Source: an uncultured Candidatus Saccharibacteria bacterium (lineage in GTDB: Bacteria > Patescibacteriota > CPR2 > UBA1875 > CAIMLA01). Taken from it: DNA of 64,000 nt. A model generated the notes under the pieces. That model was not told where the DNA came from, did no database searches, and worked only from the letters and a program-made list of their open reading frames with translations. The stretch is from positions 91,464 to 155,463 of the forward strand of contig CAZXMN010000001.1 in NCBI GenBank assembly GCA_964641375.1, given 5' to 3'. This document shows, piece after piece, positions 1 to 64,000 of this stretch; positions within the stretch are counted from its first letter, which is position 1, and each line of letters begins with the position of its first letter. A program made the translations under genes and the position numbers.

Positions 1-273
1 AGCAATTGTCGTGTTCTTAAGCTCAACATCAATCATATTACGTTTAGCCCTGGCGACAGCTTTTTGTACTGCTGTCATAACTTCGTTACCTTTGTCGATG
101 CCAACGCCAACTCTACCGCTCTTGTTACCAACAACGACTGTCGCACGGAATCTCATACGACGTCCGCCCTTTACTACGCGGGTGACACGATCAATCTGGA
201 TTACTCTTTCCTCAAACTCTGGAGTCTCAGGAACTTCTACCATATTCTTTTCTTTGTTGAAATCATCTCTCAT
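1..273 (-). CDS. rpsE: 30S ribosomal protein S5, N-terminal part (gene runs off window start)
   Basis: Reverse-complement translation from the ATG at 273 gives [65 protein letters not shown]..., a typical S5 N-terminus. It sits immediately downstream of rplR in the canonical spc order. Confidence 0.85.
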
Positions 274-281
274 ATTCACTC

Positions 282-626
282 CTAGAATTTAAGACCTTTT
301 GCTCTTGCTGCTTCGGCCAGAGCCTTTACTCGACCATGATATAATTTACCACCTCGGTCGAAAACGACCTCGGTTACTTTTGCCTTCAACGCTTTTTCTG
401 CGATAAGCTCACCGACTTTGGCAGCTCTCTCAGTCTTTGTACCTGTAGCTTTCGCTTCTATTTCAGTTGCGGCTGTCAATGTATGACCAGCAAGATCATC
501 AATAACTTGAGCAGAAATATGTTGATTACTCGTAAATACGGCAAGTCTTGGGCGAGTGGCGGTGCCACTGACCTTGGCTCTGATTCTATTTTGTCTACGC
601 TCTTTTTTCTCAAATCTCTCTAACAT
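282..626 (-). CDS. rplR: 50S ribosomal protein L18
   Basis: 114 aa ORF whose sequence matches the L18 family ([18 protein letters not shown]...[19 protein letters not shown]). Canonical position between rplF and rpsE. Confidence 0.93.
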
Positions 627-637
627 ATCATGCTCCT

Positions 638-1174
638 TTACTTGCCACCCGTCTTACCAGCTTTGCGTCGAATGTGTTCTGTGACATATTTGACGCCCTT
701 GCCCTTGTAGGGTTCTGGTTTACGAAAGGCACGAATCTCGGCAGAAACTTGCCCGACTTGCTGTTTATCTATTCCTGCAACTGTAACTATATTCTTATCA
801 ACATTTACTGTGATCCCGGTTGGAATCGGATATTCAATAGGGTGTGAGTAGCCAAGCGAAAGGATAAGCTTACTGCCCGAAACACTAGCTCGGTAACCGA
901 TACCGTTGATCTCAAGCTCTTTCTTGAATCCTTCAGAAACACCCTTCACCATATTGGCTATCAGGGTGCGAGTCAAACCGTGAAACTCAGCGGCCTCGAC
1001 GTCTTGAACTGTTTGTTCAACTGTGATAACTCCTTCAGCAATAGCTACCTTCATCTTTGGATTAATTGCCTGAGTTAGTTCGCCTTTTGAGCTTGAAACG
1101 GTCAAAATTCCACTTTCAAGTGTAGCTGTAACGCCGGCTGGTAATGTAATTGGTAATTTTCCTATTCTAGACAT
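638..1174 (-). CDS. rplF: 50S ribosomal protein L6
   Basis: 178 aa [18 protein letters not shown]..., matching the L6 family. spc operon order. Confidence 0.93.
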
Positions 1175-1182
1175 AATATCTC

Positions 1183-1560
1183 CTACCAGACCTTACAGAT
1201 TACTTCACCGCCAAGGCCGGCTTTTCGAGCATTTACGCCGCTCATGATACCTTTGGAAGTGGATAAAATAACTAAACCGTGTCCCTGAAGTACAGTTGGA
1301 ATCTCCTTGGCTCCGGCATAAACTCTGCGGCCAGGCTTGCTGACACGAATAATTTTCTTTATGTCTGTATTTGCAAGACTTACAAGGATAGTGGCACCAT
1401 TGTTTTCGAGTGTATATTCCCCAACATAACCTTCGGCTGCAAGTACCTTGAGTACCTCAACTTTCAGTTTGGAAGCAGGAATAACAACGCTAGTTCTCTT
1501 GGCGAGACGAGCATTTCTGATTCTTGTTAGCATATCTGCTATTGGATCTGTTATTGCCAT
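1183..1560 (-). CDS. rpsH: 30S ribosomal protein S8
   Basis: 125 aa [20 protein letters not shown]..., matching the S8 family. Confidence 0.93.
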
Positions 1561-1570
1561 ATGTTACTCC

Positions 1571-1756
1571 TTACCAACTTGACTTAGTTACGCCTGGAAT
1601 TTCACCCTTGTTTGCTAGTTCCCGAAAACAGATTCGGCACATATCAAACTTACGCAAATAACCGTGCTGTCGACCACAGACGTTACATCTAGTTACTGTG
1701 CGGGTGGAAAACTTTGGTTTTCTTTTTGCTTTTACGATTAATGATGTTTTTGCCAT
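1571..1756 (-). CDS. rpsZ: 30S ribosomal protein S14 type Z (zinc-binding short form)
   Basis: 61 aa ORF with a CxxC...CxxC motif ([20 protein letters not shown]). Sits between rplE and rpsH. Confidence 0.92.
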
Positions 1757-1764
1757 GTTATCCT

Positions 1765-2304
1765 CTAACCCTTAAAAGGGAAACCGAGATGTGTTAATAA
1801 TGCTTTTGCTTGTTCGTCATTTTTTGCTGTTGTACTTATATTGACCTGCAGTCCGAATGGTTCGCTCGCCTCTTCGAAAGAAATTTCCGGGAAAACACCG
1901 TGTTCACGGATACCGAGCGAATAATTGCCGTGCCCGTCGAAAGCGTCTTTCTTGATTCCACGGAAGTCACGGACTCGTGGTAGCGCGACATTGACTAAAC
2001 GATCAAGAAATTCGTACATCATGACCCCACGAAGTGTGACAGAAGCGCCGATAACCATGCCTTCTCTCAATTTGAATCCAGCAATAGATTTCTTAGCTTT
2101 ATTCACTACTGGTGCCTGCCCAGTGATTTTGGCAAGACCCGCAACAACTGCTTCTAGTTTCTTCGCATCTAGACTTGCCCGGCCGACACCTGCATTGACT
2201 ACTACTTTACTAATCTTTGGCACTTGATGGACGTTAGTGAAACCAAACTCCTTTGTGAGTTCAGTGGCCACTGTTTTCTGATAAAAATCTTTCATTCTTG
2301 CCAT
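1765..2304 (-). CDS. rplE: 50S ribosomal protein L5
   Basis: L5 family sequence. The likely true start is [10 protein letters not shown] at 2304; the track ORF extends to 2331. Confidence 0.9.
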
Positions 2305-2306
2305 CT

Positions 2307-2621
2307 TTACTCCTTCACCGTAGCTGCGCATTTTTTGCAGACTCTGGCTTTTTTGCCATCCTTGGCAACACTATAACCGATTCGGGCCGGTTTACCACAT
2401 TTTGGACAGATAACAGCAACATTCGAAACATCTATCGGTTTTGTAATTTCCATGATGCCGCCCTGAGCATTTTTCTTGCTGGGTTTAACGGCCTTTTTCA
2501 CAATATTTATGCCAGCGACAACCACTTGAGAAGTATTCGTAAGCACACGAGTCACTTCGCCTGATTTGCCGCGATCCTTACCAGCAGTTATATATACTTT
2601 GTCGTTTTTCAAAATCTTCAT
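2307..2621 (-). CDS. rplX: 50S ribosomal protein L24 with C-terminal Cys4 zinc-ribbon variant
   Basis: KOW-type L24 (MKILKNDKVYITAGKDRGKSGEV...). The C-terminal region has CPKC...CKKC where canonical L24 has no cysteines. The likely start is MKIL at 2621. Confidence 0.88.
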   Translation of the reverse strand: MKILKNDKVYITAGKDRGKSGEVTRVLTNTSQVVVAGINIVKKAVKPSKKNAQGGIMEITKPIDVSNVAVICPKCGKPARIGYSVAKDGKKARVCKKCAATVKE

Positions 2622-2631
2622 AATATCCTCT

Positions 2632-3000
2632 CTACAAAACCTCTGGAGCAAGAGAAACGATCTTCATAAAGTTTTTCTCACGAAGCTCACGAGCCACTGG
2701 CCCGAAAATACGGGTTCCACGAGGCTGATTATTCTTGTCCACTAGCACTACTGCATTATCATCAAATTTGATGGTCGAACCGTCTTTGCGAAGGTAATCT
2801 TTCTTCACACGAACAATAACGGCGCGGATAACTTCTTTTTTCTTTGCATTACCGCCAGGAATAGCAGTCTTTACGGAACAAATGATAATGTCACCCAAGC
2901 TTGCATAACGGCGTTTGGAACCACCAAGAACCTTGATACACATTACTTCTTTGGCACCGGTATTGTCTGCTACTTTTAATCTTGTTTGCATCTGGATCAT
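2632..3000 (-). CDS. rplN: 50S ribosomal protein L14
   Basis: 122 aa [20 protein letters not shown]..., the L14 signature. Confidence 0.94.
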
Positions 3001-3001
3001 C

Positions 3002-3253
3002 TTATTTCTCCAAATCCTTTGCGGTTAATACTTTCGAGAGATTCCAGCGCTTTGTAGCTGAAAGTGGTCTCGACTCTTCTATCTCTACTATATCTCCAAG
3101 TTTCGCAGTACCCTTCTCGTCATGGGCCTTAAATTTGCTTTCTACCTTGTATTTCTTCTTGTAAATTGGATGTTCTTTCGTTCGCTCTACGAGCACAACT
3201 ATAGTTTTTTCCATTTTGTCAGAAACAACCTTACCTATAAGTGTTCTTTTCAT
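3002..3253 (-). CDS. rpsQ: 30S ribosomal protein S17
   Basis: 83 aa ORF matching the S17 family, at the operon position after rpmC. Confidence 0.92.
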
Positions 3254-3487
3254 CTATTTGTCTCCCTTTTGGGCTGCTTTTTCGGCCTCAAATATCTCAC
3301 GTTCTCTCAGGATTGTTTTGATACGAGCTGAAAGCTTGCGACTAGCGTTTACTTCACTCACTTTAGTAAGTTCACGGCTAGCGATAGCGAAGCGATCTTT
3401 GATGATTTTGGCTTCTGTCTCGCCGAGCAACTTCGAAAGCGCTTTTGTATCTTTTTCAATCAGTTCTTTAGCTTTCATCTGTCTCAC
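3254..3487 (-). CDS. rpmC: 50S ribosomal protein L29
   Basis: 77 aa helical ORF between rplP and rpsQ. Confidence 0.88.
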
Positions 3488-3899
3488 CTCCGTGATCCTT
3501 AACTATAAATTTGGTCTTTATCGGTAATTTGTGATGAGCGAGACGAAGTGCTTCTTTAGCTACATCTAGTGGCACGCCATCCATTTCAAAGAGGATTCGA
3601 CCCGGCTTCACAACTGCTACAAAATGATCTAGATTACCCTTACCACTACCCATACGAACTTCATTCGGTTTCTTTGTGACAGGTTTGTCAGGAAAAATTC
3701 GGATCCAGATCTTACCGCCACGTTTGACATATCGGGTCATGGCACGGCGAGCAGCTTCAATTTGACGCGCGGTAATCCAAGCAGGTTCCATCGCCTTCAA
3801 GGCATACTTACCAAAATCGACATTAGATCCTCTTGTGGCATTGCCAGTCTGAGGATTTTTCATTGATTTTCTGAATTTTGTTTTCTTAGGCTGTAACAT
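3468..3899 (-). CDS. rplP: 50S ribosomal protein L16
   Basis: 143 aa [17 protein letters not shown]...[23 protein letters not shown], the L16 signature. Confidence 0.94.
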
Positions 3900-4548
3900 C
3901 TGCTACCTCTTTTTTCTTGTTCTCTGCCATACCGTTATATACCCAGACTTTGACACCAAGAATTCCATAAGTTGTCTTCGCTCTACTAGTGGCATAATCG
4001 ATCTGAGCGTTAATTGTAGCTAGAGGAATCTTACCCTTGATTACGAATTCTGAACGAGCGATTTCGGCACCGTTGAGACGTCCGCCAACCATGATTTTAA
4101 TACCTTTTACTCCAGCTTTTTGAGCCTTTTCAACAGCTTGACGAGTGGCACGCTTGAAAGCGATACGACGTTCGAGTTGCTGAGCGACATTGTCTGCAAT
4201 AATCTGGGCGTTCCCATCAGGGTTTTTTACTTCAAAAACGTTGATATCTTTTATCTTACCAGTCGTAAGCTTTGCAAGCTTAGCTTTTAGTTCAGTTGCT
4301 CCTGCACCACCACGACCAATAACAACACCCGGCTTTGCAGTATTGATAGTTACACTAACTTGGTTAGCATTACGCTCAATTTCTACATTAGCGATACCGG
4401 CACGCATACCAAGATCGTTTAGAATGAACTTACGGATTTTGAGATCCTCATGTAATTGCTTAGCATAATCCTTACCGGCAAACCAACGAGAGGACCAGTT
4501 TTTGTTTACTTGAAGACGGAAACTGATTGGACTAACTTTATGACCCAT
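3886..4548 (-). CDS. rpsC: 30S ribosomal protein S3
   Basis: 220 aa [27 protein letters not shown]..., S3 KH and C-terminal domains. Confidence 0.94.
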
Positions 4549-4928
4549 TATTTGGCCTCCTCTTTCTTCTCTTCTACTTTTGCCTTTTTCTTCGGCTCAG
4601 CAGCAGAAACAACGACCGTAATGTGACTTGTTCTCTTGAGTAGAGCAGAAGCCATACCGCGGGAGCGTGGTCTAAAGCGCTTTAGGCTTGGACCTTTGTC
4701 AACGGTGATTGAACTAATAACTAAATCTTCTTTTGCAAGACCGGCATTGTTAACGGCATTTGATACAGCAGAGTTAAGGGCTTTATAAATAATCCCAGCG
4801 GCTTTTTTGGGCATAAATCTGAGGGTAGCAAGTGCATTCACTGCCTTTTCACCACGAACTACATCAGCGACTAGTCTTGCCTTCTTGGGTGAAATCCTAA
4901 TATATTTTTCTACTGCCTTAACTTCCAT
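4548..4928 (-). CDS. rplV: 50S ribosomal protein L22
   Basis: 126 aa ORF, MEVKAVEKYIRISPKKARLVADVVRG..., the L22 family. Confidence 0.92.
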   Translation of the reverse strand: MEVKAVEKYIRISPKKARLVADVVRGEKAVNALATLRFMPKKAAGIIYKALNSAVSNAVNNAGLAKEDLVISSITVDKGPSLKRFRPRSRGMASALLKRTSHITVVVSAAEPKKKAKVEEKKEEAK

Positions 4929-4929
4929 G

Positions 4930-5202
4930 CTACTTGCCTGCCTTTGCTAATTTACCACCATGACTTCTGAATTTTCTGGTTGCCGAAAATTCACCGAGTT
5001 TGTGACCTACCATGTTTTCGGTAACGAAGACTGGAATGTGATCTTTGCCATTATGAACAGCAAAAGTGTGACTAACCATTTCTGGTGTAATTGTGGCTTC
5101 ACGAGCCCAGGTTTTGATAACCTTTTTCTCTGCCCCAAGTTTTGCAACTTTATTCAGCAAACGCTCGTCAATATATGGACCTTTTTTAAGTGATCTTGAC
5201 AT
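4930..5202 (-). CDS. rpsS: 30S ribosomal protein S19
   Basis: 90 aa [22 protein letters not shown]..., the S19 family. Confidence 0.94.
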
Positions 5203-5211
5203 ACCTGTCTC

Positions 5212-6051
5212 CTACCTTCGACCCTTCTTACGGGCTTTAACAATATATTTGCCGGATAATTTCTTCTTGTCTCTAGTTTTTTTACCGAGAGCTGGCTTAC
5301 CCCAAGGAGTTTTTGGTCCTGAAGCAAGAGCAATCGATGTACCGCCTTCACCACCACCGTGAGGATGGTCGACTGGGTTCATAGCCTTACCGCGAACGGT
5401 AGGTCGAATGCCCATATGACGTTTACGTCCAGCGCTACCAACCTTGATATTACTGTGTTCAGGGTTTGAAACAACACCGATTGATGCTAGGCAATTTTCA
5501 CTGACCAAACGAATTTCACCAGACGGTAATTTGACTTGAATCATACCGCCTTCTTTAGCTACCAGTTGCGCCTTAGTACCAGCCGAACGAGCGAGTTGAG
5601 CACCTTTACCAGGTTCGAGCTCGATAGCATAGATAATTGTACCAACTGGGATGTCAGCTAGACGTTTTCTGTTACCATTACGGATTTCCGCTTCTTCACC
5701 ATATGCAATTTTATCATCAACTTTGGCTCCTGTTGGAGCTAAAATGTAAGATTGTGTGCCGTCGGCCGTTGCAACGAGAGCAATACGAGCAGAACGATTT
5801 GGATCATATTCAATAGAAGCAACTGTGACTGTCTGATTGCCAAGCATTTTGAAGTCAACAAGACGATATTGGCGTTTCGCGCCTCCACCACGATGTCGGA
5901 TAGTAATCTTACCCTGAGCATTACGTCCAGCTTTTCGTTTAATGAAAGTCGTGAGCGATTTGACTGGTTTTTTGCTAGTTATGTCAGCAAAATCATCTAC
6001 AGACATCCCACGTCTAGCGTTGCTAATTGGTTTAAGTAGTTTTATCGCCAT
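5212..6051 (-). CDS. rplB: 50S ribosomal protein L2
   Basis: 279 aa ORF matching the L2 family (GRNAQGKITIRHRGGG...HPHGGGEG). Confidence 0.95.
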   Translation of the reverse strand: MAIKLLKPISNARRGMSVDDFADITSKKPVKSLTTFIKRKAGRNAQGKITIRHRGGGAKRQYRLVDFKMLGNQTVTVASIEYDPNRSARIALVATADGTQSYILAPTGAKVDDKIAYGEEAEIRNGNRKRLADIPVGTIIYAIELEPGKGAQLARSAGTKAQLVAKEGGMIQVKLPSGEIRLVSENCLASIGVVSNPEHSNIKVGSAGRKRHMGIRPTVRGKAMNPVDHPHGGGEGGTSIALASGPKTPWGKPALGKKTRDKKKLSGKYIVKARKKGRR

Positions 6052-6053
6052 CT

Positions 6054-6353
6054 CTAAATTCCCTTAAAATCTTCAATCGTTTCACCGGTTTTCACTGTAA
6101 CGACTGCTTTTTTGTAATCTTTGCGTTTGCCGAAAATCTTACCGAAACGTTTTACCTTACCTTTTACGATAAGCGTATGGACACTGATAACGTGAACTTT
6201 GAAGGCCATTTCGACGGCTTTTTTAATCTCAGTTTTGGTAGCCTTTGGATTCACTTGGAAAACATACTTACCGTTATCGGCGCTAGCAAAACTCTTCTCG
6301 GAAATAACTGGTTGTTTAAGTACTCTCAAAAGTTCCATTACTTTGTCTCCCAA
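6054..6353 (-). CDS. rplW: 50S ribosomal protein L23
   Basis: 99 aa ORF at the S10 operon position between rplD and rplB. Confidence 0.9.
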   Translation of the reverse strand: MGDKVMELLRVLKQPVISEKSFASADNGKYVFQVNPKATKTEIKKAVEMAFKVHVISVHTLIVKGKVKRFGKIFGKRKDYKKAVVTVKTGETIEDFKGI

Positions 6354-6952
6354 TATTTGTTAGCGAGTTCCAAAGCATTTCCGACGAATACCAGCTTTTC
6401 TGCTTCAAGAACATCATATACATTCAAATTACGATAGTCACAAACCTTGATTCCAGGAACGTTACGAGTAACTAGAATGTGGTTCTCTGTCAGAGCCGGG
6501 AAGATAAAAAGTGATTTTCGACTCTCAAGCTTGGCGTACATCTTGGCAAAATCCTTTGTTTTGGTCGTGACTAAATCTTCCAAAATAATAAAACTATCTT
6601 TCTTGGTTGCTAGAGCCGACAGAATGGCGCCACGATTTTTCTTCTTGATAATAGTGCGAGCGAAATTTTGAATACCTGTTGGACCAAAAATGGCACCGCC
6701 GCCACGCCACAGTGGATTACGGATAGAACCAGAACGCGCACGTCCTGTACCCTTCTGTTTATAAGGTTTTTTGCCACCACCAGAAACTTCAGCACGTGTC
6801 TTGGCCTTAGCAGCTGCTTCCCTGCGATTAGCAAGCTGAGCGACCACAACTTCATGAATGAGTGCTGGATTTACTACTTGATCAAAAAGCGTGACCTTCT
6901 GATCGATGGCTTCTTTTTTCTCTCCAGTTTTCGAATATACTGCTATTTTCAT
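6338..6952 (-). CDS. rplD: 50S ribosomal protein L4
   Basis: 204 aa ORF matching the L4 family at its operon position. Confidence 0.92.
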   Translation of the reverse strand: MKIAVYSKTGEKKEAIDQKVTLFDQVVNPALIHEVVVAQLANRREAAAKAKTRAEVSGGGKKPYKQKGTGRARSGSIRNPLWRGGGAIFGPTGIQNFARTIIKKKNRGAILSALATKKDSFIILEDLVTTKTKDFAKMYAKLESRKSLFIFPALTENHILVTRNVPGIKVCDYRNLNVYDVLEAEKLVFVGNALELANKYWETK

Positions 6953-6953
6953 A

Positions 6954-7580
6954 CTAACCTCTCACCACAACTACTGATTTACGTGGACCAGGAACGGCAC
7001 CACGGATTGCGATAGTTCCATTTGTTGTATCAACTTTGACAACTTTTAGATTTTTCACAGTCACTTGCTCAGCACCCATATGGCCAGCCATATGCATACC
7101 CTTCATGACATGTTCCGGATAACCAGCGCCGATAGAACCAGGTGCACGATAATTATGTGAACCATGAGTCTTTGGACCAGTTGTGAAGTTGTGACGTTTG
7201 ATTGTTCCGGCGAAACCCTTACCTTTTGAAGTACCAGTTACCTGGACTAAATCACCTTCAGTAAAGATATCAACTGTCAATTTGTCACCGACTTTGTAAC
7301 TTTTTGCCTCTTCGCCTTCGACTTCGACTTCTTCGTTGAGGTTAAATTCACGAAAAACCTTGGCAGCTACTCCAGCTGCTTTGGTGTGACCGGCCATTGG
7401 CTTGTTAATATTCTTGTCCAAGCCGAAGCCGAGCTGCACGGCACTATAACCGTCTTTCCCTACCGTCTTAACTTGAACAACAGTACACGGACCAATCTCG
7501 AGGACGGTCACCGGTACCACATTCCCCTTCTCATCGAAGAGGTGGGTCATTCCGATTTTCTTACCTAGAAGTGCCTTCAT
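6954..7580 (-). CDS. rplC: 50S ribosomal protein L3
   Basis: 208 aa ORF, MKALLGKKIGMTHLFDEKGNVVPVTVLE..., the L3 family. Confidence 0.94.
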   Translation of the reverse strand: MKALLGKKIGMTHLFDEKGNVVPVTVLEIGPCTVVQVKTVGKDGYSAVQLGFGLDKNINKPMAGHTKAAGVAAKVFREFNLNEEVEVEGEEAKSYKVGDKLTVDIFTEGDLVQVTGTSKGKGFAGTIKRHNFTTGPKTHGSHNYRAPGSIGAGYPEHVMKGMHMAGHMGAEQVTVKNLKVVKVDTTNGTIAIRGAVPGPRKSVVVVRG

Positions 7581-7743
7581 TGTTCACCTTTTTTAACACA
7601 ATAAAATATATTTCGACAGATAGACAGTTTCCATTTCTAGACTATTCTATCCCCCGACGCGTGCTTGTTTATACTTAATTAACGCATGAAATATTATATA
7701 GAAATTCAGAGAGAATGTCAACGATTTTGTGTGTAAAACGTAA

Positions 7744-7775
7744 GAGGACCGACTACCCGTAGGTAATTGGTCCTC
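7744..7775 (-). terminator. GC-rich stem-loop immediately 3-prime of the island A ORF; candidate intrinsic terminator
   Basis: GAGGACC...GGTCCTC 7-bp outer stem with an inner CTAC/GTAG stem. On the minus strand it is followed by TTACGTTTT. Confidence 0.45.
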
Positions 7776-7803
7776 AGAACGTCGAAAGTGGTACTTACAG
7801 AAG

Positions 7804-8169
7804 TTACTTGATCTCTTCGTCCGGAACGAACATCGTGATCGCGACGTTGGCCAGCCGCTTGTGCTGGCAGTCGTATTCGTTCGCGACGAAGTCGTAGATC
7901 GGTCCGATCCCCTTCTTGAGAGGCTGGATCGATACGCCGTAACCGCCCTTCATGCCCACCACGCGAGCTTGACCAGGTTCCTCCATGAAACCATGGTCCA
8001 GAAGCCATGCTGTGCCATGCTCGGTGAGCTCCTGACGGAACTTCTCACCGTTCTTGTCGTCGCGCACCGCATCGGTCTCGATGCAAGTGTCGCCGATCTT
8101 GCTCTCGACGCCTGAGCTTTCGAGCTCGGCCCCAAGCGCACGGATGGTTCTCTCATTGAGATCAGGCAT
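7804..8169 (-). CDS. Hypothetical 121-aa protein in a GC-rich cassette inserted between rplC and rpsJ (island A)
   Basis: ATG start at 8169 with GGGGG about 12 nt upstream; stop at 7804 followed by a hairpin. The amino-acid composition looks protein-like, and no family is recognised. Local GC is about 55-59% against low-40s % flanks. The antisense frames look like junk. Confidence 0.5.
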   Translation of the reverse strand: MPDLNERTIRALGAELESSGVESKIGDTCIETDAVRDDKNGEKFRQELTEHGTAWLLDHGFMEEPGQARVVGMKGGYGVSIQPLKKGIGPIYDFVANEYDCQHKRLANVAITMFVPDEEIK

Positions 8170-8275
8170 TACCTGTTGTGCCCCCTTTTCGATTGTCGAC
8201 GTTCATGTCTACTCTTGTAGACACTAAAATATAACATTTTTATGTCTATTTGTCAATATAAAGTAAGTAGATACC

Positions 8276-8302
8276 AAAAGAGCCCCTTTCGGGGCTCTTT
8301 TA
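8276..8302 (-). terminator. Intrinsic terminator downstream of rpsJ (bidirectional hairpin)
   Basis: AGAGCCCC-tttc-GGGGCTCT stem-loop flanked by A-run and T-run. On the minus strand it follows the rpsJ stop and is followed by TTTTGG. Confidence 0.6.
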
Positions 8303-8318
8303 TCTAGCCTTACGGCTA

Positions 8319-8639
8319 TTACATCTTGATTTCGATATCTACACCGGCTGGTAGTGAAAGACTCATGAGTGAATCCACAGTCTTGGCAGAGAAATCTGTG
8401 ATGTCGATTAGTCTCTTGTGCACTCTCATTTCGAATTGCTCACGTGAGTTCTTGTCAATGAAGCTTGCGCGCTGTACAGTAATCGGCGTGCGATCAGTAG
8501 GAAGTGGGATTGGACCCGCTACCTTGGCACCGCTGCGGACTGCTGTTTCGATAATCTGAGCCGTGGACTGATCGATAATCTTGTTATCGTAAGCCTTGAG
8601 CTTAATGCGGATTCTTTGTTTGTCTTTAGTTTCAGCCAT
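8319..8639 (-). CDS. rpsJ: 30S ribosomal protein S10
   Basis: 106 aa [21 protein letters not shown]...[10 protein letters not shown], the S10 family. Confidence 0.94.
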
Positions 8640-8658
8640 AGTTTCTTTCTAAATCCGA

Positions 8659-9834
8659 TTATTTATTGATTTTGGTTACTGCACCAGCACCAACTGTACG
8701 GCCACCTTCACGAATAGCGAAGCGAAGACCTTCTTCGATAGCGATTGGCTGAATAAGTTTAACCTTCATTTTGACGTCATCACCAGGCATAACCATTTCG
8801 CCGTCAAATTCGATTTCGCCAGTTACGTCAGTCGTACGGATGTAGAACTGAGGCTTATAGCCCTTGAAGAAAGGCGTATGACGACCACCCTCGTCCTTGG
8901 TCAAGACATAGACTTGAGCGTCGAACTCGGTGTGAGGTGTGATAGAGCCTGGCTTAGCCAGAACCATACCACGTTCAATGTCGGCTTTTTCAATACCGCG
9001 GAGTAACAGACCAGCATTGTCGCCAGCTTGACCTTGCTCAAGTTGTTTCTTGAACATTTCAATACCGGTAACGACCGTCTTGCGAGTAGGTTTAATACCA
9101 ACAATTTCAACTTCATCGTTAAGTTTCACAGTACCACGAGCGATAGCGCCGGTAGCAACCGTTCCACGTCCCTTGATGCTGAAAACGTCTTCAACAGGCA
9201 TAAGGAATGGCTTGTCGATGTCGCGAACTGGATCTGGAATATAGTTATCAAGTGCGTCCATAAGTTCTGTGATGGCACCAACATACTTCTCGTCACCTTC
9301 AAGAGCCTTGAGAGCTGAACCACGAATAATAGGAGTGTTATCTCCGTCAAATTCGTATTTAGTCAAAAGCTCACGAATTTCCATCTCAACGAGATCAAGC
9401 ATTTCAGCATCATCAACCATATCAACTTTGTTCATGAAAACAACGATTTTTGGTACACCAACTTGCTTAGCGAGTAGGATGTGCTCACGAGTCTGAGGCA
9501 TAGGACCGTCAGTGGCAGCAACTACAAGAATAGCGCCGTCCATCTGAGCAGCACCGGTAATCATGTTTTTGACGTAGTCAGCATGTCCTGGGCAGTCGAC
9601 ATGGGCGTAGTGACGCTTCTCTGTCTCATACTCAGAGTGGTGAGTAGCGATGGTAATACCGCGCTCTCTCTCTTCTGGAGCGTTGTCAATTTCGTCAAAC
9701 TTCTCAACCTTAGCCATACCTTTCTTGCCCTGAACAGCAAGAATAGCAGCGGTTAGAGTCGTTTTACCATGGTCAACGTGTCCAATTGTACCGACGTTTA
9801 CATGGGGTTTTGTTCTCTGATAAACTTCAGCCAT
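8659..9834 (-). CDS. tuf: Elongation factor Tu
   Basis: [31 protein letters not shown]...; G-domain motifs [14 protein letters not shown] and NKVD. The likely ATG is at 9834; the track ORF is extended upstream. Confidence 0.95.
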
Positions 9835-9927
9835 TTTGTTCCCTTCTTTTATCTTTTTAACTTTTCTTTGACAATCCAAACCCTCCACACGCTTGGCGCG
9901 GAGAAAATGTATTTAGTTTGCCTACGA

Positions 9928-9956
9928 ATTCTACTATAAATTACTACTTTGTGCAA
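9928..9956 (-). promoter_or_regulatory. Candidate sigma70-type promoter for tuf (TTGCAC-N17-TAGAAT on the minus strand)
   Basis: -35 at 9951-9956 and -10 at 9928-9933 with a 17-bp spacer, about 90 nt upstream of the tuf ATG. Confidence 0.4.
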
Positions 9957-10012
9957 TAGTTTTGATAAACGAAAAGGCCACGTACCCGCCTAGTCGTCTG
10001 CTTTCACAGAAC

Positions 10013-10033
10013 TTGCGTGTTCGTGACCCTACT
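10013..10033. repeat. 21-bp direct repeat copy 1 (ttgcgtgttcgtgaccctact)
   Basis: Matches 10241-10261 at 20 of 21 positions. Lies just 3-prime of small ORF1 and overlaps its stop. Confidence 0.8.
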
Positions 10034-10217
10034 GGTTGCTCTCGGAGCCAGAGATGGCTTCGTCGTAACGACGAAGATTCTCCTTACGATCGTGATCCTC
10101 CTCTGCCCGCCGACGACCTTCAGTGAGACCGGTGCGGAAAACCGTTCCGACAAGAACGAATACGAGGAGTACCAGCGCCAGAATCGAGAAGACTATCGCC
10201 CAAACTGCAAGACTCAC
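10029..10217 (-). CDS. Small single-pass membrane peptide 1 (62 aa, GTG start) in GC-rich island B
   Basis: MSLAVWAIVFSILALVLLVFVLVG then a charged tail. The N-terminal WAIV motif is shared with peptide 3. GAGGGGGG lies upstream. Confidence 0.45.
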   Translation of the reverse strand: MSLAVWAIVFSILALVLLVFVLVGTVFRTGLTEGRRRAEEDHDRKENLRRYDEAISGSESNQ

Positions 10218-10240
10218 AGAACTACCCCCCTCGAGAAAAA

Positions 10241-10261
10241 TTGCGTGTTCGTGGCCCTACT
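10241..10261. repeat. 21-bp direct repeat copy 2 (ttgcgtgttcgtggccctact)
   Basis: 20/21 identical to copy 1. Lies just 3-prime of small ORF2. Confidence 0.8.
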
Positions 10262-10416
10262 CAGTCGTCATGGGAGTAGCTGAGTTTGACCTCTTCCTCG
10301 GCGTTGAACCTCCTGACTCTCTTAGAGAAGATCACCAAAATGTTCACGGCGAGGTAGACCAAGAGTCCGATGATTACCGCTAAAACCTCATAAATGAAAC
10401 AGCCAATCCGTTTCAT
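10261..10416 (-). CDS. Small single-pass membrane peptide 2 (51 aa) in island B
   Basis: ATG at 10416 preceded by AAATGGGAGGAACG (strong SD). MKRIGCFIYEVLAVIIGLLVYLAVNILVIF then a charged tail. Confidence 0.5.
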   Translation of the reverse strand: MKRIGCFIYEVLAVIIGLLVYLAVNILVIFSKRVRRFNAEEEVKLSYSHDD

Positions 10417-10468
10417 CGTTCCTCCCATTTCATTTAAAGAGTTCAGTAGCGGCTCTGCATTGAGGATT

Positions 10469-10582
10469 CTAATCCTCTTCGTAGAGATCCTGGTAAAGAT
10501 GAACAAGCGCCTCGAGGGCAACTAAGACCATGACAGCACCTGCGGCGATTACCACGACGATAGCCCATCCCCACCAAGGCAT
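10469..10582 (-). CDS. Small single-pass membrane peptide 3 (37 aa) in island B
   Basis: ATG at 10582 preceded by GGGGGAATC; MPWWGWAIVVVIAAGAVMVLVALEALVHLYQDLYEED. Too short for the ORF track. Paralogous to peptide 1 through the WAIV motif. Confidence 0.45.
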   Translation of the reverse strand: MPWWGWAIVVVIAAGAVMVLVALEALVHLYQDLYEED

Positions 10583-10642
10583 GATTCCCCCAGTTTTCTC
10601 AGGTACGCGCCGCCAGGCGCGAACACTTGGCTTTGTGCCGTG

Positions 10643-10671
10643 ATTATAATGCAGAAATGAATTATTTGCAA
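10643..10671 (-). promoter_or_regulatory. Candidate near-consensus promoter (TTGCAA-N17-TATAAT) reading into island B
   Basis: -35 at 10666-10671 and -10 at 10643-10648 on the minus strand with a 17-bp spacer. Immediately downstream of the fusA terminator. A CGCGCC/GGCGCG hairpin lies in the leader. Confidence 0.5.
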
Positions 10672-10675
10672 TAAT

Positions 10676-10700
10676 AAAAGAGGCCTGGAAGGCCTCTTTT
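10676..10700 (-). terminator. Intrinsic terminator downstream of fusA
   Basis: AAAAGAGGCC-tgga-aGGCCTCTTTT hairpin with T-run. Confidence 0.6.
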
Positions 10701-10729
10701 ATTTGAACAAATTATTTATTCAATAATTA

Positions 10730-12820
10730 TTACTCTGCCTGTTTCTTGCCACGTTTGGCAATAATTTCAACCGCAACGTTACCAGGAACTTCCTCGTAAT
10801 GATCAAATTCCATGGTACTAGTACCACGACCTTGGGTCATAGAACGAAGGTTCGTTGCATAACCAAACATTTCGGCTAGTGGCACGAATGCGTCCACAAT
10901 TTTGGCATTACCACGATCGGACATTTGTTGGATGCGACCACGTTTCGAGTTCAAATCGCCCATAATATCACCCATGTATTCCTCTGGAACAGTAACTTCA
11001 ACTTTCATGATAGGCTCAAGTATAATAGGAGTCGCTTTACGGACACCTTCTTGTACAGCCATGGAACCGGCGATTTTGAAGGCCATTTCATTCGAGTCAA
11101 CTTCATGGAAAGAGCCATCATAAAGCGTGACTTTGACGTCAACAACCGGATAACCAGCAATGACACCGTTATCAAGCGCCTCTTTGACACCGTTTTGAAC
11201 TGGATTGATGTATTCCTTCGGAATTGCGCCACCAACGATCTTGTTGATGAATTCGAAACCAGCGCCCTGTTCGTTTGGTTCTACTTCAAGCCAAACATGA
11301 CCATATTGACCACGACCACCTGATTGACGGATGAACTTACCTTCTTGTTTGACACTTGATTTGATAGTCTCGCGATACGCAACCTGAGGGCGTCCGACAT
11401 TGGCCTCAACCTTGAATTCACGTTTCATACGGTCAACGATAATATCGAGATGAAGTTCGCCCATACCGGCAATAATAGTTTGGCCGGTTTCCTCGTCAGA
11501 ATGAACTCGGAAAGTTGGATCTTCTTCAGCCAGTCTAGAGAGTGCGATACCCATTTTCTCTTGATCAGCCTTGGTCTTTGGCTCGATAGCCACCTGGATA
11601 ACCGGTTCTGGGAAAGTAATGTTTTCTAGAAGAACTGGATGTGCAGGATCACAAATCGTATTACCAGTTAAAGTATTTTTGAGACCTACTGCAGCAGCAA
11701 TCTCGCCCGCATACACTTCACTCACCTCTTCACGAGTATTGGCATGCATACGAACGATACGTCCGATACGCTCTTTCTCACCTGAAGCTACATTCAAAAC
11801 ATAACTACCAGAAGTGAGTTTACCGCGATAAACACGAAGGAAAGCCAGTTTACCGACGAACGGATCAGCAGCAATTTTGAAAACAAGACCGCAGAATGGA
11901 CCTTCGTCAGATGTTTCAACATCAACTTCTTCACCTGTCTTTGGATCCTCACCCTTTGCAGGTGGAACTTCTAGCGGACTTGGCAGATAATCAATCACGG
12001 CGTCAAGCATCGGCTGGACACCTTTATTCTTGAGTGCGGTACCGGCAAAAACACCAACAATATCACCCTTAATAGTAGCCGTACGCATAGCAGCTTTGAG
12101 TTCACCGACACTAGGCTCAACGCCCTCGAAGAATTTCTCTAATAGTGCGTCGTCGGTTTCGGAAATTTTTTCTACCATCACAGCACGGAATTCTTTGGCC
12201 TTATCTAGCATATCAGCAGGGACTTCAGCAATATGCTGTTCCTTGCCCATATCTTCATTACCGTAGTTAATTGACTTCATTTCCATGAGGTCAATAACGC
12301 CGGAAAAACCGGATTCCATACCGATAGGCAGCTGCATTGCTACAGCGTTAGCTCCAAGACGGTCTTTGATAGATTCAAGTGACATATAGAAATCAGCACC
12401 GATAGCATCGAGCTTGTTGACAAAAGCAATACGTGGAACGTTATATTTATCAGCTTGACGCCAAACAGTCTCCGACTGTGGTTCAACACCGTTTTTACCG
12501 TCAAAGACCACTACAGCGCCATCAAGTACACGAAGAGAACGCTCAACCTCAACTGTGAAGTCTACGTGTCCTGGTGTATCAATAATGTTGATGCGATGAT
12601 CATGCCAGAAACAGGTTGTAGCAGCAGACGTGATAGTGATACCACGTTCTTGCTCTTGCTCCATCCAGTCCATAGTGGCAGCGCCTTCATGCACTTCACC
12701 AATTTTGTGAGTACGTCCGGTGTAGTAAAGGATACGCTCAGTGACCGTCGTTTTACCGGCGTCAATGTGAGCAGCAATTCCAATGTTACGCGTCTTGTCT
12801 AGTGAATATTCTCTAGGCAT
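10730..12820 (-). CDS. fusA: Elongation factor G
   Basis: 696 aa [28 protein letters not shown]..., EF-G domain order. Confidence 0.95.
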
Positions 12821-12836
12821 ATATCCCCTCTTTTAT

Positions 12837-13313
12837 TTAGTATCTTGCAAAATGAGCGAAGGCTTTATTGGCCTCGGCCATCTTGTGAGTATCTTCACGC
12901 TTCTTGATAGCTGTGCCAACGTTGTTGTATGCATCCACAATCTCAGTAGCTAAAGCTTTGTCGAAGGACATCCCTTTGCGTGAGCGAGCAGCATCACGAA
13001 GCCACATGAAAGCGTAATGGAGACGTCTGTCGCCTTTCACTTCCATTGGTACTTGGTAAGTCGCGCCACCAATACGGCGGGATTTAACCTGTACAACAGG
13101 TGAAATGTTCTTGATAGCGGTTTCGAAAACTTCGAGCCCTGGCTTCTGGGTCTTGTTGCCAGCCTCTTCGATAGCTCCGTAAACGAGTTTCTGAGCTAAG
13201 CTCTTTTTGCCATCAAGCATAACTTTGTTGATAAACTTAGCCACAAGAATGCTGTGATACTGGGCATCTGGCTTTAGTATTCTTTTTTCTACTTTTCTTG
13301 GATCTCTAGGCAT
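12837..13313 (-). CDS. rpsG: 30S ribosomal protein S7
   Basis: 158 aa ORF matching the S7 family in the str operon. Confidence 0.93.
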   Translation of the reverse strand: MPRDPRKVEKRILKPDAQYHSILVAKFINKVMLDGKKSLAQKLVYGAIEEAGNKTQKPGLEVFETAIKNISPVVQVKSRRIGGATYQVPMEVKGDRRLHYAFMWLRDAARSRKGMSFDKALATEIVDAYNNVGTAIKKREDTHKMAEANKAFAHFARY

Positions 13314-13323
13314 TTACTGCTCC

Positions 13324-13731
13324 TTATGCTTTCTTAGCGCCGTATTTACTACGACCTTGTTTGCGATTAGTAACCCCAGCAGCATCCAAGGTTCCTCTAA
13401 CGATATGATAACGTACACCTGGTAAGTCCTTTACGCGTCCGCCGCGAATCATGACCACACTATGCTCTTGCAAATTGTGACCAACACCGGGGATGTAAGC
13501 CGTAACTTCCATCTGGTTAGTAAGGCGTACACGAGCGATTTTACGTAAAGCCGAGTTTGGTTTCTTCGGGGTAGTCGTTGTAACTTTGACACATACTCCC
13601 CTTTTCTGAGGCGATGAATCTAGAGTGGCTCTATTCTTGAGCGCGTTAAAACCGCGTCCAAGAGCCGGCGACTTCGACTTTGAAACTTTACTTTTCCTTG
13701 GCTTACGAATTAATTGATTTATTGTTGGCAT
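13324..13731 (-). CDS. rpsL: 30S ribosomal protein S12
   Basis: 135 aa [16 protein letters not shown]...[10 protein letters not shown], the S12 signature. Confidence 0.95.
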
Positions 13732-13765
13732 TTTTCTCCTTGAAAATCTAATAGATTTTATCAGA

Positions 13766-16700
13766 TTATTTGTTTCTGGTCAATGATTGGGCAAAACCTG
13801 TCCCAGCCGGGATTAGCTTACCAATGATGACGTTTTCCTTTAGTCCTCTGAGATCGTCGACCTTTCCGGCAACGGCAGCCCCAATGAGAACACGACTGGT
13901 CTCTTGGAACGAAGCAGCTGATAGGAAACTATCCGTTGTAATTGATACTTTTGTGATAGACAGGAGTAGATTTGTGAATTCGGCTAGCATACTCTTCGCT
14001 GCCTTGGCTTTATTGTTTTCACGCTGCAGAGCAGAACGAGAAACGATTTCACCAGCAATGAAAGGAGTTGCTCCGGATTCATCGATGCGACAACGACTAA
14101 ACATCTGACGAATGATGACTTCGATGTGCTTGTCGTTGATTGTCTGACCCTGGGAAGCATATGTCTGTTGGACTTCGGTCATGATGTAGCGTTCGACAGC
14201 ATTCTCACCCATCAACTTCAGTGCGTCTTGTAAGTTCCATGAACCTTCAGTGATTTGAGTACCAACTTCAACAGCGTCGCCATTCTTGACATAGACACCA
14301 ACCTGAGAGGGTACTTCATAAGATTTAACTTCAGCGTCTCGGACCACGTGAATTTGACCGTCTTTCAGTTTGACTGTACCACTATTCTTGGCTTTCATCG
14401 GCTTCTTGCCATCTTCTTTTGATGCGAGTACGTCCTTCGGCTCAACAAACTGATTATTCTTGACTTGAACTTTAAGCTCACCAACGTCATAGACATCTTC
14501 TGTCAGAACATCAGAAACAATATCAATTTTATGTTTACCCTTGGCTGTTTCTACTCTGATCTTACCTGAAATTTCAGCGAGAATAGCCTGACCCTTTGGC
14601 TGACGAGCTTCAAATAGCTCTTCAACACGAGGTAGACCTTGAGTGATATCAACGCCAGCAATACCACCAGCATGGAACGTACGCATCGTTAGCTGAGTTC
14701 CTGGCTCACCAATGGATTGAGCTGCAATAATTCCGACAGCCTCACCGAGAGCGATTAGACCACCACGAGCAAGGTCGGAACCATAACATTTTTGGCAAAC
14801 TCCCCAAACTGATTCGCAAGTAAGCGCGGAACGAATTGTTACTGAGTCTATATTTGCTTTATCAAGTTTGGCAAAGTCTTCTAGAGTAACTAGTGAACCC
14901 TTTTTGAGAACAATCTCACCGGTCTTAGAATCAACAGCATCCTTAGCGAGAACACGGCTGATAACACGAGCAGCAAAATCTTCACCAATCTTCGATGAAT
15001 CACTCTTCATAATCACAGTACCACTCTTGGTGCCGCAATCATTTTCGCTAACAACAACTTCCTGAGCTACATCCACCAGACGACGAGTCAAATAACCAGA
15101 GTCAGACGTCTTGAGAGCCGTATCGGATAGACCCTTACGAGCACCATGTGTAGACGAGAAGTATTCTAGAGAAGAAAGACCTTCCTTATAGTTTGATTTG
15201 ATTGGGAACTCAATAGTACGCCCGGAAGCATTAACCACAAGGCCTTTCATACCGGCCATCTGTGCCATCTGTGAGATATTACCACGAGCTCCAGAATTCA
15301 TCATAACAGCGGCAGATGATCTTGAATCCATTTGCTTTTCCATCGCATTCATGACTTCATCACGAGCTTCCATCCAAATCTCAAGTACCTTGGCGTATTT
15401 TTCGTCTTCAGTGATGAGACCTTGATTATATTGCGCAAAGACTTGATTCTCTCTGTCGCCAAATTTGGCGAGAATTTCTTCTTTGTTATCAGGGATATGA
15501 AAGTCATCCATCGACATCGAGATGCCCGAAAGTGTGGAATACTCGAAACCAAGTGTTTTCATCTTATCAACAAAAACTACTGTCTCTTCTTGCCCATAAT
15601 TACGGAAGATTGTCTCAATAATTGTTGTCAACTTCTTGGAAGTTTGTGGTTCATTGAGGAAAGGATAAGTAGCTGGCAGGATCTCATTGAAGAGAATTCT
15701 ACCAACTGTAGTTTCAGTCAGGTCAGCATCGATAGGATTAATACGAACTTTAACCTTGGATCTGACACCGATTTCACCAACATTATAGGCATAAATAACC
15801 TCGTTTGTGTTGGAGTAAGCTTTAACTTCTTTCTGGTCGGTATCTTCGACAGTCATCCAATATGTACCAAGAACGATATCTTGAGATGGCTTAACTACAG
15901 GTTCGCCTGCAGCAGGCTTAAGAAGATTCTTCGTCGAAAGCATGATTTCAGCTGCTTCTTTTTGAGATTGGATCGAAAGAGGCACATGAACGGCCATTTG
16001 GTCACCGTCAAAGTCAGCGTTGAAGGCTGAACACACAAGAGGATGAATCTGAATGGCTTTACCTTCGATTAGAACCGGCTTGAAAGCCTGAATACCAAGA
16101 CGATGAAGGGTTGGAGCACGATTTAGGAGTACGTACTTTCCGGCGATCACTGAATCAAGTGCATCCCAAACTTCATTTCGACTTCGTTCAATCATACGTG
16201 AAGCGCTCTTCACATTATGTGCAATCCCATCAGTGATGAGTTTCGAGATAACAAAAGGTTTGAAAAGCTCGAGAGCCATCATCTTTGGCAGGCCACACTG
16301 GTCCAGTTTGAGCTCAGGACCGACGACGATAACCGAACGACCTGAATAGTCGACACGTTTACCGAGTAGATTTTGACGGAAACGACCCTGTTTACCCTTG
16401 AGCATATCAGCAAGTGAGCGAAGCTTCTTGCGGCTTGTAGCCATTGAAACATTCTTATCACGACGGGCGCTGTTATCGATCAGAGCATCAACGGCTTCCT
16501 GCAACATACGTTTTTCATTACGGCAGATAACTTCAGGTGCGTCCATATCGAGTAACTTCTTGAGACGTGTATTACGGTTTATCACACGACGATAAAGATC
16601 GTTCAAGTCAGAAGTAGCAAAACGACCACCATCAAGCTGAACCATAGGACGTAAATCCGGTGGAATAACTGGCATTACAGTCATAATCATCCATTCAGGT

Positions 16701-17524
16701 TTGATTCCGGCACTAATGAAACCTTCAATAAGTTTCAGTCTCTTGATAGCTTTCTTTCTCTTCACACCCTGTGAACCATCAACTTCATCACGAAGTTGTT
16801 TGACGAGAACCTCTAAGTCAATCTTTTCAAGTAGGAGTTTGATAGCTTCGGCACCAATACTAGCTGTGAAAATCTCACCATATTTTAGCGAGAAATCACG
16901 GTATTTGGACTCGGAAATAATCTCGAGTGGCAAAATCTGTGAAATTTCATCACGGGCTGTTGAACGATAATGTTCGAGTTCATCAATCTGTTTATCACGA
17001 CTTTCAACATCTTTTTCAGTTGCTTCAATTTCAGCTTTTCTAGTTTTGAATTCTTCATCAATTTGTTTCTTAGCAGCTGCTTTTGCTTCCTCATCAACGG
17101 TTAGAATAATGTAATTCGCAAAATAGGCAACTTTTTCCAAATCACGGGCTGACATATTGAGAGTCAGACCGATAGAACTCGGTACACCACGAAGGAACCA
17201 GATATGTGTAACAGGAACAGCCAGTTTAATGTGGCCCATACGTTCACGACGAACGATAGAGCGAGTGACTTCAACGCCACAACGATCGCAAACCACACCC
17301 TTATAACGGATTCTCTTGTATTTACCGCAGTAACATTCCCAGTCTTTCGCAGGACCGAAAATCTTCTCACAGAAAAGTCCGTCTTTTTCAGGCTTTAGAG
17401 TTCTATAATTAATCGTCTCCGGTTTGGTAACCTCACCGTGCGACCAATCAAGAATCTGCTTTGGTGAAGCGATTGAAAGCTTAATAGCTTTGAAAGTATC
17501 GTTTTTTGTTTCGCTTATAATCAC
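13766..17524 (-). CDS. rpoC: DNA-directed RNA polymerase subunit beta-prime
   Basis: 1252 aa ORF with zinc-finger [23 protein letters not shown] and the NADFDGD catalytic motif. GTG start at 17524 overlaps the rpoB stop. Confidence 0.95.
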
Positions 17525-17525
17525 T

Positions 17526-20500
17526 TTATTTCTCCTCTGTTACTTCTTCTAGTGCTTCGAAGTCGTCGACCGAGTGTTCATCTTCTATATCTACAGCAGG
17601 AAGTTCTTTTTCAGCTTCATCTCCTACCATCAGGTTTGAGTTCTTGAGAACGTCAATGTCCTCTTCGTAACTCTCTTCTATAAGTTGTTCAGCCTCGAGA
17701 GTAACCTCTCCGCCGGCTTTTTCTTCTTGAATCAAATCAACATCCAACCCTAAACCTTGCAGTTCTTTTACAAGAACATTGAATGATTCTGGGATACGAG
17801 GTTCTTTGATATCTTCTCCTTTGATAACAGACTCATAAGCCTTCGAACGTCCGATAACATCATCAGATTTAATGGTCAGAATTTCCTGAAGTGTATGAGC
17901 GGCACCATAAGCTTCAAGTGCCCATACTTCCATTTCCCCAAATCTCTGTCCACCAAACTGAGCTTTACCACCAAGAGGTTGCTGTGTAACCATAGCGTAA
18001 GGCCCGATTGAACGAGCGTGAATCTTGTCTTCAACGAGATGAAGTAGTTTCAAGAAATATTTATATCCAACCACGGTTCTCTCAACGAATGGTTCTCCGG
18101 TACGGCCATCATAAAGCTGGACGCGACCATCTTCTGGAAGTCCGGCTTCAGATAGAAGTCCCTTGATCTGATCAATAGTGACACCATTGAAGACCGGTGA
18201 AGCAATCTTGATACCAAGTGCTTGTGCGGCCCAGCCAAGATGTGTCTCCAAAACCTGTCCGAAGTTCAAACGAGAAGAAATACCTTGAGGATTCAGTAAA
18301 ACGTCTAGCGGAGTACCATCTTCAAGATATGGCATGTCTTCAACCGGCAATATACGAGCGATAACGCCTTTATTACCATGACGTCCAGCCATCTTGTCTC
18401 CGACAGCAATCTTGCGCATCTGAGCAACCATAACATAAACTTGCATGATTACGCCGGCAGGAAGTTCATCGCCTTTGTCGCGACTCTTGACGCCAATATT
18501 GACAACTTTACCGTGAACTCCAGGTGGAACGCGAAGAGAACTGTCTTTCACATCTCTGGCTTTTTCACCAAAGATTGCGCGCAGTAATCTTTCTTCAGCC
18601 GTAAGTTCAGTTTCACCCTTTGGTGTAATCTTACCAACAAGGATGTCACCAGCGACAACTTCAGCACCGGTAGAAACAACGCCTTCTTCATCGAGATCGC
18701 GAAGTGCGTCTTCACCAACATTTGGAATATCCCGAGTAATAACTTCAGGCCCTAGCTTGGTATCACGAACATCAATATGGAATTCTTCAAGATGGATTGA
18801 TGTATAGCGGTCATCTTTGACGAGCCTCTCTGAGAGAATGATGGCATCTTCAAAGTTATTACCACCCCAGCACATAAAGCCGACGAGAACATTCTGACCA
18901 AGAGCAAGTTCTCCACCTTCGATAGCAGCGCCGTCCACGAGTAGATCACCTTTTTTGAATTTATCCCCCTTGGATACTGCAGGTCTTTGATTAATACAAG
19001 TATCACTGTTTGTCTGAGCAAATTTGTCTAACAAAATAATTTCTTCTTTGCCATCGCTATATTTTACCTTTATGGAATCTGCAGTTGCTGAAAGTACTTC
19101 GCCGGCTGCACGTGCTAGAGCAACTTGGCCAGAGTCTTCAGCGACCTTAGCCTCATTACCGGTTCCAACGATTGGAGCCTGTGGTTTGATGACAGAAACA
19201 GCCTGACGTTGCATATTAGCACCCATCAAAGCGCGACGAGCATCATCATGTTCAACAAAAGGAATGAGTGAAGTCGAAATACTATAAGGCTGCTCAGTAG
19301 CCACGTCGATATAATCAATTTCTTCGACTTTAACTTCATCGGCCTCACCATTTCTACGAGCAATAGCAGTTTTCTCTAGGAAATAACCCTTTTCATCGAC
19401 TAATGTCTTTGCCTGAGCGATGATACATTTTTCTTCGTCATCGGCAGCTAGATAATCAACTTCGTTCGTAGCACGTGGCTTACCGTTTTTGTCTTTTTCA
19501 ACTTTGCGATAAGGAGTTTCAATAAAACCATAACTATTAATCTTAGCGAATGATGCCATTGCGTTCACAAGTCCGATATTTGGTCCTTCCGGAGTCTCAA
19601 TTGGACAAATGCGACCGTAGTGTGTTTTGTGTACGTCACGAACTTCAAAACCGGCTCGCTCGCGGGACAGGCCACCTGGCCCGAGTGAGCTGAGACGTCT
19701 TTTGTGAGCAAGTTCAGTCAAAGGATTGGTCTGATCCATAAATTGTGATAATTGTGAACTAGCGAAAAATTCGCGAACTGCAGCAACTATAGGACGGACA
19801 TTAATCAGTTGACTTGCGGTCACGGTCTCAAGATCGTAAATAGACATACGATCTTTTATGTTTCTTTCAGTACGAGCTAGCCCGATACGGAATTTCTGTT
19901 GAATAAGTTCGCCAACGGTTCGGACTCGACGATTTCCCATATGGTCAATGTCATCAGCGACGCCACCATTGTTGTTCAAAGTAATAATTTCCTTAACAAT
20001 GGCTACGAGGTCTTCACGTCTAAAGGCACGATTCTCACGAGTATTCTTAATATCAGTATTGAGGCGTTTGTTCATTTTGTAACGACCAACTCGAGAAAGG
20101 TCATATTTCTTAACATCGAAGAATAGCCCTTCGACGAAGCTACGAGCGTTCTCAACGGTGGCTAAATCACCAGGACGAATACGTTTGTAGACTTCTACAA
20201 AAGCTTCACCTTGGTTGCTTGCAGGGTCTTTTTCGAGGGTGTTGGCAATAAAATCACGCTCTTTATTGGTGTTTACATCATGGAAAAGAGCTTTAATTTC
20301 TTCATCTGTGCCATAACCAAATGCACGAAGAAGCGTTGTGATAGGGATTTTTCTCTTGCGATCAATTTTTGCATAAATACCGTCCTGGGCAGCAGTCTCG
20401 ATTTCAAGCCAAGCTCCGCGTCCAGGAATGACCTTGGCACCAAAAAGAGTACCAACATTGGCTTCTTCAGAAGTAAAGTACACTCCCGGAGAACGAACAA

Positions 20501-20921
20501 GTTGTGAAACAACGACACGTTCAACACCATTGATGATGAATGTACCGCGATCGGTCATAATAGGCATGTCACCAAGGAAAACTTCCTGGACTCTTTTCTT
20601 GCCTGTTTCTTTGATAGTTATTTCGACATTAGCTTTAAGTGGGGCTTCGTAAGTAACTTTCTTCTCTTTGGAAAGTTTCTCTGAATATTTTGCGTCCCCA
20701 AGCCAGTAGTCTTTGAAAGAAATCGACACTAGTTTACCAGTGTAGTCGTCGATCGGTGAAACTTCTTCGAAAAGCTCTGCTAGCCCTTCACGAAGAAACC
20801 ACTTGAAGCTGTCCGTCTGAATCTCGGTCAGATTCGGAAGCTGTAGAACGTCCGGGGATGGATTTAGGTATTTGCGTCCGAGCTTGGATTCGGAAGCAAA
20901 CTTGAGCTGATTTTTGGCCAT
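17526..20921 (-). CDS. rpoB: DNA-directed RNA polymerase subunit beta, with an acidic C-terminal extension
   Basis: 1131 aa ORF matching the RpoB family. About 60 C-terminal residues are Glu/Asp-rich. Confidence 0.95.
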
Positions 20922-21046
20922 AAAAATGCTCGCTCCTTATATTTATGTTAATAATTTCTAAGGGGTTTTTCGTAATTCTCGTTGTTTTTGAGCCCAAAAG
21001 CTGTACTCAGGAGTCTACTATATTTTGTATCTAATGTCAACGTTTT

Positions 21047-22105
21047 TTATGGTGTCCAGTCCGTCTTTGCTGATAGGACTTCAATAAATGTAGCAACTAA
21101 TTTCGCCGCATTTTCCATATCTTCACTATCAGCGACTTCGCCTGGTGTGTGCATATATCTGACAGGAACACTGACAACTGCGGTCGCCATACCTGACTTA
21201 TTGAGCTGCATAATGAAAGCATCTGTACCTGAATCACCTCCACCGGCTTCGATCTGATAAGGAATCTTATTCTTTTTGGCAGTTTCAATAAGTATCTCAG
21301 CAAGTTTTGGAGTCGCATTGGCACCACGCAAGATTACCGGTCCTCTACCAAGTTCAATGTCACCATTTTTTGACTTATTGGCTGTCGGATAATCAATACC
21401 ATGGCACACATCGACTGCAATGCCCACTTCTGCGTCTACATTGAAGGCGGCTGTTCTAGCGCCCCTGCGGCCGACTTCTTCTTGAGTCGTTGCAACAGCC
21501 GAAACAGAAACGGCAATTTTTTTGTCAACAAGAAGGCGTAAAGTCTCCGCAATGACAAATACTCCAGCCTTATCATCAAAAGCCCTGGAGAGAATTTTAT
21601 TTCCGAGAAGCTTTTCGAGACCATAACTTACCGTCGCAGCATCTCCGATTGTTACTAATTTTTCGGCTTCCTTTTTGTCTTTTGCGCCAATATCGATCCA
21701 GAGATCAGAAAGTTTCAGGGCTTTTCCACGCTCTTCTCTCTCTAACATATGGATTGCTGTACGCCCAATAATGCCACGTACGAAACCTTTACTGGTATGA
21801 ATATCCACCCTGGCTCCAGGAAGAACACTGGGATCAATACCCCCTATTTCTTGAAAGTATAAAAAACCTTTGTCATCGATATAGTGAATAATCATTCCGA
21901 TTTCATCGATGTGCCCGGCTAACATTACTTTAGACCCGGCGGATGGATTTTTGACTGCGATTACACTTCCCATAACATCGGTAGTAACCTCATCGGCATA
22001 TTTCTTCACATAGTCACGATAAACTTTAGCTGCGGCACCTTCGTATCCCGATGGGCTTGGAGCATTTATTAGGTTTTCGAGAAAATTATACTGTTCTGTT
22101 TTCAT
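21047..22105 (-). CDS. M42 family aminopeptidase (FrvX/YsdC/CelM-like)
   Basis: 352 aa ORF with the HIDEIG and AFDDKAG motifs typical of M42 metallopeptidases. Confidence 0.8.
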   Translation of the reverse strand: MKTEQYNFLENLINAPSPSGYEGAAAKVYRDYVKKYADEVTTDVMGSVIAVKNPSAGSKVMLAGHIDEIGMIIHYIDDKGFLYFQEIGGIDPSVLPGARVDIHTSKGFVRGIIGRTAIHMLEREERGKALKLSDLWIDIGAKDKKEAEKLVTIGDAATVSYGLEKLLGNKILSRAFDDKAGVFVIAETLRLLVDKKIAVSVSAVATTQEEVGRRGARTAAFNVDAEVGIAVDVCHGIDYPTANKSKNGDIELGRGPVILRGANATPKLAEILIETAKKNKIPYQIEAGGGDSGTDAFIMQLNKSGMATAVVSVPVRYMHTPGEVADSEDMENAAKLVATFIEVLSAKTDWTP

Positions 22106-22135
22106 TCTCTCCCCTTCTTGATTAAAAATTTTGAA

Positions 22136-23422
22136 TTATTTAGAACAAGTTTCGTAGAGATAGTCGAGGACTTTTTGTCCTACTACTGAATTCTCAATCT
22201 GATGTTTGGCCTCACTAGTTTGGAAATAATCTTCGGCTTGTTTAAGCTCAGGCCCTTGATAGATTTCTAGTTTACGTTTGATTGATTCATCAATTTCTTT
22301 TTCAGACGCAGTGTAGTTGCCAACTTTAGCAATATTTGTCAGGATAATACCGACCTTTACCCGTTTTTCAGCTTCAGGAGCCATCTCGGCTTCTATTTCT
22401 TCTTGGGTTTTCTTGGTAATTTCTAGATATTGAGCTAGTCCAATCCCTTGTTGTGCCAAATTACTTTCGGCTTCGTGCAACATTCTGTGCTGTTCTTGCT
22501 CTACGAGTGAACTGGGTGCCGTAAACTTTGTCTTCTCAACCAAGGCTCCTAAGATTTCGTCTTCTACACGACGCCTTTCCTGTAGTTCTTTGGTGAAAAT
22601 AAGCTGTTTCTCGATATCGGTTTTCAATCCTTCCATGTCTTTGAATGGTCCCACTTTTGCTGCAAATTCATCAGTCATCTCTGGTAAGATAATTTCTTCG
22701 ACAAAATGTAGTTTCACCCTAAAAGTTGCTTTCTTACCCTTCAGATTTTCGGCATGATAATCAGCTGGAAAAGAAACTTCGATATCCTTCTCCTCATCAG
22801 CCTTCATACCGACTACTTGCTCCTCAAATCCAGGAATAAAGTTCCCGGATCCTAGGACTAAGGGATGATTTTGACTTTTACCACCCTCAAATGGAACCCC
22901 ATCAATGAAACCTTCGAAGTCTATCTCGACTTTGTCGCCCAACTTTGCGGCACGTTCGACTTTGGTCGGAGTTGCTAGCTGTTTAGCAAGGTCATCTATG
23001 ACTTCCTGAATTTCCTTTTCGGTCACTTTGACAGCTTGCCTTTTAATCTGAATTTTCGTAAGATCTGGTAGTTTAATTTCCGGCATTATTTCAACCGTGG
23101 CTTCATAAGAAAGGCCATCGGTCGGCACAAATTTGAGAACCTTTACTTCTGGAGAACCGACTACCTCAAGTTTTTCACCAATGACGGCATCATAATATGA
23201 TTGCGGCAGAACAATATCGAGGATTTCGGCTTCGAAACGTTCGCTACCAATTTCCTTCTCCACAATGTTCTTTGGTGCTTTACCTGGACGAAAACCCGGA
23301 ATTTTCACAGTCGAAGCCAATTTTGCATAGACCTGTTCGCTTGCTAGGGCTATTTTTCCAGCCTCGACTTCTACTGTTAACTTTACTTTACCCTCTGAGA
23401 TATTTTCACGTGTTACTTTCAT
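22136..23422 (-). CDS. tig: Trigger factor
   Basis: 428 aa ORF with an N-terminal ribosome-binding domain (GFRPGKAPK) and an FKBP-like middle domain. Confidence 0.88.
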   Translation of the reverse strand: MKVTRENISEGKVKLTVEVEAGKIALASEQVYAKLASTVKIPGFRPGKAPKNIVEKEIGSERFEAEILDIVLPQSYYDAVIGEKLEVVGSPEVKVLKFVPTDGLSYEATVEIMPEIKLPDLTKIQIKRQAVKVTEKEIQEVIDDLAKQLATPTKVERAAKLGDKVEIDFEGFIDGVPFEGGKSQNHPLVLGSGNFIPGFEEQVVGMKADEEKDIEVSFPADYHAENLKGKKATFRVKLHFVEEIILPEMTDEFAAKVGPFKDMEGLKTDIEKQLIFTKELQERRRVEDEILGALVEKTKFTAPSSLVEQEQHRMLHEAESNLAQQGIGLAQYLEITKKTQEEIEAEMAPEAEKRVKVGIILTNIAKVGNYTASEKEIDESIKRKLEIYQGPELKQAEDYFQTSEAKHQIENSVVGQKVLDYLYETCSK

Positions 23423-23739
23423 TATTTCAGTAGTCCTTCTGCTTTAGCTATTAAAGTATCTTCATCCTGAAGCCCAACAATGGTTTCGACAACTTCGCCG
23501 CCCTTATAAGTAATAATGGTAGGAATACTCATAACACCATATTTCATGGCGGTTACACGCGCTTCATCCACATTAAGTTTGGCAAATTTCACCTTGTCTT
23601 CGTATTTGGCACTTACCTCTTCAAAGATTGGCCCCATCATTTTACAAGGACCGCACCATTCGGCAAAAAAGTCGATTATAACTGGAATATTGCTTTTTAG
23701 TACTTCGGCCTCAAAATTTTCGTCAGTAATATTCGTCAT
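23422..23739 (-). CDS. trxA: Thioredoxin
   Basis: 105 aa ORF with the WCGPC active site. Confidence 0.93.
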   Translation of the reverse strand: MTNITDENFEAEVLKSNIPVIIDFFAEWCGPCKMMGPIFEEVSAKYEDKVKFAKLNVDEARVTAMKYGVMSIPTIITYKGGEVVETIVGLQDEDTLIAKAEGLLK

Positions 23740-23810
23740 ATTTCCCCCATTCTTATCTATAAATTATACTCTCTAGCTTTCGGCTCCGAGAAAATTTTTT
23801 AATTTTGTCG

Positions 23811-23897
23811 TGGTGCCTCGGGCGAGACTCGAACTCGCAATTCATTTCTGAAACTAGTTCCTAAGACTAGCGCGTATACCAATTCCGCCACCGAGGC
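23811..23897 (-). tRNA. tRNA-Leu (anticodon TAG), type II with long variable arm, CCA encoded
   Basis: Hand-folded cloverleaf: acceptor GCCTCGG/CCGAGGC, T-arm GCGAG-TTCGAGT-CTCGC, anticodon loop CTTAGGA. Confidence 0.85.
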
Positions 23898-23947
23898 ACG
23901 ATGGGAACCAAACGATTTTAGCACTTTCAACAATTTTTTTCAACGGT

Positions 23948-24136
23948 TCAAATAGAAATTAAGGCCTGCATTTGAGAATACTTGGCTGGACCGATGCCTG
24001 AAACATCCATAATCCCATCAATTGATTTAAAGTTACCATTTTGAGTACGATAGTCCAAAATTTTCTGGGCTGTTGCGGGGCCAACTCCAGGAAGAGTGTC
24101 TAATTCTTCGAGTCCAGCCTTATTGATATTTACCAA
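23948..24136 (-). CDS. ComEA-like helix-hairpin-helix DNA-binding protein (minimal, 62 aa)
   Basis: LDTLPGVGPATAQKILDYR...VSGIGPAKY, tandem HhH motifs of the ComEA family. Confidence 0.7.
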   Translation of the reverse strand: MVNINKAGLEELDTLPGVGPATAQKILDYRTQNGNFKSIDGIMDVSGIGPAKYSQMQALISI

Positions 24137-24218
24137 AGTTGTTTTACTTTCAGTCGAGGTTCGAGGAGAACTACTCCGACTTGTTCGCGAATTTCAATTT
24201 TTCTCTCCTCAGTCATTA

Positions 24219-26267
24219 TTACTCCAGTGATAGAACGCTATCAAAATTACTCATTTTTGCGGCCAAAAGCGGAAAATCATTTATCTCGTTTTTGCCCAGG
24301 AACCTCTTTGCAGCTTCTCGACAACGGCTAATTAGTTCCAGATTCATTAGGTTCTTCATCTTGATGTCCGGTAACCCGTGTTGACGACCACCGATGAAAT
24401 CCCCAGGTCCACGAATTTCCAGATCAGCATCAGCCAACTTGAAGCCATCGTCAGTATGAACAAGGGCATTCAAGCGCTTCAAAGCGATTTCACTCTTTGA
24501 ACTAGTAAACAGAAAACAATATGACTGATGTTCACCACGTCCCACACGACCGCGGAATTGATGTAGCTGAGCCAAACCAAAATGTTCTGCGTCCTCAATT
24601 ATCATTATTGTGGCATTTGGTACATCAACGCCAACTTCTATCACAGATGAGGAAACTAGGATCTTAGTTTCGCCAGATACAAACTTGCTCATCGCTAGCT
24701 CTTTCTCCTCAGTTTTCATCTGACCATGAATATAGCCGACTGCGAAATCTGGGAAAACTTTGTGAGCCAGTTTTTCATACTCCGCCATTACCGACTTTCT
24801 TTCGTCTTCTTTTTCCTCAACAAGTGGACAAACCACAAACGCTTGGCGGCCTACTTCAATCTCTTTTTTAATAAAGCCATAACTATCCACGCGTTTCTCC
24901 TCTGGCACAATCCTCGTGATTACCTTCTGTCTCCCTGGCGGCAATTCGTAAATAATAGAAAGATCGAGATCTCCATAAAGAGTCAACGACAGAGTACGTG
25001 GAATTGGCGTTGCCGTCATAGAGAGGAAATGGGGCAATGTCTTCGTCGAAATACTTTCTTTTCTGAGAGCGGCGCGTTGTTCAACACCAAAACGGTGTTG
25101 CTCGTCTACAATTGCGAGAGCTAAGCGCCAGAATTCAACATCTTTTTCAAGAATTGCATGTGTGCCAATAATGACCTTTGCCTCGCCCTCCTTTATCTTT
25201 GTGAGCATTTCTACGCGCTCCTCTTTGGAGGTCGAACCGGTCAGAAGTAAACATTCTATTCCAATTGGACGTAATAAATCAGATAACTTCGCATAATGTT
25301 GTTTGGCCAATATTTCAGTTGGACAAAGTAATGCTACCTGAGAATCATTCGAAGCTACATCGGCCATAGCCATGGCCGCAACAACGGTTTTGCCGCTTCC
25401 AACATCCCCTTGAAGTAGTCTATTCATAGGCTCGCTTTTACCCAAATCCTGAATAATGTCCCAAGCCGCCTTTTTTTGGGCCCCTGTTAATTCGAATGGT
25501 AAACTTTGTATAAATTTTTTGATCAATTCTTCGTTATAAGGAACAGCAATCGCTTGCTCTTTAGCTAAATCTTTTCGTGCATTCAGAACTGCAGTTTGAA
25601 GTAGAAACATTTCATCGAAATCCAAACGTTCCATCGCTTTCCTTAGTTGGAGAGCGTTCTCTGGAAAATGTAATTGCCTGATTGCTGCCGGCAGGTCAAT
25701 CAATCCTTCACTTGTCTTTACTCCTTCCGGCAGGTAATCCTTGATACTATAAATATATTTCATAAGAGACTTTAGTTCGTTCCTAAGCCATTTAGAGGTG
25801 ATACCAGCAGTCTCTGGATAGACCGGAACAATTCTTCCTGTGTGTGTCGTCCCACTTTCTTCGTCTACTACCTTTTCATAAGCAGGATTTTGCATCTGTA
25901 TAGAACCGTAACTGAATTCAATTGCGCCGGCCAGAAATATCTCTTCATCAAGTTGGATATTCTTGGTCAAAAAAGGCTGATTAAACCAAACAACCTTCAG
26001 AAGTCCGGTACTATCAGCAATTATAGCCTGTGTCAAACTCAGTCCATTCTTCGTTCGTCTGTTCTCGATTTGTTTAACAATCCCGCGGACACTGACGGTC
26101 TCTCCCAGTCTGGCTTCACGAATCGGAACTATTTTCGAATAATCATCCCACCGCCTCGGCAAATACCAAAGGAGATCCTCGACAGTTTCAATGCCAAGCT
26201 TGGCAAGTAGTTGTGCGTGGCTCTGTCCAATACCTGCCACTTCAATAATTGGAGTCTTTAGATTCAT
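24219..26267 (-). CDS. recG: ATP-dependent DNA helicase RecG
   Basis: 682 aa ORF with wedge domain, GDVGSGKT Walker A, DEQHRFG and helicase C motifs. Confidence 0.9.
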   Translation of the reverse strand: MNLKTPIIEVAGIGQSHAQLLAKLGIETVEDLLWYLPRRWDDYSKIVPIREARLGETVSVRGIVKQIENRRTKNGLSLTQAIIADSTGLLKVVWFNQPFLTKNIQLDEEIFLAGAIEFSYGSIQMQNPAYEKVVDEESGTTHTGRIVPVYPETAGITSKWLRNELKSLMKYIYSIKDYLPEGVKTSEGLIDLPAAIRQLHFPENALQLRKAMERLDFDEMFLLQTAVLNARKDLAKEQAIAVPYNEELIKKFIQSLPFELTGAQKKAAWDIIQDLGKSEPMNRLLQGDVGSGKTVVAAMAMADVASNDSQVALLCPTEILAKQHYAKLSDLLRPIGIECLLLTGSTSKEERVEMLTKIKEGEAKVIIGTHAILEKDVEFWRLALAIVDEQHRFGVEQRAALRKESISTKTLPHFLSMTATPIPRTLSLTLYGDLDLSIIYELPPGRQKVITRIVPEEKRVDSYGFIKKEIEVGRQAFVVCPLVEEKEDERKSVMAEYEKLAHKVFPDFAVGYIHGQMKTEEKELAMSKFVSGETKILVSSSVIEVGVDVPNATIMIIEDAEHFGLAQLHQFRGRVGRGEHQSYCFLFTSSKSEIALKRLNALVHTDDGFKLADADLEIRGPGDFIGGRQHGLPDIKMKNLMNLELISRCREAAKRFLGKNEINDFPLLAAKMSNFDSVLSLE

Positions 26268-27451
26268 TATTTATCTAGTTTTATTCTTACGAATTTTCGC
26301 TTGCCTACTTGCAAGATAGAACCGTTTTGGGGTCTGATGACAGCTTCACGATCGCCGATAACAGCCGAATCTACTCGGACACCACCTTGCTCAATCATGC
26401 GGCGTGCTTCATTTTTAGAGACAACCAGTCCGGTAAAATGCATCAGTTCTGCCAATGGCCAGTTTTTATCGATAACTGAAAAATCTTTAATATCATCGGG
26501 TATTTCGTTTTTTACAAAAACTTGTTCAAAATTTTTATACGCTTCATCTGATGCTTTTTCGCCATGATATCTAGTAACTAATGCTTTTGCTAAAGTAATC
26601 TTGGCCTCACGTGGATTCATACCATTCGCAAGATCCTTCTCAATCTTTTTTATATCAGTTAGTGTCATATCAGTAACAATAGTCATATATCTGGTTATCA
26701 GACTGTCTCTAATCGACATTACCTTACCAAACATTTCGTTCGGCTTATCTTCTATATATATACAGTTGTCATAGCTCGTACTCATTTTGCGACCATCTGT
26801 TCCTTCAAGTAGTTCAAAGGTAATGACGTTCTGTTCTTTCTGACCATACTTTTTCTGCATAGTTCGTCCGGCGAGCAGGTTGAAAAGCTGATCATTACCC
26901 CCAACTTCAACATCGGCCTTTATGGCCACCGAATCGTAACCCTGTTGCAAGGGATAAAGTATCTCATGGAGACCAATCGGCTTATCCGCTTCCCATCTCT
27001 GCCAGAAATTATCACGCTTTATAAGTTGATTCACAGTGAAGTTCATGGCTTCATTCAATAGTTCGCCGGCAGTCATCTTGTCCCACCAATCAGAATTATA
27101 ATGAAGTTCAACTTTCTTCATGTCCAGAATAAGACCAAGCTGCTTCTTGTAAGTCTGCATATTATCTTTTATCTCGTCAGGAGTGAGGACTTGCCTTTCA
27201 GCCGTTTTATCCGAAGCATCGCCAGTTCTAGCCGTAAAATCACCAATAATAAGAACAATTTGATGCCCCATCTCTTGAAACTCACGAAGTTTCCAAAGCG
27301 GAATGGCACGACCAATGTGAAGTTTTGGCCCCGTCGGGTCAATCCCCAATTTGATTCGCAGCTTCTTACCGCTTTTTAGCTCTTTCTTGAGGTTATCTTT
27401 GACAATTACATCTGTAACGCCACGAGTCAATAATTCTTCTATCTTATCCAT
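26267..27451 (-). CDS. tyrS: Tyrosine--tRNA ligase
   Basis: 394 aa ORF with the HIGR (HIGH) and KMSTS motifs and a C-terminal S4-like domain. Confidence 0.9.
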   Translation of the reverse strand: MDKIEELLTRGVTDVIVKDNLKKELKSGKKLRIKLGIDPTGPKLHIGRAIPLWKLREFQEMGHQIVLIIGDFTARTGDASDKTAERQVLTPDEIKDNMQTYKKQLGLILDMKKVELHYNSDWWDKMTAGELLNEAMNFTVNQLIKRDNFWQRWEADKPIGLHEILYPLQQGYDSVAIKADVEVGGNDQLFNLLAGRTMQKKYGQKEQNVITFELLEGTDGRKMSTSYDNCIYIEDKPNEMFGKVMSIRDSLITRYMTIVTDMTLTDIKKIEKDLANGMNPREAKITLAKALVTRYHGEKASDEAYKNFEQVFVKNEIPDDIKDFSVIDKNWPLAELMHFTGLVVSKNEARRMIEQGGVRVDSAVIGDREAVIRPQNGSILQVGKRKFVRIKLDK

Positions 27452-27572
27452 ACCAGCCTTCCTTGACAGTTTAGGTATATTTCAGTATAATTCGTTAGTC
27501 CAAAAGTTGGACATATCATGGTTAATAATATACACTTTTCTTATATAAAATCAAAGAAAAATAGGAGCAGAA

Positions 27573-30224
27573 ATGCCTTTTGGCAGAAAAAGTTCTAGGT
27601 TCTCGGGGCAGAAATATTCTTCCTTCCCCAAAAGCCCGCGCTCATCCCGTAAGCCTGTAAAAAATACATACATTAAGTCATCCAGGCCGGCAAGGTCAGT
27701 AAGATCGACTCGTTCGACATCCGGTTTTAAGCTTAAAAACTTCAAATTTAGTGATATAAACCTAGCGAATATCAAGAAATTTTTTCGTGATCTTTTTACC
27801 ACGAAAGAAGGTTGGAAAAAAATTGGTTATACTGCGCTTGTTGGAATTGGTCTGATTGCAGCTCTTTTTATATGGTACGCCAAGGACCTGCCAAGTCCTG
27901 ACAAGATTAATGCCACTATGAGTGCTCAATCCACGCAGATCTTTGACAGAAACGGTAAGCTTCTCTATGAAATACACGGTGACCAGAATAGAATTCTGGC
28001 CGATTGGAGCGAGATCCCCGACAATGTCAAACACGCAACTGTCGCCATTGAGGACAAAAACTTTTACAGCGAAGGCGGCTTCAGCTTTACCGGTATTGCT
28101 AGAGCTTTTCTTGGTGTTGTTACCGGTGATCACGCTCTTGGTGGCGGCTCAACGATTACACAACAGTATGTGAAACTTACGCTTCTCTCGAATGAATACT
28201 CACTGACCAGAAAAATCAAAGAAATAATCCTAGCAACCGAAATCGATCAAAGGTACAAAAAAGATGACATCCTAAAAATGTATCTTAATGAGATTCCTTA
28301 CGGCTCAAATGCCTATGGTATCAAAGTTGCCGCAAAGACCTTCTTCAATGAAGATTTGAAGGATCTTGACCTTGCTCAGTCAGCGTTGCTGGCTGCTCTA
28401 CCAAATGCACCAACCTATTATTCGCCTTATGGTAGTCATTTAAGCGATCTAATGGATCGTAAAGATAAAATTCTGGACCTAATGGCTGATCAAAAGTATA
28501 TCACCACCGATCAGGCCAAGGCTGCAAAGGCCGAGAAACTCACTTTCTCCAATAATCCTTATGGTGCAATAACCGCGCCTCACTTTGTTGAATACGTTCG
28601 TGAGCAACTAGTGGCCAAGTATGGCGAACAAATGGTCAATGAGGGCGGACTCAAAGTCTATACCACTCTCGACCTGACGAAACAGGAATATGCCGAGCAG
28701 GCAGTCGACAATAATGTTGATAAGAACTTGAAAAGCTATGGCGCTACCAATGCTGGCCTAGTTGCTATCGATCCAAAAACTGGACAAATTTTGGCGATGG
28801 TCGGTAGTCGCGATTACTTCAACACCTCGATTGACGGCAATGTTAATGTCACATTGGCTGACCGACAACCAGGTTCATCTTTCAAGCCATTTGCATATGC
28901 CACCTTATTCAAACAAAATAATTGGGGACCAGGTAGTATAATCTACGACCTGAAGACCGACTTCGGTGGCGGCTATATACCTCAAAACTACAGTGGCAGC
29001 TTCTGGGGCCCGGTCACGATTAGGACTGCTTTGCAAAACTCGTTGAATATCCCTGCAGTCAAGACTCTTTATATGGCCGGCATAGATAATACTCTCGCCA
29101 CGGCTCATGCCATGGGGATTACTACTCTTAATGATCCAAGCCAATATGGACTTTCACTAGTCCTAGGCGCCGGTGAAGTAAAATTACTTGATATGACTAG
29201 CGCTTATGGGGTCTTCGCGAACCAAGGGGTTCAACAGGATAATACCTGGATGCTTCGAGTCGAGGATAGCAACGGTAAAGTTCTCGACGAATACAAGAAT
29301 AAGACTGGGAAACGTGTTCTTGACCAACAAGTCGCTTATCTCATTAGTAATATTCTTTCCGATGATCCTTCTCGCGCACGAACATTTGGTGCCGGCAGTG
29401 CTCTTACCCTTCCCGGTCGTCCCGTGGCTGCCAAGACCGGTACAACAAACAGTTATAAGGATGCCTGGACACTTGGTTATACACCAAGTCTCGTGGCTGG
29501 TGTCTGGTCGGGTAACAATGATGGTACACCAATGACATCGGGTGGTGGTGCTTTTGCAGCCGCTCCTATCTGGCATGACTTTATGGTCAAAGCCCTTGCT
29601 GGAACACCAGTGGAACAATTTACGAAACCAAGTGGCATAAAGACAGTTACCAACACTGTAGCGGGTCAAACCGTTACTGATATCTTCCCTTCTTGGTACC
29701 AGCCAACTGCTGCGGCTGGCGTCGGCCAGACATTGAAGATATATACCCCAGACGGCAAGATAGCTACCGATAAATGTCCAGCTGAGTTAGTTACAACCAA
29801 GACATTCACAACTATTACCGCCGAGATTCCAAGCTCAGATGGCGCATACTCTAGATGGTTCGCGCCGATAGCAGCTTGGGCCGCAGCTAACGGATTTTCC
29901 ACAGATACAAGCCAAATACCGACTCAAACAACTGATCAATGTAGTGGTGCCGATGCTCCATCGATTAGTATTGTTTCGCCGACAGGCACTACTTCCCTCT
30001 CATCGGCTTTCGACGTAGTCCTGGATGTGACCGCCCCAGCAAATGTGTCGAACGTGACTGCTACACTTGGTTCTACGGTTGTAAATGCAACATTAGATTC
30101 AATCAGTGGTAATTATATTGCTAAATTCACTGGAATTGTTAGCGGCAGTTATACATTGACCGCAACAGTAAAAGATCAAAAATACCAGACTGCTACCGGC
30201 ACCCTTACTGTTACGGTTAAGTAA
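27573..30224 (+). CDS. Class A penicillin-binding protein (glycosyltransferase plus transpeptidase) with a C-terminal Ig-like extension
   Basis: 883 aa ORF with a basic N-tail, a TM helix, a GT51 domain (ATVAIEDKNFY, GGSTITQQ) and a transpeptidase domain (SSFKP, KTGT). Confidence 0.9.
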   Translation: MPFGRKSSRFSGQKYSSFPKSPRSSRKPVKNTYIKSSRPARSVRSTRSTSGFKLKNFKFSDINLANIKKFFRDLFTTKEGWKKIGYTALVGIGLIAALFIWYAKDLPSPDKINATMSAQSTQIFDRNGKLLYEIHGDQNRILADWSEIPDNVKHATVAIEDKNFYSEGGFSFTGIARAFLGVVTGDHALGGGSTITQQYVKLTLLSNEYSLTRKIKEIILATEIDQRYKKDDILKMYLNEIPYGSNAYGIKVAAKTFFNEDLKDLDLAQSALLAALPNAPTYYSPYGSHLSDLMDRKDKILDLMADQKYITTDQAKAAKAEKLTFSNNPYGAITAPHFVEYVREQLVAKYGEQMVNEGGLKVYTTLDLTKQEYAEQAVDNNVDKNLKSYGATNAGLVAIDPKTGQILAMVGSRDYFNTSIDGNVNVTLADRQPGSSFKPFAYATLFKQNNWGPGSIIYDLKTDFGGGYIPQNYSGSFWGPVTIRTALQNSLNIPAVKTLYMAGIDNTLATAHAMGITTLNDPSQYGLSLVLGAGEVKLLDMTSAYGVFANQGVQQDNTWMLRVEDSNGKVLDEYKNKTGKRVLDQQVAYLISNILSDDPSRARTFGAGSALTLPGRPVAAKTGTTNSYKDAWTLGYTPSLVAGVWSGNNDGTPMTSGGGAFAAAPIWHDFMVKALAGTPVEQFTKPSGIKTVTNTVAGQTVTDIFPSWYQPTAAAGVGQTLKIYTPDGKIATDKCPAELVTTKTFTTITAEIPSSDGAYSRWFAPIAAWAAANGFSTDTSQIPTQTTDQCSGADAPSISIVSPTGTTSLSSAFDVVLDVTAPANVSNVTATLGSTVVNATLDSISGNYIAKFTGIVSGSYTLTATVKDQKYQTATGTLTVTVK

Positions 30225-30233
30225 GTTTTAGTC

Positions 30234-31097
30234 CTAACTAAAATTTCCTATTTTGACAACTTCAGGAATGAGCTGAACATTATATTTTTCTTCGACTTTG
30301 CTAGTAACAAACTTCTCGAGACTCACAATGTCATTTGCCGTTGCATTGTCTATATTTCGAATTACGTTCGCATGTAATGGGCTTATTTCAGCTCCACCAA
30401 TCCTATGACCCTTAAGTCCTAAACGATCAATCAGTTCACCAGCAGTTTCATCGCCCTGAGGATTTCTGAAATAGCTGCCGCAAGTTCGTCCGAGATAGCT
30501 TTGAACTCTTCTCTTGCGATCATCCAAAATAAGTTTCGTGAGCTCATCTTTGTTCCCCACCGTAAGCTCAAATTCAGCAGAAAGAATTACGATCCCATCT
30601 TTGCTTTTTATCTTTGAAGTTCTATAGCCGAAATCAAGATCAGCATTTGAAAAAGTTCTCTCTTCCCCATCATCCCAAACTCGAACAGATTTCAGAGTCT
30701 TGGCAATATCCCACCCGAGAGCCCCGGCATTTCCAGCAATTGCTCCACCGATAGATCCTGGGATTCCCGCTCCAAAATGCAGTCCAGCGAGCCCTAGCTC
30801 TATAGTTTCAGTTGCAAGTTTACCGAAGTTATATCCCGAATCGACTGTGACTTTCGCCCCTTCAATTTTGTATTCACTCGCACGATTAATAATTACAAGT
30901 CCACGGAAACCTTCGTCAGAAATCAATATATTGCTACCACCACCAATAATAACAAAAGGTATATTTTTATCATGTGCCCATTTTAGACCTGCGACTAAAT
31001 CGGTGAGTTTACTCACAGTTGTCAAAAAATCCGCGTTGCCGCCAACGCTCAGAGTAGAGTATTTTGCCATATTTACTTGTTCCTGCATTTCAATCAT
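30234..31097 (-). CDS. murB: UDP-N-acetylenolpyruvoylglucosamine reductase
   Basis: 287 aa ORF with FAD-binding domain motifs (VIIGGGSN, GAGIPGSIGGA). The start may be the internal MAKYST. Confidence 0.85.
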   Translation of the reverse strand: MIEMQEQVNMAKYSTLSVGGNADFLTTVSKLTDLVAGLKWAHDKNIPFVIIGGGSNILISDEGFRGLVIINRASEYKIEGAKVTVDSGYNFGKLATETIELGLAGLHFGAGIPGSIGGAIAGNAGALGWDIAKTLKSVRVWDDGEERTFSNADLDFGYRTSKIKSKDGIVILSAEFELTVGNKDELTKLILDDRKRRVQSYLGRTCGSYFRNPQGDETAGELIDRLGLKGHRIGGAEISPLHANVIRNIDNATANDIVSLEKFVTSKVEEKYNVQLIPEVVKIGNFS

Positions 31098-32025
31098 TGT
31101 GAGTCCTTGAGAAAAACATTTTACCAGCGCTCGTTTGAAGTGCTCTGCTAATCTTCACTTTCACTTCTTTGCCGAGATATTTGCTTCCATTTTCAACTAC
31201 AATCATTGTCCCGTCTTCTAGATAGCCAACACCCTGAGTTTTGTCTTTCCCAACATGTACAATCTTAATTGTTAATTCTTCACCGGGAAGATGATCGGGT
31301 CGGAGGCCTGCAGCTAAATCATTAATATTTAGTACCCTAACCCCTTCAGTACTGGCAACTTTATTCAAATTAAAATCTGTCGTTAGAAGGTCTGCATTTC
31401 GTTTCTTTGATAAACGAACAAGCTTATGATCTACGGCAGGAATATCAGGGAAATCATCGCTGACCACTACTAAATCTCCGTGTTTAATTTTTTTGAGTTC
31501 TTCAACGGCAGTAAGTCCCCTTCTGCCTTTATCGCGTCTATCACCGTCTTTCGAGTCAGCAATCCCCTGTAGCTCTGCAAGAACGAACCTTGGCACGATT
31601 AACTTCTGGGGTAAAAAACCACTTCTTGCAATAGCTACAATTCTCTTATCAATAAGCACAGATGTGTCTATGACACTTTCCGTTTTTATCTCATCATGTC
31701 GTTCAAAGAGATGAAGTGGCGGTATACGTAAGATTTTTTTCATATAATCAAACCACTTATCGAGTTGGGGTTGCAAGTTATTCAGAAGCAGGATCGCGAA
31801 AAGTACCGATATAAAACTACTGACTATCGGCAGGATTTCTCCATACAGACCTGGGAGTTTCGAAAGCGGTGCAGACAGTAACGCTCCGATGATGAGGCCG
31901 ATGATAACGGCAACCAGGTAGAGGAGGATTCGTCTCACTGAAAGCTTGGAAAAATTTTCGATTAGTCCAAGTACGATGATAAGCAGTGCGACGGAGATAA
32001 AGACAAAAGATATAATCGTATTCAT
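31090..32025 (-). CDS. Membrane protein with PIN and TRAM domains (YacL-like)
   Basis: 311 aa ORF with N-terminal TM helices, a PIN-like core (VIDTSVLIDKRIV) and a C-terminal TRAM-like beta domain. Confidence 0.7.
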   Translation of the reverse strand: MNTIISFVFISVALLIIVLGLIENFSKLSVRRILLYLVAVIIGLIIGALLSAPLSKLPGLYGEILPIVSSFISVLFAILLLNNLQPQLDKWFDYMKKILRIPPLHLFERHDEIKTESVIDTSVLIDKRIVAIARSGFLPQKLIVPRFVLAELQGIADSKDGDRRDKGRRGLTAVEELKKIKHGDLVVVSDDFPDIPAVDHKLVRLSKKRNADLLTTDFNLNKVASTEGVRVLNINDLAAGLRPDHLPGEELTIKIVHVGKDKTQGVGYLEDGTMIVVENGSKYLGKEVKVKISRALQTSAGKMFFSRTHND

Positions 32026-32060
32026 TTGTATATCTATTATCCTACATGGGTCAAGATATG

Positions 32061-32084
32061 AAAAGAGGCCTTTTCGGCCTCTTA
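32061..32084 (-). terminator. Intrinsic terminator downstream of nusA
   Basis: AAGAGGCC-ttttc-GGCCTCTT hairpin followed by a T-rich tract on the minus strand. Confidence 0.55.
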
Positions 32085-32088
32085 CTGA

Positions 32089-33441
32089 TTATTCTGTTTT
32101 CTTGTCTTCTGATTCATCTTCGAGAATCGCTGCAACTTCATCAATCCCGGTGTTTTCTTTTGGGGCTTCTGTTTCTTCTGCGGGTTGTGTAGATTCTGCT
32201 GGTGCTTCAGGCTCAACCTCCGCTGCGGGTTCGGTTTCAGTGACTTCCTCAGGAGTTTCGACTTCCTCTTTCTTGGTTGTCTCTGTCGTCTCTGAAGTCT
32301 CAACCTCAGGTATTGCCTCTTCTGCATTTGTCTCTAGAGCCTTCAAAATCTCTTCTTCTAGGTCACGTTTATCTTCGACGGGGCGCAAAACCTTCGCGGC
32401 CGCTTCCACGCCAGACTCATCGCCGCCTTTGATGTCAACATTCCAACCCGTTAACTTGGCAGCCAGACGAACATTTTGTCCTGAACGTCCAATAGCGAGC
32501 GAGAGCTGATCCTCAGGAACTTCAACTTCAGCTTTTTTATCATCTTCGTTAAGAGTAATATTACTTACTTTGGCTGGTGAAAGAGCATTTGAGATAAAGG
32601 TCTTTTGATCTTCGTCCCAAAGGATGATGTCAATCTTTTCTTCACCAATTTCATTCATCACGGCTTGGACACGGACACCACGCTGACCGACACATGAACC
32701 AACAGGATCAACACCCTCTTGGTTACTGGCAACAGCCATTTTGGTACGCTGACCAGCCTCACGAGCGATAGCCTTGATCTCTACGATTCCAGCCAGGATT
32801 TCTGGCACTTCAAGTTCGAAAAGACGCTTCACGAGACCTGGATGTGAGCGCGAGACCACAATTTGTGGACCTTTATTTGTCTGTTCTACGCGAACCACGA
32901 AGAATTTCAGTCTCTGTCCAACATAGTATCGTTCACCTTGAATCTGTTCATTTGGGAAAAGAACTCCAGACGCTTTGCCCAGATCGATAATGACATTGTT
33001 GCCTTCAACACGTTGGACCGAACCATTGATGACTTCACCTTCTTTATCCTTATATTCACCAAAGACCATGTCGCGTTCAGCTTCACGAATTCTCTGTATA
33101 ATAACCTGCTTCGCAGTCTGTGCCGCTATGCGACCAAAGTCATTCGGTAAATCTTTAATTTCAATAATGTCACCAACTTTAGCACCCTTTTTCAGTTTAC
33201 TAGCATTCACGACGCTCATTTGAGTCATGTCGTTCTCGACATCATCGACAACCTCTTTTTGTATATAAACAACAATCTCGCCACTTTCGGGATCAATTTC
33301 GACACGAACTTCCTGGTCTTTACTGCCGTAGTCCTTCTTGTATGCTGCAGCCAATGCGGCTTCGATTGTCTCGAGAACTACCTCTTTTGAGATGTTCTTT
33401 TCTTCGCAGATTTGCGTGATTGCATCTGTAAAACTGTTCAT
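32089..33441 (-). CDS. nusA: Transcription termination/antitermination factor NusA, with an acidic C-terminal tail
   Basis: 450 aa ORF with an N-terminal domain, S1 and two KH domains, then about 100 aa of Glu-rich tail. Confidence 0.9.
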   Translation of the reverse strand: MNSFTDAITQICEEKNISKEVVLETIEAALAAAYKKDYGSKDQEVRVEIDPESGEIVVYIQKEVVDDVENDMTQMSVVNASKLKKGAKVGDIIEIKDLPNDFGRIAAQTAKQVIIQRIREAERDMVFGEYKDKEGEVINGSVQRVEGNNVIIDLGKASGVLFPNEQIQGERYYVGQRLKFFVVRVEQTNKGPQIVVSRSHPGLVKRLFELEVPEILAGIVEIKAIAREAGQRTKMAVASNQEGVDPVGSCVGQRGVRVQAVMNEIGEEKIDIILWDEDQKTFISNALSPAKVSNITLNEDDKKAEVEVPEDQLSLAIGRSGQNVRLAAKLTGWNVDIKGGDESGVEAAAKVLRPVEDKRDLEEEILKALETNAEEAIPEVETSETTETTKKEEVETPEEVTETEPAAEVEPEAPAESTQPAEETEAPKENTGIDEVAAILEDESEDKKTE

Positions 33442-33545
33442 TTTCTCTCCTTTTAATAAAAATGTCGCATTTCTGGCGAAATCCGACGGTTACTGTGAGT
33501 AAGAATATTATAACCCATAAAATGTGAATCTGTCAAATTCAATTA

Positions 33546-34052
33546 TTACTTTGTATCTTCAACATATCCCATAGACAGGTCATTAAATTCCTTTGCGGTA
33601 AGCTCGACTATACCGTCTTCGTAGGTTTCATAGATAAAACTCTTTATACCAGATTCGAGTATCAGCTTGCTACAAATCGTACAAGACGGTCCGTCGTCAC
33701 AGGGTAAGTACTGCCCGTTTTTGTCTGAACGCGAAAAGTACATTTTGGATTTTGATAAGTCTCTATGCCCAGACTTAAACGCATTTATAATCGCTCTTTG
33801 TTCAGCATGAACTGAATAGCATGGTTCTGTATTAAATGTAGAGAAAAGCTTTGGTTTTTTCTTATCGCGCAAACACACTTTACAATCATGCTCGTCTGCT
33901 GGTGCATTCCATCCTTGACCGATTATTTTACTTTCCTCAACAATGACTACTCCTCGGGGTCTTTTGAGACAACGCGAGTCTTGGCTAGCTGAAGCGGCCT
34001 CTCTTAAATAAACCGCGGCTTTGTCTTTTTCCAAATCTTTTAAAATCTTCAT
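33546..34052 (-). CDS. Cytidine/deoxycytidylate deaminase family protein (dCMP deaminase-like)
   Basis: 168 aa ORF with the HAE...PCxxC zinc-binding motifs (VHAEQRAI, PSCTIC). Confidence 0.75.
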   Translation of the reverse strand: MKILKDLEKDKAAVYLREAASASQDSRCLKRPRGVVIVEESKIIGQGWNAPADEHDCKVCLRDKKKPKLFSTFNTEPCYSVHAEQRAIINAFKSGHRDLSKSKMYFSRSDKNGQYLPCDDGPSCTICSKLILESGIKSFIYETYEDGIVELTAKEFNDLSMGYVEDTK

Positions 34053-34053
34053 A

Positions 34054-34400
34054 TTATTCCATCCCTTCCGTATATATATTCTGCATTATTTCAATATTAT
34101 CTTTGTCGATAAGTACAGCATCGATACGATAGTCGACATCTACTTGATTAGTTTCATATAGATAATTCTTGGCCGTCATCAAGATTTTGCGCATTTTTGA
34201 TCTAGTGATCTCATCTACCGCTGTTCCGTGACCGGATGGCTGCCTGTATTTCACTTCAACAAAACAAATAAAACCGTCTCTCTGCAATAATGTCGATTTC
34301 ACCAACCCGACGGCTGTAATTACGATCAACTATATGGTAACCATCCTTTTCCAAAGCCGCTACTGCTACCGTTTCAGCCTCGAACCCAGTTTTTCTACTC
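34054..34400 (-). pseudogene. yraN: YraN/UPF0102 family endonuclease gene interrupted by a frameshift in a (GA)3 tract
   Basis: An upstream frame encodes LSRKTGFEAETVAVAALEKDGYHIVDRNYSRRVGEIDIIAE, which reaches a stop after RRFYLFC. The shifted frame continues RDGFICFVEVKYRQPSGHGTAVDEITRSKMRKIL.... Together the two frames reconstitute the canonical GEIDLIA...VFVEVKxR family pattern. The shift is at gcagagagacgg, about 34275-34290. Confidence 0.6.
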
Positions 34401-34998
34401 AAAGAAATGCCTTAATGGGCTTATAGCTGCGCCTATGAATATCCGAAACTCCATGTTCTGCCAGTTTCGCTTGATGCAATTTCGTGCCATAGCCTTTGTG
34501 TTTATAAAATTCATATTTTGAATAATTTCCAGCGAGGTTAATCATGAGATTGTCTCTTGTGACCTTTGCCAGGATTGATGCACATGAAATTGAATAAATT
34601 ATTTGATCACCATGGATAATGGATTCCTGTTCAACAGCAAGTTGCTTCCTCAGATCCAAACAGTCAGCAAGTATGTAGTCAGCTTCAATACTCATCATTT
34701 CTACTGCCTCCTTGGCCCCAAGTTTCGTTGCTTCCAGAATGCCAATCTCGTCTATAGTTCTATGATCTATTATACCGACGCCAAAATCGAGGGCCTGCTC
34801 AGTAATTTTTTCATATAACTCAGCTCTTTTCTCGGCGGAAATAAGTTTGGAATCAGTCACACCTTTTATCCTACGATGGTTTGTAGGTAAAACAACCGCA
34901 GCCACAACGACAGGACCAGCCCAAGCTCCTCTTCCGGCTTCATCAATACCAGCAATGAACTTCCGCCCCTTGCTCCATAATTCTTTTTCGTGTTTCAT
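34399..34998 (-). CDS. rnhB: Ribonuclease HII
   Basis: IAGIDEAGRGAWAGPVVVAAVVL..., the RNase HII family. The likely start is MKHEK at 34998. Confidence 0.9.
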   Translation of the reverse strand: MKHEKELWSKGRKFIAGIDEAGRGAWAGPVVVAAVVLPTNHRRIKGVTDSKLISAEKRAELYEKITEQALDFGVGIIDHRTIDEIGILEATKLGAKEAVEMMSIEADYILADCLDLRKQLAVEQESIIHGDQIIYSISCASILAKVTRDNLMINLAGNYSKYEFYKHKGYGTKLHQAKLAEHGVSDIHRRSYKPIKAFL

Positions 34999-35084
34999 TG
35001 TCGGAGATATTCCCATGAAGCTATTATCAACCCAACAAGGTTTTTTGGCAAATCTTAAAAAGAGCCCAGATATGGGCTCTTTGA

Positions 35085-35780
35085 TTATTCTTCTTCTTTT
35101 TCCGGTTCTACCGTTTCTGTGTTTTCTTCCACTTCGGCACCTTCACCATCTTTACCGTGCTCAAGGTCATTTTCTGCTTTATCAATGCCTTCTGCCACTT
35201 CTTCCTCTTGAATTTCTTGATGATCACTCTCAGCTTCGTCAGGAGTCACGATATCCTCTGCATCAGCCTCTTTGTTCTCGGCTTTTGCGATTTCGTCTAT
35301 AGAAACTTCTTTTGTTTCGATCTCGTTGTCTTTGATTTCAGTTGCATCAAGCTCGGTAATTTCAGCATCTAAGTCTTCGGTCGCTGGAGCTAAATCCTCA
35401 GGTTTGAGTTCTTCTTCTTTCACATTGACAGCGAGTGAATCAAACCTCTGGTCCTTAAGCTTAGCAGCTTTACCACGTAGATCACGAAGATATGTCAGAT
35501 AAGCGCGGCGGACTTCAGCTCTTTTGCGAATTTCAATTTTCGCAAGCTTTGGCGACTGGATAAGAAAAGTACGCTCAACACCAATGCCATAAGAAATCTT
35601 ACGAACTGTGAAGGTTTGCTGGACACCGCTACCTTTGACACGGATTACTACGCCTTCAAAAACTTGGATACGTTCTTTGCTACCTTCAATAATTTTAGTA
35701 TGTACACGAACAGTGTCACCAGGTTTTAGATCTGGGACGTTCTTTAACTGTTTATCTGTCATGTCGTCAATTGCTTTCAT
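35085..35780 (-). CDS. rplS: 50S ribosomal protein L19 with a long acidic C-terminal extension
   Basis: The N-terminal ~115 aa match the L19 family. They are followed by ~115 aa rich in Glu/Asp. Confidence 0.88.
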
Positions 35781-35905
35781 CTTTTCTCCTGTAACACGCG
35801 AGGAATATTATAGCGGATTTAAACATCTTCGTCAACCAATAAATACGTAAAAGGCGCGTTCCACCTTGCTTTTATACATTGGCATAACGCGCCTTGTTCA
35901 CCTTC

Positions 35906-35942
35906 GGGGCTCCGCACCGTTTGCGCAGCGGTGCGGAGCCCC
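35906..35942. other. Perfect 14-bp GC-rich inverted repeat (stem-loop) at the 3-prime edge of island C
   Basis: GGGGCTCCGCACCG-tttgcgcag-CGGTGCGGAGCCCC. A second hairpin, CGTCC-acgcggccgcg-GGACG, lies at 35951-35971. No U-tract follows either. Confidence 0.7.
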
Positions 35943-36007
35943 TAGGGTATCGTCCACGCGGCCGCGGGACGAAGAGTTGTCAAACTAGGAAGCCAAACGA
36001 GCTGGAC

Positions 36008-36448
36008 CTACCTCATGTCGTTGGCTCGTTCTTGGTCCTCGACGAGCATCCTGGGGTCCAAACCTCGCTGGACTACTGTCGAAGAGTGAGGACACGGGTT
36101 GCACCCCATCGTACTCGTACGCCAGGATCGAACGTCCTTCAGCACCTCATCCCGAACCGGACGAGGAATGCTGTAGGGATTGCCAGGGCTCTCAGCCAGG
36201 AAGGCCTCGAGATGCCGCATAACCGTACAGACCGTAGGGTCGTCACAGTTGTGCTGGGCGACGCCATGGAGCCTATCCCTCAGAGCGAGGATCTGTGCAG
36301 CTGCGTGGACTTCCCCACTGCCGGTAAAGTGCCGACCAGCGGTTTCAACCTCCACTACAGCTTGAGAAATCCTCTCCTCGGTCGGATGTGAAAGAACCTC
36401 CTTGTGGATCTTCTGAAGATCCAGAACCCCTGTAACGGACTCGCTCAT
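36008..36448 (-). CDS. Hypothetical 146-aa protein (island C, downstream gene of a two-gene cassette)
   Basis: ATG at 36448 with GAAGGG SD. His/Cys-rich. GC about 58%. No family recognised. Confidence 0.45.
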   Translation of the reverse strand: MSESVTGVLDLQKIHKEVLSHPTEERISQAVVEVETAGRHFTGSGEVHAAAQILALRDRLHGVAQHNCDDPTVCTVMRHLEAFLAESPGNPYSIPRPVRDEVLKDVRSWRTSTMGCNPCPHSSTVVQRGLDPRMLVEDQERANDMR

Positions 36449-36478
36449 CTTTGTTGCCCTTCTTCTGTGATTGCGGCG

Positions 36479-36688
36479 CTAGGCCGCGGGCTGCGGCTGG
36501 GCGGAACGGACTGAGATGAGACTCCTACTCGCTTTGAGCTTGGTGGTGCCTTCCCCTTGGGCGAGGACGTTTCCCTTGGTGTCCTTCGCCATAGCGACGA
36601 CGTTGCCACGACTGACACGATTGTAGCCGTGACTACGTGTATCCCTCACGAACACGATCCGAACTGGGGTCTTACCTATCATGGCCAT
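36479..36688 (-). CDS. Hypothetical 69-aa protein (island C, upstream gene)
   Basis: ATG at 36688 preceded by GGGGGAAAGAGT; 30-nt gap to the 146-aa ORF. A candidate TTGCTA-N17-TATGAT promoter lies upstream in AT-rich DNA. Confidence 0.45.
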   Translation of the reverse strand: MAMIGKTPVRIVFVRDTRSHGYNRVSRGNVVAMAKDTKGNVLAQGEGTTKLKASRSLISVRSAQPQPAA

Positions 36689-36858
36689 ACTCTTTCCCCC
36701 AAAGCCTCGAAGTGACCTTTCACTAAGACACTTCTTGGTTAGGGACTGCCGTGCGCCATACGCTCACCTTCTTCTGCTAGATTGACTGACAAAGAACAAT
36801 ACAAAAAATATCATACAATAATTATTCGCTTTTAGCAAGCCTTTTATATCAAAAAAAT

Positions 36859-39800
36859 TTAATTTTCGTTTAAGCGTTTGCGAATTGAATCCGCTAGCTT
36901 TTCTGAATATTTAATCCCAAAAGGTAATTTCACTTTTTTAGGTCCTGAGGGTCCGTTCGGAACAAAGACATAGACTGGCGCTTCGCCCTTATTCGCAGCT
37001 AATTTATATTTGATATCATTTAAAGCCTCCGCGGTAGTACCACGTGGTATAAAAATGTCTACAACTCCCTTGCTGTCAATCTGCACGGATTGAGTGATTA
37101 ACGGATCAATTACCTGCATTTCAGCTTCCTCCTGGTTTTCCGTAAGTTTAATAGCTTTATCTACAATCACCTTGATTTGCCCGTCTTTTGTGCTCACCTT
37201 ACCGCGAATCAAAATAATATTACCAGTGACCCAAAGATCGGGAGTTTCTTCAATCACCTTAGGAAATACTATCAACTCAGTTTTTCCCGTATGATCCTCA
37301 AACCAAGCAAAATACATAAGTTGCTTAGTCCTGGTCATTACTTTTTGGATATTTGCAAGAACTCCGCCAATTTTGACAGTTTGATTGTTCATTTCTTCGG
37401 TAAGTTCAACTATAGGATTTACTTTGAGTTTCAAAAGCTGTTCCTTGTATTCGTTCATTGGATGCTCTGATATATAAATGCCGAGCAAGTCTTTTTCATA
37501 CCTAAGTTTCTCAGCAGTTGACATCTTGGTCTGGGCTGGTTCAAGTTTGAGAGATGGCATTTCTACTCCACTACCACCAAAAAGATCAATCTGACCGTTG
37601 GCAGCAGTACCTTGAGCCTTTGATGAATAAGATAATATGCGCTCCATATTGGCAAGCAGAGTCGCCCTCTCGCCGAATTCGTCCATTGCTCCGCTTTTAA
37701 TAAGTGATTCCAGCATTTTCTTATTAACTTCCGACGTATGAACACGTTTTGCAAAGTCTTCAACAGAAGAGAATTTGCCACCTTCTTCTCTAGCAGCCAG
37801 AATGGCCTCAATCGGCCCCATACCTACATTTTTGATTGCCATCAGACCAAAACGTATCTTTCCTGTCTCTTTCACAACACCAAACTCCGCAAAAGATTCA
37901 TTGACATCCGGGGGCAAAACTTCAATCCCCATTCGCTGACATTCGTCAATTTCAATAGTTATACGATCCATGTTGCCGTAGTCAGAAGTCATAAGCGCAG
38001 ACATGAATGCAGCCGGATAGTGAGCCTTCAGATTTGCAGTCCAATAGGAAATAAGAGCATAACAGGCAGCATGAGACTTATTGAAAGCATATTGTGCAAA
38101 AGTCTCCCAACCATCGAATATTTCATTTGCCAACTTCTCAGGGACGTCATTTGTATCCTTTGCACCCTTTACGAATTCACCCCTCATTTGCTTTAAAAGC
38201 GTAGGATTCTTTTTACCGATTGCCTTACGCAAAGTATCAGCTTGTCCACCTGTAAAACCAGCTAAATCTTTCGATACTTGCATAACTTGTTCCTGATAAA
38301 CCGTAATCCCATAGGTATTCTTGAGTGCGGTCTCCATAGCTGGATGCTGATATTTAATAGCTTTCTTGCCATGTTTACGAGCGATAAACTCGGGGATATT
38401 TTCCATAGGACCCGGCCTATATAGAGCACCCATAGCAATAATGTCTTCAAAAACAGTCGGTTTTAACTCCTTTATATAGCGTTTCATCCCAGCTGACTCA
38501 AACTGGAAAACTCCAGTAGTTTCACCTTTAGATAATAGTTTGTATGTTTGAGCATCATCAATGGGCATCGTATACAAATCGATATCTACATCATTGACCT
38601 TCTTGATGATGCGCATTGCGTTTTTGATGACTGTCAGGTTAGAGAGTCCCAAAAAGTCCATCTTAAGTAGTCCGAGCTCCTCTATCGCATGCATTTCATA
38701 TTGTGTATTTGTTGCTAGATCGCCCCTAGTCGCCCGCTGCAGTGGAGTATATTGGACTAAAGGATCCTTGGATATCACCACACCGGCAGCATGAGTAGAA
38801 GAATGCCTGGCCACTCCTTCCAGTTTCGTCGCAAGGTCGATAAGATGTTTTACGTCTAGTTCACTAGTATAGGCCGCTCTGAGTTCTTGGCTAGTGTTTA
38901 ATGCCTCAGAAAGTTTAATATTGAGGACTTCCGGTACCATCTTGGCAATTCTATCAACGTCTCCATAAGCTAGTCCTAGTACTCTACCCACATCACGGAT
39001 GGCATTTCTAGCTTTCATAGTACCAAAAGTGATTATCTGTGCCACTCGATCCTGGCCATATTTTTCGGTTACATAAGCAATTACCTCGTGACGCCTGTCG
39101 TCAGCAAAGTCCATGTCCACATCAGGCATAGAAATACGATCTGGATTCAGAAATCTCTCAAAAAGTAAGTCGTATTGCATCGGTTCTAGGTCAACAATAC
39201 CGAGAGCATAGGCCACAACCGACCCTGCAGCAGAACCACGACCTGGACCGACCACAATACCCTGATTTTTGGCCCAATTAACGTAATCCTGTACGATAAG
39301 GAAATAGCCCTCATAACCCATTTTTTCGATAACCTTCAGCTCGTATTCTAGTCTTTCTTTAAGTTCAGGTGTTTTTTTGCCATAACGTCTGGCAATGCCC
39401 TCGTCGACTAATTTCTCCAGATATTTACCTTCCGTCAAACCGTCTGGTGTTGGAAAGTCAGGTATCAAAATGCCACCTAGTTCGATAGTGAGATCGCACA
39501 TCTCGGCAATTTTCACTGTGTTTTCGAAGGCCTCTGGCACGTCCGGAAAAGCTGCTAGCAGATCTTCATAAGTGCGCATGCTGTTATCCATGTTCATCTT
39601 CATGCGATCTTCATCTGTGACCATTTTGCCCATTTGGACACAAAGAAGAACATCCTGAGCCTCTGCATCATCTTTATTCACATAGTGAACATCATTTGTC
39701 ACTACCAGACCAATTCCAGTCTCCTTCGAGATTTTTTTCAAACCTTCATTAGCAATACGTTGGTCTTCGGCGCCTGGCTGATCTTGCAACTCGAGATAAT

Positions 39801-40323
39801 AATAGTCTTTTCCAAAAATCTCTTGATATTCCAGGGCAGCTTTCTTCGCTTTCTCGTAATCTCCGTTTACGATTGTTCTGGCCGGTTCACCGTTTAAGCA
39901 TGCAGACATACCGATCAGTCCCTCTGAATATTGTCTAAGAGTATCTTTGTCTATTCTAGGTTTGTAATAATAGCCATCGATGTGTGCTATAGTTACCAAC
40001 TTCATAAGGTTCTGGTAACCGGTCTTATTCCTAGCTAGTAGTACCAAATGGTAAGGTTTAGCATCAACCCTCGCTTCTTTGTCATGTAAAGTTCTAGGTG
40101 CAACATAACATTCGCAACCAATTATCGGTTTTATATCTCTTTTTTTGGCTTCTTTGTAAAATTCGATTGCTCCGTACATGACACCATGATCAGTGATCGC
40201 CATGGCTGGCATCCCGAGCTCTTTAGCTTTATCTAGATAGTCTGGGATTTTACCCATACCATCAAGTAGCGAGTAGTGGGTATGGACATGCAGATGAACG
40301 AATTTTGCTTTGTTTTCGGCCAA
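36859..40323 (-). CDS. dnaE: DNA polymerase III alpha subunit
   Basis: 1154 aa ORF with an N-terminal PHP domain (HLHVHTHYSLLDG) plus polymerase core and OB domains. Confidence 0.93.
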   Translation of the reverse strand: MAENKAKFVHLHVHTHYSLLDGMGKIPDYLDKAKELGMPAMAITDHGVMYGAIEFYKEAKKRDIKPIIGCECYVAPRTLHDKEARVDAKPYHLVLLARNKTGYQNLMKLVTIAHIDGYYYKPRIDKDTLRQYSEGLIGMSACLNGEPARTIVNGDYEKAKKAALEYQEIFGKDYYYLELQDQPGAEDQRIANEGLKKISKETGIGLVVTNDVHYVNKDDAEAQDVLLCVQMGKMVTDEDRMKMNMDNSMRTYEDLLAAFPDVPEAFENTVKIAEMCDLTIELGGILIPDFPTPDGLTEGKYLEKLVDEGIARRYGKKTPELKERLEYELKVIEKMGYEGYFLIVQDYVNWAKNQGIVVGPGRGSAAGSVVAYALGIVDLEPMQYDLLFERFLNPDRISMPDVDMDFADDRRHEVIAYVTEKYGQDRVAQIITFGTMKARNAIRDVGRVLGLAYGDVDRIAKMVPEVLNIKLSEALNTSQELRAAYTSELDVKHLIDLATKLEGVARHSSTHAAGVVISKDPLVQYTPLQRATRGDLATNTQYEMHAIEELGLLKMDFLGLSNLTVIKNAMRIIKKVNDVDIDLYTMPIDDAQTYKLLSKGETTGVFQFESAGMKRYIKELKPTVFEDIIAMGALYRPGPMENIPEFIARKHGKKAIKYQHPAMETALKNTYGITVYQEQVMQVSKDLAGFTGGQADTLRKAIGKKNPTLLKQMRGEFVKGAKDTNDVPEKLANEIFDGWETFAQYAFNKSHAACYALISYWTANLKAHYPAAFMSALMTSDYGNMDRITIEIDECQRMGIEVLPPDVNESFAEFGVVKETGKIRFGLMAIKNVGMGPIEAILAAREEGGKFSSVEDFAKRVHTSEVNKKMLESLIKSGAMDEFGERATLLANMERILSYSSKAQGTAANGQIDLFGGSGVEMPSLKLEPAQTKMSTAEKLRYEKDLLGIYISEHPMNEYKEQLLKLKVNPIVELTEEMNNQTVKIGGVLANIQKVMTRTKQLMYFAWFEDHTGKTELIVFPKVIEETPDLWVTGNIILIRGKVSTKDGQIKVIVDKAIKLTENQEEAEMQVIDPLITQSVQIDSKGVVDIFIPRGTTAEALNDIKYKLAANKGEAPVYVFVPNGPSGPKKVKLPFGIKYSEKLADSIRKRLNEN

Positions 40324-40465
40324 AATTACCCCCGTTAGTTTGCTAAAAAATCAAAAAAGACCACGCGATAAAAAGGTCTTTCGTTATAAAAGTTCTTGCA
40401 CCTCAAATCTATGTACTATTTTAGCGGTATATAGAGTAAGAAACAAGATGTTTTATTGAGAAATC

Positions 40466-41179
40466 TTAGATTGGTGACGCTGAATTTTCGGTAAGAAATG
40501 TTTTCGGATCAACCCAGGCCGCAAGCTCACTAAGCGTTGGCACATATCCCCGAACATCAATTCCAGTTCCGATATGAATTGCGAAATGAAGATGCTTTCT
40601 CTCACCATCAGTTTGGACTGAACACTGAGCACCAAGACTAGCTAAGCGCTGCCCCGCTTTTACACTACTACCCATAACGAGTGTCGTGCTCCCAAGATTA
40701 ATATGTCCATAATAAACTGTGTAGGCCTGCCCCTTTATTGTTACCCCGAGAACCAAAAGACCACCATACCCAGAAACCGGACCGATTTCTCGAATAGTAC
40801 CATCAGCGATCGCATAGACCGGAACATCCTCATTCACCTCAACTGGAGTTACCTCTAAATCGTCGGCGTCATGATAACCGCTGAAAGGTGCTCCACAAGG
40901 TGAAACCGAATCAGTCGGTTTCACTAATTGCCCAAAAGACCGGAACATTATTCGGCTTACGAAATTCGTCATGGGATAATAAAGCGTCGCGGCAGGAACC
41001 TGGTTTTGCGGAGTTTGCGGTGCACTATTTGTAGCGCTATTCTGACTGCTGTTCTGCTGGGTGCTTGTTGTTGTTTTGGAAGTAACTTTTTTGTGTTTGT
41101 TATAATACCAAGCTGCCCCACTGCCGATGACTAGGATAACAAGGGCTGAAACAATAATTATTATCTGCTTTCTTTTCAT
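40466..41179 (-). CDS. M23 family peptidoglycan metalloendopeptidase, membrane anchored
   Basis: 237 aa ORF with an N-terminal TM helix and M23 motifs (YGHINLGS, HLHFAIH). Confidence 0.8.
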   Translation of the reverse strand: MKRKQIIIIVSALVILVIGSGAAWYYNKHKKVTSKTTTSTQQNSSQNSATNSAPQTPQNQVPAATLYYPMTNFVSRIMFRSFGQLVKPTDSVSPCGAPFSGYHDADDLEVTPVEVNEDVPVYAIADGTIREIGPVSGYGGLLVLGVTIKGQAYTVYYGHINLGSTTLVMGSSVKAGQRLASLGAQCSVQTDGERKHLHFAIHIGTGIDVRGYVPTLSELAAWVDPKTFLTENSASPI

Positions 41180-41206
41180 ATACTAATTATAGTACGGAAG
41201 CCAAGG

Positions 41207-41827
41207 CTATTTGATCTCTTTGATCTTTGTCCTGTTTTTTTCAAGTAAAGTCATTACCCCAAATATAACGAAAACCAATATACCGGCCCCAACAACAACG
41301 ACTAGAAACCAAGAGAAAAAGAAGTTTGAGAGTGCTACAATACTGCTTACTATTCCAAGACCAAACTCAGTTGAAGCCAGAAGTTTAACTATAACGAAAA
41401 ACAAAACTATCCCAATAAGCGCTTTCTTGGCAAATGACGATCTTATCGAGATGTAATTATCCCAAAAAAGACCGAGTTTGCGCTGCCAGGACAGAGTCTT
41501 GGCGTGAGAAAAATCCTCAATCGCTTTCGCATACGTTGCTATAATGTCCTCGGTTTCAAAGCTTGAAAGCGTGTAGTCAAAACTATTTTTTATTAATTCT
41601 GTCTTCTCAAGTGCTTTCTTCAGAGCATCCTTATCATTAAGCCGCCAACCAAAAAGCGTCAATGTCTGTTTCATGTTCTTTGTCGAATAACCCTTTGAGC
41701 GCAACAGATAAAAAAAGACTTTTTGTGCTTCAATACAAGCCATTTTGTAACCGCTTGTGGTATGTTCTTTGAATGCTTTTTCGACTTCGCCCCAAAGATT
41801 TTCACTTTTCGTGCTTATTGCTTTCAC
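41207..41827 (-). CDS. Hypothetical membrane protein (soluble N-domain plus two C-terminal TM helices)
   Basis: 206 aa ORF. Its start overlaps the gatB stop (ATGA), suggesting translational coupling. No family recognised. Confidence 0.5.
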   Translation of the reverse strand: MKAISTKSENLWGEVEKAFKEHTTSGYKMACIEAQKVFFYLLRSKGYSTKNMKQTLTLFGWRLNDKDALKKALEKTELIKNSFDYTLSSFETEDIIATYAKAIEDFSHAKTLSWQRKLGLFWDNYISIRSSFAKKALIGIVLFFVIVKLLASTEFGLGIVSSIVALSNFFFSWFLVVVVGAGILVFVIFGVMTLLEKNRTKIKEIK

Positions 41828-43308
41828 TAAGACAATTTCTTTCGTAATATTTCGTTTACGACAGCCGGGTTAGCCTGACCTTTAGTCCTCGCCATAACTT
41901 GGCCAACCAAGAAACCGAAAGCTTGCTGTTTGCCGGCCTTGAAATCAGACACTGACTTTTCATTTGATTTTAAGATCTCTTCAATTACCCTTGCAATCTC
42001 ACCTTCAGAACTAATCTGTCGCAAAGTACTTTTACCAATTATTTCGGTAGGATCCTCACCGGTCTCAAAGACTTGATCAAAGATTTCTTTAGCTATTTTC
42101 CCCGTAATCGAACCAGCATCGATAGAACTAATAATAACAGCAATGTATTCTGGTTTTACTTTTGACTCAGAAAGCCGAATTGAGTTTTTATTCAGTCTTC
42201 CAAGTAATTCTCCTATGATCCAGTTAGCTGTCTTCTTGGCGGCCTGTCGTATTGTCTCGTCTGTATTAAAAACGTTGACCGGCAAAGCTGTCACCGCAAG
42301 TTCAAAATAACGGGACAATTCTAAATCACTAGTTAGCTGATCAGCATCCGCCGAGGAGAGACCATATTCCGCGGCAAAACGTTTACATTTCTCTTTTGGC
42401 AGCTCCGGTAGTTTCGATTTAATTTCGTCGAGATCAAAGCCATTAGTCACCGTGAGATCAACTGGTGGTAAATCCGGTTCTGGGAAGTAACGATAGTCAT
42501 TTGCTTCTTCTTTGCTCCTCTGTGAAAGTGTCTTACCTCCGGCATCATCCCAACCACGAGTTTCCTGAATAATTCTCTCTCCGCTCTCGAGCATTTCTGT
42601 CTGTCTCGTGACTTCGTATTCGAGCGCCCGCTCAATCATTTTGAATGAGTTCATATTCTTGATTTCGACCTTCGTGCCTAGTTCCTTTTGTCCGACTGGT
42701 CGAAGTGAGATATTGGCATCACAACGCATGTTCCCCTGTTCCATATTGGCATCTGAAATATCTAAATATCTTAGGATCGCCCTGAGGTCCTGCACAAAAA
42801 TTCTGGCCTCCCTCGGACTTCGCATATCTGGTTCTGTGACAATCTCCATGAGTGGAGTGCCAGCACGGTTCAGGTCCACTAGACTATAATTCGCCTTCTC
42901 TGGATGAACAAGTTTCCCGGCATCTTCCTCGAGATGAACATGATGAATCCTGACTTTGCTAATTTTTCCATCATTATCTACTTCTAGACCGCCGCCCAGA
43001 ACTGGAGGATTCGTACTTGAGGTTATCTGATAAGCTTTCGGCAGATCCGGATAAAAATAGTTTTTTCGTTCGAAATTGAACTTATCAGCGATTTTGGCGC
43101 CCAGGGCCATGCCAAGTAAATATGTCCATTCGATTGCCTGTTTATTAGCCACTGGTAACATTCCCGGCATACCCAAACAAACAGGACAAACATTGGTGTT
43201 TGGAGCTATATCAACCGAATAATTATCGCATGTACAAAACATCTTGCTCATCGTGCGAAGCTGAGCATGGATTTCGAGCCCAATTACAATCTCATATTTT
43301 TCCATCAA
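41827..43308 (-). CDS. gatB: Asp/Glu-tRNA amidotransferase subunit B
   Basis: 493 aa ORF, MMEKYEIVIGLEIHAQL...CPVCLGMPG, the GatB family. Confidence 0.92.
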   Translation of the reverse strand: MMEKYEIVIGLEIHAQLRTMSKMFCTCDNYSVDIAPNTNVCPVCLGMPGMLPVANKQAIEWTYLLGMALGAKIADKFNFERKNYFYPDLPKAYQITSSTNPPVLGGGLEVDNDGKISKVRIHHVHLEEDAGKLVHPEKANYSLVDLNRAGTPLMEIVTEPDMRSPREARIFVQDLRAILRYLDISDANMEQGNMRCDANISLRPVGQKELGTKVEIKNMNSFKMIERALEYEVTRQTEMLESGERIIQETRGWDDAGGKTLSQRSKEEANDYRYFPEPDLPPVDLTVTNGFDLDEIKSKLPELPKEKCKRFAAEYGLSSADADQLTSDLELSRYFELAVTALPVNVFNTDETIRQAAKKTANWIIGELLGRLNKNSIRLSESKVKPEYIAVIISSIDAGSITGKIAKEIFDQVFETGEDPTEIIGKSTLRQISSEGEIARVIEEILKSNEKSVSDFKAGKQQAFGFLVGQVMARTKGQANPAVVNEILRKKLS

Positions 43309-43760
43309 AGCACTCCTAGAATCTTTAAGGCTTTTTTGAAATATTCCATCGCCTTTTTCCCGTTTGAAACATTGAAATCAATCCCGTTATCATGTGCCAC
43401 TGAATTACGAACTTTATGCGCATACCATAGATTGTCATAATCGGAATAATTAGAGAACAACTTTTGCCCCGCTTTAAGCATATCGGCAAAGGTATTTCCC
43501 GGTAGTCCCTTCGAAGAGAGAACCTGTTCCACCAACTTATCAGCATCCATCACCGAGGCTTTTATCTGTGCCGGCCCACCGAGGTTAGCCGTAGCTTCTA
43601 TCTCTGACCATTTACTTTGAATCTGTCTCCTGTCTAAACTCACAGCATTATTGTACTTACTGCCGTTTGATTTCTTTTTCTTACCGAAACCACCAAAAAC
43701 CGGAATCACAATAATGGAAGCAAGTATAATGGCAAAGATTAGGACATAAACTGACAACAT
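43305..43760 (-). CDS. Membrane-anchored hypothetical protein with RNxxxH (HEPN-like) motif
   Basis: 151 aa ORF with an N-terminal TM helix and a KKKK stretch. The C-terminal LWYAHKVRNSVAHDNG fits the Rx4-6H HEPN signature. It overlaps neighbouring genes at both ends. Confidence 0.4.
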   Translation of the reverse strand: MLSVYVLIFAIILASIIVIPVFGGFGKKKKSNGSKYNNAVSLDRRQIQSKWSEIEATANLGGPAQIKASVMDADKLVEQVLSSKGLPGNTFADMLKAGQKLFSNYSDYDNLWYAHKVRNSVAHDNGIDFNVSNGKKAMEYFKKALKILGVL

Positions 43761-44506
43761 TAATTTTCCTCGATTGTAACCTTATTAATAAGAACTGTTG
43801 TGGTTGGTTTTGATTGTTCGCCTTGTCCATTATCAACAGTTGGTGTGATATTAATCTTATTCACTACGTCCATGCCTGAAGTAACATTACCAAAGATCGT
43901 ATAGCTCTTCGGTAACTTACCGCCACTGTAATCGCCGGTCATGATAAAGAACTGAGAACCGTTCGTATTCGCACCAGAATTAGCCATGGCGACAGTGCCT
44001 GGCGTATAGTCACCAACAACTTTTTCGTCGTCAAACTTATAGCCAGGACCTCCTGATCCATTTCCAAGAGGATCGCCACCTTGAATCATAAAGTCCTTCA
44101 CGATTCGGTGAAAAGTTAAACCGTCGTAGTATCCGTCCTTCGCGAGCACAACAAAGTTATTCACCGTCTTTGGAGCGTCCTTGGCATCTAGTGTAATTTC
44201 GAAATTGCCATCATTTGTCTCAAATTTAGCAACATAAGTCTTGCTCGTATCAATTTGCATATCAGGAGCCTGGGAATAGGTACGAGATGATGTTTTATAA
44301 CTCTTCACTTTTGCCACTGCTTTCGCTTTATTAAAAAAATTATTTTTGATGTACGAAGTGCCGAAGAAAATCCCAGTCCCGAGCAAAGCTCCAGCTGCGA
44401 TACCTAGTAACACAAATCCGAAAATTTTAAACCTTCGCTCTTTATTTAGAACTTTTTGGATTCGCTCTATTTTTCGTTGCTCTTTGAGTTTTTCTGCTTT
44501 ACCCAT
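43760..44506 (-). CDS. Cyclophilin-type peptidyl-prolyl cis-trans isomerase, membrane anchored
   Basis: 248 aa ORF with an N-terminal TM helix and cyclophilin core motifs (FHRIVKDFMIQGGDP, FFIMTGD). Confidence 0.85.
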   Translation of the reverse strand: MGKAEKLKEQRKIERIQKVLNKERRFKIFGFVLLGIAAGALLGTGIFFGTSYIKNNFFNKAKAVAKVKSYKTSSRTYSQAPDMQIDTSKTYVAKFETNDGNFEITLDAKDAPKTVNNFVVLAKDGYYDGLTFHRIVKDFMIQGGDPLGNGSGGPGYKFDDEKVVGDYTPGTVAMANSGANTNGSQFFIMTGDYSGGKLPKSYTIFGNVTSGMDVVNKINITPTVDNGQGEQSKPTTTVLINKVTIEEN

Positions 44507-45940
44507 TTATTTCTCCGCTTTCTTTTCGTACATATGTCCGAAATTCAGTACTGTTTCTTCGTCAAAATGTTTACCAATAATTTGCATCCCCATTGGAAGG
44601 CTGCTGCTATCAAAACCACAAGGGAGTGAAAGTGCTGGGTTCCCAGCCAGATTAATGGCTGCAGTGTAGACATCGGCCAGATACATTTGGACCGGGTCAC
44701 TTGTTTTCTCGCCGATCTTAAAGGCAGTCGTCGGTGCTACTGGAGCTAGTATGACATCGACTTTCTCAAGAGCCTTCTCGAAATCCTGCTTGATAAGTGT
44801 GCGCACTTTCATTGCTTTATTATAATAAGCATCGTAATAACCGGCTGAGAGCACGAAAGTCCCGAGCATTATTCTCCTCTTCGCTTCGGCGCCAAGTCCT
44901 TCATCACGTGACTTGAAATAATGATCTATTAAATTCTCGGATTCGCTAGAACTATGGCCATATTTAATACCGTCGTAACGACCTAGGTTGGAACTGACTT
45001 CAGCTGGTTGAATAATATAGTAAACGGGCACGCCATATTTAATATTCGGCAGGCTGATATCCACAATTTCGGCGCCCAGTTCCTGATATATTTTCTTCGC
45101 GGAGTCTATGGCTGTGGCAATTTCTTTGTTTAAACCTAGCTCGACGAATTCCTTAGCCCATCCAATTTTCTTGCCTTTGAGAGGTTTATCGAGGGCAAGT
45201 GAATAATTTGGCACAGGTAAATCAACGGATGTCGAATCTTTTTCATCGTGACCGGCAATTACTTCTAGAATTTTAGCAATATCTTCTACATGGCTTGCGA
45301 TTGGACCCACACAATCCAGAGATGATGCCATAGCGATGAGGCCATATCTAGAAACACGACCGTATGTAGGCTTCAGACCAACAACACCACAAAACGCGGC
45401 TGGTTGACGAATTGAACCGCCGGTGTCAGAACCGATTGAATATACACATTCACCAGAGGCTACCGCCGCAGCCGAACCACCAGACGAACCGCCAGAAACT
45501 CTAGTAGAATCCCATGGGTTTTTTGTCACACCGTAATCTGAATTCTCGGTACTTGCCCCATGTGCCCAAGCGTCACAATTATTTTTACCAACGATAACCG
45601 CTCCTGCATCTTTTAGCTTTTTGACCACCGTTGCATCATAAGCGGGCACAAAATCATCTAACATCTTGCTTGAGGCAGTTGTACGAACATCTTTTGTACA
45701 GAAAACATCTTTGATCCCAACAACTACGCCATCCAAAATACCCTTTGATTTTCCTGACTCAAATCTCTTCGATGAAGACATTGCCTCCTGAAGAGCACTT
45801 TCTGCCGTAACCGTGACGAAAGCGTTCAATTCATCTTCGCGAATATCAATTGTTCTTAGTATTTCTTTCAGTTCGTCATTTACACAATCCGGTCTTTGCA
45901 TAAATTTTTTATTCAATTCTGTAATTGTATCTTTAGCCAT
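44507..45940 (-). CDS. gatA: Glutamyl-tRNA(Gln) amidotransferase subunit A
   Basis: 477 aa ORF with the amidase signature GGSSGGSAAAVA...GSDTGGSIRQPA. Confidence 0.92.
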   Translation of the reverse strand: MAKDTITELNKKFMQRPDCVNDELKEILRTIDIREDELNAFVTVTAESALQEAMSSSKRFESGKSKGILDGVVVGIKDVFCTKDVRTTASSKMLDDFVPAYDATVVKKLKDAGAVIVGKNNCDAWAHGASTENSDYGVTKNPWDSTRVSGGSSGGSAAAVASGECVYSIGSDTGGSIRQPAAFCGVVGLKPTYGRVSRYGLIAMASSLDCVGPIASHVEDIAKILEVIAGHDEKDSTSVDLPVPNYSLALDKPLKGKKIGWAKEFVELGLNKEIATAIDSAKKIYQELGAEIVDISLPNIKYGVPVYYIIQPAEVSSNLGRYDGIKYGHSSSESENLIDHYFKSRDEGLGAEAKRRIMLGTFVLSAGYYDAYYNKAMKVRTLIKQDFEKALEKVDVILAPVAPTTAFKIGEKTSDPVQMYLADVYTAAINLAGNPALSLPCGFDSSSLPMGMQIIGKHFDEETVLNFGHMYEKKAEK

Positions 45941-48297
<2,357 letters not shown>

Positions 48298-48313
48298 CTA
48301 GTTGATTTGTTCT

Positions 48314-49222
48314 TTACATCGCCATTTCGCGCAAACGTTTGATGCGTTCTGCTGGATCTGGGTGAGTACTGAATAAATTGGCGAAGAGATTACGATTTTT
48401 ACCCTTAGAATCCTTTAGTGGTTCAGAAAAATAGAGATGAGCAGTAGCATTATTGGCATGAATTAAAGGTTCGGGGTCTGCTGTAATCTTCTGGAGGGCA
48501 TCGGCTAGCTCATTCGGGTTACGCGTAAGAAGCGCGCCGCTGGCGTCCGCTAGAAACTCGCGTTTTCTAGAAATAGCGAGTTGAATCAGGGTCGCAAAAA
48601 GTGGCGAAAGTAAGGCTAAAACAAGTCCAACAATCATAAAGATACCGCCCGAATCATTGTTATTGTTACTCCTGCGACCACCACCAAATAAACTAATTCG
48701 GAAAAACCAATTCGAAACCAAAACAACAATACCGACCAAAACTACTATTGCTGTCGAAAGCAAAATATCATAGTTTCCTATATGCGAAAATTCATGCGCA
48801 AGAACTCCCTCAAGCTCGGGCTTATTCAACTTCGTAAGGAGTCCTCTAGTCACCGCTATTGAGGCATGCTTGGGATCACGCCCGGTGGCAAAAGCGTTTG
48901 GGGCCATATCATCAATAATGTAGACTTTCGGCGTTGGTATGCCTGCCGTGATTGAGAGATTCTCTACCAGACGATAAAGCTCTGGAGCATCACTCTTATT
49001 TACTTCGTGAGCACCAGCAACAGCCAAGGCAATCTTGTCACTCCACCAATAAGTTGTCACACCTTGGAAAAGAGCAAAGAAAATTGCAAATGGGAAAAGC
49101 CAGCTAATGTCTAGAGCCCGTCCGAGAACATATCCTAGCAGAATTACAAAGCTGAGGAAAAAGACAATCCAGAGGGTCGTCTTCGTCTTGTTACTTGTGA
49201 TATTGGTGTAAGTCGTAGCCAT
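48314..49222 (-). CDS. htpX: M48 family zinc metalloprotease HtpX-like
   Basis: 302 aa ORF with TM helices and the HEFSH (HExxH) motif. Confidence 0.85.
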   Translation of the reverse strand: MATTYTNITSNKTKTTLWIVFFLSFVILLGYVLGRALDISWLFPFAIFFALFQGVTTYWWSDKIALAVAGAHEVNKSDAPELYRLVENLSITAGIPTPKVYIIDDMAPNAFATGRDPKHASIAVTRGLLTKLNKPELEGVLAHEFSHIGNYDILLSTAIVVLVGIVVLVSNWFFRISLFGGGRRSNNNNDSGGIFMIVGLVLALLSPLFATLIQLAISRKREFLADASGALLTRNPNELADALQKITADPEPLIHANNATAHLYFSEPLKDSKGKNRNLFANLFSTHPDPAERIKRLREMAM

Positions 49223-49232
49223 GTGCTACCTA

Positions 49233-49781
49233 CTAGAATTCAACTTTAACGTTTGCCTTCTCAGTATCCGCTGCTTCGATGAATTCAAATTTGCCGAAAC
49301 CAAGTTGCTTAGCATAAATGTTGGTTGGAAAAACCTCGATTTTCGTGTTGAAGTCGCGAACATTGGCGTTGTAGAAACGCTGTGCTGCCATGATCTTGTC
49401 CTGAGTATCGGTCAACTCTTCCTGAAGTTGCAGGAAGTTTGTGTTTGCCTTAAGGTCTGGATAATTTTCTGCTACCGCAAAAAGTGACTTTAGTGTGTCG
49501 GTAAGTTGGTTACTAGCTTGGATTTTGTCGGCAGTTGAACCCTTTACCAAACCTGCTCTTTCCTCGGTCACTTTTTCTAGTAGCTCCTTTTCGTGACTAG
49601 CATAACCCTTGACGGTACTGACGAGATTAGGGATGAGTTCATAACGTCTTTTCAGTTGAACATCAATGTCACTAGAAGCTTCCGCTACTCTATTTTTCAG
49701 GGTAATTAGACCATTATATGTAACGATTACATAGAGGGCGATTACTACTACAATTCCGAGTAAAATCCATACTGCTGTCAT
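49233..49781 (-). CDS. LemA family protein
   Basis: 182 aa ORF with an N-terminal TM helix and LemA-type helical sequence. It is adjacent to htpX, a common pairing. Confidence 0.8.
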   Translation of the reverse strand: MTAVWILLGIVVVIALYVIVTYNGLITLKNRVAEASSDIDVQLKRRYELIPNLVSTVKGYASHEKELLEKVTEERAGLVKGSTADKIQASNQLTDTLKSLFAVAENYPDLKANTNFLQLQEELTDTQDKIMAAQRFYNANVRDFNTKIEVFPTNIYAKQLGFGKFEFIEAADTEKANVKVEF

Positions 49782-49795
49782 GGGACTCCTTTCGA

Positions 49796-50245
49796 TTATT
49801 TCTTTGGTATTTTTATTACTTGTCCAATTTGTAAATCTTCGCTTGTTGAATTGTTGTATTGCATGAGCTCTGCTGAGGAAAGATTATTAGCGTTTGCAAT
49901 TGAACTGTAGGTATCTCCGGCTACAACAGTATACGTATCAGATGTTGTGGTTGCGGTCGTAGAAGGAGTTGTCGCCGTTGGTGCAGGAGTAGTAGCTGCC
50001 GGAGTAGTGTCAGTAGCTGGAGTTTGAACCGCAGAATCAGGTCTTGATTCTATCTTTTCGTCAGCAGACTTCTGCTGAACCTTGTCAGGTTTGAAAATAA
50101 GTTCATAGCTAGCAACACCGATGGTGCCAAAGACAAGCACAATCGCGATCAGTGCCGTCACAGTTCCTAGAATATTTTTTTTGCTTCCGCTCTCTTTGAT
50201 TTCTTTCTTGAATTCGTCGGAAAGCTGACTACCGTCTTTTTTCAT
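49796..50245 (-). CDS. LysM domain protein, membrane anchored, with a Thr/Pro-rich linker
   Basis: C-terminal LysM (YTVVAGDTYSSIANANNLSSAELMQYN...GQVIKIP). The likely start is MKKDGSQL at 50245; the track ORF runs into the tRNA genes. Confidence 0.75.
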   Translation of the reverse strand: MKKDGSQLSDEFKKEIKESGSKKNILGTVTALIAIVLVFGTIGVASYELIFKPDKVQQKSADEKIESRPDSAVQTPATDTTPAATTPAPTATTPSTTATTTSDTYTVVAGDTYSSIANANNLSSAELMQYNNSTSEDLQIGQVIKIPKK

Positions 50246-50303
50246 AACAAGAATCATTATACACCTAAAAATAAAAAAATCATCAACGTTCTGATGATTT
50301 TTT

Positions 50304-50388
50304 TGGTGCCCGGGGCGGGACTTGAACCCGCAAGACCGAAGCCAACGGATTTTAAGTCCGTCGCGTATACCAATTCCGCCACCCGGGC
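50304..50388 (-). tRNA. tRNA-Leu (anticodon TAA), type II
   Basis: Acceptor GCCCGGG/CCCGGGC, T-arm GCGGG-TTCAAGT-CCCGC, anticodon loop CTTAAAA, CCA encoded. Confidence 0.85.
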
Positions 50389-50395
50389 GTATAAG

Positions 50396-50469
50396 TGGAG
50401 GCCTGACCCGGAATTGAACCGGGGTACGCGGTTTTGCAGACCGCTGCGTAACCACTCCGCCATCAGGCC
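50396..50469 (-). tRNA. tRNA-Cys (anticodon GCA)
   Basis: Hand-folded cloverleaf with anticodon stem-loop GCGGT-CTGCAAA-ACCGC and T-loop TTCAATT. Confidence 0.85.
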
Positions 50470-50490
50470 ACGTCTGAGGAAAAGATAAAA

Positions 50491-50565
50491 TGGAGCGGGA
50501 GACGGGGATCGAACCCGCGACCTCAACCTTGGCAAGGTTGCGCTCTACCGCTAAGCTACTCCCGC
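50491..50565 (-). tRNA. tRNA-Gly (anticodon GCC)
   Basis: Anticodon stem-loop CAACC-TTGCCAA-GGTTG, T-loop TTCGATC, CCA encoded. Confidence 0.85.
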
Positions 50566-50568
50566 AAG

Positions 50569-50644
<76 letters not shown>

Positions 50645-50657
50645 ATGATTATTTTTT

Positions 50658-50734
50658 TGGTGGGCGCCAAGGGATTCGAACCCCTGACCCTCTCGGTGTA
50701 AACGAGATGCTCTAACCAGCTGAGCTAGGCGCCC
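50658..50734 (-). tRNA. tRNA-Val (anticodon TAC)
   Basis: GGGCGCCTAGCTCAGCTGGTTAGAGC, anticodon loop TTTACAC, T-loop TTCGAAT. Confidence 0.85.
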
Positions 50735-50966
50735 ACGTCAGCGCAAGCTAACGTGTTACACAGAACCGCCAATAGGCGTCTGTTTCACACTTTCGCTATG
50801 CCTCCTCTCCAGTCAAAATCGACAGATTTTGCCTGAGGGGAAACGGAACGAAGTGGTCCCTGCCGAGAAAATTTGTAATTTTCTCGGAAAAAGGAACATC
50901 TACGAAGGTGCAGAGCGATTGGCTTTAGCCAACTCATGAAGACCGAAGTAGGATGCGACGACGCAG

Positions 50967-51053
50967 TGGTGCGGACGAGAGGACTTGAACCTCCAAGGCC
51001 TTGCGGCCACTAGCCCCTCATGCTAGCGCGTATACCAATTCCGCCACGCCCGC
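50967..51053 (-). tRNA. tRNA-Leu (anticodon GAG), type II
   Basis: Shares the D-arm TGGCGGAATTGGTATACGCG with the other two Leu tRNAs. Anticodon loop ATGAGGG, T-arm GGAGG-TTCAAGT-CCTCT. Confidence 0.8.
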
Positions 51054-51114
51054 TAATAAATACCAGTTTCGCAAGGGAAATTATACGTTATTTTGGGTCG
51101 ATAGTCAATCGAAT

Positions 51115-52875
51115 CTATCTGGTTTGTTTAGACTTAATGTACCAGTCATAAATATTATTTAACATATCATCTGACTGAGATATTCGGACTTGTGTTGAAC
51201 CACTTACCTCCTTGGATAAGGCTGAGATATGAAGGGGAGTATATAGGAATAATGCCGGTTGTTGCTCTATAATAACTTGCTGAATTTCCTTGAATCTTTC
51301 CGAACGATAAGCCGGGTCGCTACTACGACGTACCTGCTCAAGCAGTTTATCAACTTTTTTATCACTGAAACCAGTTAAGTTCAAACCCGGATCAGCAATC
51401 TGAGAAGAATGCCAAAAGCTGTAGAGATCTTCATCTATGCCTACATTCTGGCCAATAAGTAACATATCAAAGTTGCGCGGTCGAATATAATTCGCGCTAA
51501 TTTCATTGATATCTGCTGGAATTAAATCGACTCCAACTCCAATCGCTGCAAATTGTTTTTTAATGATGCTAGCAACGTCAGTATTCTCTGTATTGTTTAT
51601 ATATACGAGTCTAAAACTCATAACTTTTCCGTCCTTACGACGAATACCATCTTTTCCTTTTATCCACCCGGCCTTCTCGAGAGCATCGCTAGCCGTGGCC
51701 GGATTATAATCTATCCCCTTCGCAGTTGGATCATAACCAGAACGGCCTGGCATGATGGGAACTGAAATCTCTTTCGCATTACCACCTAGTGCACCATTAA
51801 TAATATCAGGCCTATTTATCGCTGCCGCTAAGTCTTTTCGGATATCCACATTGGAGAGTAGATCATTCTTGTAATTGAAATTTAATACTTCGTACTGTGG
51901 TAAATAGTTCTTGATTAAATTTAGGTTGGCAAGTTTGCTGACAGCAGTATTCTCATCTAACGGAACATCAGCAACACCACTAACTTGTCTGCTGGTTAGG
52001 CCTTTATATAGAGACTCTTGGTCACTGTAGAGAATCAAACGGACCTGATCGATATACGGCCGATGAATTGCAAAGTCTTTATTTGATTCTAATACTACTT
52101 CTGTTTGAGTCCCAAGCTGGTCAAAACGGACGAATTTATAAGGTCCAGTACCGATCGGGTTCGTATTAAACTCAGCTAGTTTAATATTCTTGGCATCTAT
52201 ACCTTGGAGCAAATGCGCCGGCAGGATGGCCTGGTTCGCAACATCAAGAAATTCAGGATACGCATTCGGAAGCGTGAATTTAACTTCATAATCATTAACC
52301 TTTGTGACAGTAACACCGCGCCAAACCTGTGAGAGACTAGTTCTCGTATCTGGGTTCTGAATAAGGCTTATTGTGTAAACCACGTCATCCGCGGTAAATT
52401 TCTGGCCATCCTGCCATTTCACGTTGCTCTTTAGCTTAAAATCATAGGTAAGTTTATCGTCTGAAACTGTCCAACTAGAAGCGAGATCGGGTACATAATT
52501 CGTAGCCGAAACAGTTCTTGTCAGACCGGAGAATATTAGCTTATCTGTTTCATTTTCAGCATCACCCTGAATAAAAAGTGGATTCATCTTCTCGACAGTC
52601 CCAACAACGCCCTGGGAGTAACTACCACCGAAATCAGGAATATTTTTTACAAAATATGTTTGTAAATAATCAAAGCGTTGCACAAACATTGCCATAATGA
52701 CGACCGACAAAACAGAGCTGAAAAGCACAAGATTGCGAAGATGAACAATATCTGGAATTTTCTTGATATTGGCAAGTGTAAGATTACGCAAATCCTTGAG
52801 ATGAGTCTGACGAATATCGATTATTAACTTTTTTAGCTTCAAGCGAAACTTGATGCTAAGATTTTTTAGTTTCAT
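51115..52875 (-). CDS. ABC transporter substrate-binding protein, family 5 (peptide/nickel type), orphan
   Basis: 586 aa ORF with an N-terminal anchor and an SBP_bac_5-like sequence (VKWQDGQKFTADDVVYT). No permease or ATPase genes are adjacent. Confidence 0.75.
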   Translation of the reverse strand: MKLKNLSIKFRLKLKKLIIDIRQTHLKDLRNLTLANIKKIPDIVHLRNLVLFSSVLSVVIMAMFVQRFDYLQTYFVKNIPDFGGSYSQGVVGTVEKMNPLFIQGDAENETDKLIFSGLTRTVSATNYVPDLASSWTVSDDKLTYDFKLKSNVKWQDGQKFTADDVVYTISLIQNPDTRTSLSQVWRGVTVTKVNDYEVKFTLPNAYPEFLDVANQAILPAHLLQGIDAKNIKLAEFNTNPIGTGPYKFVRFDQLGTQTEVVLESNKDFAIHRPYIDQVRLILYSDQESLYKGLTSRQVSGVADVPLDENTAVSKLANLNLIKNYLPQYEVLNFNYKNDLLSNVDIRKDLAAAINRPDIINGALGGNAKEISVPIMPGRSGYDPTAKGIDYNPATASDALEKAGWIKGKDGIRRKDGKVMSFRLVYINNTENTDVASIIKKQFAAIGVGVDLIPADINEISANYIRPRNFDMLLIGQNVGIDEDLYSFWHSSQIADPGLNLTGFSDKKVDKLLEQVRRSSDPAYRSERFKEIQQVIIEQQPALFLYTPLHISALSKEVSGSTQVRISQSDDMLNNIYDWYIKSKQTR

Positions 52876-53091
52876 TTAGACAAATAAGATTAGCATAGCG
52901 CTGATACATAGAACAGAGGCAGAAACAATAGTGAATATAACAAGAAATTTCTCTGCTCCCCTTTTGGTCATATAGGATACATCAGAACCGCCAAAAACAC
53001 CGGAAAGACCGGCTCCTTTCTGCTGCAATATTATCGCAAGGACCGTCAGAATAGATGAGATAATTATAATTATATTTAATACATTTTTCAT
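52876..53091 (-). CDS. secG: Preprotein translocase subunit SecG
   Basis: 71 aa ORF with two TM segments flanking LQQKGAGLSGVFGG, the SecG signature. Confidence 0.8.
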   Translation of the reverse strand: MKNVLNIIIIISSILTVLAIILQQKGAGLSGVFGGSDVSYMTKRGAEKFLVIFTIVSASVLCISAMLILFV

Positions 53092-53140
53092 TGCTTAGAT
53101 ATTTTAACAGAAAAAATGCTTTTCGTAAACTTTTAAGACC

Positions 53141-54082
53141 TTATTTTCTGTTTAATTGTTTAGATTTACCAATAATCCGCCAGGCTTCTGCTCCGAGTTT
53201 CACTGAATCATGATAGAGAGAGTTCGTTTCATCTACCAAATCTGCGTAGAGCAACCGATAACGGTTATTCCCACTGCAATCTGGTCTAACCGGTGATACA
53301 AAACCGTCACCAGAACCGTCTGGGAAGTTACTGCTATTTAGAAGAACTGAGTCGAAATCGACTGAATATTTCTCCAAAGTCTTCAAATGATCACCAGCAG
53401 AATAATTATCAGTCTCTCCTCTCTCGGTCGAAACGTTGCAAATATAAACTTTGAGTGCCTTAGCTTCGGCGAGTGATTTGGACATTTGGGACTGTAAAAA
53501 ATTTGGAATTATGCTTGTATACAGACTGCCAGGACCAATAAAAATAACATCTGATGAGTCAATTGCAGCAATAACCCTCGGATTTGTTTTTACTTTATTA
53601 GTAAGCGAAATCTCTTTGATTTTATGCAAATAACCATATTTCGTAATCTTCGATTCGCCAGTGATTAACTTCCCGTTATCGAACTCGGCCATCAAGTTAA
53701 CATCATCAAAAGTTGCCGGTAAAACCTGGCCTTTTATATTTAGGAGCGCCGAAATCTCCTCAATGGCAAGCTCGAAATTACCAGTCATGTCTTTCATTGC
53801 GCTGATTAGGAGATTTCCCAAGCTATGGCCAGCTAAACCGAGTCCGGTCTTGAAACGATATTCAAAAAGATCAGTAAGAGCAGTTTCGTTCTCCGAAAGT
53901 GCAGCGATGCATTTGCGAATGTCTCCTGGTGGCAACAGATTAAAGTCTTTCCTCAGACGGCCGCTGCTAGCCCCATCATCAGTCATTGTCACAATCGCGG
54001 TTATATCTATCGGATAATCACGAAGGCCACGCAGAAGAGTCGCTAAACCTGAACCGCCCCCGATTACAACTACTTTTTTCAT
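53141..54082 (-). CDS. YvcK/UPF0052 family (CofD-like) gluconeogenesis factor
   Basis: 313 aa ORF, MKKVVVIGGGSGLATLLRGL...ITAIVTMTDDGASSGRLR, the YvcK family. Confidence 0.8.
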   Translation of the reverse strand: MKKVVVIGGGSGLATLLRGLRDYPIDITAIVTMTDDGASSGRLRKDFNLLPPGDIRKCIAALSENETALTDLFEYRFKTGLGLAGHSLGNLLISAMKDMTGNFELAIEEISALLNIKGQVLPATFDDVNLMAEFDNGKLITGESKITKYGYLHKIKEISLTNKVKTNPRVIAAIDSSDVIFIGPGSLYTSIIPNFLQSQMSKSLAEAKALKVYICNVSTERGETDNYSAGDHLKTLEKYSVDFDSVLLNSSNFPDGSGDGFVSPVRPDCSGNNRYRLLYADLVDETNSLYHDSVKLGAEAWRIIGKSKQLNRK

Positions 54083-55518
54083 AAATCTTCTTTTATCCTT
54101 CTCGCGGTCTTTTCACCGACAAGCATTATAAGATCATTGATCTCCGCCGATCTTATTTTATCAATACTACCAAATTTGCTAATAAGCTTTTTCTTTGTTT
54201 TCGGCCCGATACCAACAATATTATCTAGAGTTGAGCTAGTTAGTTCTCGAGAGCGCAAATTTCGATGATAGGTAATAGCAAACCTATGAGCTTCATCTCG
54301 GATTCTCTGTACTAGGAAAAAGGCTTCAGAATTTGTTGGCAAAGTAACTATTTTAAAATTACCGCTTTTGTCGATTGTGACAAGTTCTTCATATCGTTTA
54401 GCAAGTCCCACAAATTTCGTTGGTAAATTTAGCGGTCCAACTATCTCCATGACCGAGGAGAGTTGTCCTTTGCCACCATCGATGATTACTAAATCAGGAA
54501 TTTTGGCAAAAGAATCATCTTTTTTCGTTTGGGTAGATAGCCTTTTAAATCTTCTTTCGGCGATTTCTTGGTGCATGGCATAATCATCAATTCGTTTCAC
54601 GGTTTTGATTTCGAAACGACGATAATCATTTTTTTTCGGGATCCCTTTTTCGAAGACAACCATCGAACCGACCGCGGCACGGCCAAAAATATTTGAAATA
54701 TCATAACACTCAATTCGTTCCGGAATGTTCGGTAAATCCAATGCTATTTGGAGATCAACTAAAGCTTTGTCCAAACGTAATTCCCGCTTTTCTTCAATCA
54801 CGTGTTCAAATCTAATCCGTTCGAGCGCCCCGAGACGATCACGAATCTCGGCGGCTTTCTCATACTTTCTTTCCCTAGAAAAGGCTTTCATTTGCCTCGT
54901 CAAATCTTTCATTATGAGTTCCTTTTGCCCACCGAGAAAATTTACAAGTCCTCGAATGTTTGCCTGATACTCTGCAGGTTTAATGTACTTACTTCCATGC
55001 CCTTTGCAAAGACCTAGATGGTAATAGAGACAGACATTATCAGGCCCTAGACTACAGGTACAATACGGAAAAATCTTCCTTAAGTATTTGAGGCTGTTAC
55101 GAACAGCTGCAGTATCTATAAAAGGCCCTAGATATTCGTCTTTGCTGTCAACAACTTGCCTGACCACACTAATTCTAGGATAATCTTCTTTTGTGATTTT
55201 GATATAGCAATAATTCTTGTCATCTTTCAGACTGATGTTGAACTTTGGTTTATAACGTTTGATTAGCTCTGACTCAAGTACCAATGCCTCGATCTCTGAT
55301 CCAGCAATAATCCATTCTAAGTCTGCTATATTTCTCACGAGTTCAATTGTCTTGATATCGTGATCGCCAACAAAATAAGAACTAACCCTATTCTTTAAGT
55401 TTATAGCCTTGCCAACATAAATAATTCGACCTTTGTCGTTTCTATAAATATAAACGCCAGGGTCTTTGGGTAGTTTCTTTAGTTTTTCTTGAACAACTTC
55501 TTTGTTCAGAATATTCAT
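54079..55518 (-). CDS. uvrC: Excinuclease ABC subunit C (short form)
   Basis: N-terminal GIY-YIG (GVYIYRNDKGRIIYVGKAINLKNR), an endonuclease V-like domain and a C-terminal HhH. ATG at 55518. Confidence 0.85.
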   Translation of the reverse strand: MNILNKEVVQEKLKKLPKDPGVYIYRNDKGRIIYVGKAINLKNRVSSYFVGDHDIKTIELVRNIADLEWIIAGSEIEALVLESELIKRYKPKFNISLKDDKNYCYIKITKEDYPRISVVRQVVDSKDEYLGPFIDTAAVRNSLKYLRKIFPYCTCSLGPDNVCLYYHLGLCKGHGSKYIKPAEYQANIRGLVNFLGGQKELIMKDLTRQMKAFSRERKYEKAAEIRDRLGALERIRFEHVIEEKRELRLDKALVDLQIALDLPNIPERIECYDISNIFGRAAVGSMVVFEKGIPKKNDYRRFEIKTVKRIDDYAMHQEIAERRFKRLSTQTKKDDSFAKIPDLVIIDGGKGQLSSVMEIVGPLNLPTKFVGLAKRYEELVTIDKSGNFKIVTLPTNSEAFFLVQRIRDEAHRFAITYHRNLRSRELTSSTLDNIVGIGPKTKKKLISKFGSIDKIRSAEINDLIMLVGEKTARRIKEDL

Positions 55519-55539
55519 AAGCTTATTATATCACTTTCT

Positions 55540-55572
55540 CAGCTTGGGGTGCTACACTCGCACCCCAAGCTG
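55540..55572. other. Perfect 13-bp inverted repeat (CAGCTTGGGGTGC-tacactc-GCACCCCAAGCTG) between uvrC and uvrA
   Basis: Stem-loop overlapping the stop codon of the 89-aa island D ORF, about 25 nt upstream of the uvrC -10 box. Confidence 0.7.
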
Positions 55573-55821
55573 TTGCAGTTCTTCCGTGGTCCTCGCGATT
55601 CGCTCCAAAACGATTCGCTCTGTTTCCACAAGTTGTGGTAGCTTCGCAATTCTCGCTGCTCTCATCGCTTCCAACACTCTTGCGGTGCTATCAAATCCTG
55701 CCGTCCTATTTGCTTCTACTGCCTCTTTATTCTTGAACAACTTACCGAGCCAGGCTCTGTCGTACTCAAGAGAACGCAAGAGCAATCCAATCCGAGCAAG
55801 ATCGTTTGCCACGACTGCCAC
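55552..55821 (-). CDS. Hypothetical 89-aa helical protein (island D), GTG start
   Basis: ORF in a moderately GC-enriched spacer between uvrA and uvrC. Ala/Arg/Leu/Glu-rich. The SD is weak. Its coding status is uncertain. Confidence 0.3.
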   Translation of the reverse strand: MAVVANDLARIGLLLRSLEYDRAWLGKLFKNKEAVEANRTAGFDSTARVLEAMRAARIAKLPQLVETERIVLERIARTTEELQQLGVRV

Positions 55822-55847
55822 CTCCCAAGGTGACGTGCTACGAGGTG

Positions 55848-58658
55848 CTATTTAAGGACTTTGGCCAAGTATTCACCGGTATATGAACCTGGTTTTTTCG
55901 CTACTTGTTCAGGTGTACCTACGGCGACGACTTCACCACCACGGTTACCACCTTCGGGGCCAAGGTCGATTATCCAATCTGCGCATTTGATTACTTCAAG
56001 GTTATGTTCGATGACAAGTACAGTATTTCCAGCATCGACAAGCTGATTTAGAACCCCCATTAATCGGTTTACGTCATCAAAATGTAATCCCGTTGTTGGT
56101 TCATCCAGAATATAAAGTGTCTTACCTGTAGAACGTCTCGAGAGCTCGCTGGCAAGCTTAACGCGTTGAGCTTCGCCGCCGGAAAGGGTTGTGGCTGGCT
56201 GTCCGAGACGGATATAGCCAAGTCCAACTTCAACTAAAGTGACTAATTTACGTTTGATTTGAGGAATATTTTGGAAAAAATCATAAGCTTCATCTACTGT
56301 CATATCGAGAACGTCAGAAATATTTTTGCCCTTATAATGAATTTCTAGGGCCTCTTTATTATACCTTTTTCCACCACACTCTTCACAAGTTACGTAAACG
56401 TCAGGGAGAAAATGCATCTCTATTTTGAGTATGCCCTCGCCTCGGCATGATTCACAGCGTCCACCCTTCACATTGAAACTGAAACGACCTTGTTTGTAAC
56501 CGCGGATTCTAGCTTCTGGTGTCCCGGCGAAAAGGTCTCGAATATCCGTAAACACACCGGTATAAGTTGCTGGGTTTGAACGTGGTGTTCGTCCAATTGG
56601 TGATTGATCAATATCAATAACTTTATCTAAATATTTAAGCCCTTGGATTTCCATATGCTTGCCAGCCGGCTCTTGCGCGTGATGAAAAACCTGTGAAAGT
56701 CTTTTCGCAAGAATGTCATTTACAAGACTAGATTTACCAGAGCCAGAAACCCCCGTAACAAGCACCAATCTACCAAGAGGGATGGATACGGTTACATTCT
56801 TTAAATTATTTTCGGCAGCACCAACAACAGTGATTTCTTTACCATTACCTGATCTGCGCTTTGCGGGTGTTTGAATCACCTTGGTGCCAGAGAGATATTG
56901 ACCTGTTAAGGAATTCTTATTGGCTTTGATTTGGGACGGCGTCCCTTCTGCGATGATGTGTCCGCCGTGTTCGCCTGCCCCTGGGCCGACATCAATAATC
57001 CAATCAGCTTCGTTCATCGTATCTTCATCATGCTCAACAACAATTACGGAATTACCAAGATCACGAAGATTCTTGAGTGTTTCAATCAAACGATAATTAT
57101 CACGCTGATGTAGACCAATTGATGGTTCGTCTAGAATATAAATAACACCCATTAGCGAAGAACCAATCTGAGTAGCAAGCCGAATTCTCTGAGCTTCGCC
57201 ACCAGAAAGTGTATTTGCCGCACGGTCAAGCGTCAGGTAATTTAAACCAACGTTTATAAGAAATCCAAGTCTTTCCTTGATTTCTTTCAAGATTTGTTTC
57301 GATATTTTAGCGTCACGTTCGTTAAGTTTAAGATTATCGAATAGCTGGATCGTTTCGTCTATCGGTATGATTGTTATCTCATAGATAGATTTATTATCTA
57401 CCGTAACAGCTAAAAACTCTGGTTTTAATCTTTTCCCTTTACACTTTGGACAAATGCGAAGAGCCATGTATTTCTCAATTTCCTTACGGACATAATCCGA
57501 ATCTGTTTCGTGATATCGGCGTTCCAGGTTTGCTATTACGCCCTCGTAGGTCGCTTCATAAGTTCTACTCCCCATGTGAATTGTGAAAGTCTCATCGCCA
57601 GTACCGTACATAATGATATCAATTGCCTTTTCACTGAGGTTTTCTACCGGTTCATTGACCGAGAAATTATACTTTTCACCAACCACCTCAAGAACTTTGG
57701 AGTACCAACTCATTCGGGCCGTCGTACGACTCCAAGGGCGAATAGCGCCCTCCGCAATGGAAAGCCTCTGATTCGGCATTACGAGTGTCGGATCTATTTC
57801 TAGCTTAGTTCCGAGGCCGGTACAAACCGGACACGCTCCGTGAGGGCTATTGAAAGAGAATGATCGCGGAGAAATTTCCGGTAAACTGATGTGGCAGTTC
57901 GGACAAGCGAAATTTTGTGAGAAAACCTGCTCTTCGTTCTTATCATTGTCGAGATAAATCATCACTCCTTCGCCCAAATTCAAAGCGTTTTCAACAGATT
58001 CTGTAAGTCTTTTTTCAATCTCTGGTTCAACAATGAGGCGGTCAATTACAGCTTCAACAGTGTGTTTTTTATTTTTATCAAGTGAGAGTTCTTCGTCAAC
58101 ATCATAAATCTTGCCATCTACCCGCGCACGCGCATAACCGGCTTTTTTGAGACCTTCAAAAACGTATTTATGAACGCCTTTCTTATCTTTGATGATAGGA
58201 GCAAGAATCATAAAGCGTGTATCAGCTGGCATAGACATAATCTGTTCGACGATTTGTGGGATAGTTTGTTTGGCAATTACCATGCCGCAAACCGGACAAT
58301 GAGGCACGCCGACACGGGCAAAAAGCAATCTGAGATAATCATAAATCTCAGTTACGGTACCGACTGTCGAACGTGGGTTTCTCGTTGTTGATTTCTGATC
58401 AATAGAAATAGCCGGGGATAGACCTTCGATTTGGTCCACATCCGGTTTTTCCATAAGTCCCAAGAATTGTCTAGCATAACTAGACAAACTTTCGACATAA
58501 CGACGCTGCCCTTCAGCATAAATCGTATCAAATGCGAGAGAAGATTTACCGGATCCTGAGAGACCAGTAATGACTACTAATTTGTCACGAGGAATAGTGA
58601 CATCGACATTTTTCAGATTATGTTCGCGAGCACCACGGATAACGATATTTTCGCTCAT
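55848..58658 (-). CDS. uvrA: Excinuclease ABC subunit A
   Basis: 936 aa ORF with two ABC ATPase modules ([20 protein letters not shown]), LSGGE signatures and zinc fingers. Confidence 0.95.
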
Positions 58659-58744
58659 TTTGCCCCACCCCTTTAATTTAGCGTCAGAAACTCCACCATT
58701 CTACTATCAATGTCAAGATTTTTCAAGTGTATTTGACAGGACCG

Positions 58745-60811
58745 CTAAAGCGAATGTATTTGTTTGAGAGTTTTAGTTTTTTCTTTCTGGCCTTGAATAG
58801 AAGCTATCTGATCGCGAAGACTCGCAGCCCTTTCAAAATCTAAATTTTTCGCGGCAAGATCCATTTTTCTTTCGAGATCTTTGACCAGTCTGCTTAGTTC
58901 TTCCGCTGGAACCTTCGTAATATCAAATTCTGGTTCAGTTTCTTCTTCTCTCTTGTCGTGCAAGGACTCAGAGATGGCTTTCTGAATTGTCTGAGGCGTA
59001 ATGCCATGGGCTTGATTATATTCTTCCTGAATCTTGCGTCTGCGCTCTGTCTCGGCAATGGCTCGCTCCATCGAACCGGTCATTTTGTCGCCATACATAA
59101 TCACGCGACCGTCAATGTGCCTGGCAGCACGTCCAATTGTTTGAATAAGTGCTTGTTCGCTACGGAGAAAACCTTCTTTATCGGCATCCAAAATTACCAC
59201 AAGTGAGACTTCCGGCAGATCAATTCCTTCTCTTAGAAGATTGATTCCGACTATGACATCATATACCCCAAGTCTTAAATCTCTCAAAATCTCGGGTCGT
59301 TCGAGAGTATGAATATCGGAATGAAGGTATTTTACACGGATATCGAGTTCTGATAAGTATTGCGCTAACTCTTCAGACATCCTTTTTGTGAGAGTCGTGA
59401 CAATCACTCTTTGTTTTTTGGTGACCATTTTTCGTATCTCGGCAATCAAATCATCTATCTGCCCTTCGGTCGGTCTGACTTCGACTTTTGGATCCAAAAG
59501 TCCTGTCGGTCGAATTACTTGCTCCGCGACTCCCAAAAATTCTTTACCTTCTCGTCTAAGTTCATAAAATTCAGCGCTGGAGGTCACCTGGCCCCCTGTA
59601 CTGTGCGATAGTTCGTATTCGGCTGGTGTAGCCGATACATATACTGCTTGTTCCACATGGGTCTCAAATTCAGGAAAACGAAGCGGCCTATTGTCGAGTG
59701 CACTTGGCAGACGAAAACCAAAATCAACCAAATTCTGCTTACGAGCTCTGTCACCGTTGTACATCCCGCGAATCTGGGGAATGGTCATGTGGGATTCGTC
59801 GATCAAAACCAGAAAATCTTCGGGAAAATAGTCGAGTAAAGTTGCTGGTTCGCTGCCCTCTTCTCTATTTGTCAGATATCTTGAATAATTCTCGATGCCT
59901 GAACAATATCCAAGTTCATTTAACATCTCCAGATCATAATTCGTCCTTTGTTCAATGCGCTCAGCTTCAAGAAGTTTGCCCTCTTTTTTGAAAGTTTCGA
60001 CCCGAGCCATGACTTCGGCCTGGATTTTCTTTGTCGCTTCGGCAATCCTCTCTTTCGTCGTCACAAAGTGTTTGGCAGGAAAAATAGTTATTTCATCAAA
60101 CTGATTCAATATCTCACCAGTAAGTGGATTTATAAGTCTAATCTTCTCTACTTTATCGCCATAAAACTCGATTCTATAAGCTAGTTCTTCATAAGAAGGG
60201 TAAATGTCTAGGATATCACCACGAACGCGGTAGCTACCGCGTTCTAGACTTTTGTCGTTACGGCTGTACTGAATATCTGCGAGAAGTCGGAGTAGTCTAT
60301 CGCGTTTACGTTCTTCACAAACTTTAATTATCACTGACAAATTCTGATATTCTTCAGGGTTGCCAAGGCCATAGATACAGGAAACTGATGCCACGATTAA
60401 CGTATCGCTCCTTGAAAGCAGTGCGCTGGTTGCAGCGTTTCGCAGTCGATCTATTTCCTCATTAATATCCGCATCCTTTTCGATATAGGTGTCTGTTCTA
60501 GGTATGTAAGCTTCTGGTTGGTAATAATCGTAATATGAAACAAAGTAATGTATGGCATTTTCCGGAAAAAATTCTTTAAATTCTGAATAAAGTTGGGCCG
60601 CTAATGTCTTGTTATGAGAAATAACAAGTGTCGGCTTCTGCATCTTCTCTACAATCTTCGCCATAGTAAATGTTTTGCCAGAACCAGTAACACCCAGCAA
60701 TGTTTGATGTTTGAGACCATTTTCAAGACCAGCACTAAGCTTAGCGATAGCCGTTGGCTGATCACCTTGTGGTTGAAATTTGGATTCTAATTTAAATTTC
60801 TTCTTTTCCAT
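58745..60811 (-). CDS. uvrB: Excinuclease ABC subunit B
   Basis: 688 aa ORF with GVTGSGKT Walker A, a helicase fold and a C-terminal UVR domain (LRDQIASIQ). Confidence 0.95.
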
Positions 60812-60851
60812 AATAAAAAGGAGGTGTTACCCTCCTATTCTAACACTTTAA

Positions 60852-61487
60852 TTATTTACTTATTTTGAACGTGGCTACTATTGTATCATAATTTTTGGAA
60901 TATTTCGTTAAATCATCAGTACCGATATAGAGTGTTTTGTCTCGAAGCGGTAGGATAATGTAAGCAAATTGTTTGCCACTCTTGTCATCAGTCCCAACAA
61001 ATTTCTTGCCTTTAATGGTTGATACTGTCACATCGGCTTCAGTCATAGGATTCTTTACATTCTTGTTACTATTCTCGGTATCAGTAAGTTTGCTCGCATA
61101 TTTTTCTTGAAAAACTTCCACGCGCAACGCTGGATATGGGCCAGCTACATCTTTGTTGAGAACTATTAAATTCGGATCGGCTAGGAAAGTTAATTCTGTA
61201 GCAGCCCCGACTTCCTGATTCACATTCGTGGACCAAACCTTTGGATAGCTGAATTCAAAAGAACCAAAAACCTCATCTGCCACATACTTGGTCGTCGTCT
61301 TTTCTAATTGAGCTTGAAAAGCTGCATTTAGTTCAGTTTGTTGCGCTGAAAGATTTGATTTGATCTCGTCAGCTTTTTGCTGATTTGCTGAGGCAAGTTT
61401 GACGCCAAAAAGCACTACAAAGATTATCGATATCAGAAACAAAGATCCGATAACTATCGTAATAATTCCAAGCGTTCTTTGACTCAT
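60852..61487 (-). CDS. Hypothetical membrane-anchored protein
   Basis: The likely start is MSQRTLGIITIV (single TM helix), followed by a soluble domain with no recognised family. The track ORF extends to 61526. Confidence 0.5.
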   Translation of the reverse strand: MSQRTLGIITIVIGSLFLISIIFVVLFGVKLASANQQKADEIKSNLSAQQTELNAAFQAQLEKTTTKYVADEVFGSFEFSYPKVWSTNVNQEVGAATELTFLADPNLIVLNKDVAGPYPALRVEVFQEKYASKLTDTENSNKNVKNPMTEADVTVSTIKGKKFVGTDDKSGKQFAYIILPLRDKTLYIGTDDLTKYSKNYDTIVATFKISK

Positions 61488-61678
61488 TATTTCTCTTCTT
61501 CTACGGTTATCGCTTGTACAGGGCAATTTAAAGCGACTTCTTCAAGGTCACAATTAGTACATTCCTCAGAAATAACGTGTGATTTGCCCTCTTCGTTTAG
61601 TTCAAAACATTCAGGGCAGGCGCTCACACATGATCCACAACCGATACATAATTCTTGATCAACGCTTACTTTTGACAT
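61487..61678 (-). CDS. Small ferredoxin (single Fe-S cluster)
   Basis: 63 aa ORF with the CIGCGSCVSACP motif plus distal Cys residues. Confidence 0.75.
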   Translation of the reverse strand: MSKVSVDQELCIGCGSCVSACPECFELNEEGKSHVISEECTNCDLEEVALNCPVQAITVEEEK

Positions 61679-61704
61679 ATTATCTCCTTCTCCACAATTG
61701 TAAA

Positions 61705-62385
61705 TTAATGCTTGTCTTTTCGCAACTTATTTGACTTGTCTTTTGACTCACTTTCGCGCCACTTTGCAATCTCAGCGTGGTTACCAGACTTGAGAACTTC
61801 TGGTACCGGTCTGCCTTTCCAAATTTCTGGTCTCGTGTAATGCGGATATTCTATACGACCTTCCTCGGAATGTGATTCATCCTGGTTCGACTCTTCGTGT
61901 CCAAGGACCCCCGGGATCAGCCTGGTAATACCATCGACGAGAACCATCGCTGCCAGTTCCCCGCCGGTCAGAACGAAATCACCAATAGAGATTTCTTCAT
62001 CTACAAGGTTTCTAATTCTCTCGTCAAAACCTTCATAATGGCCACAAATAATGATGTAGTCTCCGGAAAAGTCTGCCAACTCACGAAGTTTTGGTTGTAC
62101 TAGACGTTCACCTTGAGGCGTCATCAGGATTATTTTCGAGTTTTGGGTTTTGAGTTTCGATTTCGCTGATTCTAAAGCCGCAGCCATGACATCGACACGT
62201 AATACCATCCCTGCGCCGCCACCATAAGGTGTGTCGTCCACTTGTTTGCGAGCACCAATACCGAAATCTCGTAGATTAACAAATTCAAATTCGACCAGAC
62301 CTTTTTCCTGGGCTCGTTTCAAAATGCTTGATCCGAAAACGCCTTCGAACATTTCTGGAAACAATGTAATAATAACAATTTTCAT
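61705..62385 (-). CDS. trmD: tRNA (guanine37-N1)-methyltransferase
   Basis: MKIVIITLFPEMF...TPYGGGAGMVL..., the SPOUT TrmD family. Start at 62385. Confidence 0.92.
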   Translation of the reverse strand: MKIVIITLFPEMFEGVFGSSILKRAQEKGLVEFEFVNLRDFGIGARKQVDDTPYGGGAGMVLRVDVMAAALESAKSKLKTQNSKIILMTPQGERLVQPKLRELADFSGDYIIICGHYEGFDERIRNLVDEEISIGDFVLTGGELAAMVLVDGITRLIPGVLGHEESNQDESHSEEGRIEYPHYTRPEIWKGRPVPEVLKSGNHAEIAKWRESESKDKSNKLRKDKH

Positions 62386-62452
62386 AACTTCACCTATCAA
62401 AACGGAACCGATATAACGTTCTGGTTCCGTTTCACAATGTTTCTAATTTATT

Positions 62453-62806
62453 CTAGAGATCCAGGTCGGCCATAGGAGGTTCTTCATCCTCTTCGGTCAC
62501 TGGCTCTGCTTCTTTGACTTTTTCTTCTTCTCTAGGTGGTCTTGGTTCACCACCTTCTGGCTCTACAATTTTTAAATTGATTCTAGAATCGTTCTTAGCA
62601 CCCAACACTCTGAGAAGTGTTCGGATTGCTTTTGCAGTTTTACCTTCCTTACCGATTATTACCCCCATATCTTCTCTATCGACTGTGAGTTCGATGAGGA
62701 CGCCTAGTTCGTCAATGGTCCTTTTGGTTTCAACGGCTTCCGGTTTTGTCACAAGCTGCCCTACTATATATTCTACGAATTCTTGATCGGCTTCTCTTGC
62801 TGCCAT
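62453..62806 (-). CDS. KH domain RNA-binding protein (YlqC/UPF0109-like) with an acidic tail
   Basis: 117 aa ORF with the GVIIGKEGKTAKAIRTLL KH motif. Sits between rpsP and trmD. Confidence 0.8.
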   Translation of the reverse strand: MAAREADQEFVEYIVGQLVTKPEAVETKRTIDELGVLIELTVDREDMGVIIGKEGKTAKAIRTLLRVLGAKNDSRINLKIVEPEGGEPRPPREEEKVKEAEPVTEEDEEPPMADLDL

Positions 62807-62869
62807 TTAATACTCCTTTTTATGGCTCTAATTATATACTATTTGACAAAAAACAACAAAAAATCCTGA

Positions 62870-63346
62870 TTACTCAGGATTTTTTTCTGTATTCTCTTCT
62901 GCTTCTTCAGCTTTAGTCTCAATCTCTTCTTCCGCCTCGACCTCCGCTTCTTCCTTTATTTCTTCAGGTGTAGCTTCTTCTGCAGGTACTTCTTCATTAG
63001 TTTCTTCTGCGACTATTTCCTCAGATTCAGGGGTTGCTTCTACTTTTTCAGCTTTCACAACCGGTTCTTTCTTCGGCTTACTGACTTTCTCGGTAATCTT
63101 AACCCAATCAGGAAGTTTGACGCCATTAGCCTTTAAAAGTTTAGCAACTGTATTTGAAGGTTGTGCGCCCTTCTCTAGCCAAGCTAGGATCTCATCTTTT
63201 TTGAGTCCTACTTCTTTCGTATGTGGATTAAACCAACCAACATTCTCAATAATCTTTGAATTTACGAATCTTTTGGAATCAGCAACAACGACACGATATT
63301 GTGCCTGTTTTTTCTTTCCTACTCTTGTGAGTCTCAGTACGACCAA
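62870..63346 (-). CDS. rpsP: 30S ribosomal protein S16 with an acidic C-terminal extension
   Basis: MVVLRLTRVGKKKQAQYRVVVADSKR, the S16 N-terminus. About 80 aa of Glu-rich tail follows. Confidence 0.9.
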   Translation of the reverse strand: MVVLRLTRVGKKKQAQYRVVVADSKRFVNSKIIENVGWFNPHTKEVGLKKDEILAWLEKGAQPSNTVAKLLKANGVKLPDWVKITEKVSKPKKEPVVKAEKVEATPESEEIVAEETNEEVPAEEATPEEIKEEAEVEAEEEIETKAEEAEENTEKNPE

Positions 63347-63407
63347 CTTGTGTCTCCTAGTTATTACGCCTATGAATTTTAGCCTAAATTTGGCTTATTG
63401 TCAACGA

Positions 63408-64000
63408 TTATTTAGCACTTATTAGAGCGTCAGTTAACTTGACCGAAAGTAGTTTCGATATATGTTCGTCATTCATAGTAACGCCGTATAGTGAACTGGC
63501 TGTCTTCATTGTATCTCGATTGTGCGAGATAACAATAAACTGTGTCTTTTCCGCTAAGTCAGCTAGAATCCTAACAAAACGTAAAGTATTTGACTCATCA
63601 AGTGCGGCGTCCACTTCATCCAGAACACAAAAAGGGCTTGGGTTAACGGAAAGAATAGCAAAAAGAAGGGCCAGCGATGTCAATGTGCGTTCGCCACCCG
63701 AGAGAGCGTTCAGACTTTGAACACGTTTACCTGGTGGATTCGCCGTAATCTCAATACCGAAACTGCCATCCTCATCTTCCCCAAGTTTAAGACTAGCGTT
63801 TCCACCATTAAACAACATTGTGAAATACCTGCTAAATTCGCTGGAAATATTTTTAAAAACATTAGAAAATTGACTTCTTATACGGTCATCCAGCTCCAAA
63901 ATAACTTTTGCAAGGTCAGTCTTGGCATTAGTAAGATCCGTCACTTGAGCCGACATTTCTGAGAACCTAGTCTCTAGTTCGTTGTATTCAGCCTCAGTTT
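63408..64000 (-). CDS. smc: Chromosome segregation protein SMC, C-terminal head region (gene continues beyond window end)
   Basis: LSGGERTLTSLALLFAI signature and Walker B (FCVLDEVDAALD). The frame stays open upstream of 63956 through to 64000, with coiled-coil-like sequence. Confidence 0.85.
   Translation of the reverse strand, partial: TEAEYNELETRFSEMSAQVTDLTNAKTDLAKVILELDDRIRSQFSNVFKNISSEFSRYFTMLFNGGNASLKLGEDEDGSFGIEITANPPGKRVQSLNALSGGERTLTSLALLFAILSVNPSPFCVLDEVDAALDESNTLRFVRILADLAEKTQFIVISHNRDTMKTASSLYGVTMNDEHISKLLSVKLTDALISAK

What the first reader, a model, noticed from the sequence alone, without database searches (positions are those of the whole stretch)
7735..8175. GC-rich 121-aa gene with its own terminator splits rpsJ from rplC in the S10 operon
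rpsJ-rplC adjacency is one of the most conserved gene pairs in bacteria. Here rpsJ is followed by an intrinsic terminator (8276-8302) and an AT-rich promoter-like spacer. Then comes a 121-aa ORF in roughly 57% GC DNA, ending in a nested GC hairpin followed by a TTTT run (7744-7775). Another AT-rich spacer precedes rplC. The protein has normal composition and no recognisable family. Either rplC-onward genes are now driven from a new promoter in 7580-7740, or read-through occurs. Inserting a foreign-looking gene at this position is unusual.
Basis: partly seen in the sequence, partly recalled or inferred. Interest (0 to 1): 0.7.

Follow-up and report, generated by a model that had tools for sequence, protein, structure and literature searches.

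The report
Orphan gene cassette between ribosomal operons
A real but family-less 121-amino-acid gene sits between rpsJ and rplC of a Saccharibacteria (TM7) genome. In this phylum those two genes are separate transcription units with a variable spacer between them, so the gene fills a gap and does not break an operon.

Summary
A 121-aa ORF (7804-8169, minus strand; GC 0.58, GC3 0.75 against a window mean of 0.39) lies between rpsJ and rplC. It has a near-consensus promoter, and hairpins lie on both sides.

It is a real gene. At least 11 independent assemblies give the same arrangement. A sister species carries a 64%-identical ortholog at the same site, with dN/dS of about 0.15.

The organism is a Saccharibacterium. 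In 48 of 51 related loci, rpsJ and rplC are at least 450 bp apart (median 1.27 kb). rpsJ ends the tuf operon. rplC has its own promoter and a covarying attenuator-like leader, which a covariance model finds upstream of rplC in 59 of 62 sources. The rplC promoter is therefore ancestral, not new, and the spacer is a phylum-wide variable site.

The gene is not a recent arrival. Its promoter, 5'UTR and 3' hairpin are also conserved in a more distant relative, around a barely similar 119-aa ORF. There that ORF heads an array of five small GC3-rich orphan ORFs bracketed by GACGTCGA-type repeats.

No Pfam, NCBIfam, PADLOC or significant PHROG match was found, and no fold assignment. The biochemical function is unknown. 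I infer an abundant, fast-evolving accessory binding protein.

The parts
8659..9834 (-). tuf (EF-Tu). Its stop lies 19 nt before the rpsJ start, so rpsJ is the distal gene of the tuf transcription unit.
   Evidence: gene callers give 391 aa with Pfam GTP_EFTU domains. No promoter-like site lies between tuf and rpsJ.
8319..8639 (-). rpsJ (ribosomal protein S10).
   Evidence: Pfam Ribosomal_S10 on the called gene.
8276..8301 (-). Intrinsic terminator of the tuf-rpsJ unit (GAGCCCC-GAAA-GGGGCUC followed by UUUU).
   Evidence: I8, 11 nt, 100% complementary. (-27.5 kcal/mol, z -5.9). Conserved in L092 with a changed loop. Analogous hairpins with a T run follow rpsJ in L018, L098 and L100.
8228..8256 (-). 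Promoter of the 121-aa gene: TTGACA, 17 nt, TG-n-TATATT (extended -10).
   Evidence: 11/12, TG present. The -35 box, TG and -10 box are invariant in window, L092 and L100.
8207..8222 (-). Hairpin GUCUAC-AAGA-GUAGAC at the predicted 5' end of the transcript.
   Evidence: Conserved in L092. In L100 an A-to-G change keeps the pair as G-U (GTCTGC...GTAGAC), which favours a role as RNA. It is the only exact copy in the 64 kb.
8196..8204 (-). 5' arm (GAACGTCGA) of the inverted repeat that brackets the ORF.
   Evidence: I12, 9 nt, 100%. It is the only copy in the window. The arm is conserved in L092 and L100. It pairs with the 3' arm in both the MFE and the centroid fold of the predicted mRNA.
7804..8169 (-). 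The 121-aa ORF: a soluble, acidic (pI 4.8, 13.4 kDa) orphan protein.
   Evidence: GC1/2/3 is 0.62/0.37/0.75. dN/dS is 0.146 against the L092 ortholog. The exact protein is found on more than 21 contigs, always at this site. The AF2 model has pLDDT 71 and a beta-alpha-beta4 fold. There is no hydrophobic segment.
8102..8146 (-). Population polymorphism: a 45-bp in-frame deletion (about residues 9-23) in one contig that is otherwise 100% identical (L011).
   Evidence: (alignment A1).
7777..7785 (-). 3' arm (TCGACGTTC) of the bracketing inverted repeat.
   Evidence: Conserved in L100 and degenerate in L092.
7744..7775 (-). 3' hairpin of the cassette (14-bp nested stem, loop UACG). The terminator tail is weak or non-canonical.
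   Evidence: I3; z -4.65. The stem is conserved in L092 and L100. The mismatch position shifts, and the outer stem carries a paired A/T insertion.
7693..7721 (-). Promoter of the rplC operon: TTGACA, 17 nt, TATAAT.
   Evidence: 12/12. A TTGACA box sits at a comparable distance in relatives. It is 100% conserved in L092.
7599..7663 (-). Structured leader of rplC. It is a terminator-like stem that encloses a conserved AGGUC...GAAACC internal loop and is followed by a U tract (candidate r-protein attenuator).
   Evidence: Covariance model hit at 33.5 bits, E 1.5e-5. Covariation is shown.
6954..7580 (-). rplC (L3), first gene of the rplC-rplD-rplW-rplB... operon.

Best explanation
The 121-aa ORF is a genuine, lineage-restricted protein-coding gene. 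It forms its own one-gene transcription unit inside a spacer between two operons.

In Saccharibacteria, rpsJ is the last gene of the tuf unit and ends at an intrinsic terminator. rplC starts a separate operon with its own sigma-70-type promoter and a conserved attenuator-like leader. The DNA between them is a phylum-wide variable site. The gene therefore interrupts nothing.

The cassette reads, in order: a near-consensus extended -10 promoter, a 5'-terminal hairpin, a GGGGG Shine-Dalgarno-like box, the ORF, and a stable 3' hairpin. A 9-bp inverted repeat is predicted to pair the 5'UTR with the 3'UTR.

This promoter and UTR frame dates at least to the common ancestor shared with the L100 lineage (L3 75% identical). 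The recognisable protein is shared only with one sister species (64% identity, purifying selection).

Inference, not shown:
- The hairpins and end-to-end pairing stabilise the mRNA, so the small acidic alpha+beta protein is made abundantly.
- It belongs to a pool of fast-turning-over, GC3-rich small accessory proteins, most plausibly binding or neutralising proteins of the immunity or anti-defence type.
- These proteins are kept or exchanged at this site by homologous recombination through the highly conserved flanking ribosomal genes in a naturally competent lineage.
For: Real gene:
- GC1/2/3 is 0.62/0.37/0.75, with first- and second-position GC like those of the neighbouring genes.
- dN/dS is 0.146, with dS 1.7.
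- An in-frame 45-bp deletion allele exists.
- Assemblies from JGI, ENA and Logan are 99.9-100% identical.

Independent unit:
- rpsJ terminator.
- Promoter scoring 11/12 with TG.
- 3' hairpin with z -4.65.

Not an operon split:
- Gap statistics over 51 loci.
- Empty site in L018.
- Heterogeneous gap contents, including a 37-member membrane-protein cluster, sequences that look by eye like enzymes (not searched against family libraries), and many orphans.
- The rplC promoter and leader are conserved. The covariance model hits once per locus, upstream of rplC, in 59 of 62 sources. 85% of cells are paired against 70.6% in shuffles, 14 of 17 pairs show compensatory changes, and slid controls score 0.134 or less against 0.479.

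Age:
- Ortholog at the same site in L092.
- The 5' and 3' flanks are conserved in L100 around a 119-aa ORF.

mRNA structure:
- z is -6.35 for the whole transcript and -5.86 for the L100 cassette. The 5'-3' helix appears in both the MFE and the centroid folds.

Cassette pool:
- L100 has five ORFs with GC3 of 0.58-0.66, bracketed by GACGTCGA motifs and GC hairpins.
- L098 has a different ORF in the spacer with GC3 of 0.58.

Competence and recombination at intergenic sites in Saccharibacteria: PMC10633639.
Against: - No donor was found, in 15 billion proteins, phages, plasmids or viral contigs.
- Homology between ORF121 and the L100 119-aa ORF is marginal (Smith-Waterman z 3.4-3.6, p about 0.004). 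Replacement of the ORF and extreme divergence cannot be told apart.
- High GC3 persists despite dS of about 1.7, which a single old transfer with amelioration does not explain.
- Transcription starts and ends are predicted, not measured.
- The 3' arm of the inverted repeat is degenerate in L092.
Confidence: 0.7

Rival explanations
1. A foreign gene recently inserted into an ancestral rpsJ-rplC operon, split it, and forced a new promoter to arise for rplC and the genes after it.
For: GC and GC3 are foreign-looking. The gene is absent from the closest genome-collection (GTDB) relatives L012-L020. Promoters lie on both sides.
Against: The two genes are unlinked across the phylum. The rplC promoter and leader are conserved and covary in 59 of 62 sources. 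The empty site in L018 already has a terminator, promoter and leader. The ortholog and the cassette frame are shared with L092 and L100.
Confidence: 0.04
2. Assembly chimera: the GC-rich piece comes from another organism.
For: The GC step at both junctions is abrupt.
Against: The same 1686-bp region, at 99.9-100% identity, occurs in 11 contigs from three assembly sources and several samples. A sister species has the same layout. The AT-rich promoter and UTRs continue into the cassette and are conserved.
Confidence: 0.01
3. The GC3-rich composition is not a mark of foreign origin. It is maintained in place by selection, for example for a very stable, highly structured mRNA. On this view the gene is native to the lineage.
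For: GC3 stays at 0.75 and 0.64 in two orthologs separated by dS of about 1.7. The unrelated cassette ORFs in L100 and L098 share the bias. The ORF RNA alone folds with z -3.6 and the whole transcript with z -6.35. No donor was found.
Against: No native gene in the 64 kb shares the bias, except other small inter-operon orphans. De novo birth from AT-rich spacer DNA would not give GC-rich codons. The dS estimate rests on 82 sites and is near saturation.
Confidence: 0.3
4. The spacer is a site-specific cassette array, like an integron. The GACGTCGA-type inverted repeats are recombination sites through which ORFs are swapped.
For: Every ORF in the L100 array is bracketed by the motif: 9 copies in 3 kb against about 0.1 expected. 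The inter-ORF modules are about 80% identical, while the ORFs are unrelated except c4/c5. The same bracket surrounds ORF121 in the window. Different ORFs sit inside a conserved frame.
Against: No recombinase is adjacent; the flanks are tuf-rpsJ and rplC. The motif does not fit the attC consensus. At least the first two cassettes of the L100 array and the window cassette carry their own promoters, unlike integron cassettes. The repeats also make a plausible RNA helix. The motif is lost at the 3' side in L092 while the gene persists.
Confidence: 0.12
5. The ORF is spurious and the functional product is a structured non-coding RNA.
For: The fold z-scores are very negative. Overlapping ORFs occur in other frames, as expected in GC-rich DNA.
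Against: dN/dS is 0.146. Conserved blocks such as EPGQARVVGM and YGVSIQPLK coexist with heavy synonymous change. Codon-position GC is periodic only in this frame. Gaps between orthologs and the deletion allele are all in frame. No Rfam hit.
Confidence: 0.03

Closest known systems
Archaeal-type layout of the str/S10 region: S12-S7-(fusA)-EF1a-S10, with the uL3-uL4-uL23 cluster separate (PMC10833476). From my own knowledge, cyanobacteria and plastids also place rps10 after tufA.
   Same: rpsJ follows tuf directly (19-nt spacer). rplC heads its own cluster. rpsJ and rplC are not co-transcribed.
   Different: Here the two clusters remain neighbours on the same strand in most Saccharibacteria. A variable, gene-bearing spacer separates them.
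Multigene insertions between concatenated translation operons (rpoBC-str-S10-spc-alpha) in Gammaproteobacteria (PMC6735719, abstract seen).
   Same: Accessory DNA accumulates at the boundaries between highly conserved operons, not inside them.
   Different: The boundary used here lies after rpsJ, not before it. The content is small orphan ORFs with conserved UTR frames.
E. coli S10-operon leader, where L4 stimulates transcription termination and blocks translation (PMC3616713).
   Same: A structured 5' leader containing a terminator hairpin and U tract lies directly ahead of the operon that encodes L3 and L4. This is the anatomy expected of an autogenous attenuator.
   Different: It lies upstream of rplC, not rpsJ. 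It is a single long irregular hairpin with an AGGUC/GAAACC internal loop, not five hairpins. No Rfam family matches it. The effector protein is unknown.
Integron gene cassettes and cassette arrays without an integrase.
   Same: Tandem small ORFs, mostly of unknown function and on one strand, are separated by repeated imperfect palindromes (L100).
   Different: There is no attC consensus and no integrase. At least the first two cassettes of the L100 array and the window cassette have their own promoters. The window holds a single cassette.
Taxonomically restricted (orphan) genes and arrays of orphan immunity or anti-defence genes in variable hotspots flanked by core genes (my own knowledge).
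   Same: The products are small, acidic and soluble. The sequences diverge fast, the composition is atypical, and the genes sit in a hotspot between core genes.
   Different: There is no cognate toxin or effector, no defence-system hit, and no mobility genes.

Membership tests
E. coli-type S10 operon (led by rpsJ) | rpsJ is immediately followed by rplC and co-transcribed with it | tested here: not met
   A 738-bp spacer separates them. It holds a terminator, a separate gene and a 12/12 promoter. The genes are unlinked in 48 of 51 related loci.
E. coli-type S10 operon (led by rpsJ) | An L4-responsive leader lies upstream of rpsJ | tested here: not met
   rpsJ starts 19 nt after tuf. No Rfam leader hit. 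The structured leader lies upstream of rplC instead.
Ribosomal-protein autoregulatory leader (attenuator class) | A conserved RNA structure in the 5'UTR of an r-protein operon, supported by covariation | tested here: met
   The model hits once per locus, upstream of rplC, in 59 of 62 sources. 14 of 17 pairs show compensatory changes, and covariation is 0.479 against 0.216 in shuffles and 0.134 or less in slid controls.
Ribosomal-protein autoregulatory leader (attenuator class) | A terminator stem followed by a U tract | tested here: met
   The outer helix is followed by TTTT(A/T) in nearly all 37 curated leaders.
Ribosomal-protein autoregulatory leader (attenuator class) | Binding by an encoded r-protein (L4 or L3), with a regulatory response | not testable with these tools
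   This needs binding and in vitro termination assays.
Integron gene cassette | An attC site with RYYYAAC...GTTRRRY cores | tested here: not met
   The bracketing repeats are GAACGTCGA/TCGACGTTC, and GACGTCGAC-hairpin-GTCGACC in L100. This was judged by reading the sequence; no attC covariance model was available.
Integron gene cassette | An adjacent tyrosine-recombinase integrase and a common promoter driving promoterless cassettes | tested here: not met
   The flanks are tuf-rpsJ and rplC. The cassette has its own 11/12 promoter.
Horizontally acquired island | Atypical base composition and codon usage | tested here: met
   GC3 is 0.746 against 0.388 +/- 0.073.
Horizontally acquired island | An identifiable donor or homologs outside the lineage | tested here: not met
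   Only P0001 (an allele) and P0002 (the sister species) are related. Nothing was found in phages, plasmids or viral contigs.
Horizontally acquired island | Mobility hallmarks: a tRNA target, direct repeats, or an integrase or transposase | tested here: not met
   No tRNA lies nearby. No direct repeats flank the cassette. There are no mobility genes.
Intrinsic terminator (for the 3' hairpin at 7744-7775) | A GC-rich stem immediately followed by a U tract | tested here: inconclusive
   The stem is strong. In the window the T run follows only after TTACG. In L092 it is absent, and in L100 it is present as TTTTT.
Mog1/PsbP/DUF1795-like fold (SciW, DcrB, Mog1) | Significant structural superposition | tested here: inconclusive
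Known anti-phage defence or toxin-antitoxin components | A profile match, or an adjacent partner gene | tested here: not met
   PADLOC gave no hit. The unit contains a single gene.

The most novel reading that the evidence does not exclude
In this Saccharibacteria family, the rpsJ|rplC spacer may be a dedicated expression slot or cassette array, and other inter-operon spacers may be too. Unrelated small GC3-rich ORFs would be exchanged within a conserved frame: promoter, 5' hairpin, GGGGG box, ORF, 3' hairpin, all bracketed by GACGTCGA-type inverted repeats. That would be a cassette system with no integrase nearby. The exchange could run through natural competence and recombination in the ultra-conserved ribosomal flanks. 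Alternatively, the repeats could act as RNA elements that close each cistron into a stable unit.
Probability: 0.15. Interest if true: 0.75.

Novelty: new variant of a known kind. Interest (0 to 1): 0.45.

Why it matters
The headline claim, that a foreign gene broke one of the most conserved operon junctions, dissolves. In Saccharibacteria that junction is not an operon junction at all.

Three points remain useful:
1. The S10 operon of a whole phylum starts at rplC, behind a previously uncatalogued, covarying attenuator-like leader. This makes ribosomal-protein autoregulation in candidate phyla radiation (CPR) bacteria directly testable.
2. The spacer is a phylum-wide hotspot for lineage-specific genes in otherwise minimal genomes. 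These are prime candidates for epibiont-host or epibiont-phage interactions.
3. In this family the hotspot holds orphan cassettes with conserved UTR frames and bracketing repeats. This organisation has no clear precedent and deserves a genome-wide survey.

Tried and rejected
Protein searches that found no family:
- Pfam, NCBIfam, PHROGs and PADLOC on ORF121 and its ortholog gave no significant match.
- A PDB profile search gave nothing.
- tblastn against phages and plasmids gave one chance hit at E 0.4.
- Scans of viral and metagenome contigs with the protein alignment gave nothing.
- Four of the six phmmer hits (P0003-P0006) are internally repetitive proteins whose weak matches add up. I rejected them as artefacts.

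Structure:
- The single-sequence AF2 model was too poor to use (pLDDT 52).
- The 3-sequence model (pLDDT 71) gave no significant fold match.
- The afdb50 library was not available.

Motifs and repeats:
- I first dismissed the 9-bp inverted repeat as chance, because its 3' arm is degenerate in L092. I reinstated it when L100 showed both arms and the same motif around every cassette.
- A DNA-uptake-sequence role for GACGTCGA is rejected: the motif is not over-represented in the 64 kb.
- The operator-like palindrome TAGACAT...ATGTCTA over the promoter is not conserved in L092.
- The GTCTAC-N4-GTAGAC palindrome is unique in the window, so it does not mark a regulon.
- A 15-mer scan of viral contigs for the L100 module returned only single chance matches.

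Other checks:
- The membrane protein that fills this spacer in 37 other Saccharibacteria loci is unrelated to ORF121 and absent from the window.
- Literature searches found no description of the rpsJ|rplC split or of an rplC leader in Saccharibacteria. That is absence from the searchable library only.
Full report
**1. The observation**

The region reads, on the minus strand, as follows:
- tuf (8659-9834), followed 19 nt later by rpsJ (8319-8639).
- A perfect 11-bp hairpin with a T run at 8276-8301.
- An AT-rich stretch with TTGACA-17-TG-n-TATATT at 8256..8228.
- A 121-aa ORF at 7804-8169.
- A nested 14-bp hairpin at 7744-7775.
- A second AT-rich stretch with a perfect TTGACA-17-TATAAT at 7721..7693.
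- rplC (6954-7580) and the rest of the S10/spc genes.

The promoter scan, repeat finder and folding confirm these elements. The ORF has GC 0.579. By codon position its GC is 0.62/0.37/0.75. Positions 1 and 2 match the neighbouring genes. Position 3 is about 4.9 sd above the mean of 57 window ORFs (0.388 +/- 0.073).

The one weakness is the terminator tail of the 3' hairpin, which is not canonical.

**2. It is a real gene and not an assembly artefact**

The exact protein is on record in 23 blocks of the public assembly collection. Ten loci were fetched, from JGI, ENA and Logan assemblies, and all show rpsJ-ORF-rplC. Their DNA is 99.87-100% identical to the window across the 1686-bp region.

One further contig (L011) is 100% identical except for a 45-bp in-frame deletion inside the ORF.

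An exhaustive phmmer search of 1.84 billion cluster representatives found only that allele and one true homolog, P0002 (123 aa, 64% identity). The other four hits are repeat-protein artefacts.

P0002 lies between rpsJ and rplC on a contig from a sister species. Identities to the window are EF-Tu 97%, S10 97%, L3 87.5% and L4 91%.

Nei-Gojobori analysis gives dN 0.247, dS 1.69 and dN/dS 0.146 for the ORF. The flanking translation genes give dN/dS of 0.02-0.06. The ORF is under purifying selection and evolves about 3.6 times faster than L3 at non-synonymous sites.

**3. The organism and the junction**

A scan with L3 against one genome per species places the window in Saccharibacteria (TM7). The nearest representatives are only 64% identical in L3.

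Measuring the rpsJ-rplC distance in these loci changes the picture:
- Of 51 loci holding both genes, the median gap is 1267 bp.
- 48 gaps are at least 450 bp, and only three are 250 bp or less.
- 12 loci have rpsJ on the opposite strand.
- 12 further loci have no rpsJ within 4 kb upstream of rplC.

The gaps hold heterogeneous content:
- A conserved membrane protein of about 90-130 aa, in 37 loci.
- Several sequences that look by eye like known enzymes (a DEAD-box helicase, NUDIX hydrolases, an isopentenyl-diphosphate isomerase, a deacetylase and a PfkB kinase). I did not test these against family libraries.
- Many small ORFs with no family.

L018 shows the empty state: rpsJ, a terminator, 45 nt, TTGACA, the leader, then rplC, all within 205 bp.

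So rpsJ belongs to the tuf unit in this phylum. The same holds in archaea, where S10 follows EF-1a and is separate from uL3-uL4-uL23 (PMC10833476).

**4. rplC has an ancestral promoter and a structured leader**

A TTGACA box lies 115-200 nt upstream of rplC in nearly all relatives. Promoter-like scores there clearly exceed those in coding DNA: 22% of upstream regions score at least 10.5, against 0.3% of coding windows.

Downstream of the promoter lies a conserved RNA. It consists of:
- An outer helix, for example CUUGGUG/CACCAAG, CUGGGAAG/CUUGCCAG or, in the window, UCGGGGGAUAG/CUAUCUGUCGA.
- An inner helix.
- A conserved AGGUC...GAAACC internal loop around a variable hairpin.
- A U tract at the 3' end.

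A covariance model built from 37 curated leaders hits exactly once per locus. Each hit is on the gene strand, immediately upstream of rplC. This holds in 59 of 62 sources (0.52 Mb, both strands), including many sources not in the seed. The window hit is at 7599-7663.

Covariation on the resulting alignment is strong:
- 85.1% of cells pair, against 70.6% in shuffles.
- 14 of 17 pairs show changes on both sides.
- The covariation score is 0.479, against 0.216 in shuffles (0 of 500 reach it) and 0.134 or less when partners are slid.

No Rfam family matches the region.

By anatomy this is a transcription attenuator. Its closest analogue is the L4-controlled S10 leader of E. coli (PMC3616713). The effector protein is not known.

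For the finding, the consequence is direct. The promoter in 7580-7740 is old and conserved, and was not created by an insertion.

**5. The cassette frame is older than the recognisable protein**

A scan of metagenome contigs for a 19-mer from the leader recovered relatives at intermediate distance (L3 75-80% identical): L098, L100/L103 and L108.

In L100 the first gene after the rpsJ terminator is a 119-aa ORF. Its upstream region aligns with the window's: TTGACA, TG-n-TATATT, GUCUGC-AAAA-GUAGAC, ACGAACGTCGACAA, a GGGGG box, then ATG CCT. Its downstream region aligns too: TTTCGACGTTC followed by the GAGGACC...TACCTACGGGTA...GGTCCTC hairpin.

The hairpin changes are of the kind that keeps an RNA stem. 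An A-U pair becomes G-U in the 5' hairpin. A paired A/T insertion and shifted mismatches occur in the 3' hairpin.

The proteins themselves are only marginally similar (Smith-Waterman z 3.4-3.6). The ORF has either diverged far beyond the rate seen between the window and L092, or been replaced inside a conserved frame.

L098 carries a different ORF of about 143 aa, with its own consensus promoter and GC hairpin.

All these spacer ORFs are GC3-rich (0.58-0.66), while their flanking r-protein genes are at 0.40-0.44. None matches Pfam, PHROGs, PADLOC or NCBIfam significantly.

**6. Bracketing repeats and mRNA structure**

In the window, the 9-mer GAACGTCGA lies 27 nt upstream of the start codon. 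Its exact complement lies 18 nt after the stop codon. Neither occurs anywhere else in the 64 kb.

L100 has the same pair around its first cassette. Its four further ORFs (93, 120, 102 and 168 aa) are each preceded by TTTGACGTCGA(A/G)C. Each is followed by (T)GACGTCGAC, a GC hairpin and GTCGACC. That makes nine motif copies in 3 kb, where about 0.1 is expected. The inter-ORF modules are about 80% identical, while the ORFs are unrelated except c4/c5.

Folding the predicted ORF121 transcript gives a 5'-terminal hairpin, a long-range helix between the two repeat arms that encloses the ORF, and the 3' hairpin. This appears in both the MFE and the centroid structures, with z -6.35. The L100 cassette behaves the same way (z -5.86). 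The ORF alone gives z -3.6.

I read these as mRNA-stabilising features. That is an inference. A role as recombination sites is not excluded, but nothing like an integrase or an attC site is present.

**7. The protein**

The protein is 13.4 kDa with pI 4.8, no hydrophobic segment and two cysteines.

AF2 with the three-sequence alignment gives pLDDT 71 and pTM 0.67. The model has a low-confidence N-terminal helix, which is the part removed in the deletion allele. This is followed by a beta-alpha-beta4 alpha+beta core.

My best guess is an abundant, fast-evolving binding or neutralising accessory protein. It rests only on size, charge, the hotspot context and the turnover of neighbouring cassettes.

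**8. Origin**

The composition argues against a typical native gene, and no donor was found.

High GC3 has persisted through dS of about 1.7 in two lineages. The unrelated cassettes of L100 and L098 share the bias. Neither fact fits a single transfer followed by amelioration.

Two explanations remain:
- The bias is selected, perhaps through RNA structure.
- Copies are repeatedly re-imported from an unsampled GC-richer pool.

Saccharibacteria are naturally competent and recombine linear DNA at intergenic sites (PMC10633639). The near-invariant ribosomal genes on both sides would serve as homology arms. This is an inference.

**9. Verdict**

The feature is real and was described accurately. It does not violate a conserved operon. 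It is a lineage-specific orphan gene cassette in an ancestral, phylum-wide variable inter-operon spacer.

The unexpected results lie around it. One is the rplC leader. The other is the conserved cassette frame with bracketing repeats.

Noticed in passing
window 7599-7663 (-); also upstream of rplC in L012-L108: A conserved, covarying, terminator-like leader RNA with an AGGUC...GAAACC internal loop and a U tract precedes rplC in 59 of 62 Saccharibacteria sources. No Rfam family matches it. It is a candidate new ribosomal-protein attenuator, with L4 or L3 as possible effector.
   Followed up: yes
L012-L091, gap between rpsJ and rplC: rpsJ and rplC are unlinked across Saccharibacteria: the median gap is 1.27 kb, and rpsJ is inverted in the 12 oral-type loci. 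A membrane protein of about 90-130 aa occupies the spacer in 37 loci. It has a basic N-terminus and the motif ..FLLKLVLYLILGSLWLK..PVGL..HEHFQIDRKIEYAVLL.., with no Pfam hit. It is absent from the window.
   Followed up: partly
L100 4289-7319 (same genes in L103): An array of five same-strand, GC3-rich orphan ORFs (119, 93, 120, 102 and 168 aa) lies between rpsJ and rplC. The ORFs are separated by repeated modules: GACGTCGAC, a GC hairpin, GTCGACC, CTAGGGAGACCTAG, then TTTGACGTCGA. Only the fourth and fifth ORFs look paralogous.
   Followed up: partly
window 35808-36790 (between dnaE 36859-40323 and rplS 35085-35780): A second GC-rich island (up to 0.61) holds two minus-strand orphan ORFs: 69 aa (36479-36688) and 146 aa (36008-36448, GC3 0.63). 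GC-rich hairpins follow them. The 146-aa protein has only two relatives (73% and 59% identity) among 5.8 billion clusters and no family hit. This is the same kind of inter-operon orphan cassette.
   Followed up: partly
window 9889-10729 (between fusA and tuf): An 840-bp spacer has its own terminator and a TTGCAA-17-TATAAT promoter. It holds small GC3-rich ORFs predicted to encode single-pass membrane peptides (51 aa and 62 aa, and possibly a third of about 37 aa upstream), and a direct repeat TAGGG(C/T)CACGAACACGCAA. tuf then has its own promoter-like site at 9955..9928.
   Followed up: no
window 8170-8190, 10585-10600, 36690-36705; L100 4700-4712: The GC3-rich cassettes share a GGGGG box ahead of the start codon. 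The native ribosomal genes nearby use GGTGA-type or weak sites. This hints at common expression signals or a common origin for the cassettes. It was seen by eye only.
   Followed up: no
L092 2600-2860: The sister species has about 270 bp extra between the rpsJ terminator and the cassette promoter. The extra DNA contains GTCATCCTGAAC...GTCATTCTGAGTGA...GAAGAATCTC-type repeat sequences. This is further evidence that the spacer accepts insertions.
   Followed up: no
window 8102-8146: A natural 45-bp in-frame deletion allele of the 121-aa gene (L011) removes the predicted N-terminal helix. It was found on one contig, against more than 21 contigs with the full-length form.
   Followed up: partly
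window 35085-35780: rplS (L19) encodes a 231-aa protein with a long, highly acidic C-terminal extension of about 110 residues rich in E and D. This is unusual for L19.
   Followed up: no
window 50304-51053: A cluster of six tRNA genes (Leu-Cys-Gly-Phe-Val and a second Leu) explains the fourth GC-rich peak in the window.
   Followed up: yes

Follow-up and report, generated by a model that had tools for sequence, protein, structure and literature searches.

Phage morons, a concept of Hendrix and colleagues, are extra genes that carry their own promoter and terminator, deviate in composition and are inserted between conserved genes. Bacterial pangenomics has the general concept of chromosomal hot spots, where genes turn over between core genes. 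CALINs are clusters of attC sites lacking an integrase, the attC site being an imperfect palindrome of 57-141 nt with R and L cores. Patescibacteria have tiny genomes, in which most lineage-specific small proteins are uncharacterised, and roles in host-cell attachment and phage resistance are presumed for their surface and membrane proteins. In the hyperplastic regions of T4-type phages, PeSL (promoter-early stem-loop) cassettes have been described (Arbiol et al. 2010, PMC2839356; Comeau et al. 2014, PMC4122927).

The window analysed here is a 64,000-nt stretch from the genome of an uncultured, ultra-small member of the Patescibacteria (CPR), and the locus under study lies between fusA and tuf, both essential translation genes. 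The new finding is that at this site a conserved shell of promoter, leader and terminator encloses species-specific ORFs. The closest analogue is the phage moron or the shuffling PeSL cassette of T4, here in a cellular genome. As with PeSL cassettes, conserved composite modules made of a stem-loop terminator and a strong sigma-70-type promoter flank small orphan genes, and it is at these modules that close relatives differ by indels or replacements. At the fusA-tuf site the terminator is supported by covariation, the promoter matches the consensus at 10 of 12 positions, and the composites are shared by three related loci (L181, L191 and L206, see below). The differences are that the chromosome is that of a cellular organism of the Patescibacteria and not of a phage, that PeSLs occur in many dispersed copies whereas here there is a single site in the 64-kb window and in each 12-kb locus of the relatives, that a similar slot between rpsJ and rplC carries a different set of modules, and that the fusA-tuf slot has an additional conserved 5'-UTR hairpin.

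The moron comparison holds insofar as the cassette has its own promoter and terminator, is atypical in GC content and codon use, sits between two conserved neighbours and is dispensable, because relatives have empty sites. Unlike a moron, however, it is not in a prophage (its flanks are core translation and transcription genes, with no phage genes adjacent), and its regulatory shell is vertically conserved, only the cargo being changed. Integron cassette arrays and CALINs are similar in having short orphan ORFs of the same direction, each followed by a recurring motif, behind a common promoter. In contrast to attC, the motif of the cassette is 20-24 nt long, is not self-complementary and represents half of a terminator hairpin; there is no integrase among the neighbours within 5 kb, and a junction has at most one orphan copy. 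The general hot-spot concept fits the variable accessory content that related species carry in one interval bounded by the same pair of core genes, but with its 0.6-3 kb the payload here is very small, the str/S10 translation-gene cluster surrounds the site and the shell is strongly constrained.

The cassette and its three small ORFs

The interval between fusA and tuf contains a self-contained mini-operon on the minus strand (9963-10671), consisting of a predicted promoter, a 5'-UTR hairpin, three ORFs led by Shine-Dalgarno (SD) sequences and a predicted long-hairpin terminator (Table 1). An earlier note on this DNA had described it as a separate, compositionally atypical transcription unit with the fusA terminator upstream and a tuf promoter downstream, which was supported by both the signals and the GC content; the two promoters that it had proposed were located. 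The segment 9990-10630 has a GC content of 0.521 (window mean 0.431), which places it in the top 1.45% of 641-bp windows, and the only other windows that match it are a tRNA cluster and another islet. GC3 values of the three ORFs are 0.58, 0.69 and 0.57, compared with 0.30-0.50 in 13 core genes, so that the suspected deviation in composition and codon usage was borne out by calculation.

Table 1. Features of the fusA-tuf and rpsJ-rplC sites (positions refer to the 64,000-nt window)
Feature	Position	Strand	Description
fusA intrinsic terminator	10676-10700	-	AAAAGAGGCC-TTCC-AGGCCTCTTTT; read from sequence; upstream slot border
Cassette promoter	10643-10671	-	TTGCAA-N17-TATAAT; consensus scan, sigma-70-like, 10/12 matches
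5' leader	10583-10642	-	Hairpin CGCGCC-UGGC-GGCGCG (10602-10621), then ACC, then pepA SD
pepA	10469-10582	-	37 aa, ATG; one TM helix, acidic tail MPWWGWAIVVVIAAGAVMVLVALEALVHLYQDLYEED; first ORF after leader
pepB	10261-10416	-	51 aa, ATG; one TM helix, then KRVRR cluster, acidic tail
Repeat copy 1 (orphan terminator 5' arm)	10238-10261	-	pepB-pepC junction, followed by SD GAGGGGGG, TTCTG and GTG start
pepC	10029-10217	-	62 aa, GTG; N-terminal TM helix, 35-aa charged tail
Slot terminator	9963-10032	-	Three-tier hairpin of about 65 nt; contains repeat copy 2 (10010-10033)
tuf promoter	9928-9956	-	TTGCAC-N17-TAGAAT, tuf's own; consensus scan; downstream slot border
Second slot (rpsJ-rplC)	7693-8256	-	Same design; consensus signals and ORF calls
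Second-slot promoter	8228-8256	-	Consensus scan
Second-slot ORF	7804-8169	-	121 aa, family-less, GC3 0.75
Second-slot terminator	7745-7774	-	Hairpin downstream of the 121-aa ORF
rplC promoter	7693-7721	-	Consensus scan; downstream of second-slot terminator

The surroundings of the cassette are cellular (rpoBC, ribosomal proteins and dnaE), and the neighbours within 5 kb are rpoC, rpsL, rpsG, fusA, tuf, rpsJ and rplC. An assembly chimera was rejected: 13 contigs have the whole 931-bp fusA-tuf interval at 100% identity, and five more match it at 100% over the part that they contain, all of them from different metagenome assemblies. Samples with this organism comprise assemblies ERZ27245392-ERZ27245407 and ERZ27245620, runs SRR8543846, SRR9009751 and SRR8464961, and JGI 3300028556, 3300028558 and 3300031711. 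A seeming '98%' variant (P0001) and a 55-aa form of pepB represent only alternative start calls and no variation within the species.

The three minus-strand ORFs, for which the earlier note had given lengths of 37, 51 and 62 aa, were all found at these sizes and do not overlap. They are preceded by the SD sequences GGGGGA (10586-10591), GGGAGG (10421-10426) and GAGGGGGG (10225-10232), 4-7 nt upstream of the starts; these are equal to or better than the SDs of fusA, rpsG, rpsL and tuf, in line with the claim that they are credible. The single hydrophobic helix followed by a charged tail that had been predicted for each peptide was also recovered, with one strongly hydrophobic stretch per ORF (maxima of 2.77, 2.97 and 3.19 over 19 residues on the Kyte-Doolittle scale) and the charged tail after it. 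When the cassette was shuffled 10,000 times with preservation of dinucleotides, at least one helix-grade ORF arose in 0.02% of the shuffles and at least two in none, compared with the three observed. The composition of the ORFs by codon position is G-rich at the first and T-rich at the second position.

Only pepB, among the three, has a homologue. A search of 1.84 billion representatives yielded a single protein (P0127, 51 aa), which is 43% identical to pepB from end to end (E 1.5e-6). The two align without indels; nucleotide identity by codon position is 0.60/0.73/0.58, thus highest at position 2, dN is 0.42 and dS about 1.0, giving a dN/dS of about 0.4. Judged by the shuffles and by the coding substitution pattern of the pepB homologue, the three peptides look real. 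For pepA no homologue was found in the family libraries or among the fetched loci of relatives, and for pepC no relative in a collection of 5.8 billion protein sequences; the weak match of pepC to phrog_14464, a 'membrane protein' family (E 1.2e-5, 26 bits), is compositional and reflects the likeness of a TM helix plus charged tail. The statement that the peptides belong to no recognised family agrees with the outcome of the family-library searches, which found no membership. Paralogy of the first and third peptides (37 and 62 aa), which had been proposed on account of a common WAIV, was not upheld: the shared motif amounts to four residues in hydrophobic helices, and BLASTP gave no match between them at E<1.

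The regulatory shell and its payload in related species

Relatives were gathered by a protein search with EF-G and by exact-protein look-ups. They comprise seven related species with one locus of 12 kb each; L206 is a 1.1-kb fragment without context. EF-G of the relatives is 86-96% identical to that of the window species, and that of the sister species 92-96%, whereas the four-fold degenerate sites of fusA are only 45-59% identical; synonymous sites are near saturation in the sister species. The comparison of fusA-tuf spacers that had been suggested earlier found empty sites, a remnant or other ORFs, together with a conserved shell. The site is empty in L179 (the closest relative by EF-G, 96%), L182 and L205. 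L180 has a remnant without ORFs that keeps only the 3' arm of the terminator, whereas L181, L189, L190 and L191 have between two and seven called ORFs, none of which belongs to a family. The borders are also found in relatives: a hairpin with a T-run equivalent to the fusA terminator is present 3' of fusA in L179, L180, L182, L191 and others, and the tuf promoter is kept in L180 and, next to the empty site, in L179 and L182.

In blastn comparisons among the spacers, alignments covered promoter/leader, terminator and tuf promoter alone, and the cargo never aligned. The non-coding parts of the slot are thus almost unchanged among sister species in spite of near-saturated synonymous sites. L190, L191 (two copies) and L206 all keep the -10 hexamer together with the CACGsCA downstream of it. 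The 20-nt block of the leader hairpin, of which the 64 kb contain one copy and viral contigs no exact one, is identical at 20 of 20 positions in the window, L181, L190 and L191; the leaders of L189 and L206 have diverged, yet each still folds as a hairpin. No covariation was demonstrated for the leader hairpin, whose stem hardly varies and whose L206 variant is out of register in the alignment. The conserved ACC 3' of the hairpin can pair with the G-run of the SD in predicted folds. A very short sequence upstream of pepB, ATGCAGnGCnGC, is common to L206 and may be a vestige of a leader.

The terminator of the window has a basal arm GGGUCACGA.../...CGUGGCC and an apical stem UCUGU-GAAA-GCAGA, followed by UUUUCGUUUA; its predicted fold has a dG of -26 kcal/mol (z -3.1). 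Long hairpins are predicted for all six slot terminators, from four species, with dG from -26 to -35.5 kcal/mol and z from -3.1 to -6.6. Their apical loops mostly have 4 nt, the sequence being GAAA or UUCG in four instances. Their consensus has 15 pairs, 7 of them with compensatory changes, and the 21-nt 3' arm is 21/21 identical in the window, L181 and L191. The covariance model scored the window instance at 73.8 bits and recovered only the six instances in 293 kb. A dispersed mobile repeat was rejected, since both the motif and the covariance-model searches place the modules at the fusA-tuf locus only. A 16-mer of the terminator tail had 13 matches in viral contigs, which were taken as chance.

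These results also explain the 21-bp direct repeat of the earlier note. Two copies do exist (10013-10033 and 10241-10261, extending to 24 bp with 22/24 identical), but they follow the second and third peptides and not the first and second; no third copy is present in the 64 kb, and none is expected by chance. The repeat is not peculiar to the cassette: it forms the 5' arm of an intrinsic terminator, structured and conserved in sister species. The copy after pepC pairs with CGTGGCC and is predicted to end the unit, the TAG stop of pepC being the first triplet of the motif, while the copy at the pepB-pepC junction is an orphan arm. The same junction, TAG-GGGGCCACGACACRCAA-SD-TTCTG-ATG, was found in L191 at 8216 and 9378. 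In seven of nine instances the motif's TAG serves as the stop codon of an unrelated ORF before it.

The ORFs enclosed by these modules are fast-evolving, family-less small proteins, mostly of membrane type, whose number, order and identity vary by species; the units of sister species also hold soluble proteins of 60-200 aa. In seven of eight units the leader-proximal ORF encodes a small TM protein. Those of L190 and L191 are collinear and 31% identical, compared with 95% identity of EF-G. In L206 the pepB homologue is the first ORF behind the slot leader, whereas in the window pepB is second and is flanked by pepA and pepC, both unique to the species; the third ORF of L206 is a homologue of the sole ORF of unit A in L181 (31% identity, E 4e-12). 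Tandem duplication of units is seen in L181, L190 and L191. Tandem composites of about 225 nt that run from terminator to promoter are conserved between L181 and L191, and such composites are also shared with L206.

Origin and turnover of the payload

Several explanations were weighed for this locus. That it is a non-coding element, either a GC-rich structured RNA or a decayed element with accidental ORFs, is extremely unlikely. In its favour, RNA genes often make up the GC-rich islands of AT-leaning genomes, the fold of the entire transcript is somewhat better than that of shuffled versions (z -3.0, 20 shuffles), and ORFs of at least 30 aa are common in shuffled sequences. Against this stand the presence of three TM-grade ORFs where no shuffle gave even two, the correctly spaced SDs, the coding substitution pattern of the pepB homologue, and a cargo whose sequence varies between species, unlike that of a functional RNA. 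Identity as a structured RNA was rejected with Rfam, which gave no match at gathering score or at E<0.1; at gathering score only tRNAs were found in the window, and the best sub-threshold match in 9850-10750 had an E of 0.18.

The earlier note had compared the architecture with tandem type I toxin or small membrane regulator loci. As a type I toxin-antitoxin locus (known examples are hok/sok, ldr/rdl, ibs/sib, tisB/istR and zor/orz), it would encode membrane-damaging peptides held in check at translation by an antisense or structured RNA, the leader and terminator representing the regulatory RNA. There are resemblances: the peptides are small, hydrophobic and single-helix with charged tails, such loci are sometimes tandem, intergenic, typically orphan-like and fast-evolving, several of them likewise keep their untranslated regions better than the peptide, and the ACC after the leader hairpin could pair with the SD (see above). 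However, no toxin family (Hok, Ldr, Fst, TisB, Ibs etc.) was detected for the peptides in Pfam and NCBIfam at E<=1, and the antisense strand of 9960-10680 has no promoter-like site, a weak negative coming from a consensus scan only; nor was a conserved antisense element found among the fusA-tuf spacers of the relatives. Moreover, the SDs are strong and not weak, the promoter is near-consensus, the operon has three cistrons, and units of sister species encode soluble proteins. Taken together, these observations do not sustain the type I reading, which we regard as very unlikely; the peptides are probably not classical type I toxins. Membership in a defence system was rejected as well: no credible family in PADLOC, Pfam or PHROG was obtained for any of the 29 cargo proteins, which come from all the species.

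Recent acquisition is another explanation, by which a moron-like islet from a GC-richer donor (a phage, a plasmid or the host bacterium) was integrated site-specifically, the 24-bp repeats flanking pepC being att-like or a target duplication. It could account for a cargo GC3 nearly double that of core genes, for the separate promoter and terminator, for the empty site in the relative closest by EF-G and for direct repeats on both sides of pepC. Nevertheless, the repeat is one strand of a covarying hairpin terminator and not a recombinase site, and the segment between the copies is only 204 bp. The promoter/leader and terminator are common to several sister species at the same site, therefore the shell of the slot is old and not imported. 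Outside the lineage, phage and plasmid collections, at DNA and protein level, and the collection of 5.8 billion proteins gave no match, and origin from a phage or plasmid was rejected on these grounds; we consider such an import improbable. A further rival is pure evolution in place, in which a single ancestral operon of small membrane proteins would have diverged extremely fast, with birth, death and frameshifts of ORFs around a constrained regulatory RNA and no exchange of cassettes. The collinearity of the leader-proximal ORFs in L190 and L191 at no more than 31% identity, the 32% identity of the rpsJ-rplC cargo of L180 and L190, and the leader-proximal TM protein in seven of eight units speak for it. 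It is unlikely as the whole explanation in view of the shift of the pepB family from first position on L206 to second in the window, among other partners, the position of the L181 unit A gene as third on L206, the duplication of terminator arms at ORF junctions in two species, the tandem unit duplications in three of the loci, and the high GC3 kept in an AT-leaning genome. In-place divergence with ORF birth and death could yield part of the pattern.

Taking all this into account, we think that the cassette is probably an independent small operon residing in a lineage-specific 'expression slot', the payload of which is turned over by recombination and fast divergence. The mosaic patterns suggest that the orphan arm is a scar left where pepC and its SD were joined at a terminator through recombination between slot modules. 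If so, the turnover of the payload would be driven largely by recombination at the conserved modules, in addition to very rapid divergence. As to function, the peptides would be accessory envelope proteins that can be dispensed with, abundantly produced beside the translation genes; that they act at the membrane in fast-changing interactions such as exclusion of phages or competitors, immunity or host-cell contact is a guess.

It is conceivable, though doubtful, that such slots are selectively maintained in the essential str and S10 clusters as platforms of exchange, a kind of nursery, where recombination at the regulatory modules would bring in new small membrane proteins, shuffle them and remove them again. 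The high GC3 common to the whole payload would in that case come from an unknown donor pool or from GC-biased conversion at a recombination hot spot, and the sites, if they are such platforms, would be a cellular counterpart of PeSL and moron dynamics in an ultra-small episymbiotic lineage. The slot itself would show, in a cellular organism, the module-mediated shuffling of genes that has so far been described for phages. Being presumably strongly expressed, it would define where to seek fast-evolving envelope factors, and it would supply a natural set of promoter, leader and terminator for expression in a group that has almost no genetic tools.

A second site between rpsJ and rplC

A second slot of the same design was found between rpsJ and rplC in the window (Table 1). 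Its 121-aa ORF was compared by hhalign with the cargo family that L180 and L190 carry at this junction, and homology was not significant (E 0.23). Both junctions, usually treated as invariant, can gain and lose genes, and this turnover bears on marker-gene-based binning and on synteny-based annotation. The placement of the cassette inside the str operon, which had been called exceptional, is instead one case of a recurrent pattern: the fusA-tuf spacer is a recurrent variable site in this clade, and rpsJ-rplC is a second site of this kind.

Three small genes between fusA and tuf

The genes rpoB, rpoC, rpsL, rpsG, fusA, tuf, rpsJ and rplC follow each other in this order in the window, all on the minus strand, with a gap of 895 bp between fusA and tuf. 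Thirteen contigs, from different assemblies, contain the complete 931 bp fusA-tuf interval at 100% identity, and five further contigs match it at 100% over the portion that they cover. The cassette is therefore not an assembly artefact. Judged from its sequence, it is an autonomous unit with canonical signals (see the table of window features).

The earlier note had described the three ORFs (pepA, pepB and pepC), their SDs and a 21 bp direct repeat, all of which were present as stated. The SDs match or exceed those of the neighbouring core genes in strength, and each peptide consists of one transmembrane-grade hydrophobic segment (Kyte-Doolittle maxima 2.77, 2.97 and 3.19) and a charged tail, in agreement with that description. 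ORFs of at least 30 aa are frequent in shuffled sequence (about three per shuffle), whereas one helix-bearing ORF occurred in 0.02% of 10,000 dinucleotide-preserving shuffles and two in none, compared to the three observed. The codon positions are G1-rich and T2-rich, the pattern of real hydrophobic coding sequence. The reported GC richness was borne out by computation (52.1% vs 43.1% in the window as a whole, which places the segment among the top 1.45% of windows of its size), and codon usage is atypical as well, with GC3 of 0.57-0.69 vs 0.30-0.50 in 13 core genes. These observations show that pepA, pepB and pepC are real genes for small membrane peptides. The window's other GC peak, at 50304-51053, is explained by an ordinary cluster of six tRNA genes (Leu, Cys, Gly, Phe, Val, Leu).

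No Pfam, NCBIfam, PADLOC or PHROG family matched any of the three peptides at its curated cut-off. The best family match, pepC to phrog_14464 'membrane protein' (26 bits), reflects a helix plus a charged tail, and a collection of 5.8 billion sequences contained no relative of pepC except its own start-codon variant. Among 1.84 billion representatives, searched exhaustively with HMMER, pepB has a single relative: P0127, a 51-aa protein 43% identical to it from the first to the last residue (E 1.5e-6). The two genes differ by no indels, dN is 0.42 and dS about 1.0, and identity by codon position (0.60/0.73/0.58) peaks at position 2, which together are the signature expected of a translated gene under relaxed purifying selection. 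The proposed paralogy of the 37- and 62-aa peptides did not hold up, as they have four residues in common, without statistical support. No donor that could account for the high GC3 of the cargo was found in phage, plasmid or protein collections. The peptides themselves are ordinary lineage-specific small proteins.

Features of the fusA-tuf interval and of two further GC-rich regions (window positions)
Feature	Position	Strand	Remarks
fusA	10730-12820	minus
fusA terminator	10700-10676	minus	upstream end of interval, read along transcription
Promoter TTGCAA-N17-TATAAT	10671-10643	minus	predicted, after fusA terminator
Leader hairpin CGCGCC-UGGC-GGCGCG	10621-10602	minus
pepA	10582-10469	minus	37 aa
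pepB	10416-10261	minus	51 aa
24-nt motif, first copy	10261-10238	minus	between pepB and pepC
pepC	10217-10029	minus	62 aa
24-nt motif, second copy	10033-10010	minus	5' strand of long hairpin
Long hairpin after pepC	to about 9966	minus	closes with UUUUCGUUUA
tuf promoter TTGCAC-N17-TAGAAT	9956-9928	minus	predicted
tuf	8659-9834	minus
rpsJ-rplC GC-rich unit	7693-8256		own promoter TTGACA-17-TATATT, hairpin terminator, then rplC promoter
121-aa ORF of this unit	7804-8169		no family; GC3 0.75
Hairpin terminator of this unit	7745-7774
Third GC-rich islet	35818-36710		57% GC; between rplS-like gene (35085-35780) and dnaE (36859-40323)
146-aa ORF of third islet	36008-36448	minus
69-aa ORF of third islet	36479-36688	minus

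A conserved shell and its variable payload

The closest named EF-G sequences, about 75% identical, are from Patescibacteria (Berkelbacteria, Saccharimonadales/Saccharimonadia and unclassified members). Closer relatives form a graded series (96, 95, 93, 92, 91 and 86% identity), and their loci were fetched. The comparison covers seven related species with one locus each, and L206, a 1.1 kb contig fragment. The relatives represent different species: between them, fusA is only 45-59% identical at four-fold degenerate sites.

The fusA-tuf interval in related loci (ORF numbers are gene-finder calls; in these units the callers missed a few more small ORFs preceded by an SD)
Locus	EF-G identity	Interval	Content
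L179	96%	175 bp	empty: terminator and tuf promoter
L180	95%	353 bp	ORF-less remnant
L181	93%	1.7 kb	three ORFs
L189	93%	1.9 kb	two ORFs
L190	92%	2.2 kb	three ORFs
L191	92%	3.0 kb	seven ORFs
L182	91%	198 bp	empty
L205	86%	167 bp	empty

Alignment of the intervals by blastn detected only the promoter/leader, the terminator and the tuf promoter. The window, L181, L190 and L191 have the same 20-nt leader block, CGCGCCTGGCGGCGCGTACC, without a single difference. The 21-nt 3' arm of the terminator, GGTACGTGGCCTTTTCGTTTA, is likewise unchanged between the window, L181 and L191; the L180 remnant and the second copy of L191 differ from it at one or two bases. With synonymous sites close to saturation, such identity of the modules implies that the regulatory parts, RNA and DNA, are strongly constrained. 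L181, L190 and L191 carry two tandem units linked by a conserved terminator-to-promoter composite. Most cargo proteins, in contrast, show no relationship to one another or to pepA, pepB or pepC (all-against-all BLASTP and tblastn). Thus, a shell of promoter, leader and terminator is conserved at a fixed chromosomal site and its payload is species-specific and mosaic. A conserved expression slot with payload turnover within the str/S10 gene cluster of a CPR lineage is the notable point of this locus.

GC and GC3 are raised in all cargo, and many cargo proteins are membrane proteins. The leader-proximal ORF encodes a small membrane protein in seven of the eight units, which suggests that a functional theme has been conserved although sequence similarity has been lost. 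In L190 and L191, whose EF-G proteins are 95% identical, the leader-proximal membrane ORFs are collinear and 31% identical; part of the cargo is inherited vertically, with very fast divergence. On L206 (1-1106) the gene for P0127 lies directly behind a slot promoter and a variant leader hairpin (GUGCGCG-GAGA-CGCGCAC), as the first ORF and not the second as pepB in the window; next come a 93-aa ORF and then a homologue of the sole ORF of unit A in L181 (31% identity, E 4e-12). Cargo families thus recur at different positions and in different combinations, and we infer that L206 provides direct evidence of their recombining into different orders.

The fusA-tuf spacer of L180 (7092-7444) has an ORF-less insert of about 180 bp. 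Of the slot terminator, this insert has kept the 3' arm and the T-tract only; it contains a hairpin with an 8 bp stem (ATCCCCGG...CCGGGGAT) and resembles a decayed unit. The 5' UTR of tuf includes a stem-loop, CTCCGCGC-CAAG-CGTGTGGAG (window 9881-9905), that has kept its position in L179, L180 and L182, where base changes preserve the pairing; it may be a leader element of tuf.

The terminator and the origin of the repeat

Six terminator instances from four species share one predicted fold, a three-tier hairpin with UUUUCGUUUA after it (dG between -26 and -35.5 kcal/mol, z between -3.1 and -6.6). Seven of the 15 consensus pairs show compensatory double changes, and the apical loop is a GAAA or UUCG tetraloop in four instances. 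A covariance model built from the six matched only these in 293 kb including the whole window, showing that the terminator is locus-specific and not a dispersed repeat.

The direct repeat of the earlier note exists, as two unequal elements: the copy at 10010-10033 is the 5' strand of the terminator hairpin, and the one at 10238-10261 is an orphan 5' strand without a pairing partner. No such repeat is expected by chance, and a third copy was not found. The orphan arm is followed by an inserted G-run SD, by the pentamer TTCTG, which in intact terminators makes up the 5' half of the apical stem, and by the pepC start. Two L191 junctions (8216 and 9378) are of exactly the same type. The repeat is thus a duplicated terminator arm. 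In seven of nine instances the TAG of the motif serves as stop codon of the preceding, unrelated ORF, and the conserved block of L190 and L191 further includes the final two codons (GGC TAC). The TAG indicates that ORFs were fused into the module at a fixed point, as recombination at the module predicts.

Possible function and similar sites

Transcription of the unit would start at its own promoter and not depend on fusA or tuf, and its mRNA would be stabilised by the 5' hairpin and the long 3' hairpin; an ACC after the leader hairpin may modulate access to the first SD. Payload could change through recombination between the conserved modules combined with rapid divergence. The cassette had been likened to tandem type I toxin loci, in which case the peptides would be toxins controlled by antisense RNA. 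This is unlikely: the peptides match no toxin family and fail the defining features of those described, a consensus scan shows no antisense promoter, the translation signals are strong, and sister units encode soluble partners. Given the payload turnover, the membrane bias and the dispensability, our best guess is that the peptides are dispensable envelope-acting accessory proteins in fast-changing interactions, for example phage or competitor exclusion, immunity or host contact.

In T4-type phages, PeSL modules, conserved terminator/promoter composites flanking orphan genes, mediate indels and replacements of these genes (PMC2839356, PMC4122927). The slot design works in the same way, and similarly to that of phage morons, but the slot resides in a cellular chromosome with its modules confined to one locus, and it is a member of neither class. 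Unlike integron cassettes, it lacks attC-like palindromes, their defining feature.

Neither ORF of the third GC-rich islet has a family or phage match, and their coding status is less certain because of a long overlapping ORF on the opposite strand. The rpsJ-rplC unit repeats the slot pattern: L180, L181, L190 and L191 have conserved its promoter/leader and terminator and not its cargo. The relatives carry one to at least three other ORFs at this site, and one has a DEAD-box helicase. In that locus, L182 (EF-G 91%), the 406-aa helicase gene at 9081-10301 has a native-like GC of 0.385 and is followed by a GC-rich (0.60), family-less ORF of 100 aa.

Follow-up and report, generated by a model that had tools for sequence, protein, structure and literature searches.

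What maintains a GC-rich island between two housekeeping genes of an otherwise AT-rich genome? In the window (the whole 64-kb stretch of Candidatus Saccharibacteria DNA that was analysed), the spacer between dnaE and rplS holds an island of ~900 bp at 57-61% GC, in a genome of ~42% GC. The original prediction, made from the sequence alone, read this island as a minus-strand cassette of foreign composition, laid out like an antitoxin/toxin pair and bounded by GC-rich hairpins. The analysis reported here replaces the suspected toxin-antitoxin (TA) or mobile cassette by an orphan operon that is specific to one clade and vertically inherited. With a probability of roughly 0.6, we favour a self-contained accessory operon, confined to one small Saccharibacteria-like (Patescibacteria) clade, inherited vertically and wedged between dnaE and rplS.

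A GC-rich coding unit between dnaE and rplS

The compositional contrast is sharp. The GC content of 200-nt windows lies at 0.52-0.615 across about 35800-36800 and at 0.32-0.46 in the flanks, confirming the ~900-bp GC-rich island that had been described in the low-GC spacer. By a 150-nt/54% criterion, 35821-36710 is the longest GC-rich segment of the 64-kb window, and the cassette ORFs have a GC3 of 0.63-0.70, where the median for the window is 0.38. The island exceeds chance, and the view that its composition is foreign to its surroundings is supported.

Composition shifts abruptly at both edges of the island, as it would if a fragment of a high-GC genome had been joined into a low-GC contig during assembly. 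The probability of such a chimera is practically nil, and we consider it already refuted. The same junctions recur across assemblies made independently of several samples by three pipelines. Six independent assemblies, from ENA, JGI and Logan, have cassettes that are 100% identical, and for two of them the identity extends over 20 kb. In addition, homologous cassettes occupy the same site in six other lineages, with promoter and terminator conserved across the junctions. In all, 22 contigs carry the core protein. The elements of the locus, in the order in which they are read on the minus strand, are as follows.

36810..36838, minus strand: sigma-70-type promoter TTGCTA-N17-TATGAT (predicted; consensus scan)
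36689..36809, minus strand: 5' leader of about 120 nt (alignments and RNAalifold consensus)
36739..36759, minus strand: tiny uORF, MAHGSP-stop (read from the sequence)
36709..36734, minus strand: leader hairpin P2, GAAGTG...CACTTC, with a conserved GGTGAAAGG-like loop (alignment, RNAalifold)
36479..36688, minus strand: 69-aa small ORF (ORF scan; homologues in sister lineages only)
36008..36448, minus strand: 146-aa core ORF with four invariant cysteines (codon pattern, dN/dS, invariant columns, AF2)
35950..35972, minus strand: short 3' hairpin with GCGGCCGC (read from the sequence)
35900..35948, minus strand: long 3' stem-loop A with a perfect 14-bp core (repeat search, per-lineage folds)
35838..35895, minus strand: terminator-like hairpin B, AAGGCGCGTT...AACGCGCCTT, with U-tract (predicted; repeat search, conservation)
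35807..35835, minus strand: rplS promoter TTGACG-N17-TATAAT (scan, 11/12 matches)

The two minus-strand ORFs of the original prediction were both found, at 36479-36688(-) and 36008-36448(-), with the 30-nt gap between them and the Shine-Dalgarno-like motifs GGGGGA and GAAGGG upstream of the 69-aa and 146-aa ORFs, respectively. A discrete two-gene coding unit on this strand, with its own promoter, is thus supported. The antisense frames had been dismissed as junk in favour of the minus-strand reading, and rightly so: the 165-aa antisense ORF (35894-36391, plus strand) is not conserved among relatives and is a by-product of GC-rich codon usage. A second GC-rich orphan unit is present in the same genome, where it splits the normally contiguous rpsJ-rplC pair.

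The core protein is conserved, helical and without known relatives outside its clade

Substitutions in the large ORF fall into a clear triplet pattern, with differences by codon position of 35/27/77 between the window and lineage L007 and of 43/42/80 between the window and L012. Together with a dN/dS of 0.11-0.24, this indicates that the 146-aa ORF is truly coding and under purifying selection. Its frame is intact in 7/7 lineages at identities down to 21-26%, with products of 145-163 aa, and it is the sole universally retained gene of the unit.

The protein had been described as His/Cys-rich. The enrichment is modest, at 8 His and 4 Cys in 146 aa, and of these only the four cysteines are invariant. 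They form two close pairs, C68-x5-C74 and C116-x2-C119, and C68, P71, C74, C116 and C119 are among the invariant residues of the core. The second pair is CxxC in five lineages and CxC in two, an unusual variation for a fixed metal site. The protein has a pI of 5.9 and is Arg-rich and Lys-poor (R 13, K 3), compared with about 9-10% K and about 4-5% R in host proteins.

AF2 modelling from the seven available sequences yields an all-alpha protein of seven helices (pLDDT 81, pTM 0.79), in which confidence is lowest in the two loops that bear the cysteines. Scans of both ORFs and the antisense ORF against Pfam, NCBIfam, PHROG and PADLOC returned only noise (AroK, E 0.12; DpdD, E 0.029). A Pfam scan of all seven family members at E<=10 gave nothing consistent, and a sequence profile search of the PDB recovered only designed helical repeats at E>=0.4. 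As the original prediction had found, neither protein can be placed in a family; the 69-aa and 146-aa proteins define two undescribed families.

Judged from the model and the conserved residues, the core protein probably acts as an adaptor or regulator that depends on a metal or on thiols; more specifically, it may be a cytoplasmic helical protein dependent on zinc, Fe-S or thiols. Since there is no family or fold match, this metal/redox-regulator idea is based solely on the four cysteines and the helical model. The combination of a confident all-alpha model with four invariant cysteines makes metal or redox chemistry directly testable.

The small ORF is accessory and a TA reading of the pair is not supported

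The 69-aa ORF also shows a coding pattern, with differences by codon position of 15/7/23 between L007 and L012, and encodes a very basic protein (pI 11.6). It diverges far faster than its neighbour, at 31-40% identity versus 56-71%, and is absent from L017 and L018, where just the promoter and leader (157-162 nt) precede an intact large ORF. The small ORF is therefore accessory. A likeness of its product to YegP/DUF1508 was considered and lacks Pfam support. Another minor component is a mini-ORF for a transmembrane peptide, which occurs in L007, L017 and L019 and has been lost from the window lineage and L012.

These observations bear directly on the TA reading, in which the 146-aa protein would be a toxin and the 69-aa protein both its antitoxin and the repressor of their shared promoter. 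The arrangement does resemble a type II TA operon, with a small gene 30 nt before a larger one behind a single promoter, and both proteins are uncharacterised, so that they could in principle form a new TA family. We nevertheless regard this reading as highly improbable. The two genes do not always occur together, the small one being dispensable in L017 and L018, and the partner that would have to act as antitoxin is the faster-evolving of the two. No TA family was matched in Pfam, NCBIfam, PHROG or PADLOC. When TA-like folds were looked for in the models, the core model matched no known toxin family or fold (such as RelE/ParE, MazF/CcdB, PIN, HicA, Doc, HipA, GNAT or Zeta). The small protein, for which an antitoxin would be expected to carry a DNA-binding domain such as RHH, HTH, AbrB or Phd/YefM, gave an unreliable model (pLDDT 40) and no family hit. 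The unit has neither the mobility nor the multiplicity of TA operons: its distribution is not patchy or multi-copy, since it occupies a single dnaE-adjacent locus in seven lineages with host-congruent divergence, and none was found on plasmids, phages or viral contigs. Moreover, the usual charge pattern of type II TA pairs is the opposite of the basic small and mildly acidic large protein seen here. These comparisons do not support the antitoxin/toxin reading of the original prediction.

One locus, one clade

The accessory operon that we favour is narrowly distributed. The core family comprises three clusters among 5.8 billion clustered sequences, and a profile search gave five hits among 1.84 billion representatives; altogether the family consists of seven lineages. 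Six of these carry the cassette between dnaE and rplS, while the seventh contig ends before rplS, and every sufficiently long contig shows the order dnaE-[small]-X-rplS. Identities between cassettes of 71/56/52% rank as do those of rplS (87/77/75%) and rnhB (86/73/71%). Cassette divergence thus tracks that of the flanking genes, which indicates vertical inheritance.

Comparison of dnaE|rplS synteny across relatives, as had been suggested, placed the cassette at the same locus and also revealed an empty site. In L022, a Candidatus Saccharibacteria MAG and the nearest reference genome, dnaE and rplS lie 222 nt apart. L085, a more distant Saccharibacteria MAG, has a 780-nt spacer of 55-61% GC without ORFs at the same position, in which tblastn and blastn found no similarity to the cassette. 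L105, a near-identical strain, shows one SNP, too few to inform on the direction of recent substitution.

Could the island instead have arrived recently, as foreign or mobile DNA that has yet to ameliorate, perhaps donated by a high-GC actinobacterial host, with the GC hairpins marking its ends? Several features point this way: a GC content of 57% versus 42%, a GC3 of 0.63-0.70 versus about 0.35, the Arg-rich and Lys-poor core protein, the empty site in a relative, and the presence in the window of a second GC-rich orphan ORF between rpsJ and rplC. Such an origin is nonetheless very unlikely. Seven lineages share the locus at 21-71% identity and host-congruent distances, so any acquisition must be old. 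No homologue outside the clade was found among 1.84 billion representatives and 185,579 species genomes, and the suggested actinobacterial donor did not emerge. Searches of phages by tblastn and of viral contigs gave none. Plasmid tblastn returned one hit, in Kitasatospora (E 0.2), which lies mostly outside annotated CDS and was rejected as noise. A scan of genome contigs with the cassette patterns found no relative, a metagenome scan recovered only an already known contig, and a literature search found nothing specific to the dnaE|rplS cassette.

Signs of mobility are likewise missing at the locus itself. Flanking direct or terminal repeats of the cassette and second copies of its hairpins in the window were sought, with matches at chance level only; there is no integrase or transposase nearby, and the 3' hairpin has no attC-like cores. 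Third-position flux is close to balance rather than strongly AT-ward (see below). The unit is not mobile.

Conserved signals frame the transcript

The operon appears to carry its own expression signals. The promoter proposed in the original prediction, TTGCTA-N17-TATGAT, was found at 36838-36810(-), in the AT-rich DNA directly after the dnaE stop codon. Its -35 and -10 elements align in 7/7 lineages, with TTGCCA, TTGCAA or TTGTCA, a spacer of N17, and TATGAT or TATTAT.

Downstream of the promoter, the RNAalifold consensus of the leader contains two hairpins. In the first, P1, a conserved AGAGGGTG-like box pairs with a conserved GGTCCCTA box; P2 follows, and some of its pairs show two-sided changes among five sequences only. 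With just 5-7 sequences available, covariation in the leader is weak, and an Rfam match at E<=1 was sought for it and none was found. The leader also encodes an upstream ORF of 5-8 codons, with a Shine-Dalgarno-like box, that ends in Gly/Ser-Pro-stop in 6/7 lineages and uses two codon sets. Counterparts of the window uORF, each followed by a stop codon, are MAYVDGP (L007), MGETADGP (L012), MARAEGP (L019), MKEGP (L017) and MKGGP (L018); the codons differ in L017 and L018 (GGA CCA TGA), and in L020 the stop is mutated to TCG. Because the last codons of the uORF form the 3' arm of P1, conservation of GGTCCCTA is attributable to either the peptide or the hairpin.

The perfect 14-bp stem and the GCGGCCGC hairpin reported 3' of the ORFs are both present. 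The former is the core of stem-loop A, GGGGCTCCGCACCG/CGGTGCGGAGCCCC at 35906-35919 / 35929-35942, which extends to 20-nt arms. Equivalent hairpins occur in L017, L018, L019, L007 and L012 with different stem sequences and several GNRA-type loops. The GCGGCCGC hairpin, by comparison, is specific to the window lineage and has no aligned counterpart in relatives. The proposal that these hairpins mark the cassette boundary fails, as they are single-copy in the window and A is a conserved 3' stem-loop of the transcript.

The cassette also has a terminator-like element that the original prediction missed. A third hairpin, B, carries a U-tract: its arms span 35851-35895, TTTTACGTATTT follows on the minus strand, and it is conserved in 6/6 lineages for which the 3' region is available. 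Hairpin B, which a simple terminator scan missed because its loop exceeds 8 nt, is likely to be the intrinsic terminator of the cassette. It lies directly upstream of the rplS promoter, which is conserved in relatives including the cassette-less L022 and forms the downstream boundary, outside the cassette.

GC-richness persists through saturating divergence

Across the seven lineages, cassette GC3 is 0.58-0.73, compared with 0.27-0.50 in the flanking genes, and synonymous sites within the cassette are saturated (pS 0.66-0.76). Polarised third-position changes number 52 S>W and 37 W>S, implying an equilibrium GC3 near 0.55 rather than the host value of ~0.35; being obtained by parsimony on saturated sites, this estimate is rough. 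The cassette has therefore kept its GC3 ~20-35 points above the genome through saturating divergence, which neutral amelioration does not predict.

One way to account for this persistence is that the island is mainly a structured non-coding or dual-function RNA, with ORFs that are incidental to its GC-richness. In AT-rich genomes, a GC-rich island often turns out to be an RNA gene, and the sole comparable island of the window is a tRNA cluster. The whole transcript folds with a z of -4.6 relative to shuffles, hairpins in the leader and at the 3' end are conserved, in the window both strands carry long ORFs, and the L085 spacer is GC-rich without ORFs at the same position. Even so, we consider this explanation unlikely. 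The triplet pattern and low dN/dS of the large ORF, its retention in seven lineages and the confident fold of its product all speak for a protein, and show that the cassette is not purely non-coding RNA, an outcome that the original prediction had raised against itself. The CDS has a predicted minimum free energy of about -179 kcal/mol, where equally long host CDS reach about -105; its structure beyond composition is modest, with z of -1 to -2.2 versus +1.1 to -1.2 in controls. The antisense ORF is unconserved and the L085 spacer has no detectable similarity to the cassette. Against Rfam 15, the stretch 35000-37600 had no match at E<=1 and the region had none at gathering score; across the region, the window and the relatives, only tRNAs were matched.

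A related and equally speculative proposal is that the GC-richness is itself functional, and that selection keeps both the cassette and at least one other GC-rich orphan unit (rpsJ|rplC) at high GC. The transcript might then be a very stable, structured, dual-function RNA; alternatively, product or message might be tuned to the high-GC actinobacterial host of these epibionts, as a class of host-directed effectors. If true, Saccharibacteria-like genomes would carry an unrecognised class of self-contained, composition-locked orphan units inside core-gene arrays that are invariant in other respects.

Discussion

We are able to propose a general outline for this clade-specific operon. A sigma-70-type promoter of its own would drive a structured leader of ~120 nt with a uORF, followed by a dispensable, very basic small protein and then by the core all-alpha gene; a long conserved stem-loop and a terminator with a U-tract would end the transcript. 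The small protein and the tiny membrane peptide of some relatives would be accessory partners of the core protein. Expression may be set after transcription start, through the leader (uORF and hairpin), a very stable GC-rich mRNA and a 3' stem-loop that protects it. The strong predicted folding of the whole transcript and of the CDS agrees with this reading. A moron-like insertion into the ancestor of the clade is the probable origin of the unit. Its GC-richness would not be the residue of a recent transfer; selection on mRNA or DNA, or a biased process, may now maintain it. Should this behaviour be general, it would matter for gene gain and retention in reduced epibiont genomes and for the use of base composition as a transfer clock; otherwise, the cassette simply joins the many hypothetical operons of candidate-phyla genomes.

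Comparison with known systems places the unit more precisely. The unit does not have the features of an integron gene cassette: attC sites serve promoterless ORFs whereas this unit has its own promoter, its 3' hairpins lack RYYYAAC/GTTRRRY cores, and there is no integrase within +/-10 kb. In TnaC-type control elements, a nascent chain ending in Pro-stop stalls at termination. The leader of the cassette likewise contains a short uORF that ends in Pro-stop and overlaps a hairpin; it differs from known arrest peptides in having no sequence similarity to them and in the loss of its stop in L020, and P1 could explain its conservation equally well. We note this parallel as a lead only.

The same holds for the small helical Cys4 metal and redox regulators, which include WhiB-like Fe-S proteins and the RsrA/ZAS-type zinc-binding anti-sigma factors. 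In function, the core protein may come close to them while belonging to none of their families. Like these, it is small, all-helical and probably cytoplasmic, and its only invariant polar residues are two close Cys pairs. Unlike them, it has no Pfam match at E<=10 in any of seven members, and its Cx5C...Cx2C (or CxC) arrangement differs from the C...CxxCx5C of Wbl proteins and the Hx3Cx2C of ZAS proteins.

A parallel for the unit as a whole is provided by phage morons, which are independent transcription units added between conserved genes (PMC3594210). The cassette is likewise a single small coding unit of atypical composition. It carries a promoter and a terminator of its own, both sequence-level predictions, and is inserted between two genes that are neighbours in L022, a relative. 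It departs from morons in its residence and history: its home is chromosomal, between bacterial housekeeping genes, rather than a phage or prophage, and instead of spreading horizontally it has stayed at one locus in one clade, with host-congruent divergence and an atypical composition that persists through saturating synonymous divergence.

A GC-rich coding unit between dnaE and rplS

With an overall GC content of ~42%, the window rises to 0.52-0.615 across ~35800-36800, as measured in 200-nt windows, versus 0.32-0.46 on both sides. Under a 150-nt/54% criterion no GC-rich segment of the 64 kb is longer than this island (35821-36710); next in length come the tRNA cluster and 440 nt at 7781-8220. 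The neighbouring genes all lie on the minus strand, and transcription runs from dnaE through the island to rplS and rnhB. The principal features are as follows.

36859-40323, minus strand: dnaE
36838-36810, minus strand: cassette promoter TTGCTA-N17-TATGAT, directly after the dnaE stop
36739-36759, minus strand: upstream ORF (uORF) encoding MAHGSP
36479-36688, minus strand: small ORF, 69 aa, with a GGGGGA Shine-Dalgarno-like box
36008-36448, minus strand: large ORF, 146 aa, with a GAAGGG Shine-Dalgarno-like box
35950-35972: GCGGCCGC hairpin
35906-35919 / 35929-35942: perfect 14-bp stem
35851-35895: third hairpin, then TTTTACGTATTT on the minus strand
35085-35780, minus strand: rplS

The GC-rich island, both ORFs (30 nt apart) with their Shine-Dalgarno-like boxes, the 14-bp stem, the GCGGCCGC hairpin and the promoter were all found as the original prediction had described them; the third hairpin had been missed. 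What stands of the cassette reading is a discrete, promoter-driven, minus-strand coding unit; its toxin-antitoxin-like character, its mobility and its bounding by special repeats do not.

The possibility that the island was a chimeric assembly join can be dismissed, as the whole dnaE-rplS interval of the window recurs with 100% identity at six loci, in ENA, JGI and Logan assemblies that come from different samples. In two of the six this identity spans 20.4 kb, and the exact 146-aa protein is present on 22 contigs.

The coding test used cassettes aligned from two related lineages, the L007 and L012 groups, whose large proteins are 71-73% (depending on the method) and 56-59% identical to that of the window, respectively. 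Substitutions in the large ORF by codon position number 35/27/77 (versus L007) and 43/42/80 (versus L012), and dN/dS is 0.11-0.24. A structured RNA on the opposite strand had been named as an alternative; Rfam gave no match in the island region at E<=1, and across the whole window it returned tRNAs only. The 165-aa antisense ORF (35894-36391, plus strand) is open because of the GC-rich sense codons; it is also fully open in L012 and broken in the other lineages. We reject it as a real gene, since it is not kept in relatives, and note that such an artefact could mislead gene callers. Given the codon-position pattern, the dN/dS, the non-retention of the antisense ORF and the lack of an Rfam match, the large ORF is, at the level of sequence, a genuine protein-coding gene. 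The small ORF is far more diverged in the window lineage (31-40% identity); its substitutions between L007 and L012 (15/7/23 by codon position) follow a coding pattern, and it is probably protein-coding too.

Distribution and descent

Searching 5.8 billion clustered sequences by a word index placed the large protein in three clusters and the small protein in the same three lineages, and a profile search with HMMER, exhaustive over 1.84 billion representatives, gave five hits in total. Seven lineages are known including the window's own, the others being L007, L012, L017, L018, L019 and L020, with pairwise identities as low as 21%. The proposed comparison of synteny bore out a fixed location: the order dnaE-[small ORF]-large ORF-rplS-rnhB holds on all contigs long enough, the L020 contig stopping just past the large ORF. 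Cassette distances rank as they do for rplS and rnhB, with L007 nearest to the window and L012 further.

The suggested search for copies in other taxa found no relative in one genome per GTDB species, nor in IMG/VR or the plasmid and phage collections, and JGI metagenome contigs held none beyond one already known. By rplS, the nearest reference genome is a Candidatus Saccharibacteria MAG (L022; 63% identity, unusual acidic C-terminal extension included), where dnaE and rplS lie just 222 nt apart, an empty site. Within this spacer (L022 2776-2997) lies a GC-rich multi-hairpin with the octamer GGTCCCTA, also a conserved box of the cassette leader, which may be a coincidence or a remnant. The rplS product L19 (231 aa) has at its C-terminus an extension of ~115 aa, strongly acidic and rich in Glu, Asp and Ala, which the cassette-bearing relatives and L022 have as well.

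No flanking repeats or recombinase were found around the cassette, and its hairpin has no second copy within the window; the hairpins are not special boundary repeats. The unit probably goes back to a single gain, in the ancestor of one small clade of Saccharibacteria-like bacteria, and has been inherited vertically since.

Transcript anatomy

The -35/-10 pair straight after the dnaE stop is kept in all seven lineages. Two leader boxes, AGAGGGTG-like and GGTCCCTA, are conserved, pair together as hairpin P1 and frame a tiny ORF that overlaps this hairpin. Its product is MAHGSP in the window, MAYVDGP in L007 (743-766), MGETADGP in L012 (~9696-9722) and MARAEGP in L019; L017 and L018, whose leaders are otherwise different, have MKEGP and MKGGP with other Gly-Pro-stop codons. 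The Gly/Ser-Pro-stop ending is thus present in six of seven lineages, the stop being mutated to TCG in L020. The uORF may encode a leader peptide acting by termination stalling, or be a mere by-product of the hairpin.

A second leader hairpin bears a GGTGAAAGG-like loop. The small basic protein (pI 11.6) that follows the leader is missing in L017 and L018, leaving the large ORF as the sole universal ORF of the unit. A mini-ORF 3' of it encodes a hydrophobic peptide of 37-44 aa (e.g. MEGFLVIVLVVVVASVLLVSRPDVWTDFVAWAKARLY) in L007 (1520-1633), L017 (~4126-4260) and L019 (~3190-3306), and may also be present in L020 (from ~3212), where the contig ends a few codons in; it is a remnant in L018 and lost in the window and L012. 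A long 3' stem-loop is kept in place in six lineages while its stem sequence varies, several of these lineages having a GNRA-type loop; it is followed by a bipartite hairpin with a U-tract and then by the rplS promoter.

The encoded proteins

The large protein, modelled from the seven-sequence alignment, is confidently predicted to form seven helices (pLDDT 81, pTM 0.79), the two weakest stretches being the cysteine-bearing loops. Its invariant residues include P22, T23, C68, P71, C74, W109, C116 and C119. From this helical model and these residues we infer a cytoplasmic helical protein whose four cysteines would serve Zn binding, an Fe-S cluster or thiol chemistry, and which probably acts through protein-protein contacts. 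The small protein gave no usable structure model.

A lasting compositional anomaly

GC3 of the cassette ORFs is 0.58-0.73 in all seven lineages versus 0.27-0.50 in flanking genes, and GC2 and the Arg/Lys ratio are likewise of a high-GC-genome type. Since synonymous sites are saturated between lineages (pS 0.66-0.76), neutral amelioration to host bias should, on a two-state relaxation argument, be essentially complete. Polarised third-position changes summed over lineages comprise 52 strong-to-weak and 37 weak-to-strong, implying at 63% GC3 an equilibrium near 0.55, a rough figure from parsimony on saturated sites. The whole transcript is more structured than shuffles (z = -4.6). The excess within the CDS is modest (z -1 to -2.2, versus +1.1 to -1.2 for host CDS), and CDS stability (~-179 versus ~-105 kcal/mol per 441 nt in the host) is mostly due to composition. 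Selection for a very stable message, a DNA-level role or a biased process are all possible causes of the GC persistence.

A second GC-rich orphan ORF (121 aa; 7804-8169, minus strand, in a unit at 7690-8300; GC 58%, GC3 0.75) splits rpsJ (8319-8639) from rplC (6954-7580), genes that are normally adjacent. It follows the rpsJ terminator and has both a TTGACA-N17-TATATT promoter and a 3' hairpin plus T-run of its own, after which comes a fresh rplC promoter. It has no Pfam match, and its lone homologue (88% identity) occupies the same rpsJ-rplC site in a related strain, L103.

Also usually adjacent are fusA (10730-12820) and tuf (8659-9888), here parted by a mildly GC-enriched ~840 nt (9889-10729), another insertion within a core-gene array. 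Two small ORFs in this spacer, of 62 aa (10029-10217) and 86 aa (10261-10521), have hydrophobic stretches of membrane-like character. In a more distant Saccharibacteria MAG, L085, the dnaE-rplS spacer (CAYPSN010000003.1, 2224-3000) is 780 nt long, with GC of 55-61%, many hairpin-like segments and, on either strand, no ORFs other than Arg/Pro-rich junk. The spacer does not resemble the cassette, and Rfam gave no match to it with the cutoff as loose as E<=1; it may be an undescribed structured RNA.

Relation to known systems

The unit is a taxonomically restricted orphan operon, and its large protein a new Cys4 all-alpha family. The main curiosity lies in its lasting GC anomaly and in the fact that units of this kind recur between core genes. 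The antitoxin/toxin-like layout had been proposed from the small-then-large gene order, which alone is weak evidence. The unit is very unlikely to be a type II system: lineages that keep the putative toxin can do without the putative antitoxin, neither protein resembles a known family, the model of the large one resembles no known fold, and the unit is not mobile but occurs in one copy at one fixed site. Nor is it an integron cassette or a member of an Rfam family or of the WhiB/ZAS families. Phage morons have their own promoter and terminator, sit between conserved neighbours and are atypical in composition (PMC3594210). The cassette is like them in all of these respects; it departs from them in its chromosomal location, its vertical inheritance and its locked composition.

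Follow-up and report, generated by a model that had tools for sequence, protein, structure and literature searches.

A predicted membrane-anchored HEPN-domain protein encoded next to gatA in the gat operon of Patescibacteria

The gat operon of the window

The minus strand of the 64 000-nucleotide stretch of DNA analysed here (the window) encodes, in this order, LigA, GatC, GatA, a membrane-anchored cyclophilin (PPIase), a 151-residue protein (TM-HEPN), GatB, a 206-residue protein and an M23 peptidase. Open reading frames and Pfam assignments agree with the order ligA–gatC–gatA–cyclophilin–151-residue gene–gatB–206-residue gene given in a preliminary description of the locus.

46261-48273, minus strand: ligA (ORF)
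45941-46264, minus strand: gatC (Pfam GatC, E 5e-23)
44507-45940, minus strand: gatA, 477 residues (Pfam Amidase, E 3e-151)
43760-44506, minus strand: membrane-anchored cyclophilin, 248 residues (Pfam Pro_isomerase, E 1e-43)
43305-43760, minus strand: TM-HEPN protein, 151 residues (ORF)
41827-43308, minus strand: gatB, 492-493 residues (Pfam GatB_N, E 9e-118, and GatB_Yqey)
41207-41827, minus strand: 206-residue ORF, pseudo-HEPN paralogue (ORF)
40466-41179, minus strand: M23 peptidase (Pfam Peptidase_M23, E 7e-12)
40345..40381, minus strand: terminator-like hairpin and T-run (sequence; RNAfold 8-bp stem, -8.6 kcal/mol)
36859-40323, minus strand: dnaE (ORF)

Read off the sequence, the junctions are TAAATG for both gatC/gatA and gatA/PPIase, TAATG between the PPIase and 151-residue genes, TTGATG between the latter and gatB, and TAGTG between gatB and the 206-residue gene, with a 27-nt spacer upstream of the M23 gene. 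The boundaries had all been described as overlapping or abutting; they are indeed abutting or overlap by 1–4 nt, except that the overlap of ligA and gatC is probably not real. The true gatC start is probably the ATG at 46231, because the GatC proteins of relatives are 96–97 residues long, and the ligA/gatC overlap is therefore probably spurious. The stop/start contacts from which translational coupling had been suggested exist, but they are weak evidence for it because close spacing is common in the window, where 25 of the 52 same-strand gene pairs are no more than 10 nt apart; the functional link to the gat genes rests on synteny and not on codon overlaps. The hairpin is likely to be the 3′ end of the transcription unit, and was missed by the consensus terminator scan owing to its 12-nt loop. 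The M23 gene is the last one ahead of it. By the same scan terminator-like sites are rarer than expected, promoter-like sites are not enriched (29 found versus 23.7 expected), and Rfam and tRNA scans gave nothing within or near the operon.

The only clade-specific additions to the operon in the window are the cyclophilin, 206-residue and M23 genes. The cyclophilin has 11 Lys/Arg among its first 27 residues, followed by a transmembrane (TM) helix at about residues 28–50, and its catalytic domain is predicted to be extracytoplasmic; the insertion of this gene between gatA and the HEPN gene occurs in 14 of 80 loci. The M23-family peptidase also carries an N-terminal TM helix, and its gene is missing from the corresponding place in all 80 other loci.

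The 151-residue protein and its 206-residue paralogue

Model, fold and motif comparisons support TM-HEPN as an N-terminal TM anchor followed by a HEPN domain with an intact predicted active site. The segments of this protein and of the 206-residue protein are as follows.

43695..43751, minus strand: TM helix of the 151-residue protein, residues 4-22 (Kyte-Doolittle 2.5-3.0)
43671-43682, minus strand: KKKK of the GGFG-KKKK stretch after the TM helix (sequence)
43308..43631, minus strand: HEPN domain of the 151-residue protein, residues 44-151
43392..43418, minus strand: predicted active site H115-K-V-R118-N119-S-V-A-H123 (invariant in alignments; matches the definition in PMC3710099)
41507..41803, minus strand: degenerate HEPN domain of the 206-residue protein, residues 9-107 (hhalign, AF2)
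41231..41434, minus strand: hydrophobic membrane region of the 206-residue protein, residues 132-199 (Kyte-Doolittle, AF2)

The single TM helix and the KKKK stretch noted earlier were both found, the former at hydrophobic residues 4–22 (Kyte–Doolittle values of up to 2.99) and the latter at residues 27–30. The helix reads VYVLIFAIILASIIVIPVF and lacks Trp. Across the TM-HEPN family the mean number of Lys and Arg residues is 0.23 ahead of the helix and 4.4 behind it, a bias that points to an N-out/C-in orientation; the HEPN domain would thus face the cytoplasm at the inner face of the membrane. In 47 of 171 family members there is no clear TM helix and the N-terminus has an amphipathic segment only. 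The HEPN domain is basic and consists of helices 44–59, 63–83, 105–123 and 131–147, with an insert containing a short helix (91–97) between the second and third; the AF2 model of the protein has a pLDDT of 83.9.

HEPN domains are defined by an Rx4-6H motif that ends helix 3 and in which a polar residue (N/D/H) follows the Arg, and by a conserved acidic residue in helix 2, typically within Ex3[KR] (PMC3710099). The signature reported near the C-terminus of the 151-residue protein is present as HKVRNSVAH (residues 115–123): RNxxxH ends helix 3 (105–123), and the polar Asn119 follows Arg118. At least 90% of sequences share Asp74 in helix 2 (63–83), whose consensus also contains D/E78-x3-K82, at which the protein of the window has Glu78 but Ser82. 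Neither the 22 close nor the 43 diverse homologues (alignments A1 and A3) vary at His115, Arg118, Asn119 or His123, HxxR[NHDQ]xxxH is kept in all 171 family proteins, and the Arg and His were invariant in every homologue examined. Putative proteins of the window contain RNxxxH once per ~19 900 residues, and by itself the motif is thus no more than modestly unlikely; its conservation in 171/171 homologues is far beyond chance.

For the 151-residue protein every curated Pfam, NCBIfam and PADLOC model stays below threshold, with zero NCBIfam matches, and no profile search placed it in a family outside HEPN. The Pfam families that recur below threshold for its family are all HEPN families, namely pEK499_p136 (E 0.064), Hypoth_Ymh (0.13), RiboL-PSP (0.0014), Cthe2314 (0.035) and Swt1 (0.059). 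The structural neighbours of the model are HepT toxins, and Foldseek ranks the same proteins first, its best E-value of 0.098 not being significant. A single-sequence search of the PDB gave no match. A PDB profile search returned ribosomal bS20/eS25 over the helix 1–2 region (E 0.017–0.09), which we judged to be chance helical similarity. Membership of DUF4145, suggested earlier, was rejected, as the protein has no Pfam match to it and its TM helix lacks the WP signature; scans for DUF4145 gave no match at E ≤ 1 in 11 family members and none at E ≤ 0.1 in 42 other members of alignment A3. The UniRef name of one relative (P0263) is nevertheless 'DUF4145 domain-containing'.

The 206-residue protein had been assigned to no recognisable family. 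Comparison by hhalign and HMMs instead places it as a catalytically degenerate HEPN paralogue of the 151-residue protein: hhalign against the 151-residue family gives a probability of 98.4% (E 9.4e-15), and HMM matches between the two families are reciprocal, with no other protein matched. Its HEPN domain has the fold, with AF2 helices at 11–20, 24–44, 52–62, 66–81 and 89–107, and lacks the Rx4-6H motif; the counterparts of Arg118, Asn119 and His123 are Thr76, Glu77 and Asn81 (hhalign), and no Arg or His is invariant in residues 1–110 of the 206-residue family. This domain, slightly acidic with a pI of about 6.2, is predicted from these substitutions to be catalytically inactive. The soluble helical domain and hydrophobic region described for this protein both stand, and the TM helices, given as two, may number two or three: residues 128–197 have Kyte–Doolittle values of at least 1.6 and AF2 places helices at 132–152 and 154–199. 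A basic C-terminal tail of about 10 residues (EKNRTKIKEIK) without Cys completes the chain. The paralogue is missing from most lineages that carry the HEPN gene.

Family, gene order and inheritance

The TM-HEPN family comprises 2766 representatives of 50%-identity clusters at E ≤ 1e-3 and 1789 at E ≤ 1e-10, all of about 130–165 residues, and relatives of the 151-residue protein are encoded in at least 500 species genomes. Despite these thousands of clusters, no curated family model or literature for the family was found. Loci in species genomes were searched with alignment A1, and the synteny sample is made up of the query's 80 best matches in tblastn, so that more distant members may sit elsewhere; the genomes fetched are almost all labelled Patescibacteria. 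One natural tandem fusion (P0201) contains two such HEPN domains with RNxxxH in both.

As the preliminary description had proposed checking, gene order was compared among these relatives. A gatA gene lies directly upstream on the same strand in 76 of the 80 species-level genomes (76 of 77 informative), three of the four remaining loci being at contig edges, and the HEPN start codon follows the gatA stop at a median distance of -0.5 nt. Directly downstream is gatB in 53 of the 80 loci, at a median distance of -1 nt, and gatC–gatA–HEPN–gatB is the common order, which is also kept in loci L001, L005, L007 and L092. The 151-residue gene is thus a regular operon member and not the interruption that had been supposed; conserved location and orientation with gatA and gatB mark it as a component of the GatCAB operon. 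Adjacency to gatA persists to about 28% identity. According to lineage, the gatA–gatB interval has also gained cyclophilin, NMD3-like, SHOCT-like, HicB and MscS-like genes. HMM searches of all ORFs of the loci match only the TM-HEPN and 206-residue families, with no further HEPN copies, which means that the small inserted genes of relatives are not extra paralogues. Where gatB has a different location, the HEPN gene is followed by lgt and trxB; a distant member (P0022) sits between lgt and fmt, and in one locus (L035) the HEPN gene comes after a tsaE-like gene.

The identity of the HEPN proteins tracks that of GatA (Spearman 0.63, p 4e-9; GatB versus GatA 0.74), and vertical inheritance is the best reading of the sequence comparisons. 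An apparently core gene for a HEPN protein with an intact predicted active site lies in an essential translation operon of a very large and poorly understood bacterial lineage.

Related systems and possible function

To our knowledge, nearly all HEPN RNases described in bacteria and archaea are weapons: toxins, abortive-infection effectors or CRISPR accessory nucleases. Since those of bacteria normally serve as toxins or in phage defence, a location in the gat operon is unusual. The closest minimal proteins are of the HepT/HEPN-T type (AF0298, 2hsb; SO_3166, 5yep), among them the Aphanizomenon and Legionella HEPN toxins 7ae2 and 8xdj. They share with the 151-residue protein a single-domain four-helix HEPN bundle of ~110 residues and an R-N-x3-H motif that ends helix 3, with no match at the sequence level. 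Unlike HepT, the 151-residue protein has an N-terminal TM anchor, a position in a housekeeping operon and apparently vertical inheritance, and it lacks both an adjacent MNT antitoxin and the Tyr after the His that serves AMPylation.

Membrane-associated HEPN groups of bacteria comprise DUF4145 with WP-TM, Abi2/Swt1 with TM, and HEPN-2TM-Zn-ribbon proteins, and a role in RNA processing on the inner membrane face has been proposed for such domains (Anantharaman et al., 2013; PMC3710099). The window proteins resemble these groups in what would be a cytoplasmic HEPN domain on an inner-membrane protein. The 151-residue protein shares the TM-then-HEPN order with the DUF4145 group, without its WP signature or a DUF4145 Pfam match. 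The 206-residue protein shares the HEPN-then-two-TM order with the HEPN-2TM-Zn-ribbon group, but its HEPN domain lacks the Arg/His and it has no Zn ribbon; membership was rejected on the ~10-residue Cys-free tail. No link of these groups to gatCAB is made in PMC3710099, in which 'amidotransferase' occurs 0 times. The literature search found no paper joining HEPN with GatCAB, nor gatA and gatB with Saccharibacteria, and that on HEPN and Patescibacteria concerns archaeal defence only.

HEPN RNases that serve core cellular functions are known from eukaryotes: the Ire1/RNase L KEN domain, C6orf70 and Las1 (PMC3710099). In Ire1 and C6orf70, as proposed here, a single TM segment holds the HEPN RNase domain at the membrane; unlike the 151-residue protein, all these proteins are eukaryotic, multidomain and kinase- or partner-regulated, with no specific sequence relationship to it. 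The HEPN sites of the anticodon nucleases PrrC and RloC (PMC3710099) and of Cas13, which cuts tRNA anticodons and acceptor stems (bioRxiv 10.64898/2025.12.03.690598), act on tRNA, which makes tRNA a plausible substrate class here; those proteins, in contrast, are defence effectors under NTPase- or crRNA-guided regulation. Lineage-specific accessory proteins of indirect aminoacylation also exist, namely Hp0100/QueH of the H. pylori Asn-transamidosome and SepCysE (PMC8406222, PMC5688128). The 151-residue protein would likewise be a lineage-specific extra candidate for the tRNA-dependent amidation machinery, but its fold is unrelated to those of the known factors, whose roles have been shown biochemically.

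We favour, at slightly better than even confidence, a vertically inherited, membrane-tethered RNase that is functionally tied to GatCAB or to tRNA and has an inactive partner in the clade of the window. The N-terminal anchor (N-out/C-in) would keep the basic four-helix HEPN domain at the cytoplasmic surface of the membrane, with Arg118-Asn119-x3-His123, His115 and the acidic residues of helix 2 forming a canonical metal-independent RNase site. The order gatC–gatA–HEPN–gatB implies that the protein is made together with the Glu/Asp-tRNA amidotransferase. Two copies may dimerize, like other HEPN RNases, to give a composite active site, an idea to which the tandem relative P0201 lends indirect support, and the dimer would cut RNA to leave 2′,3′-cyclic phosphate ends. 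The most likely substrates would be the tRNAs on which GatCAB acts, either tRNAGln/tRNAAsn themselves or the mischarged forms, and TM-HEPN would then be a nuclease serving quality control or regulation in indirect aminoacylation. In the clade of the window a duplicate appears to have lost the catalytic Arg/His, gained a C-terminal membrane hairpin and come to sit after gatB; this 206-residue protein probably pairs with the active TM-HEPN as an inactive regulatory partner. Against this reading, ancient gene orders can outlast any functional link, and a HEPN RNase free of regulation ought to be toxic, with no inhibitor evident outside the clade of the window. A stricter version, in which TM-HEPN docks as a fourth partner of GatCAB and acts as a tRNA-specific nuclease that destroys or trims tRNAGln/tRNAAsn or mischarged Glu/Asp forms when transamidation lags, seems to us distinctly unlikely.

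The same active-site and fold evidence would serve a general membrane RNase for bulk or membrane-proximal RNA turnover (compare RNase Y and Ire1-type decay) whose place in the gatA–gatB interval is a frozen accident, and RNA processing at the inner face is what has already been proposed for membrane HEPN domains (PMC3710099). The tight packing of the window, the unrelated small genes accreted between gatA and gatB across lineages, the lgt and trxB genes that follow where gatB is elsewhere and the member between lgt and fmt all fit such an accident. It is harder to reconcile with the detection of HEPN–gatA adjacency (76/77 informative loci) more often than gatA–gatC (57, a count that short, divergent GatC may lower by escaping tblastn) or gatA–gatB (52), or with the survival of gatA adjacency down to ~28% identity, and we regard it as unlikely. 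The domain might alternatively be a non-catalytic accessory subunit, serving to bind tRNA or a nucleotide and to tether or scaffold GatCAB (a transamidosome) at the membrane. Operon membership, with gaps of -1/-4 nt to gatA and gatB, is compatible with this, and Hp0100, SepCysE and the substrate-binding HEPN domains of nucleotidyltransferases are precedents; binding-type HEPN domains have, however, lost Rx4-6H (PMC3710099), and the invariance of R, N and H in 171/171 family proteins argues for catalysis, so that this role appears quite improbable.

A toxin or abortive-infection module (type VII TA or Abi-like) that lies by chance in the gat operon, with the 206-residue protein or a neighbour as antitoxin, is in our estimate very improbable indeed. 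In its favour, toxins and defence effectors make up most of the HEPN proteins of prokaryotes (PMC3710099), HepT toxins are the structural neighbours of the 151-residue protein, and a co-encoded inactive paralogue could inhibit it. There is, on the other side, no MNT or other antitoxin gene adjacent to the 151-residue gene, no Tyr at H+2 of the motif, and no 206-residue paralogue in most lineages with the HEPN gene, while the core-operon position is fixed in 76 species genomes and divergence tracks GatA. PADLOC gave 0 matches for the 151-residue protein and PHROGs none, and searches of phage, plasmid and IMG/VR collections yielded no relatives; an Abi or defence system was rejected as the main reading on these empty searches. 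A HepT–MntA (type VII) system was likewise rejected, there being no MNT neighbour and D-N-G, without Tyr, after His123.

If TM-HEPN is an active nuclease, it would be an unnoticed RNA-processing or tRNA quality-control enzyme of Patescibacteria with a link to the synthesis of Gln-tRNA and Asn-tRNA; if instead it acts as a scaffold, the transamidosome of these organisms would be membrane-tethered. As a fourth partner of GatCAB it would add a new layer of fidelity or stress control, would be the first housekeeping HEPN RNase described in bacteria, and would in some lineages be tuned by an inactive HEPN paralogue. One of the many conserved 'hypothetical proteins' of the phylum gains a concrete hypothesis in any event, and the predicted active/inactive HEPN pair in the clade of the window offers a natural system in which to study the regulation of HEPN dimers.

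Fold, active site and topology of the 151-residue protein

The 151-residue protein contains a strongly hydrophobic helix (residues 4–22), a KKKK stretch (residues 27–30) and the segment HKVRNSVAH (residues 115–123), as reported in the preliminary description. No curated model in Pfam, NCBIfam, PADLOC or PHROGs matched it at threshold, and the only weak Pfam matches that recur across the family are to HEPN domains (pEK499_p136, Hypoth_Ymh, RiboL-PSP, Cthe2314 and Swt1). The AlphaFold2 model, computed with 22 homologues (mean pLDDT of 83.9), has helices after the transmembrane (TM) segment at residues 44–59, 63–83, 105–123 and 131–147, with a short inserted helix at residues 91–97. Its structural neighbours are 8xdj, 1wwp, YutE and 7ae2, together with kanamycin nucleotidyltransferase, Csm6, AbiA, HI0074 and sacsin; the same proteins take the top Foldseek ranks with non-significant E values (E ≥ 0.098).

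Anantharaman et al. (2013; PMC3710099) define HEPN domains by a bundle of four helices, an insert separating helices 2 and 3, an Rx4–6H motif at the end of helix 3, a polar residue after the arginine and a conserved acidic position in helix 2. Every one of these hallmarks is present: the bundle carries its insert between helices 2 and 3, Arg118 and His123 form the Rx4–6H motif at the end of helix 3, Asn119 is the polar residue and the conserved Asp74 is the acidic residue of helix 2, where the consensus also has D/E78-x3-K82. His115, Arg118, Asn119 and His123 are invariant in the close and the diverse alignments (22 and 43 homologues, respectively), and HxxR[NHDQ]xxxH occurs in all 171 family proteins examined. 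RNxxxH is found once in the ∼19 900 residues of the window proteins; the assignment rests on conservation of the motif and its position in the fold, not on its presence alone. The 151-residue protein consists of a membrane anchor and a HEPN domain, and the HEPN-like character first proposed for it is supported by the invariant residues, the hallmarks and the weak Pfam matches. In P0201, a homologue of 255 residues that lacks a TM helix, two HEPN domains stand in tandem, each with RNxxxH (HLDVRNAIAH in one, HKLRNQFAH in the other), an arrangement that fits a dimer as the putative functional unit.

One clear N-terminal TM helix is present in 124 of the 171 proteins, preceded by a median of three residues. 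Lys and Arg average 0.23 before the helix and 4.4 in the 15 residues that follow it, from which, by the positive-inside rule, we infer a cytoplasmic location for the HEPN domain. This soluble domain is basic (pI of about 9.3). The other 47 members (e.g. P0096, P0101 and P0126) have no clear TM helix; their N-terminus is instead a shorter amphipathic stretch in which a W..L.LPF-like pattern recurs behind a basic leader. This stretch may serve either as an anchor lying in the plane of the membrane or as a motif for protein binding, and in some lineages the protein may be attached to the membrane peripherally.

The gat operon in the window and in related genomes

Features of the gene string and its downstream region in the window.
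46261–48273, minus strand, ligA (ORF and Pfam)
45941–46264, minus strand, gatC (ORF and Pfam; listed as 107 residues from GTG)
44507–45940, minus strand, gatA (ORF and Pfam)
43760–44506, minus strand, cyclophilin gene (ORF and Pfam)
43305–43760, minus strand, gene of the 151-residue protein (ORF; no curated model at threshold)
41827–43308, minus strand, gatB (ORF and Pfam)
41207–41827, minus strand, gene of the 206-residue protein (ORF)
40466–41179, minus strand, TM-anchored M23 peptidase gene, end of the gene string (ORF and Pfam)
40345–40381, minus strand, hairpin and T-run 3′ of the M23 gene (8-bp stem, −8.6 kcal/mol)
36859–40323, minus strand, dnaE (ORF and Pfam)

ORFs and Pfam matches reproduce the described order from ligA to the 206-residue gene. 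The junctions from gatC to the 206-residue gene read TAAATG, TAAATG, TAATG, TTGATG and TAGTG, so that these genes abut or share 1–4 nt, as had been claimed. The claim does not extend to ligA and gatC: since GatC of relatives has 96–97 residues, with a start equivalent to Met12 of the window ORF, the true gatC start is probably the ATG at 46231, and the overlap of the ligA stop with the gatC GTG is probably an artefact of choosing the longest ORF. Nor do the overlaps say much about translational coupling, for which they had been cited: the window is 94% coding and about half of its same-strand gene pairs lie ≤10 nt apart, and with such tight packing throughout, overlaps alone are little evidence. 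A 27-nt gap separates the 206-residue gene from the M23 peptidase gene, which is missing at the corresponding position in all 80 related loci. The hairpin at 40345–40381 was not called by a consensus terminator scan because its loop has 12 nt. The cyclophilin has 11 Lys/Arg among its first 27 residues, followed by one TM helix, and its PPIase domain is therefore predicted to lie outside the cell.

Six tRNA genes (Leu-taa, Cys, Gly, Phe, Val and Leu-gag) are clustered at 50304–51053 (minus strand), upstream of ligA at a distance of ∼2 kb, and a single tRNA-Leu(tag) gene stands alone at 23811–23897 (minus strand); neither tRNAGln nor tRNAAsn is among these seven. Downstream of dnaE, all ORFs in the segment 35894–36850 are short and overlapping, on either strand, and the segment has no Rfam match.

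A profile search over 1.84 billion cluster representatives matched 2766 proteins at E ≤ 1e-3 and 1789 at E ≤ 1e-10, all about 130–165 residues long. Scanning one genome per GTDB species (tblastn, E ≤ 1e-3), we found at least 500 stretches that encode a relative. Nearly all of the best 80 of these are labelled, as deposited, Patescibacteria (Saccharibacteria, Nanosyncoccus, Uhrbacteria, Berkelbacteria, Woykebacteria and Minisyncoccota). Some related loci bear other labels: Gammaproteobacteria (L025, L027, L029, L036, L048, L050, L053, L056, L065, L067, L068, L072 and L085), Nanoarchaeia (L071) and Binatia (L087). These metagenome-assembled genomes (MAGs) have the same ligA–gatC–gatA–HEPN arrangement as Patescibacteria, and their labels are probably wrong.

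Among the best 80 of the at least 500 matches, a set in which synteny of the most distant members may be overstated (P0022 and L035 differ), 76 have a co-oriented gatA upstream (median gap from gatA stop to HEPN start of −0.5 nt) and 53 a co-oriented gatB downstream (median gap of −1 nt), which answers the proposed check of gene order. Three of the four loci without an upstream gatA end at a contig edge, leaving L035 (5366–5860), with a tsaE-like upstream gene, as the only real exception. The most distant homologue, P0022, is encoded in a region (L004, 5721–7966) where lgt and fmt flank its gene. In loci with gatB at another place, the HEPN gene is followed by lgt and a thioredoxin-reductase-like trxB (L052, L054 and L043). 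gatA was found paired with the HEPN gene more often than with gatC (57 loci) or gatB (52 loci), although divergent short GatC may escape tblastn, and the gatA–HEPN pairing holds to about 28% identity. Identities of HEPN and GatA proteins to those of the window are correlated (Spearman 0.63, p = 4e-9; 0.74 for GatB and GatA), which fits co-inheritance. Loci reached independently, through the 206-residue protein and through a WS5-labelled MAG, have the same gene order.

On these comparisons, the proteins form a very large uncharacterized HEPN family, apparently vertically inherited, fixed beside gatA and conserved in the gat operon of the Patescibacteria genomes examined. The HEPN gene is thus a conserved operon member in these genomes and not an interruption of gatCAB, which gives the finding a wider reach than the preliminary description proposed.

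Relation to known HEPN systems and possible role

A literature search returned no paper that connects HEPN with GatCAB, and none on the gene that separates gatA from gatB in Saccharibacteria. Conceptually, the 151-residue protein resembles bacterial HEPN groups whose association with membranes was predicted in 2013, but it has no DUF4145 match and lacks their WP-TM or Zn-ribbon features; for no such group was a link to gatCAB described (PMC3710099). The family may nevertheless lie at the fringe of DUF4145, since a homologue from a candidate division WS5 MAG (P0263; L092, 6001–6447) bears the UniRef name ‘DUF4145 domain-containing protein’ yet has no DUF4145 match in a Pfam scan at E ≤ 1. Other housekeeping or membrane-tethered HEPN RNases (Las1, Ire1/RNase L and C6orf70) are known from eukaryotes (PMC3710099), and the present protein places the superfamily in an unprecedented housekeeping context.

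We regard the HEPN fold, the conserved site, the operon membership and the paralogy with the 206-residue protein, taken jointly, as highly probable. In the mechanism that we propose, the protein would dimerize as other HEPN RNases do, with the tandem P0201 as support, and would cut RNA on the cytoplasmic side of the membrane. As its sole constant partner is a tRNA amidotransferase, the substrate would most plausibly be tRNA-related. HEPN sites of PrrC and RloC (PMC3710099) and of Cas13 (bioRxiv 10.64898/2025.12.03.690598) cut tRNA, and anticodon loops and acceptor ends are both cleaved by such sites (same sources); other bacteria have safeguards against surplus mischarged Glu-tRNAGln (PMC3241645). 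This specific nuclease role, linked to GatCAB and tRNA, is nonetheless somewhat less likely than not, and the reading that combines it with the identity claims is slightly more probable than not.

The conserved Rx4–6H would equally serve a general membrane RNase whose place in the operon is a frozen accident, an explanation that we consider rather unlikely beside a gatA adjacency that persists in divergent loci. The same adjacency could reflect a protein that tethers or scaffolds GatCAB without catalysis, but binding-type HEPN domains usually lose Rx4–6H (PMC3710099), and we give this little credence. A toxin or Abi module is very improbable: HepT/HEPN-T minimal proteins are structurally closest to the 151-residue protein, but their system-level features are absent, with no MNT antitoxin neighbour beside the HEPN gene, no Tyr after the catalytic His and no PADLOC match. 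Relatives number zero among 50 697 phage records, 72 556 plasmids and 2.9 million IMG/VR contigs, which is only supporting evidence for a non-mobile, non-defence gene because the phage and plasmid sets sample Patescibacteria mobile elements poorly.

The 206-residue paralogue and lineage-specific neighbours

The 206-residue protein had been described as having two TM helices and no recognizable family. The hydrophobic hairpin stands (residues about 132–199, followed by a short basic tail), but profile–profile comparison with the 151-residue family (98.4% probability, E = 9.4e-15, 99 columns) identifies the protein as a degenerate HEPN paralogue, newly recognized here. In the fetched loci, the HMM of either family matches all members of the other and nothing else. 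Thr76, Glu77 and Asn81 align with Arg118, Asn119 and His123, and the HEPN domain of this family, in which neither Arg nor His is invariant at any position, should be catalytically inactive. This domain is slightly acidic (pI of about 6.2) and has an invariant FE(A/T)ED patch. The family is confined to the clade of the window (11 of 80 loci, plus L001–L007), in every case downstream of gatB, and its members would probably act in an inactive or regulatory heterodimer.

The cyclophilin gene separates gatA from the HEPN gene in only 14 of 80 loci (the window's clade) and in the WS5-labelled MAG L092. In higher-GC lineages this position holds a ∼200-residue CxxC…CxxC protein with a weak NMD3-family match (E = 0.001). 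Small inserts elsewhere encode proteins with SHOCT-like tails, a 90-residue membrane protein and MscS-like and HicB/UPF0150-like proteins.

Genes added near the HEPN gene in related loci.
L025 1597–2202; L029 5186–5860; L043 5269–5862; L086 5380–5958: NMD3-like zinc-ribbon gene (some loci labelled Gammaproteobacteria)
L005 5693–6181; L092 6499–6966 and 7051–7545; L001 8456–8728 and 10207–10740; L034 5503–5763: lineage-specific small genes

The gatA–gatB interval behaves as an accretion hotspot, in which the HEPN gene is the constant element.
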